Source: Malacoraja senta
Taxonomy: Eukaryota
DNA: 64,000 nt
Assembly: GCA_038087875.1 (NCBI GenBank)
Contig: CM075992.1
Coordinates: 2,914,001-2,978,000 of the forward strand
Reading direction: 5' to 3'
Part shown: positions 1-64,000 of the stretch, in pieces
Layout of the letters: each line of letters starts with the position of its first letter
Numbering within the stretch: position 1 is the stretch's first letter
Notes under the pieces: model-generated
Databases searched by the model: none
Seen by the model: only the letters and a program-made list of their open reading frames with translations
Told to the model about the DNA's origin: nothing
Made by a program: the position numbers and the translations under genes

Positions 1-1216
1 GCTTAGGGTCTCTTCTGCAGATCACCCAATCTGCCTTTAGCTCTCCCAGTGAAGAGGAGACCATTTTGTGAATATTGAATACAGTCTTCACGATTGGAAG
101 AAGTACAAGCGAACCACTGCTTTGGTCTGTGGATGGTGGGATGGGAAGATGCGAAAGGACAGATGTATCTCCTTAATTGTATGGAAAGTTACCATATGAT
201 GGGAAAGTGTTGGTATGGATGGAAGAATCAAGTAGGGAAGTTGTGAAAGGTGTGATCCTGTTGTAATGCTGAAAAGGGAGAATTGTATCTCTTTTTCCTC
301 TACCAAACCACAACACCCTCTATGCAACCCCCCCCCCCCCCCCCAGCCCATAATCTCCTCCCTTAACAAACTTCTGAACAGATAGTCTGTATCGGAGTTC
401 AGTTAAATTCAATTTAGTTTATTGTCACGTGTACCGGGGTACAGTGAAAAGCTATAGGTACAGTGAAAAGGATACTGCTGTTGGACATGTAAATAACATG
501 GTCTGGCTATTGTTGCTGAATGAGTGTGACAAGGGCTAGAGATACTGGCCTGGGAGAGGATGATAACATTGATTCACATGTCCTTCCACTTAACCCGAAG
601 GACGCAGGCGCTTAATGTTTTTTACCAGAGCCTTGAGATGCCTTCCTTAGTTCTCCTTCGTATACAGGCAGGCAAGGATCACTATTACCGTATAAATAAT
701 TCGTTTTGTTAGAGGTCTGAGGACAATCAACCAAAGGCTGCACAATGAAGGAAGTGGTGAATTTCACCGCCAACTCTGCCTTCACTGAGATGGCTCCCAA
801 TAGATGAGAAATGATCCATATTTTTGAGGATCTCACTGTGAATCCTAATTGCCAGAGGGCAAGCCCAAAGCAGATGGTAGAGGACTTTGGTCTGGAGGAT
901 GTTGACAGCAAGGCCTAATCTCTCATATGCTTATGCAGCAGAGCTGAGAATGTCTTGAAGCAGTGGCTGCCAAGGTCCTAAACTCTGAAATTATCTACCC
1001 TGTCTCCTCCACCTCTCCTCTAATAATCTCCTTAAAATCTACCTTATGACCAAGCGTCCTTCCTGACATTAGCAAGTACCACCATCCTCAACTTTGTAGA
1101 ATAGGCTTTCCACGTCACACAAAGTTCAAGTCATGAAGTGCTCCGACATAGCCAATTGGGAAATTGTCTAACAAACCTGGATCTACCACAAAGCAATTCT
1201 TGTGAAAAGCACTTAC

Positions 1217-1306
1217 TTTTGCAATTTTAACAAAGTGGCTGAGAACGTCAACTCTTTTTTTAAGCATCTGTTTGGTGAGAATTTCTCTGACCACCCAGAA
1301 ACTAAC
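1217..1306 (-). CDS. RALGPS-like coding exon 5
   Basis: 90 nt, [30 protein letters not shown], gcag/gtaagt. Confidence 0.92.
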
Positions 1307-4300
1307 CTGCAAAGAGAGAATCACCAGTTTATGCTCATCCTTCATTCTTTTATCTCATTCCAAGTGCTTTGCAGAGCAATTTTTTTACAAATGTATAAAG
1401 CTGACTACTTTAGCCAAGACCTTACAAATATTTAATATTGCTGGTGAATTTCTTCTAATGCAACAGCCAAAATTCTTAACCGAATAGAACGACTTCAAAG
1501 ATTAGGCTTTCTTCCACTAATTAAACAGATTTCACTTTTTTATTGAGAACAAACAAAAACAAGATGTACATTTGTCAGTTTTCAGTACATGAAAGTATCA
1601 TGGTAAGAAGCAAAGGCTCAAGCTGAGGGCATGTATTTCTCCTAACAAGGGTTTAGAGACAACATTGGCGAAGTGAACAGAGGGTTAAAATGACTTGTCA
1701 CGGCCTCAGCTATCCAGGTCAGTTTCTAACCCCCTATAGTGTCTGCGTGTAGCTCCTACATTTTCCGTCACCATGTGGGCTTCCCAGGTGCTCAGTTTTC
1801 TCCCACAACATGAAGATGGGCTGGTAGGTACATTAACTTGCCATTCTAAATTACCCTTAGTGGAGGTGGCTGGTGGAAAAATCAGTGAAGTGTTTATGGG
1901 CACAAGAGAGAACAGATTACAAAATTGATGGGATTGCTCCAGAAGCCACCATAGATGAAAATATTTTGGTCAAGTTTATGTTGAACTTCGGCGTTGCGAC
2001 CTGACTTCGGAGCCTCGGAGGCTCGGCCGCGGGCCAGTGGACGACATCATCGTCGGGAGCTCGCAGGTCACAGGTTGGTGACCTGTTTTTCCGGAGCTCC
2101 CGCAACAACAGCTTTGTCCGCTGGACTGGAGGGCGGCAGCTTCGACCGCCCTGGGCCGCGGAGTTTGAACTGGCCCGTTCGCGGAGCTCGGATTCAGCCG
2201 CGGGACTTGCTTACCATCACCCAGCGGGGTCACAACATCGGAGGCCTGGATCGCCTCAGCGCAGAGGGAGAGCAAGGAGGGAAGAGACAAGGACATTGGG
2301 ACTTTTGCCTTCCATCACAGTGAGGAGATGCCTGGTGGACTCACTGTGGTGGATGTTAAATCTGTGATCATTGTGTGTTTTGTTATTTATTCTATGTTAT
2401 GACTGCAGGCTAAACCATTTCGTTGTACTGAAAAGTGCAATGACAATAAAATTGAATCTGAATCTGAAATGAATGTGAATAAACATTTCAATTATGCACT
2501 GGATGAATAAACCAATTTGATCCACATATTGTAGCCTACCTTTTGCGATCATGACCTTGTATATTACTTGACCCTACCTGGTTAAATCTCCGGGTAAAAG
2601 CTACTACATTAGGAGCCAACGCATGCTTCCCCCTCTTGTTCCATGCACAACCAGACAGTTCCTGTTGGAGGGGAAAAAAAAGATTTAAATCCAATACAAG
2701 TAGAAGATTAATTCTGAAAGGAGTCCAGATTTAAATGGTTTATTTACAAAATATTATTTTGCATTCCTGGCAAAAAGGCCTTTTACTTAATACAACAATT
2801 CCTATCCCCATATGCAAGCCACATGTGGAATAGTGCGCGCAAAATGAATTACCTCTTTATCAACACACATTATCCAGATTTGGCTGTTCCTTCTTTATCA
2901 TTGGTCAAAGTGAGGAAGCCCTCAACCCAGCAGAACTATGGAAGTACCATGATGTAGACCATATCAAAGTGCTGGGGCACTACCACCATCCCAAGAACAA
3001 CTCGCATGGCAGAACATTTGTTTTTTGTAAAAGACAATTAAAAATCTGCCTGGAATTTACACCAGACAAACTGCCATTTGCACAACTCAAGCATCATAAG
3101 GCTGGGCGGCTAATAGTCAAGAAGAAATATAACACCAGCAAGTATGGATGGAATTTCCCCTTTACCCCACTCCGTCCAGAAACTAGACACCATATTCAAC
3201 ATGTTACAGGTAGACTTGCATCTCTATATTGCTTTCCTAAACTCAGGTTATGCCAAAGCACTCTATAGCTAGTGAAGTGCTATAGAAGTGCAGTCAATAT
3301 TGTAATACAGCAAATAAATGGAGGCAATGTGTTATTTGTAGTAAAGATAATGAACCAGATAACCTGCTTGTCATGATGTTTATCAGAGAAATGCTAGCCA
3401 GGATACAGAGAAGAACACTCTCTCTTGCTGTTTAAAATAGCAGTACAATTTTATTTTCTGCCTTCAATACCTTTTCTGAAAATCTATCCCTCCAACACTA
3501 CAGCATATCTATCTATATCTAGACTGATAGCTTGAATGTTGTGCTGGAGAGTCAGGAATGGGACTTGACCCATGAGTATAGACTAATAAGTGAGACTGGC
3601 ACCGAAGACCCATGATAATTGTGGAGCAGGATGAAAGATGGAGAGACTGTGAAAGTCTTCATTAAAGAAAAGGTATCTGAATGTAGATCAAGTAGTTCAA
3701 ATGCACATAGAACTGGTCAAAGAATCTGTATAAATCAAAGGAGGTCCACCACCTTTACTACACTCACAACCACCAACCCCTACCATTCTTCCCAAGCCTC
3801 CAAACATCAACCCAGGAAAGGTATTTATTCATCCTTTATGGAGCGAGCATAATCTAGGGATCAAATTTAGTGAATGATTGAGACACTGACCAAGACAAGT
3901 CCACAATCTCGGCAGTAAACTGACTTTTAAAATGTGTTCTGTTTCTCCTCTACTATTGCCCAAGAGATTCCCAAAAACTAAGCATTCTGAGACATATTTT
4001 AAACTAATTTCCAGTTTTTGCTATTCAGCACCAGGATTTCCAGAACAGGATTTAAACATCAACATCTGGATTGGCAGCTGACCATCACTTAACTGTGGTT
4101 CAAGGGCCTAACACTGCTTTATAGGCTGCTATAAAAACAAGATATCAAGTTCAATCTAAAAACATTGCTTATGAATAGAAATGCAGGCGAGATTAAATGG
4201 TGCAGCAGCAGCAAATTTGTAAAGTTAGGTGCTCCGAACTACATCTGCTAAACCCAGCGGAAAGCGAGGACTATTTTACCAGGGCTGTTATCAATTCATT

Positions 4301-7300
4301 ATTATTTCTTCTTCTTAAGCATTTCCTCAGAATTAAGAATAACATATTTTAGTTAGTTCTGTGGGCTCCGAGGTGGCTGATGAGGGTAATTGAGCACCAC
4401 AAGAGGAGCAGGAGGTGTTTGTTTGGGTGGGCGCATAGGCAAAAGGTTTACCAGCATAACACATCAGTGTGACTGAACAAAATCCAGAGGTGGAATTAAT
4501 TTTTTTCGCCATCTCAAGGTAGTTGTTGCAAATGCAAGAAGTGGGAAGAACCATGGCCTGTTAGTAACTAGCTCATCTTCTCTGGAGTACCTCAAGATTG
4601 AAGATTACTTGTTTCCATTATAATTCAATTGGTCTTAACCGGCACATCAGAACCAATGTGGAATCGGCAGATTCTGCTATGGATGGGACATGAGGTGTGT
4701 GATAGGAGGTTGGATGGATTTATGGGAAGAGGAGCAGAGTCACAGGATATATTTATGTAAGCAAGAATCAGGATATATTTATGTAAGCAAGAATCAGCCT
4801 CCAGACTACTTTGAAATTGCAAGGTGCAAATGAGCAACAAAGGCATTAGCTATTAGAAAACACCAATATTATTACACAGCTGAGTAGCACTCGACACAAA
4901 TCATCGTATTTATCAAGACAACGATCAGTTCTTCATCAGATACTCATGATACACACTCAACATTGGGACTGAGCAATGTGACATGACCATGAGATATTAA
5001 CCAATGTTAAAAATGTTAACCAAAATGCTCAGGGAACAAATGTGCAAGCAGCACAGTGGTACAACAAGTAGAGCTATTGCCTCACAACTCCAGCAACCCA
5101 GTTAAGTCCTAACCTCACATGCGGTCTGCGTGGAGTATGCAAGTTCTCCCTGGCTACATGACTTCTTCCAAATGCTCTGGTTTCCTCCAAAATCCCCAAA
5201 ATGTGCAGGTCAGTAGGTTCATTGATCATCAATGGAGTGATAGATTATAAAAGGGTGTAGGAGTTGATTCCACTCCTCCAAAGAAAAAGGCCAGCAATAG
5301 TCAGAGAAACTCGGGAGTCTGAAATGTCATGTCACCAGCCTTTTTCATTATTTTTCTCTTTCTGCCAAAAACATTTGAATGACATTTCAGACTCCCGAGT
5401 TTCTCTGACTATTGCATCCAGCTATTCCCCAATTTAAAAGTACTCTTTGAATGATAAAAAGGATAAAACGATGGATTATCTCACATTTGTGTGCATTGCA
5501 ATTCATTTGCTTCAATTTTACCCATTTGATTACAGAATCTCAGAGGCTATTCATAACATCGTCATGCTGCTTTTGTGGAGAACATTTCGATATTTAGACC
5601 CATTTCCCTCCTCCTTCAAATAATTTTCCCTTGAGCATTCCACAGATGGGCACCAAATCCTGGCCTTGCCAAAAATGCTCACAGACCAATTAAATTTAAA
5701 AGCTGTAGCACCTGCAGTGGATCACCACCAATACATCTTTCCAACACTCTGGACAATGGTCACTCCGCCCTTCCCCGATGTGGAACTTACCTCGGGCTGG
5801 ATGGACTTGAAGACAGTAATGTCCAGCAATGTGATCTGACTCTGAAACAGTAAAAGAGAATCAGGCATCGCCACAGGCAAAACACATGAAATGTGGAACA
5901 CAAACAGAAGTCTTTTACAAATCAGCAAAGCTTCCAAACACATCCGCAAGAAACAACCCAGCTAATTCCACGTTATACCAGCAGTAGCATTTTACAACCA
6001 GATGGATACCATGCCAGTGCACTACAAATTGCTACTTCCTCTCCTCATTAAACACCAAGCCTCTCGAAATTCTGCCCCGAGCAAAAGGCTGTAAAAGTAC
6101 AGAACCAAGCTACTTTTCTTGGAATCTGCACGACTCCATCCTTTTGTTTTATCCTGCCTTCATTTCCCAGCCCCCTTTCCCAATTCTCATTTTTCTACAC
6201 TCATTAGCCACACAATTCCTCCCCAGGTCATTCCAGAAAACAGTTTGCAACCCAGTTTGCAACTCAGAAATACAGCTGTGAATAAAGGTCCCATAGTGCT
6301 GAACATGCCTGCAGCCCTATATCAATTAATAAATCTCTCCCGCCAGATTCCCAAATGCTCATTCATTTATACAGGCCGTACTCAAGTCAGACATTCTGAA
6401 AAGTCCCGACCCAAAACCTCACCTATCCATGTTCTCCAGGGACACTGCCTGACCTGCTGAGTTACTTCAGCACTTTGTGTCTTTTTTCAGACATTCATAA
6501 GCCTGAGAGGTCAATAGACAATAGACAATAGGTGCAGGAGTAGGCAATTCGGCCCTTCGAGCCAGCACCGCCATTCAATGGCTGATCATCCCCAATCAGT
6601 ACCCCGTTCCTGCCTTCTCCCCATATCCCCTGACTCCGCTATTTTTAAGAGCCCTATCTAGCTCTCTCTTGAAAGCATCCAGAGAACCTGCCTCCACCAC
6701 CCTCTGAGGCAGAGAATTCCACAGACTCACCACTCTGTGAGAAAAAGGTCCTGCTCAGCCAGATTACAGCTCCGACCCGTAACTTCGTCTGTCTATTTCC
6801 CTCCACAGACCCGATGAGTTCCTCCAGCGCTCCGTTTTTTGCTCAAGATTCCAGAATGTGCATTCTCTTGTATTTCCAGGATGTGTATTTTGTTTAGTTA
6901 AATAAGTTTATACAAAGGGAGATTGCTCTGCACTCAGTCTTGGAGAGAAACCCAGCCATTAAAATATCCACATCTTCCCATCCAGAAGGCACTCATCCTG
7001 CTCACGTACCCAGAACTGAGGGTCCATCCTTGACACAATGCATTGGATCTCTCCAGTCAGCACAGTGCTCTATACAACACAGAAATAACACCAGAAATGT
7101 ATCATCTCTGGGAGAGGGCCAAGTGACGGAAACAGAATTAATATAGAAGGATGCCAACTGGTTGGCATGGTGGACCAAAACATTGTCGTGTGACTATGAT
7201 TAAGTTTTATTTACATCTTGTCTCCAGTGACAATGTTAAAAGTACTATATGAATGGAAATAAGTTCAGTTTAGGAACTGAGAGATTAATCACTCATATTT

Positions 7301-8481
7301 GATATATTTCCCAACAATTCTCTGGGGAAATTTAACAAAAGCTCTTTGGATTCAGTTCTTTCAGTATCTCATTGGCACCAAACACACTGAAACACCCCAG
7401 ATCCAGCTCATTACGTTGGTTCTTCCTTCCCTCTCTCCCACAGTAACTTCTACTTACTGCAAACTGTTCTGGGGACACCTTGAGAACATCAAATACAACA
7501 GCATCGAAGCTCTTCCCAAGGTTCTGAGATCCATTTTCTATGGACGTCACGGATGGACTTCTCTGGAAATTTTAGGTTCAAAATACAGAAATTTAGCCAG
7601 CCGTGGGTGTACCACCCAACAATAGATACTGACTTTTGTCACAACACTTAGCATATTTCATCCACCCACACATACCAGTTTCATGAACAATTCTCCATAT
7701 TAACTTTTTTTTACAAATTGTCACTGTAATATAGGGAACATCGCAGCTAATTTGTGCAAAGGAATACAGTAATGTCGGGAGGCAATTTCAATATGTCCAT
7801 CTCACCATTCAATACAATCATGGCTGCTCTCTACCCCATATTATTTAACATTTGGTTAACAAAAAAATCCCTCAATCTCAAATTTAAAGTTAACAATTAA
7901 CAAATCTTATAGAAACATAAATAATTATTAAAGGATTAGATAGGCGAGATACAGGAAAAAATGTTCCCTATGTTGGGGGCGTCCAGAACCAGGGGTCACA
8001 GTGATAGGCCATTTAGGACTGAGATGAGGAAACACTTTGTCACCCAGAGAGTTGTGAATCTGTGGAATTCTCTACCACAGAAGGCAGTGGAGGCCAATTC
8101 ACTGGATGTTTTCAGGAGAGAGTTAGATTTAGCTCTTAGGGCTCCCATCCACCATGCATGGGACTTTGGTAGCGCTGTTCTAGCAGTTTCTAGATTATTG
8201 GATGTTATTTCATATTAATACTCCAACACAATTATTCACTATTTTAAAAAAAATGTTACAGTAGAATAAAATAATTTTTAGGGTACATGAGTGACGAGAT
8301 CCTTGTGGAGCAGAATTTAGTAAAAAGGGAGGAAGAAATTATAACTATGTACAACCAACTCTAAATCCATGTTCAAAGTTCAGTCTAAAATAAAAATCTT
8401 TCAGTTCAGTAACAAAGTACCTACATCTGGTCCAATATTTAGTTCTGTATCACTTGGCAAGTCTCTTGCAGGCGGCTCCAT
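1217..8481 (-). CDS. RALGPS-family Ral guanine nucleotide exchange factor (RasGEF/CDC25 domain N-terminal part); 5 coding exons, continues beyond left edge
   Basis: Exons 8425-8481, 7458-7562, 5791-5841, 2578-2661, 1217-1306, all phase 0 with AG/GT boundaries. Spliced peptide [129 protein letters not shown] matches RALGPS1/2 motifs (KS[FY][27 protein letters not shown]). Paralogue identity uncertain. Confidence 0.92.
1975..2468 (+). mobile_element. CpG-rich non-LTR retroelement 3' fragment (atgacaataaa + (gaatct)n tail)
   Basis: GC/CpG-rich block in an AT-rich intron ending in tgacaataaaattgaatctgaatctgaa. Family not identified. Confidence 0.55.
2578..2661 (-). CDS. RALGPS-like coding exon 4
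   Basis: 84 nt, [28 protein letters not shown], acag/gtaggg. Confidence 0.92.
5294..5415. repeat. perfect 37-bp inverted repeat with 48-nt spacer
   Basis: gcaatagtcagagaaactcgggagtctgaaatgtcat (5294-5330) and its exact reverse complement (5379-5415). Confidence 0.95.
5791..5841 (-). CDS. RALGPS-like coding exon 3
   Basis: 51 nt, [17 protein letters not shown], tcag/gtaagt. Confidence 0.92.
6512..6748 (-). mobile_element. CR1-type LINE 3' end
   Basis: (caataga)n tail plus the 3'UTR shared with the 55.8-56.4 kb copy. Confidence 0.85.
7458..7562 (-). CDS. RALGPS-like coding exon 2
   Basis: 105 nt, ...[19 protein letters not shown], ccag/gtaagt. Confidence 0.92.
7905..8142 (+). mobile_element. 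CR1-type LINE fragment
   Basis: SRTRGHS...[18 protein letters not shown]. Confidence 0.85.
8425..8481 (-). CDS. RALGPS-like coding exon 1 ([19 protein letters not shown]); exon with 5'UTR extends to 8515
   Basis: ttcag acceptor at 8516-8520, ATG at 8481, GTAGGT donor. Its 57 coding nt give the phase 0 needed for the next exon. Confidence 0.7.
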
Positions 8482-9269
8482 ACTATCCCTCGAACATTAA
8501 CAGCTCAAATGTGTCCTGAAAAGAAAGAATGTCACATATTAAACTACAAGAACATTATTTGATTGCTCTTGTTTCAGTAATAAATTCAAGATGTGTATTG
8601 GGAGACAAACGTTGGCCCTATTAGTAGCATCTTCATCAGGAGTGAACATATGTAAAACTGACACACAAGATTGCCCAGCTGGTTTCTTCTTCAAGCCATT
8701 TAAAATGAATTATTAATATACTCTTTCCCACGCTTCCTTTAGTTGCACCTTGGTACTAAATGCTCAAGGGTTGAAATACAATTCAATACTCAAGTCAAGT
8801 CACTTTTATTTATATAGCACATTTAAAAAACAACTCTCGTTGGCCAAAGTGCTTTACATTGGTGGAGGTACTAACATTAATAAACATTAATACTAGAATA
8901 AAGCACCAGATTGTACTGAAGTTTACCAGAGTGGAGACTCAGACTATCTTTGATTGGATCTTACTAGACTTTAACTTGCACTAAACATTATTCACGTCAT
9001 TCCATTTATCGGTATCTGTACACTGTAGATGGCTCGATTGAAGTATGTATTGTCTTTCCGCTGACTGGTTAGCACGCAACAAAATCTCTTCATTGTACCA
9101 CATGACAATAAACTAAACAAGCTAGCTGATATCAGAAAAATATTTTGCTGCACATGTACTCACAATCTGAATCACAACTACTTTAAAATGAACAACTTTT
9201 GTATCTGTAGAGCCTTTAACAAATTTAAATTAGGTGCATTTAAAGGGAACAAAATCAGTAAATCCAACT

Positions 9270-9800
9270 TATAGAGAAGCTATACTTCACCCTCGTTAGA
9301 CCTCATTTGGACTACGCAGTTGCAGCATGGGACCCATACACAAATAAAAACATTTCTTCCATCGAACGTGTCCAAAGACAGGCAGCTCGATTTGTTACTA
9401 ACACCTATGAGAGAGAAGCGAGTGTTACCAAACTTCTGAATTCTCCAAGACAGACGTGAAGCTCACCGTTTGACCTGTTTTTACAAAATGTTAAATGGTC
9501 AGCTCGACATAGATTACCAGACCTACACCAAACCCAAACCAATTAGGAGCAGACGAGGGCATTCGATCCAATTTGTGATTCCAGCTACCAAGACAGATGT
9601 GTACAGCAATTTATTCTTCCCCCGCACAATTACACCATGGAATAATCTCCACCCTACTTTAGTTACCCAACCAGATGCAACTAAATTTAAGGTAGCTCTT
9701 TCTTCCCAAAAACCCTTTCTGGCTTAAGTCCTCCCTCCACCACCTCCAGTTTAAATTCCATTTGGAATATTTTGGAGGACCAAGAAACCAAGAACCAAGA
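9270..9800 (+). mobile_element. divergent CR1-group LINE RT C-terminal fragment with (ccaagaa)n tail
   Basis: Reads LYFTLVRPHLDYAVAAWDPY...IERVQRQAARFV then (shifted frame) FYKMLNG...FFPRTITPWNNL, with a short tandem tail. Confidence 0.75.
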
Positions 9801-10779
9801 TGGTACAGCACATGTAGTAAAGCTTGGACAAAGAGGTTGTTTTTCAAGAGCATCTTTAGAGTAGGAGAGAAGCCCAGAGGTGTTACAAGTGAATTCCTGA
9901 GCTGGTAAAATACAAAATAGAAAATACTTGAAAAACATAGCAGGTCAGGCTGCATCTGCGAGAAGAGAAAGAGAAAGATATCTTTCATATCAAAAATCCT
10001 TCATCAACGGCAAAGGAGCCTCAAAAAGCTTGTTAAGCTGCTGGAAAGACTGGGTGTCTCTCATGGGGTAAAGCCAGACCCAGGGTGACCATAGGGATAA
10101 GTAACAAAGTTAACTGGTCAATGAGTTACAGAACAATGAGAAAGTAACAGACAAAAGAACACAGGTAACACAGAAAAGAATGATTACTACTCTTACTAGA
10201 ACCAATCAAAGTTCTGTACCACATCCTACACTATAGAAGTTTAGTTCTAAAAGAAGCAAAAATTGTAAATCTGAAAAATGAAAAATGCTGGAAATACTCA
10301 ACTCACATTATCTGTGGAATGTGAAACATTTATCATTTCAGATTTCCAGCATTTTGTTTATTTTCAGGTTTATTTTCAATTTTTTTGGATTTTCAACACT
10401 TCAGAAACACCCTTAATTTATGCATTTTTCCATACACACCCGTGCAAGGATCACTTAGTCATCCTGGTTTTAGCTTTCTCTACATCATCCAGAAAACCAG
10501 ATAATCAATTGAATGTCCAATCATTGCCCCCTTTATCATTGATTATTCCAATCTATGTGTCAGTGCATTTGATCCCATAGCCTTGTGATTTGTTAAATTC
10601 TGACGCCCAGTCTTAACAATGCAGCCTGGAATGGGACGTGAGGTGAGGGGCTCTTGGTCTCAAGAGAGAATTGGCATAGTTGTGGTAATAAAACTGCCCC
10701 AGATAAAACAAAATCCCTGAAGAGGATGATATGCATGGAACCAGATAGATTGCCTTTTCTTTTTAAAGCTCTATGGGCA

Positions 10780-11060
10780 AGAGTTTATTGCGAGTAAGTG
10801 CATCGCTCCCACCCTGACGGAGCGCCCTGCTCCTCTGAAGGGCGTCACACTCCACACGACGGACCCTCTCTCGGACAAAGCCTCTCGTGCCCAAACGGCC
10901 GTTGGTCAGCGGCGCGTGCACGAGGCGAGGTGCGCGCGCATCGCGGCGGGAGCGCCCACCCCCACCCCCATCAGACACACCTGTCCGCGCATGTGCACTC
11001 CGGGCTTGCTGGCCAGCTCGGTGCGCGCATGCTCCCCTGCGAGCGCGGGAAAAGTGCATG
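10780..11060. promoter_or_regulatory. CpG-rich island-like patch; probable promoter of the RALGPS-like gene (possibly bidirectional)
   Basis: Dense CpGs in an AT-rich background, upstream of both divergent genes. NRF1-like GCGCATGTGC (10987-10996) and GCGCATGC (11025-11032), E2F-like GCGCGGGAAA (11043-11052). Confidence 0.65.
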
Positions 11061-11139
11061 TTGCAATTCAAGAAACACACATAATACTCGGCAGATCAGC
11101 TGCAGAATGCCTCCAGGTTCAGTATGCATTGGTGTATAT

Positions 11140-11145
11140 AATAAT

Positions 11146-11179
<34 letters not shown>

Positions 11180-11540
11180 TTTATTTATGGGCGCCTTTCA
11201 AATCTCAAGGACACCTTACAGATTTTACAGTAAACGGAATGAAATAAATAGTAAAGACATCACAAGTACACAAATTAATACAGAATTAAAAAAAAAAAAA
11301 AAAAAAAAAATACAGTATAGAGATAGATAGAGATAGAAGGTACACAAAAATGCTGGAGAAACTCAGCGGGTGCAGCAGCATCTATGGAGCGAAGGAAATA
11401 GGTAACGTTTCGGGCCGAAACCCTTCTTCCATAGATAGAGATATATATAGATGGACATTGATAGATATCTATATAGATATATATTTATCTGTCTATTTAT
11501 TTATATATATATATATAAATAATATATATATATATATTGT
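11140..11540. repeat. (AAT)n, poly-A and (AT/ATAG)n simple repeats
   Basis: Direct reading. Confidence 0.9.
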
Positions 11541-13026
11541 TTTTTTAATAAAAGAGAGGGATAGATAGGGTAGACACAGTCTAAACCTTTTTTTTCTCCC
11601 TTGGATGGAAAAAGCAAATACTAAATGGATACAAGGTGCTGGAGTAAATCAGCAGGTCTGGCAGCATCGATGGAGAATGTGGCTAGATGACATTTCGGGA
11701 CGAGATCCTTTAGTCTGAAAGTGATGGGAGCCTCGACGTTTTAAGAGAGAATAGGTATAATGGCAATAAAACAATTTTAGATAAAATCCTTGGGGAGGTT
11801 ATTGGAGGTAGGCAGGATATTAGCAGTGATTACATTTAACAGGGTTAGCTTATATATTTTGCACAACCCACACAGACATTTTTAATTTTGATTATTATCC
11901 AAGTCATCTTTGAGTGGAAGAAGATATAATAACAATGTGCAATTAATAAACATGATGGGACCTCAATACACTTCACCGGATCATTATCAGCAGAATTTCA
12001 TACAACCATATGAGGAAGATGGTGAAATACTAACTTGAAACATCATCTATTCATGTTCTTTGGAGATGCTGCCTATGTTACTACAGCATTTTGTTTCCTT
12101 TTGTGTATTAACCTGCAACAGCAGTTCCTTGTTTCTATAAATACTAGATTTAGTTTAGATGACATAGCTATAAGGTGAGAGGGGCAAAGGAAATGTGCAG
12201 GGCAGGGCATGTTTTTTTTATACAGCGTGTGGCGAGTGCCTGGAATGCATTGCTGAAATTGGTGGAGGCAGATACAATTGTCATTTTTAAGAGACTTTTG
12301 GATAAGCAGGGAATGGAGGGATATGGATTATGTGCAGACCGATAAGAGTTGGTCTTGTTATCATGTGTACAGATATTGGGCATTGAAGGACCTGTTCCTC
12401 TGTTGTATTCTATGTTCTATTAAGTATGTTCCTCTTTAATTTTAGGAGAAATATGATTTTGCATATCCATTGATGAAGCAGATGAAGGTGGATAGGTTCA
12501 GACACTGCTCTTGGATCGCCTACAGTAATATCCAAAGACGGGGATGATTGACTACCAGCAACCACATTATCTTCCCCTGTGCAAGGTATGACTCCAACAC
12601 TACTGATGTGTTTTGTCGTTTCATTTTTCGCTCTCGGCTGTTAAATGCTGTCTTGTGTCAAGTGTTGCCTTTCTGTTCTGTTGCAAGTTTACACACACTG
12701 ATTAATATGATGTGCATTTCTGCTTAATATGATGTGCATTTCTTTTCCATGCTAGAAAATGGATGTGGTTGCATTGGAGAGAGTGCAGAGGAGACCCACC
12801 AGATGTCTCCTGGATTGGATATCTTATGGGTAGAGTTTGGATAGGCTTGTAATCTCTGGGGCAAAGGAGACAGAGGGGGTGATTTGATAGAGGTATTACA
12901 AAGTTATGAGGCATCATTATCTCTCTAAATCAATAGGGTGTGTCCCTGTGTGCCTCTGACCGTGGGTACACAAAAATGCTGGAGAAACTCAGCGGGTGCA
13001 GCAGCATCTATGGAGCGAAGGAAATA

Positions 13027-13059
13027 GGTAACGTTTCGGGCCGAAACCCTTCTTCAGAC
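13027..13059 (-). ncRNA. putative minimal hammerhead ribozyme core in a Penelope terminal repeat (representative intact copy)
   Basis: GU-CUGAAGA-A-GGGU(UUCG)GCCC-GAAA-CGUU-ACC. Further copies at 44673-44705(-), 45856-45886(-), 16761-16793(+), 62312-62343(+, CUGAUGA). Confidence 0.6.
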
Positions 13060-13060
13060 C

Positions 13061-13662
13061 GTGTATGTGCTTCCTGTGTGCGCCTGCCTGTGTGTGTTTG
13101 TGCATGTGTGTCCCTGTGTGCCACTGTGCATGCCTGTGTGTCTGTCTGTGGATGTTTATGCCTGTGTGTGTGCGTGTCTGTCTGTGTGTTTGTGCATGTG
13201 TCCCTGTGTGCCACTGTGCACGCCTGTGTGTGTCTGTCTTTGTGCATGTGTCCCTGTGTGCCATTGTGCATGCCTGTGTGTGTGTGCTTGCCTGTGTGTG
13301 TGCTTGCCTGTGTGCGCCTGCCTGTGTGTGTTTGTGCATGTGTGTCTGTGTGCCACTGTGCATGCCTGTGTGTGTGCGTGCCTGTGTCTGTGGGTGTTTG
13401 TGCATGTGTATGCCTGTGTGTGTTTGTGCATGTGTCCCTTTGTGCCACTGTGCATGCCTGTGTGCCTGCCTGTGTGTGTGCGTGCCTGTGTGTGTCTGCC
13501 TGTGTGTGTTTGTGCATGTGTGCCACTGTGCGTGCCTGTGTGTGTCTGCCTGTGTGTGTTTGTGCATGTGTGTGCCACTGCATGCCTGTGCGTGTGTGTA
13601 TGCCTGTGTGCCACTGTACATGTATGTGCGTGCTTGTGTGTGTAAGCCAGTGTGTGTGTGCA
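13061..13662. repeat. complex (TG)-rich minisatellite
   Basis: Recurring units such as tgtgtgtttgtgcatgtg / ccactgtgcatgcctgtg. Confidence 0.95.
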
Positions 13663-13929
13663 CAGTTAGACATCATCAACTGCAATTCAGACTGGTGCCT
13701 GCAGCAAATGGAACTGAAACTGGCCTCTTCCCTGTCACATGACACGGGGGAGGTGGGGAAGTGAGCTGTGGGAGGAGGGGGGAGAGAGATAAGATCAGAC
13801 ATGGTTTCACCAGCGAGAACAGTGCTTTGAGTACATAGCTGGCTCTGTGTGTGTTGGCGAGGGCTAGTTTTTATAATCACAAGCGCATCCCCTCTGCTCT
13901 TTGCACAAAGCTCTGTCAGTGGAGTGAGG

Positions 13930-13950
13930 ATGATCTGTCCTCAGAGGAAG
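13930..13950 (+). CDS. ST6GALNAC3-like coding exon 1 (cytoplasmic tail MICPQRK)
   Basis: aggATGa start and AAG/gtaaat donor, phase 0. A short first exon fits the family. Confidence 0.65.
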
Positions 13951-16900
13951 GTAAATGCTTTTTTTTTTCCCTTCTCTCCCTTTTCTATATTCAGCTGGAA
14001 TCAGAGAAAGGGCAACGGGGCAGGCAAGGATGATTTGCATGTATCTCTGTATCTCTGTGCTGCCGTTGCATCCATTACATTTAAAACATGGTGCTATTTC
14101 TCAAGCTGGCGGCATCCTGCCCATCCTTCCAGTTATGCCTGTCAACCCGCTGAAGCCAAGGATGAGGGGAAAAAAACGGTAGCTACTAATAAAGAAAATG
14201 ATTAGTTTATGTGCAATAGCAAACATGCCTTCATACACACCAAGTCCTGATCCCCTTTCACTCCTGACTTGCACTGTATCCTGGTTTTAAAATGTACATC
14301 CTTGTTTCCAAAGCCTTCCATTGTCTTGTTTCTCCCTGCCTCTGTAACCTCCTGCAGCTCCGTAACCCACTGCCTTCCCTTTGCTGGTGCGTTTGTGGCC
14401 TCTTGCTCGTCCCTGAATTCATTTGATCCACCACTGGTGGCAGTACTATTATTTATCACGTCCGGCAGCTCACAAAATTTACCCCCTCAACCTTTCTCTC
14501 CCCCCCTTTCTCTCCCCCCCCCCTTTCTCTCCCCCCTCTTTCTCTCCCCCCCCTTTCTCTCCCCCCCCCCTTTCTCTCCCCCCCCCTTTCTCTCCCCCCC
14601 CTTTCTCTCCCCCCCCCCTTTCTCTCCCCCCCTTTCTCTCCCCCCCCTTTCTCTCCCCCCCCCCCTTTCTCCCCCCCCCCTTTCTCTCCCCCCCCCTTTC
14701 TCTCCCCCCCCTTTCTCTCCCCCCCCCTTTCTCTCCCCCCCCTTTCTCTCCCCCCCCTTTCTCTCCCCCCCCCTTTCTCTCCCCCCCCCTTTCTCTCCCC
14801 CCCCCTTTCTCTCCCCCCCCTTTCTCTCCCCCCCCCTTTCTCTCCCCCCCCCTTTCTCTCCCCCCCCCTTTCTCCCCCCCCCCTTTCTCCCCCCCCCCTT
14901 TCTCTCCCCCCCTTTCTCTCCCCCCCCTTTCTCTCCCCCCCCTTTCTCTCCCCCCCCCCTTTCTCTCCCCCCCCTTTCTCTCCCCCCCCTTTCTCTCCCC
15001 CCCCTTTCTCTCCCCCCCTTCTCTCCCCCCCTTCTCTCCCCCCCTTCTCTCCCCCCCTTCTCTCCCCCCCCTTTCTCTCCCCCCCCTTTCTCTCCCCCCC
15101 TTTCTCTCCCCCCCTTTCTCTCCCCCCCTTTCTCTCCCCCCCCTTTCTCTCCCCCCCCTTTCTCTCCCCCCCCTTTCTCTCCCCCCCTTTCTCTCCCCCC
15201 CTTTCTCTCCCCCCCCTTTCTCTCCCCCCCCTTCTCTGCCCCCCTTTCTCTCCCCCCCTTTCTCTCCCTCTCCTCCCCCCCCTCTCCTCCCCCCCCTCCC
15301 TCTCTCCCTCTCTCCCTAATTCTCTCTTAAAATCTTCTCGCCGATCTTTGCGTCAAAATCTGTTTAATAGTGTTCCTGCTATCAGGAGTTCCTGACTATG
15401 AGTGATGAGCTTTGTTGCTGCATGAAATCAAAAGCTCTCGCTGTTATCAGTGCGTTTATATCACAAAGCCAGGCGAAAATGAAGGATCTCGACCCGAAAT
15501 GTCACCCATTCCTTTTCTCCAGAGATTCTGTCTGACCCGCCGAGTTACTTCAGATTTTTTGTGTCGATCTTTGATTTAAACCTGCATCTGCAGTTCCTTC
15601 AGCAACGGTTCAGGAGGTCTTCGACTGGTCTTCTACATATTTTCAGAAATGTTCTTGTATCTGTAAAGCTACGCCTTTTAATCGGTCATCACCCTTATTC
15701 ACTATCGTACGGTACAGAGCAAGGCCATAGGACAAGAACAGGCCACTCAGCCCCATATATTTGTGCTATCATTCAATTCAATGATGATGATTCAACAATA
15801 CTTTTCTGCCATTGGTACTTAGGTATAGTGAAATTCTTTGTTTTGTATACAATGCACAAAGTGCACAAAAGAGTTGCCAAGTTTCTGGTGCCGACAAAGT
15901 TACAAAAGTACTCGAGTTACAAGAGTCACATTAGTCCCTCCTCGTTCTTGGCGACACCCTTTCTTCCGCTTCCCTCCCCCCCCCCACACACCGACAAGGT
16001 CCCTCTTAGATCTCCACGGTCCCCACCCCACCAGGTCCCTCTAAGTTCTCCCGCGGCACGGCCCCTTCTAGACCCGACGGACTGCACAGCCATGTGTCGT
16101 CACCAACAGTCACGTCCCTCCAGAAATGCCCCCCTACAGGGTAACACTCCCTCGGCACTGTCCTCTGACAGGAATAGCAATCCCTTGACAGTGCAGCCCT
16201 TACCAGGACCACTCCCCTGGTGATAGCATACCTCAGTACTGCCCCTCTGACAGTGCGGCACTCCCTCAGTACTCCTGCTTTCTGTGCTATCTTCTTGAGT
16301 TACTCCAGCATTTTGTGTCTATCTTCGGTTTAAAGCAGCATCTGCAGTTCCTTCATGCACATCAAATTAATTTTGTTTCTCCCAGCGGAATGTTCTCCTG
16401 GCCATGGGTGTGATCGGAGGTGTGTCCTTCCTTGTTGCTGTGGTCCACTACATCCACCAGTCTCCCTATCCCGTTATGCTCTCGCAGCTGGCTGGCAGAC
16501 CGGCCATTGACGGCCTGAGCCATTTCTTCGGTGCTTTTGGTCAGAACGGCAAGTTGCTGCGAGGCTACGTCAGCCTCCCGGAACAGCAGGTGAGTCCGTG
16601 AATCACCTTGGACAGGCGCGTGGCTTCGAATGATATGGGCCAAACACAGGCAGATGGGACATCTTGGTCGGCAGAGTTGAGTTGGGCCGAAGAGCTTGTT
16701 TCCGTGCTGTCCACACTATGAACACACTGTCCACACTGCTGCTGATACCTCGCCGAGCAGGTCTGAAGAAGGGTCTCGACCCGAAACATCACCCATTTCT
16801 TCTCTCCAAAGATCCTGTCTGTCCCGCTGAGTTACACTAGCTCAGGAGTTCCCAACCTTTTTCGTCCCGTTTACCCCAGGCAACTTTAATAGCACATAAC

Positions 16901-19247
16901 AATGTTATTTCACTTATTTATGAACAACTAATGATGAACAGATACCGATATACCAGAACCAAACACAGTCAGTCAATGAGAAAAAAATATGTACAAATCC
17001 ACAGTCAACAAATTAGCCCCCCTGGGAAGGCAAAATTGCCCCCTGGGATCGTATCCCATCCGTTTAAGGTGACGGGGAAAAGATTTCATAAGAATCCAAG
17101 GGGTGACTTTTTCACACAAAGGATGGTGGGTGTATGGAACAAGCTGCTGGAGGAGGTAGTTGAAGCAGGGACTATCCCAACATTTAAGAAACAGTTAGAC
17201 AGGTACATGGGGTAGTGTAGGAAACTGCAGATGCTGGTTTAAATTGAAGAAAATGCTGGAGTAACTCAGCGGACAGGCAGCATCTCTGGAGAGAGGGAAT
17301 GGGTGACGTTTCGGATGGAGACTTCAGATAGGTACATGGATAGGACAGGTTTGGAGGGTTATGGACCAAACGTGGGTAGGTGGGACTAGAGTAGATGGAA
17401 CATGTCGGGAGACTGTATCACTCTACGACTCTATGTTCTCTCCCTGTCTCCAGCCTCTGGACCTCGCCTGTCAACAGTGCAGCATCATCTCCAGTTCTGG
17501 GCAGATGTTGGGCATGAAGCTGGGAGCTGAGATCGACCAGTCGGAATGTGTGTGGAGGATGAACAACGCTCCAACGGAGGGGTTTGAGTCTGACGTGGGC
17601 AGCAAGACCACGGTGCGAGTGGTGTCCCACACCAGCACCCCGCTGCTGCTCCGCCAAAGAGCTTTCCTCTCCGGTCTCAACAGCTCCTTCCACGTCTTCT
17701 GGGGCCCGCAGCGCAACATGCGGCGCGACGGCAAGGGGATCATCTACAACATGCTCCGCACCGTCCACAGTCACTTCCCCGCCGCCAAGATCTACACCCT
17801 GACAGAGGAACAGATGAGGCTCTGCGATATCGCCTTCAAGAGAGAGACAGGGAAAGACAGGTAGGGAGAGCAAGACTCCACAGTTCCCTGCAACTGACGG
17901 TAAAACAGAACCGTATCACCGCACTGACAGAGGAGACACTAACTCCTAGAACAGGGGTGGGGAACCTTTCCATGTTGGAATGCTGCATTGTTAGCTGTAA
18001 TCTAATAAGGCCGCATCCAAGAAACTTCAATTAGATATACTTCAAAATGTACATTATTTTGTAAAAATCTAACTACTATGTACTAACTTCAAGAAAATGA
18101 AAAAAAAAATGGTTAATTTTAAAGTTAACTAACCTTTTAATGACTTTGTTGTGACTGCTTTCTCGAGTCTCGGGTTACATTAGAACTAAATCATGAGCAA
18201 ACAGGTGTTAAAATAGCCCTCATGACTTACTAATAAGATGAGGCTGAGTTTCTCCAGCATTTTTGTGTACCTTTGATTTTCCAGCATCTGCAGTTCCTTC
18301 TTTAACACTCATGACTTACTAATGTTTTAATTGTGGCCGTCAGTCGGGGAGGATTATTTCGTTGAATCTTCTTTTACTCTTTGGTATTTTAAATACGTTC
18401 ATTATAAGATTAAAATAAAAATAATAAAAGACGAACAAAAACATCTTAATAAAATAGAAATAAAAGGATTTGTTCTACAAAACTTGGATTCATTCAAAAG
18501 GCCGCACTTAATGGCCTAGAAGGCCGCAGGTTCCCCACCCCTGTCCTAGAACGTAGACACACAATGCTGGAGTAACGTCAACCATTCCTCCTCTCCAGAG
18601 ATGCTGTCTGTCCCGCTGAGTTACTCCAGCATTTTGTGTCTACCTTCTATCCATGTTCATTGGCTTCCATCTTCCAGTCCCGCCTCAAGACCCATCTCTT
18701 CACCTCTGCATACCCTTAGTCCCCATGTTCCCCTCCCCTTTGCATCTCTGTCTTATTGTTTATTCTTGACTCTCAATGTAAAGCGACTTTGAGTCCTGAA
18801 AAGCGCTATATAAATAAAATGTATTATTATTAGTATTATTGGCTATATTTAAGAGGGAGTTAGATGCCCTTCTGGCTAAAGGGATCAGGGGGTATGGAGA
18901 GAAAGCAGGTACAGGATACTGAGTTGGATGATCAGCCATGATCATATTGAATGGCGATGCAGGCTCGAAGGGCCGAATGGCCTACTCCACCTATTTTCTA
19001 TGTTTCTATCTACCCGTCTAACTGTTTCTTAAACGTTGCGATTGTCTCTGCCTCAACTACCTCCTCTGGCAGCAAGGTGTTGTCTGTCAGAGTTCCCCTG
19101 ACTTGCTCCCCAATGTTAACCTTGTTCTCTGTGTTGCAGGGTGTTGTCTGGCTCGTATCTCAGCACTGGCTGGTTCACTTTCATCCTGGCGATGGAGGCT
19201 TGCAGCAACATTCACGTCTACGGAATGATCAACGACACTTACTGCAG
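13930..19247 (+). CDS. alpha-N-acetylgalactosaminide alpha-2,6-sialyltransferase, ST6GALNAC3-like (GT29); 4 coding exons, last exon not in the assembled sequence
   Basis: Exons 13930-13950 (MICPQRK), 16386-16589 (TM anchor and stem), 17454-17860 (sialylmotif L: CSIISSSGQM...RMNNAPT...DVG...RVVSHTS), 19140-19247 (sialylmotif S: SGSYLSTGWFTFILAMEACSNIHVYGMINDTYC). Frame is continuous across AG/GT junctions. Confidence 0.93.
14490..15320. repeat. polypyrimidine minisatellite (C6-10 TTTCTCT)n
   Basis: ~830 bp almost pure C/T, 13-17 nt units. Confidence 0.97.
16386..16589 (+). CDS. ST6GALNAC3-like coding exon 2 (type II TM anchor, stem)
   Basis: RNVLLAMGVIGGVSFLVAVVHYIH...LRGYVSLPEQQ, cccag/gtgagt. 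Confidence 0.85.
17060..17435 (+). mobile_element. CR1-type 3' fragment with nested Penelope-derived cassette
   Basis: FFTQRMVGVWNKLLEEVVEAG. Insert ~17215-17325 is flanked by a duplicated aga(c/t)aggtacatgg. Confidence 0.75.
17454..17860 (+). CDS. ST6GALNAC3-like coding exon 3 (sialylmotif L)
   Basis: 407 nt, PLDLACQQC...FKRETGKDR. Confidence 0.95.
17952..18543. mobile_element. non-autonomous hAT (Charlie-like) DNA transposon / MITE
   Basis: 16-bp TIRs CAGGGGTGGGGAACCT / AGGTTCCCCACCCCTG. 8-bp TSD tcctagaa at 17944-17951 and 18544-18551. Contains a nested Penelope-derived insert with 16-bp TSD (18219-18234, 18308-18323). Confidence 0.9.
18838..19010 (+). mobile_element. CR1-type 3' end
   Basis: Near-identical to 56258-56430. 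Confidence 0.85.
19140..19247 (+). CDS. ST6GALNAC3-like coding exon 4 (sialylmotif S)
   Basis: 108 nt, VLSGSYLSTGWFTF...NDTYCR. Confidence 0.95.
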
Positions 19248-19359
19248 GTACCACAGAGGACAACCATTACCTCCCATGAATCACACCGCCCATCACTCCC
19301 TCCCTCAGCCCCACCACCTCTCCCAAGTGCGTCCCATTCACCCACCACCCTCTTTTTGT

Positions 19360-19620
19360 TTTGATTTAGGGAAAGGCCTTTCGGCCCGCCGACCAGCGAT
19401 CCCCGCACACTAGCACTATCCCACACACATACTAGGGACAATTTACATTTACCCCAAGCCAATTAGCCTACAAACCTGTGCGTCTTTGGAGTGTGGGAGG
19501 AAACCAGAGATCCTGGAGAAAACCCACGCAGGTCATGGGGAGAACGTACAGACAGCACCCGTAGTTAGGATCGAACACGGGTCCCTGGCGCTGTAAGGCA
19601 GCAACTCTACCGCTGCGGCC
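19360..19620 (-). mobile_element. tRNA-derived SINE (HE1/V-SINE type)
   Basis: Head gcagcggtagagttgctgccttacagcgcc...gttcgatcc (A/B box-like), central ggttttctcc...ttcctcccacactccaaagac, CR1-like tail. Confidence 0.8.
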
Positions 19621-19787
19621 CTTTGTTTAAAAATATACATTTAAAACTTGGCCGTGCACATTTCATTTAAAGTTTGTCCCTTTCACCTTCAAGCTATCCC
19701 CTCCAGAATCTGACATGCCCACCTTGGGATAAAGTTTCTGACGAAATGTGTGGGAAGGAACTGCAGATGCTGGTGTTCTAGGTCTCC

Positions 19788-20190
19788 CCCATTGTCAGAG
19801 TGAGGCTAAACGCAAATTGGAGGAACAGCATCTCATATTTCGCTTGGGCAGCTTACATCCCAGTGGTATTAATATTGATTTCTCTAACTTCAGGTAGCCC
19901 CGGCATTCCCTCTCTCTCTCTCTCTCTCTCTCTATCCCTCCCCCACCCAAGTCGCACCAGCTTCTCATTTTCAGCTTACAAACGGCTAACAGTGGGCCTG
20001 TTTCCTTTATCATCTTGCAAAAGATATTTGCATATCTTTTATTCATTGTTCTTTATCTCTCCACATAGTCTATATCTCTCGTTTCCTTACCCTAACCAGT
20101 CTGAAGAAGGGTCTCGATCCAAAACGTCACCCATTCCTTCTCTCCAGAGACGCTGCCTGTCCCGCTGAGTTACTCCAACCTTTTGTGCCT
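19788..20190 (+). mobile_element. Penelope-like element 3' end
   Basis: CQSEAKRKLEEQHLIFRLGSLHPSGINIDF, followed by ctgaagaagggtctcgatccaaaacgtc terminal repeat. Confidence 0.85.
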
Positions 20191-20813
20191 ATAAAGGTTG
20201 TGACTGTCTACCCTATCTGTGCCTCTTATTTTACATTATTTTATTAGGGGTCTCAACCCTGGTCTTTCCAAGAAAATAACCCAAGTTTGGCTGGTCCACA
20301 TATGTTTAGTAACATTATTGCAGGATATATACTGTAACTGGCACTCTGTATCTCCCTTGCGGTGCTGGCTCGAAGGGCTAAATGGCCTACTCCTGCACCT
20401 ATTGTCTATTGCCCTGTGCATTGAAGTGGTGCCATAGGATCTTGTAGGGTGGGAGAGGGGTAGGTATGATTGCAGAGAACAGCATGTGTGGCCCAGAAAT
20501 ACCAAACGTTTCCTTCGCTCCATAGATGCTGCTGCACCCGCTGAATTTCTCCAGCACTTTTGTCTACCTTATAAAATCTATTATTATTATTATTACCTTA
20601 TACCAAACGTTATCCTATTAGCTTGGGTTATGAATGAATGAATTAATAAGTTTACTGGCCAAGTATGTACACATACAAGGAATTTTCCTTGGTGCTCCGC
20701 TCGCAAGTAACAACACGACACACAGTAAACCATTAAGAATAAAACATTAAACCATTAAAATTAAAACATAGTTTAAACATGTGAATGAAATAAAATACCA
20801 GAGCAAAAGGAGG

Positions 20814-21013
20814 NNNNNNNNNNNNNNNNNNNNNNNNNNNNNNNNNNNNNNNNNNNNNNNNNNNNNNNNNNNNNNNNNNNNNNNNNNNNNNNNNNNNNNN
20901 NNNNNNNNNNNNNNNNNNNNNNNNNNNNNNNNNNNNNNNNNNNNNNNNNNNNNNNNNNNNNNNNNNNNNNNNNNNNNNNNNNNNNNNNNNNNNNNNNNNN
21001 NNNNNNNNNNNNN
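20814..21013. other. assembly gap (200 N)
   Basis: Exactly 200 Ns followed by a poly-G run. The round number suggests a placeholder scaffold gap of unknown true size. Confidence 0.99.
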
Positions 21014-21024
21014 GGGGGGGGGGG

Positions 21025-21168
21025 GGGAACCGAAGATTTCGGAGAAAAACCCATGTGGTCATGGGGAGAAGGTACAAACTCTGTACAGACAGCACCCGTA
21101 GTCGGGATGGAACCCGGGTCTCTGGCGCTGTAAGGCAGCAACTCTACCACTGCACCACCATGCCGCCC
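21025..21168 (-). mobile_element. HE1/V-SINE 5' part, truncated at the gap
   Basis: Same head as 19360-19620. Confidence 0.8.
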
Positions 21169-21198
21169 ATGATACTATGTGGTACTTACACAGTTCTA

Positions 21199-63921
<42,723 letters not shown>

Positions 63922-64000
63922 TGTTGTCGATGGTTCTGGTGCTGAGGTGAGGTGAAGCGCAGAGGGAGGGGGTGGGGAGAAAGAAGCGGACGCCGGCGCC

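Follow-up and report, generated by a model that had tools for sequence, protein, structure and literature searches.

Human RALGPS1 lies at 9q33 and RALGPS2 at 1q25. The gene order at human 19p13.2 is ANGPTL6-PPAN-P2RY11-EIF3G-DNMT1; we take the ANGPTL6 gene found there to be free-standing, with no RALGPS gene as its host. The two human RALGPS genes do serve as hosts: antisense intronic guests have been described in both, as the pairs RALGPS1/ANGPTL2 and RALGPS2/ANGPTL1 (PMC6371847). Among the loci compared here, angptl1a of Cheilinus sits in a gene for a 586-aa RasGEF+PH protein; a search for RALGPS1 or RALGPS2 host exons within 10 kb of the nested gene found none in Pristis (locus L003) or Cheilinus (L007).

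We analysed a window of 64,000 nucleotides from the skate Malacoraja senta. The probable reading is that positions 1217-8481 hold the first five coding exons of R3, as we call a third RALGPS paralogue that is functional and hosts ANGPTL6; that the host-guest unit was triplicated before cartilaginous and bony vertebrates separated; and that the host was lost in the bony vertebrates examined. The early date for the triplication follows from the parallel that R3 with ANGPTL6 would form to RALGPS1/ANGPTL2 and RALGPS2/ANGPTL1. The exons are these:

8425-8481, minus strand: R3 coding exon 1, 19 codons, ATG at 8481-8479 and a GT donor after the exon; N-terminus conserved with Pristis protein P0063
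7458-7562, minus strand: R3 exon 2, 35 codons (RSPSV...); 95% DNA identity to Leucoraja L001:10950-11054
5791-5841, minus strand: R3 exon 3, 17 codons; the RasGEF domain begins here
2578-2661, minus strand: R3 exon 4, 28 codons
1217-1306, minus strand: R3 exon 5, 30 codons; 'ILTKQ..K.RV', typical of the clade, replaces 'ILTAQTLKIRAE'

Read on the minus strand from 8481 to 1217, each of the five exons keeps an open frame between canonical AG/GT borders, in phase 0 throughout; together they encode 129 aa, the N-terminal start of a RALGPS-type Ral exchange factor. Full-length RasGEF+PH proteins from Leucoraja, Amblyraja and Rhinoraja match these residues at 92-94% identity, so the pattern is not one of chance ORFs; exon reading, splice sites and skate identity together confirm the clear five-exon RALGPS gene claimed in an earlier note on this DNA. 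As no sixth exon was found in the remaining 1216 bases at the left of the window, the gene continues past that edge. The N-terminus, exactly as quoted in the earlier note and described there as unlike RALGPS1 or RALGPS2, differs indeed from both (MYKRNGLMAS... and MDLLNGQS..., respectively) and agrees with Pristis R3 (MELTRDLSSDTEPNIGPERSPSV...). Within the introns lie two high-copy repeats, which are what the listed RNA runs chiefly match.

With 129 codons visible, minimal RNA support (one run, X1, gives shallow coverage, and only in bins containing R3 exons) and evolution several times faster than that of RALGPS2, these exons might be suspected of belonging to a decaying pseudogene or of being an annotation artefact. 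Their intact frames and splice sites, five out of five, speak against this, as does a dN/dS of 0.16-0.27 for exons 2 to 5 measured against three elasmobranch orthologues: R3 is under purifying selection. Full-length RasGEF+PH orthologues are present, moreover, in at least 10 elasmobranch species, with very long divergence between them. Decay or artefact is extremely unlikely; a functional gene is the reading we follow.

The domain plan can be read from three orthologues (P0061, P0177 and P0060). Pfam places a RasGEF domain at residues ~46-218 (E=3e-56 to 2e-55), the start of which is encoded by exons 3-5 in the window, and a C-terminal PH domain, in the region outside the window, at E ~1e-7, above the curated cut-off; it reports no match to a REM domain in these three proteins. 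RALGPS2 is alike in having RasGEF and C-terminal PH without REM, and in carrying an antisense ANGPTL guest in an intron; it is the nearest clade to R3 in the tree (90/75), with ~68-72% identity over the first 330 residues. It differs from R3 in its PPTPP motif, its slower evolution, its N-terminus and its guest, which in R3 is of the ANGPTL6 clade. RALGPS1 shares the domain plan as well, but is only ~68% identical, forms a separate clade (98/98) and has the SH3-binding motif that R3 lacks. That motif, central, proline-rich and of PxxP type, is P(P/T)TPP(V/S) in RALGPS1 and RALGPS2, just before an HRKSHSLG stretch; all nine aligned R3 proteins read T(C/Y)LCL(T/M)..HRKW instead, with no proline. 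Judged by its sequence, R3 is a RALGPS family member by descent that does without the family's named SH3-binding motif.

The catalytic region shows a similar mixture of retention and change. At 94 positions of the RasGEF region there is no variation across RALGPS1, RALGPS2 and an isopod. Every R3 protein retains 61 of these, and at least seven of eight retain 72; nearly all R3 proteins differ at 10, and exchange activity could have shifted because of these last. Ral specificity and GEF activity are predicted from homology to the family, and on that basis R3 would be recruited to membranes to act as an exchange factor on Ral GTPases, its docking of SH3 adaptors having been lost.

In the maximum-likelihood tree of host genes, R3 forms an elasmobranch-only clade (100/100) outside those of RALGPS1 and RALGPS2, and the window sequence is nested among skates (100/100). 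The RALGPS2 clade (100/98) holds chimaera, sharks, rays and bony vertebrates. R3 lies outside this gnathostome clade, and R3-bearing species carry RALGPS2 too (Pristis, Heptranchias, Scyliorhinus, Rhinoraja); an AU test rejects the union of R3 with chondrichthyan RALGPS2 (p=0.004). The RALGPS1 clade (98/98) in this tree is without any chondrichthyan member. The stem branch of R3 is long (0.5), and the best tree joins it to RALGPS2, not to RALGPS1.

One could suppose that R3 is simply the elasmobranch orthologue of RALGPS1, evolving fast in a new neighbourhood, with no third paralogue at all. The AU test leaves a clade of RALGPS1 and R3 standing (p=0.147), and NCBI names several R3 members 'RalGPS1-like'. 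Furthermore, no chondrichthyan RALGPS1 protein was found among the 120 top-ranked matches of a search that favoured RALGPS1, nor in three cluster look-ups. The query was the stretch of a shark R3 from residue 76 to residue 160, in which RALGPS1 scores above RALGPS2 and R3 has some residues of RALGPS1 type (for example 'SHF.KIAK'); it returned 100+ RALGPS1 proteins, every one from bony vertebrates. For these reasons (the clade left standing, the missing chondrichthyan sequence) the separation of R3 from RALGPS1 is drawn from gene count, synteny and the tree of the nested genes.

Gene count is clearest in Pristis pectinata: R3 is on CM019885; a 581-aa RasGEF+PH protein, distinct from R3 and from RALGPS2, is encoded by the host of an ANGPTL2-clade gene (ANGPTL2b) on CM019877; and RALGPS2 (P0137) is on a 144.7-Mb record. 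Three host genes therefore exist. Callorhinchus (locus L006) has a RALGPS exon beside ANGPTL2 that is distinct from its own RALGPS2, though at 43 aa it is too short to be called RALGPS1 or RALGPS2 by identity. This exon is homologous to R3 residues 160-202 and flanks ANGPTL2, and the guest intron of RALGPS1 thus appears to be the same as that of R3. R3 itself was absent from the top-ranked matches for Callorhinchus, and for several elasmobranchs that have ANGPTL6 (Hemitrygon, Narcine, Cetorhinus, Stegostoma, Pristiophorus). When the guest of R3 (ANGPTL6 clade, not ANGPTL2), its neighbours (PPAN, P2RY11, EIF3G) and its place beside RALGPS2 in the best tree are added to the three Pristis loci, identity with RALGPS1 becomes very unlikely. 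The third paralogue that the earlier note had proposed is supported by the R3 clade, the three loci in Pristis, the synteny and the nested-gene tree.

The guest gene is seen in relatives of Malacoraja. An antisense gene of 494-495 aa with a Fibrinogen_C domain lies inside R3 of a skate (Leucoraja, L001), a sawfish (Pristis, L002) and a sevengill shark (Heptranchias, L005), in the same intron in three of three, after the exon coding residues ~160-202; an antisense intronic gene of the kind that the earlier note had proposed to look for is thus present in other shark and ray assemblies. The corresponding intron of M. senta would lie beyond the left edge of the window, and presence of the nested gene there is extrapolated from these three species. 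In a tree with ANGPTL6 from non-mammalian species, the R3 guest groups with ANGPTL6 of coelacanth (Latimeria), lungfish (Protopterus), sterlet (Acipenser) and axolotl (Ambystoma) at 100/99, outside the ANGPTL1 and ANGPTL2 clades; AU tests reject its union with all ANGPTL2 (p=0.002) and with chondrichthyan ANGPTL2 (p about 0). Lamprey contributes one ANGPTL sequence, weakly placed (90/85).

On plain similarity scores, human ANGPTL2 is ahead of human ANGPTL6 as a match for the fibrinogen domain of the R3 guest. Axolotl ANGPTL6 behaves likewise, and the score order is therefore probably due to fast evolution of human ANGPTL6. Best match to solved structures, which also ranks human ANGPTL2 above ANGPTL6, was considered as a classifier of the guest and dropped in favour of the tree, since it misassigns axolotl ANGPTL6 as well.

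These results bear on a second alternative: that R3 and its guest arose within cartilaginous fishes, by segmental duplication of RALGPS2/ANGPTL1 or RALGPS1/ANGPTL2, in which case bony vertebrates lost nothing. R3 has been seen only in elasmobranchs, and a stem as long as 0.5 can distort placement. Such an origin is nevertheless highly improbable, given that the grouping with chondrichthyan RALGPS2 is rejected, that the guest belongs with ANGPTL6 of bony vertebrates to the exclusion of ANGPTL2, and that the PPAN-P2RY11 neighbour is common to R3 and to sterlet ANGPTL6. We return to R3 as an old paralogue, of which the surroundings give further evidence. To the right of R3 the window contains:

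13930-19247 (putative extent), plus strand: ST6GALNAC-like sialyltransferase, the upstream neighbour of R3 and divergent from it; exon 17307-17861 matches Pfam Glyco_transf_29 (E=2e-19)
20814-21013, no strand: assembly gap of 200 N, separating the sialyltransferase from DNMT1
21274-54862 (approximate extent of recognised exons), minus strand: DNMT1, with RFD, BAH and DNA_methylase domains; penultimate exon ~21396-21274

As an attempted check on the DNMT1 join, a search for its last coding exon covered 12000 to 21400; the exon did not turn up to the left of the gap or to the right. The sialyltransferase recurs upstream of R3, in the same orientation, at the Leucoraja and Heptranchias loci (Glyco_transf_29 in L001 and L005). 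Downstream are Brix and 7tm_1 domains in L001 and L002, and Brix and eIF3g in L005. The neighbours, PPAN-P2RY11 or PPAN-EIF3G downstream and DNMT1 within the window, are the same genes as at human 19p13.2. The R3 locus and the ANGPTL6 locus of bony vertebrates are thus alike in guest clade and in neighbours (PPAN-P2RY11, EIF3G, DNMT1); they differ in gene order with respect to DNMT1, as skate R3 would, given the join over the gap, have DNMT1 and PPAN on opposite sides, and in the setting of the guest, which is inside R3 in elasmobranchs but free-standing in sterlet, lungfish and axolotl. In sterlet, ANGPTL6 sits between PPAN-P2RY11 and an ICAM-like gene, and neither a RALGPS host nor relic exons of one were found at it; in lungfish and axolotl no RALGPS host was called at ANGPTL6.

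The hostless ANGPTL6 of these three bony vertebrates supports the reading of R3 as ancestral host: in the bony vertebrates examined, the host has gone and the guest remains beside PPAN-P2RY11. The earlier note had supposed an ancestral ANGPTL6 host that was kept in cartilaginous fish and lost in mammals. The first part is strengthened by nesting in three elasmobranchs, by the 100/99 guest clade and by the hostless loci; the mammalian loss stands as background knowledge of the human gene.

How the three pairs came to be can be viewed in two ways. Triplication before the jawed vertebrates could have proceeded outside the two whole-genome rounds (2R), through duplication of a local segment or of a chromosome. 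The branching order of RALGPS1, RALGPS2 and R3 (90/75, with the alternative left standing at p=0.147) would allow this, as would the single, weakly placed lamprey ANGPTL. Three host-guest pairs on three chromosomes point the other way, with neighbours that fit human 1q25, 9q33-34 and 19p13.2, those of the third pair being PPAN, P2RY11, EIF3G, ICAM and DNMT1. By established paralogon maps, 2R ohnologues should be distributed over these three human segments. We consider duplication outside 2R unlikely; a 2R origin of R3 is what we infer, and a triplication before the cartilaginous/bony split would be consistent with it.

A fuller account can be offered, towards which we lean slightly. RALGPS with an antisense ANGPTL in one intron may have been a unit already before 2R, and the three copies would keep that intron; bony vertebrates would have deleted the host of ANGPTL6 while retaining the guest, and the elasmobranch host may have changed function through loss of its SH3-docking site.

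The two-gene RALGPS family thereby gains a third member, surviving so far in sharks and rays, and loss of the host accounts for human ANGPTL6 being the sole member of ANGPTL1/2/6 outside a RALGPS gene. We have here a clean natural instance of host and guest being duplicated together in ancient times, after which only the host was lost; it should be useful for asking whether nested genes depend on regulation by their hosts. A literature search for 'RALGPS3' gave no matches, and found no evolutionary paper connecting ANGPTL6 with RALGPS. RefSeq already contains R3, though no paper describing it was found, and the names given there are misleading: NCBI labels R3 of three other skates 'RalGPS1-like' or 'RalGPS2-like', and several ANGPTL6 orthologues are 'angiopoietin-related protein 2(-like)' in RefSeq. 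Such inconsistent names for both host and guest could mislead orthology pipelines.

A gene of RALGPS type, here called R3, occupies the minus strand at the left of the window. The earlier note had read it as a candidate third paralogue, RALGPS3, with an unusual N-terminus, and gene and N-terminus are confirmed: five open exons, all in phase 0 and with canonical AG/GT borders, run from 8481 to 1217, and splice to a 129-residue product that begins with that N-terminus and extends into the start of the RasGEF domain.

R3 exons and the assembly gap, in window positions
8481-8425, minus strand: R3 exon 1
7562-7458, minus strand: R3 exon 2
5841-5791, minus strand: R3 exon 3
2661-2578, minus strand: R3 exon 4
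1306-1217, minus strand: R3 exon 5
20814-21013: assembly gap of 200 N

Exon 6 was not found in the remaining 1216 bases; R3 thus exits the window at its left edge. Its RNA signal is of low depth, confined to exon-containing bins and from one RNA run. Introns 1 and 2 contain two very high-copy repeats (6321-6917 and 7714-8310; summed contig depth 1e5-1e7, in RNA and DNA runs from several organisms); as contigs connect them on opposite strands (6633 with 8143, for example), they look like a single SINE-like element present in both orientations.

Exon 5 alone, used as query against 1.84 billion representative proteins, matched RALGPS proteins, including one from whale shark that has, like the window, 'ILTKQ.LK.RV' where RALGPS1 and RALGPS2 have ILTAQTLKIRAE. 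With the whale shark protein as query, a sharply separated top group held only elasmobranchs (Rhincodon, Chiloscyllium, Heptranchias, Leucoraja, Scyliorhinus, Pristis and Heterodontus). Amblyraja, Rhinoraja, Hemiscyllium, Mustelus and S. torazame were reached through cluster look-ups. Against the three skate R3 proteins (Leucoraja, Amblyraja and Rhinoraja) the 129-residue product shows 92-94% identity and matches none of them exactly; the window is therefore from a further skate.

Maximum likelihood was used to place R3 among its paralogues. The 43 proteins in the tree comprise 13 of RALGPS1, 18 of RALGPS2, 11 of R3 (the window's among them) and, as outgroup, one from an isopod.

Clades of the host tree, with supports
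RALGPS1, 98/98: solely bony vertebrates
RALGPS2, 100/98: chimaera and elasmobranchs, sister to bony vertebrates
R3, 100/100: elasmobranchs, the window falling within skates at 100/100

The stem branch of R3 is long (0.5), and its union with RALGPS2 is moderately supported (90/75). The tree excludes a RALGPS2 copy made within cartilaginous fishes: R3 lies outside the RALGPS2 clade that holds the chondrichthyans, and the topology (AU) test rejects R3 constrained with chondrichthyan RALGPS2 (p=0.004). The same test, on a tree whose RALGPS1 sequences are all from bony vertebrates, does not reject R3 with RALGPS1 (p=0.147), and the 120 top-ranked hits of a RALGPS1-favouring search were bony-vertebrate sequences only, with no chondrichthyan RALGPS1 protein among them; the host tree alone therefore leaves standing the reading that R3 is a divergent RALGPS1.

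What the tree leaves undecided is settled by gene count and synteny. The Pristis pectinata genome has three RALGPS-type genes, which argues against a divergent RALGPS1.

RALGPS-type genes of Pristis pectinata
Record CM019885: R3
A 144.7-Mb record: RALGPS2 (P0137)
Record CM019877: a third RasGEF+PH gene, 581 residues, enclosing an ANGPTL2-clade gene

In Callorhinchus, likewise, an exon homologous to R3 residues 160-202 adjoins ANGPTL2, in antisense, and differs from that animal's own RALGPS2. The RasGEF gene there (31179-33226 of the C. milii locus) is called as a 237-residue product ending just short of ANGPTL2; the exon beside ANGPTL2 corresponds to the one before the nested gene in R3, so the call may be a truncated RALGPS1 model.

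A second line of evidence is the gene that R3 encloses. Human ANGPTL1/RALGPS2 and ANGPTL2/RALGPS1 are pairs of an antisense intronic gene and its host (PMC6371847); teleost angptl1a likewise lies within a RasGEF+PH gene of 586 residues. For R3 a nested ANGPTL6 had been proposed, and such a guest is indeed seen in the Leucoraja, Pristis and Heptranchias orthologues: it runs antisense, encodes 494-495 residues including a Fibrinogen_C domain, and lies in the identical intron in all three species, directly after the exon for R3 residues ~156/160-198/202. Full-length guest proteins were recovered with Pristis guest exon 1 as query. In a tree of 44 proteins, mammalian ANGPTL6 not among them, the eleven elasmobranch guests form one clade with ANGPTL6 of coelacanth, lungfish, axolotl and sterlet (100/99), separate from the ANGPTL1 clade (100/99) and from the ANGPTL2 clade (100/99), which holds chimaera, sharks and rays. 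By plain similarity to solved human structures the guest is closer to ANGPTL2 than to ANGPTL6; axolotl ANGPTL6 shows the same preference, and we therefore take it as a sign that the domain has evolved fast in human ANGPTL6. The tree speaks against the guest itself being ANGPTL2, and AU tests reject guests with chondrichthyan ANGPTL2 (p about 0) and with all ANGPTL2 (p=0.002). Heptranchias, Latimeria and Acipenser proteins of the ANGPTL6 clade (P0195, P0203, P0207) bear the name 'angiopoietin-related protein 2(-like)', which looks wrong.

In human 19p13.2, ANGPTL6, PPAN, P2RY11, EIF3G and DNMT1 are consecutive. Downstream of R3 lies a Brix+7tm_1 gene call (PPAN-P2RY11) in Leucoraja and Pristis, and a Brix+eIF3g+RRM call (PPAN-EIF3G) in Heptranchias. 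In sterlet, ANGPTL6 has PPAN-P2RY11 on one side and an ICAM-like gene on the other; no host gene is called, and the 10-kb flanks hold no RALGPS-like relics. No host is called at the lungfish and axolotl loci.

Upstream, a divergently oriented sialyltransferase accompanies R3 in the window (plus-strand exon, Glyco_transf_29, E=2e-19), Leucoraja and Heptranchias; this compact, ST6GALNAC-like gene spans window 13930-19247 (+), 1-5973 of the Leucoraja locus and 1-3675 of the Heptranchias locus. Between it and R3, lies a long low-complexity tract (12937-15400), whose translations in all frames read CVCV…/HTHT… and PPFSPPLSL…; its GC skew is extreme (-0.60 at 14001-16000) and its GC content raised (0.54). 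Beyond the gap, DNMT1 is recognised on the minus strand by DNMT1-RFD, BAH and DNA_methylase matches and many exons, the penultimate coding exon at ~21396-21274. The last (expected motif NAVPPP…) was not found in 12000-21400, on either side of the gap, which probably hides the 3' end; the join of R3 to DNMT1 is thus neither supported nor contradicted.

Over exons 2-5, dN/dS of the window is 0.27 against Leucoraja, 0.16 against Pristis and 0.21 against Heptranchias. Both domains, RasGEF and PH, are retained in full-length orthologues, at E about 1e-56 and about 1e-7 respectively. The RasGEF region has 94 positions that do not vary among RALGPS1, RALGPS2 and the isopod; all eight full-length R3 proteins keep 61 of these, at least seven keep 72, and 10 are altered in nearly all. 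RALGPS1 and RALGPS2 carry the proline-rich P(P/T)TPP, the family's namesake motif, whereas every R3 protein has T(C/Y)LCL(T/M)..HRKW in its place. By homology, R3 would act on Ral GTPases as an exchange factor targeted by its PH domain; docking of SH3 adaptors would have been lost, and its regulation may have shifted.

Among the top-ranked hits of both RALGPS searches, R3 is absent from Hemitrygon, Narcine, Cetorhinus, Stegostoma and Pristiophorus, which do have an ANGPTL6-clade protein (P0191, P0193, P0197, P0200 and P0201); in some elasmobranchs R3 may be unannotated or lost. Neither R3 nor ANGPTL6 was seen among the top-ranked hits for Callorhinchus. We found no paper that names or describes a third RALGPS; R3 is already predicted in RefSeq. 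NCBI labels for it are inconsistent, 'RalGPS1-like' or 'RalGPS2-like'. Among the other proteins, Xenopus laevis 'RalGPS1 isoform X1' (P0085) is 97.6% identical to the same species' RalGPS2, and its source name looks wrong.

What the first reader, a model, noticed from the sequence alone, without database searches (positions are those of the whole stretch)
13930..19247. Compact ST6GALNAC3/4-type sialyltransferase in the DNMT1 paralogon: possible ohnologue absent from mammals
Seen: intact sialylmotifs L and S closest to ST6GALNAC3 (SGSYLSTGWFTF.LAM.AC..IHVYGMINDTYC), with some ST6GALNAC4-like residues (SSSGQMLG..LGAEID), and four exons in 5.3 kb. Established: human ST6GALNAC3/5 lie on 1p31 (ST6GALNAC3 is a very large gene) and ST6GALNAC4/6 on 9q34, with none beside DNMT1 on 19p13. 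Inference: an additional subfamily member that could add a distinct O-glycan/ganglioside sialylation activity in elasmobranchs.
Basis: partly seen in the sequence, partly recalled or inferred. Interest (0 to 1): 0.7.

Follow-up and report, generated by a model that had tools for sequence, protein, structure and literature searches.

The report
Seventh ST6GalNAc sialyltransferase in skates
This skate carries a real, selectively conserved sialic-acid-adding enzyme gene that is an ancient sister of ST6GALNAC3, found so far only in sharks and rays, although its last exon falls in an assembly gap here.

Summary
Four canonical exons on the + strand (13930-13950, 16386-16589, 17454-17860, 19140-19247) encode 246 residues of a type II GT29 sialyltransferase with intact sialylmotifs L and S.

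The fifth exon (motifs III and VS) is not in the window. Collinearity with three other skates runs to 20806, and their exon 5 starts about 460 bp further on, inside the N gap at 20814-21013.

Orthologues of 300-335 aa are auto-annotated "ST6GALNAC3-like" in at least 15 sharks and rays. They are spliced and transcribed in a related skate. dN/dS is 0.12-0.16.

A true ST6GALNAC3 exists on another chromosome in the same species, including the skates Rhinoraja and Amblyraja.

In a mixture-model ML tree the clade (100/99) is sister to all jawed-vertebrate ST6GALNAC3. AU tests reject an elasmobranch-only duplication (p=0.013) and ST6GALNAC4 orthology (p=0.0045).

No bony-vertebrate member appeared in the searches. 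Conserved neighbours are a RALGPS-type RasGEF gene upstream and an AK5-like gene downstream, mirroring human 9q33-34 and 1p31. A WGD ohnologue is therefore likely but not proven.

DNMT1 is adjacent only across the gap. The "ST6GALNAC4-like" residues are ancestral, not ST6GALNAC4-specific.

No paper found names this subfamily. It is a new member of a known kind, of moderate interest.

The parts
13791..13929 (+). 5'UTR part of exon 1
   Evidence: The related-skate transcript L001 (nt 33-190) aligns to 13791-13950 at 96.9% identity.
13930..13950 (+). Exon 1 coding part (7 aa, basic cytoplasmic tail)
   Evidence: An ATG is followed by an AAG|gtaaat donor. The peptide is identical to the Rhinoraja orthologue's N-terminus.
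16386..16589 (+). Exon 2: signal-anchor helix and stem region (68 aa)
   Evidence: Borders are a cccag| acceptor and a CAG|gtgagt donor. tblastn gives 91% identity to P0001. A 19-residue hydrophobic segment follows the basic tail. The AF2 model of the orthologue has a helix at residues 5-32.
17454..17860 (+). Exon 3: start of the catalytic domain, with sialylmotif L at 17469-17630
   Evidence: Pfam PF00777 hits at E 5e-19. Identity to skate orthologues is 97%. Invariant Cys81, Cys84 and Cys107 are present.
19140..19247 (+). Exon 4: sialylmotif S at 19147-19227; the exon ends in phase 2
   Evidence: Pfam PF00777 hits at E 2e-5. Borders are a ttgcag| acceptor and a CAG|gtacca donor. Invariant Cys232 is present.
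19248..20813 (+). 5' part of intron 4
   Evidence: The stretch is collinear with Rhinoraja, Amblyraja and Leucoraja intron 4 up to 20806. It holds no exon 5.
20814..21013 (.). 200-N gap where exon 5 (motifs III and VS, stop codon, 3'UTR) is expected
   Evidence: In three skates exon 5 starts about 450-470 bp beyond the point that aligns to 20806. Nothing matching the relatives' exon 5 or 3'UTR occurs anywhere in the window. The letters were not looked up.
14491..15268 (.). 15-nt tandem repeat (about 52 copies) inside intron 1
   Evidence: Tandem Repeats Finder score 1210. It is the source of the long proline-rich pseudo-ORFs.
1118..2730 (-). Upstream neighbour: RasGEF-domain exons of a RALGPS-type gene
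   Evidence: Pfam RasGEF hits at E 1e-6 (1118-1354) and weakly at 2539-2730. A RasGEF+PH gene lies upstream on the - strand in Rhinoraja, Amblyraja and Leucoraja, and a RasGEF gene likewise in Heterodontus.
21199..44167 (-). Downstream neighbour across the gap: DNMT1, whose 3'-most assembled exon is 21199-21396
   Evidence: Pfam hits are DNA_methylase (21199-21396 and 28995-29348), BAH (34109-34429) and DNMT1-RFD (43940-44167). Its own last exon is also missing.

Best explanation
The locus is a functional gene for a seventh vertebrate ST6GalNAc-type sialyltransferase, auto-annotated 'ST6GALNAC3-like' and here called 3L. It arose by duplication of the ST6GALNAC3 lineage before cartilaginous and bony vertebrates split, most likely in a whole-genome duplication. 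Among the taxa sampled it has been kept only in sharks and rays. It is a compact five-exon gene lying between a RALGPS-type RasGEF gene and an AK5-like adenylate kinase gene. In this assembly the contig breaks about 0.46 kb before exon 5, so only four exons are visible and DNMT1 appears as the neighbour. The following is inferred from family membership and was not assayed. The product is a type II Golgi membrane protein. It uses CMP-Neu5Ac and the motif-VS histidine (His281 in the orthologues) to add sialic acid in alpha2,6 linkage to the GalNAc of Neu5Ac-alpha2,3-Gal-beta1,3-GalNAc. The acceptor would be on O-glycans and/or GM1b-type gangliosides, as for ST6GalNAc III and IV.
For: Gene model and motifs. 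Transcription in a relative: spliced transcripts from three sequencing runs of a close relative match the four exons. Constraint: dN/dS is 0.14-0.16 against that transcript and 0.12 against Rhinoraja. Completeness in relatives: full orthologues of 300-335 aa carry motifs III and VS in at least 15 elasmobranch species. Fold: the AF2 model of the Amblyraja orthologue has pLDDT 84, and all top Foldseek hits are GT29 sialyltransferases. Coexistence: a true ST6GALNAC3 lies on another chromosome in Rhinoraja, Amblyraja, Mobula, Narcine and Heptranchias (also present in Pristiophorus, contig not on record). Phylogeny: in the ML tree (LG+C20+F+G4) 3L scores 100/99, is sister to gnathostome ST6GALNAC3 (100/98) with the union at 95/90, and lamprey sits outside that. 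AU tests reject 3L+elasmobranch-ST6GALNAC3 (p=0.013) and 3L+ST6GALNAC4 (p=0.0045). Taxon range: none of 108 other top hits falls in the 3L clade. Synteny: the order RasGEF(-) | 3L(+) | AK5-like(+) is conserved in three skates and Heterodontus; in Cetorhinus only 3L(+) | AK5-like(+) was seen. RasGEF and DNMT1 are both in the window.
Against: Exon 5 is not in the window, so intactness in this genome is unproven. DNMT1 adjacency depends on a scaffold join. Ohnology rests on three linked gene families recalled from human maps, not on a genome-wide paralogon analysis. The AK5-like gene was not shown to be distinct from AK5. Absence from bony vertebrates and from chimaeras rests on top-120 hit lists of annotated proteins, not on genome searches. 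The AU p of 0.013 is significant but not overwhelming. No enzymatic data exist.
Confidence: 0.72

Rival explanations
1. 3L is an ancient but small-scale (segmental or tandem-then-translocated) duplicate of ST6GALNAC3, not a whole-genome-duplication ohnologue.
For: The tree fixes only the timing, before the chondrichthyan-osteichthyan split and after the lamprey sequence. No ST6GALNAC5/6-type partner lies next to 3L in the window or in L004, unlike the 3-5 and 4-6 pairs. The paralogon assignment was not computed.
Against: 3L sits on a different chromosome from ST6GALNAC3. It is flanked by members of two other families (RALGPS-type and AK1/AK5-type) that are also linked to ST6GALNAC genes on human 9q33-34 and 1p31 (human positions from established maps). 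That pattern points to a block duplication.
Confidence: 0.15
2. 3L is the elasmobranch orthologue of ST6GALNAC4, slow-evolving in sharks and fast-evolving in bony vertebrates.
For: No elasmobranch ST6GALNAC4-type protein appeared in any of three top-120 lists. With a batoid query the best ST6GALNAC4-type hits were sturgeon and teleost. Bony ST6GALNAC4 has longer branches.
Against: The AU test rejects 3L+ST6GALNAC4 (p=0.0045, delta lnL 27.5) under a site-heterogeneous model. 3L groups with ST6GALNAC3 at 95/90. The locus carries DNMT1 and a RALGPS-type gene rather than 9q34 markers.
Confidence: 0.06
3. 3L is an elasmobranch-specific duplicate of ST6GALNAC3 that then evolved fast.
For: It is seen only in elasmobranchs. 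It has a long stem branch of 0.43.
Against: The AU test rejects 3L+elasmobranch ST6GALNAC3 (p=0.013). Elasmobranch and bony ST6GALNAC3 form a 100/98 clade that excludes 3L. Callorhinchus ST6GALNAC3 groups with elasmobranch ST6GALNAC3, not with 3L.
Confidence: 0.04
4. In this particular species the gene is a truncated pseudogene that has lost its last exon.
For: Exon 5 and the 3'UTR are absent from all 64 kb. The sequence after the gap is DNMT1, not the AK5-like gene seen in relatives.
Against: The break is an N run, and collinearity with relatives continues to within 8 bp of it. All four exons are open with intact splice sites and dN/dS of 0.12-0.16. DNMT1, an essential gene, also lacks its last exon here, which points to missing assembly rather than deletion.
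Confidence: 0.05

Closest known systems
ST6GalNAc III (ST6GALNAC3)
   Same: It is the nearest relative, at 55-60% identity over the full length. It shares the five-coding-exon layout (phases not compared), a short type II stem, all four sialylmotifs in orthologues, and a sister position in the tree. The same acceptor trisaccharide is expected.
   Different: 3L forms a separate clade that predates the shark/bony-vertebrate split. It coexists with true ST6GALNAC3 on another chromosome. The gene is compact, at 5-24 kb, whereas ST6GALNAC3 is a very large gene in mammals. Six residues are fixed in 3L and differ from those fixed in ST6GALNAC3: T137, S153, F183, F225, E265 and N303.
ST6GalNAc IV (ST6GALNAC4)
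   Same: It belongs to the same ST6GalNAc III-VI group, has a similar length and is 45-56% identical. It is possibly a functional analogue if elasmobranchs lack ST6GALNAC4.
   Different: Monophyly with 3L is rejected.
Lineage-restricted GT29 subfamilies lost in mammals (ST3Gal VII-IX, ST8Sia VII-IX)
   Same: The evolutionary pattern is the same: extra WGD-era paralogues kept in some vertebrate lineages and lost in others (review PMC10225777).
   Different: Those subfamilies belong to the ST3GAL and ST8SIA families. The review counts only six ST6GALNAC subfamilies and says the ST6GALNAC history had not been reconstructed.

Membership tests
GT29 sialyltransferases (Pfam PF00777) | Significant match to the Glyco_transf_29 profile | tested here: met
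   Exon 3 scores E 5e-19, exon 4 E 2e-5 and the full orthologue P0263 E 2e-31.
GT29 sialyltransferases | Sialylmotifs L and S with their conserved cysteines | tested here: met
   Both motifs are intact in window exons 3 and 4. Cys81, Cys84, Cys107 and Cys232 are invariant across 39 family members.
GT29 sialyltransferases | Sialylmotifs III and VS with the catalytic histidine | tested here: inconclusive
   They are not in the window because exon 5 falls in the N gap. They are present and conserved in all full-length orthologues, including three skates.
GT29 sialyltransferases | GT-A variant 2 fold of the solved sialyltransferases | tested here: met
   The AF2 model of the Amblyraja orthologue has pLDDT 84. 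Foldseek probability is 1.0 to ST8Sia III, ST6Gal I, ST6GalNAc II and ST3Gal I. This was tested on the orthologue, not on the truncated window product.
ST6GalNAc III-VI group | Falls inside the vertebrate 3/4/5/6 clade relative to invertebrate deuterostome sequences | tested here: met
   The tree uses hemichordate, amphioxus and sea-urchin outgroups.
ST6GALNAC3 orthology group | Nested within the gnathostome ST6GALNAC3 clade and the only such gene in the genome | tested here: not met
   3L is sister to the clade, not inside it. A true ST6GALNAC3 is present in related skates on another chromosome. The AU test gives p=0.013.
ST6GALNAC4 orthology group | Monophyly with bony-vertebrate ST6GALNAC4 | tested here: not met
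   The AU test gives p=0.0045.
WGD ohnologue | Duplication dated to the vertebrate or gnathostome stem | tested here: met
   The split lies after the lamprey sequence and before the chondrichthyan-osteichthyan divergence.
WGD ohnologue | Location in a paralogous block shared with the sister genes | tested here: inconclusive
   RALGPS-type and AK5-like neighbours are conserved in four relatives, and the AK5-like one in a fifth. DNMT1 is in the window. The parallel with human 9q33-34 and 1p31 comes from memory of human maps, and no paralogon analysis was run.
Type II Golgi glycosyltransferase topology | Short basic N-terminal tail followed by a single hydrophobic anchor | tested here: met
   The tail of exon 1 is followed by a 19-residue hydrophobic stretch in exon 2. 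The model has a helix at residues 5-32.

The most novel reading that the evidence does not exclude
3L and ST6GALNAC4 are reciprocally retained paralogues. Elasmobranchs lost ST6GALNAC4 and kept 3L, while bony vertebrates did the opposite. On this reading 3L is the disialyl-T O-glycan enzyme of sharks and rays. The RALGPS-like/3L/AK5-like block would then be a surviving piece of the 19p13-type paralogon that was dismantled in bony vertebrates.
Probability: 0.2. Interest if true: 0.55.

Novelty: new member of a known kind. Interest (0 to 1): 0.45.

Why it matters
The ST6GALNAC family is the one sialyltransferase family whose vertebrate history was still described as unreconstructed in 2023, with six subfamilies counted (PMC10225777). 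A seventh, pre-gnathostome-crown subfamily kept in sharks and rays would complete the parallel with the extra ST3Gal and ST8Sia subfamilies. It would add a marker gene to the 1p31/9q34/19p13 paralogon. It would also offer a compact, easily cloned enzyme for asking how acceptor preference (ganglioside versus O-glycan) diverged after duplication. This is a sound but incremental result. The protein is already in databases under a generic '-like' name.

Tried and rejected
- Exon 5 in the window: tblastn, motif regexes and transcript blastn over all 64 kb found nothing.
- DNMT1's last exon: a search for it also found nothing.
- Representative search at 50% clustering: it could not separate 3L from ST6GALNAC3.
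- Elasmobranch ST6GALNAC4: none appeared in the top-120 lists, and the candidates P0500-P0502 proved to be teleost. This is inconclusive, not evidence of absence.
- Skate ST6GALNAC3 among unnamed Logan hits: all were bony vertebrates. It was found later by a batoid query.
- A second GT29 gene beside 3L: only one weak hit turned up, at L004 25016-25177, E 0.003.
- DNA of the large shark assemblies: it was not retrievable. One isoform was not on record.
- Literature: searches for st6galnac7/VII and for ST6GalNAc together with cartilaginous fish found nothing relevant.
- Walking from the AK5-like gene to DNMT1 in relatives was not possible with the look-up rules.

Full report
**What is in the window**

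On the + strand four open segments join through canonical splice sites. They are 13930-13950, 16386-16589, 17454-17860 and 19140-19247.

The joined reading frame gives 246 residues plus two bases. Its parts are:
- a basic seven-residue tail;
- a 19-residue hydrophobic anchor and a stem (exon 2);
- sialylmotif L (17469-17630, exon 3);
- sialylmotif S (19147-19227, exon 4).

Pfam Glyco_transf_29 hits exons 3 and 4 on their own. A 1.67-kb spliced contig from sequencing runs of a closely related skate (L001-L003) is 95-98% identical at the nucleotide level. It aligns to exactly these four exons and extends exon 1 upstream to 13791.

**The missing last exon**

Orthologues are 309 aa, and their residues 247-309 carry motifs III and VS. 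Nothing like that exon or its 3'UTR occurs anywhere in the 64 kb.

The window has one N run, at 20814-21013. Intron 4 of the window is collinear with the loci of Rhinoraja (L004), Amblyraja (L005) and Leucoraja (L006) up to 20806. In all three, exon 5 begins 450-470 bp beyond that point.

The assembly therefore breaks just before the exon. I did not look up the hidden letters.

On the far side of the gap lies DNMT1 on the - strand. It shows DNA_methylase, BAH and DNMT1-RFD hits from 21.2 to 44.2 kb. DNMT1's own last exon is also missing.

In Heterodontus, Cetorhinus, Rhinoraja, Amblyraja and Leucoraja the gene that follows 3L, 4-10 kb downstream on the same strand, is a two-ADK-domain AK5-like kinase. 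The gap therefore hides more than 200 bases, and "beside DNMT1" is a scaffold-level statement. That 200 N is a scaffolder's placeholder is my inference.

**Is it a live gene?**

- All splice sites are intact.
- dN/dS is 0.14-0.16 against the related-skate transcript and 0.12 against Rhinoraja.
- Full-length orthologues are annotated in Leucoraja, Amblyraja, Rhinoraja, Mobula (two species), Narcine, Pristiophorus, Heterodontus, Heptranchias, Cetorhinus, Stegostoma, Chiloscyllium, Mustelus and Scyliorhinus. There is also a fragment in Rhincodon.
- An AlphaFold2 model of the Amblyraja orthologue is confident (pLDDT 84). Its best structural matches are all GT29 sialyltransferases.
- No solved structure exists for the III-VI group.

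**What it is related to**

The same species also carry a true ST6GALNAC3 on a much larger chromosome. Contig sizes for 3L against ST6GALNAC3 are:
- Rhinoraja: 19.1 against 61.0 Mb;
- Amblyraja: 24.0 against 70.1 Mb;
- Heptranchias: 22.5 against 89.4 Mb;
- Narcine and Mobula likewise.

In Hemitrygon, ST6GALNAC3 and ST6GALNAC5 share one 116-Mb contig.

I built a careful ML tree (LG+C20+F+G4, 58 sequences, invertebrate deuterostome outgroups):
- It recovers 3L at 100/99.
- 3L is sister to a 100/98 clade holding elasmobranch and bony ST6GALNAC3, with the union at 95/90.
- A lamprey sequence is the next branch out (95/92).
- Bony ST6GALNAC4 is separate.

AU tests reject holding 3L with elasmobranch ST6GALNAC3 (p=0.013) and with ST6GALNAC4 (p=0.0045).

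When all top hits of the first search are placed in a tree, none of the 108 non-elasmobranch or ST6GALNAC3 sequences enters the 3L clade. Callorhinchus showed only ST6GALNAC3.

Six positions are fixed in 3L and fixed differently in ST6GALNAC3. It reflects divergence of the human sequence rather than ST6GALNAC4 affinity.

**Ohnologue or not**

The order RasGEF+PH gene (-) | 3L (+) | AK5-like (+) is conserved in three skates, and Heterodontus shows RasGEF (-) | 3L (+) | AK5-like (+). RasGEF exons are in the window at 1118-2730.

I confirmed only the RasGEF/PH nature and the position.

From established human maps, recalled and not computed here:
- RALGPS1/ANGPTL2, AK1, ST6GALNAC6 and ST6GALNAC4 are linked on 9q33-34.
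- ST6GALNAC3, ST6GALNAC5 and AK5 are linked on 1p31.
- ANGPTL6 and DNMT1 lie together on 19p13.2.

Three linked families repeated on three regions, together with the timing in the tree, make a WGD origin the best reading.

**Function**

By homology, the product should be a Golgi type II enzyme. It would transfer Neu5Ac from CMP-Neu5Ac in alpha2,6 linkage to the GalNAc of sialyl-T or GM1b-type acceptors, with the motif-VS histidine as catalytic base (family mechanism as summarised in PMC10225777). Whether it prefers glycolipids, like III, or O-glycans, like IV, is unknown.

No elasmobranch ST6GALNAC4-type protein appeared in three hit lists. That leaves room for a reciprocal-loss scenario, but it is not evidence of absence.

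**Novelty**

The protein is already in public databases under the generic name "ST6GALNAC3-like".

The 2023 family review counts six ST6GALNAC subfamilies and states that the ST6GALNAC history had not been reconstructed. Searches for a seventh subfamily name, or for ST6GalNAc work on cartilaginous fish, found nothing.

I rate it a new member of a known kind. It is of moderate interest to glyco-evolution specialists and ordinary otherwise.

Noticed in passing
window 20814-21013: The single 200-N gap swallows the 3'-terminal exons of two convergent genes, 3L and DNMT1. In five related species an AK5-like gene follows 3L. The join probably hides a whole contig or is a scaffolding shortcut.
   Followed up: partly
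L004 31670-31921; L005 21336-27137; L006 22778-28418: A two-ADK-domain, AK5-like gene of 548-591 aa lies 4-10 kb downstream of 3L in three skates and two sharks. It may be a third AK1/AK5-type paralogue kept with 3L. It was not shown to be distinct from AK5.
   Followed up: partly
hit lists: No elasmobranch ST6GALNAC4-type protein turned up, even with a batoid query. The best ST6GALNAC4-type hits were sturgeon and teleost. ST6GALNAC4 may have been lost in sharks and rays; this is untested.
   Followed up: partly
P0317, P0158 (Acipenser): Sturgeon proteins named 'ST6GALNAC3-like' or 'hypothetical' fall in the ST6GALNAC4 clade. This looks like a database misnaming.
   Followed up: yes
window 13061-13632: A complex TG-rich tandem array (units of 16-92 nt) lies about 160 bp upstream of the mapped 5' end of exon 1. 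It produces long Cys/Val pseudo-ORFs on both strands.
   Followed up: no
window 51521-52462 (-): A 314-aa open frame inside a DNMT1 intron looks like a fragment of a transposable-element protein.
   Followed up: no
window about 19470-19640, 21020-21175, 27440-27620 and others: A SINE-like element is repeated on both strands and also in the Rhinoraja locus. Its translations share the 'LPYSARDPGSI..TTGAVC' string.
   Followed up: no
L004 25016-25177 (-): A weak tblastn hit (E 0.003, 36%) to ST6GALNAC5 residues 135-193 lies downstream of 3L in Rhinoraja. It is either chance or a relic of a lost 5/6-type partner.
   Followed up: no
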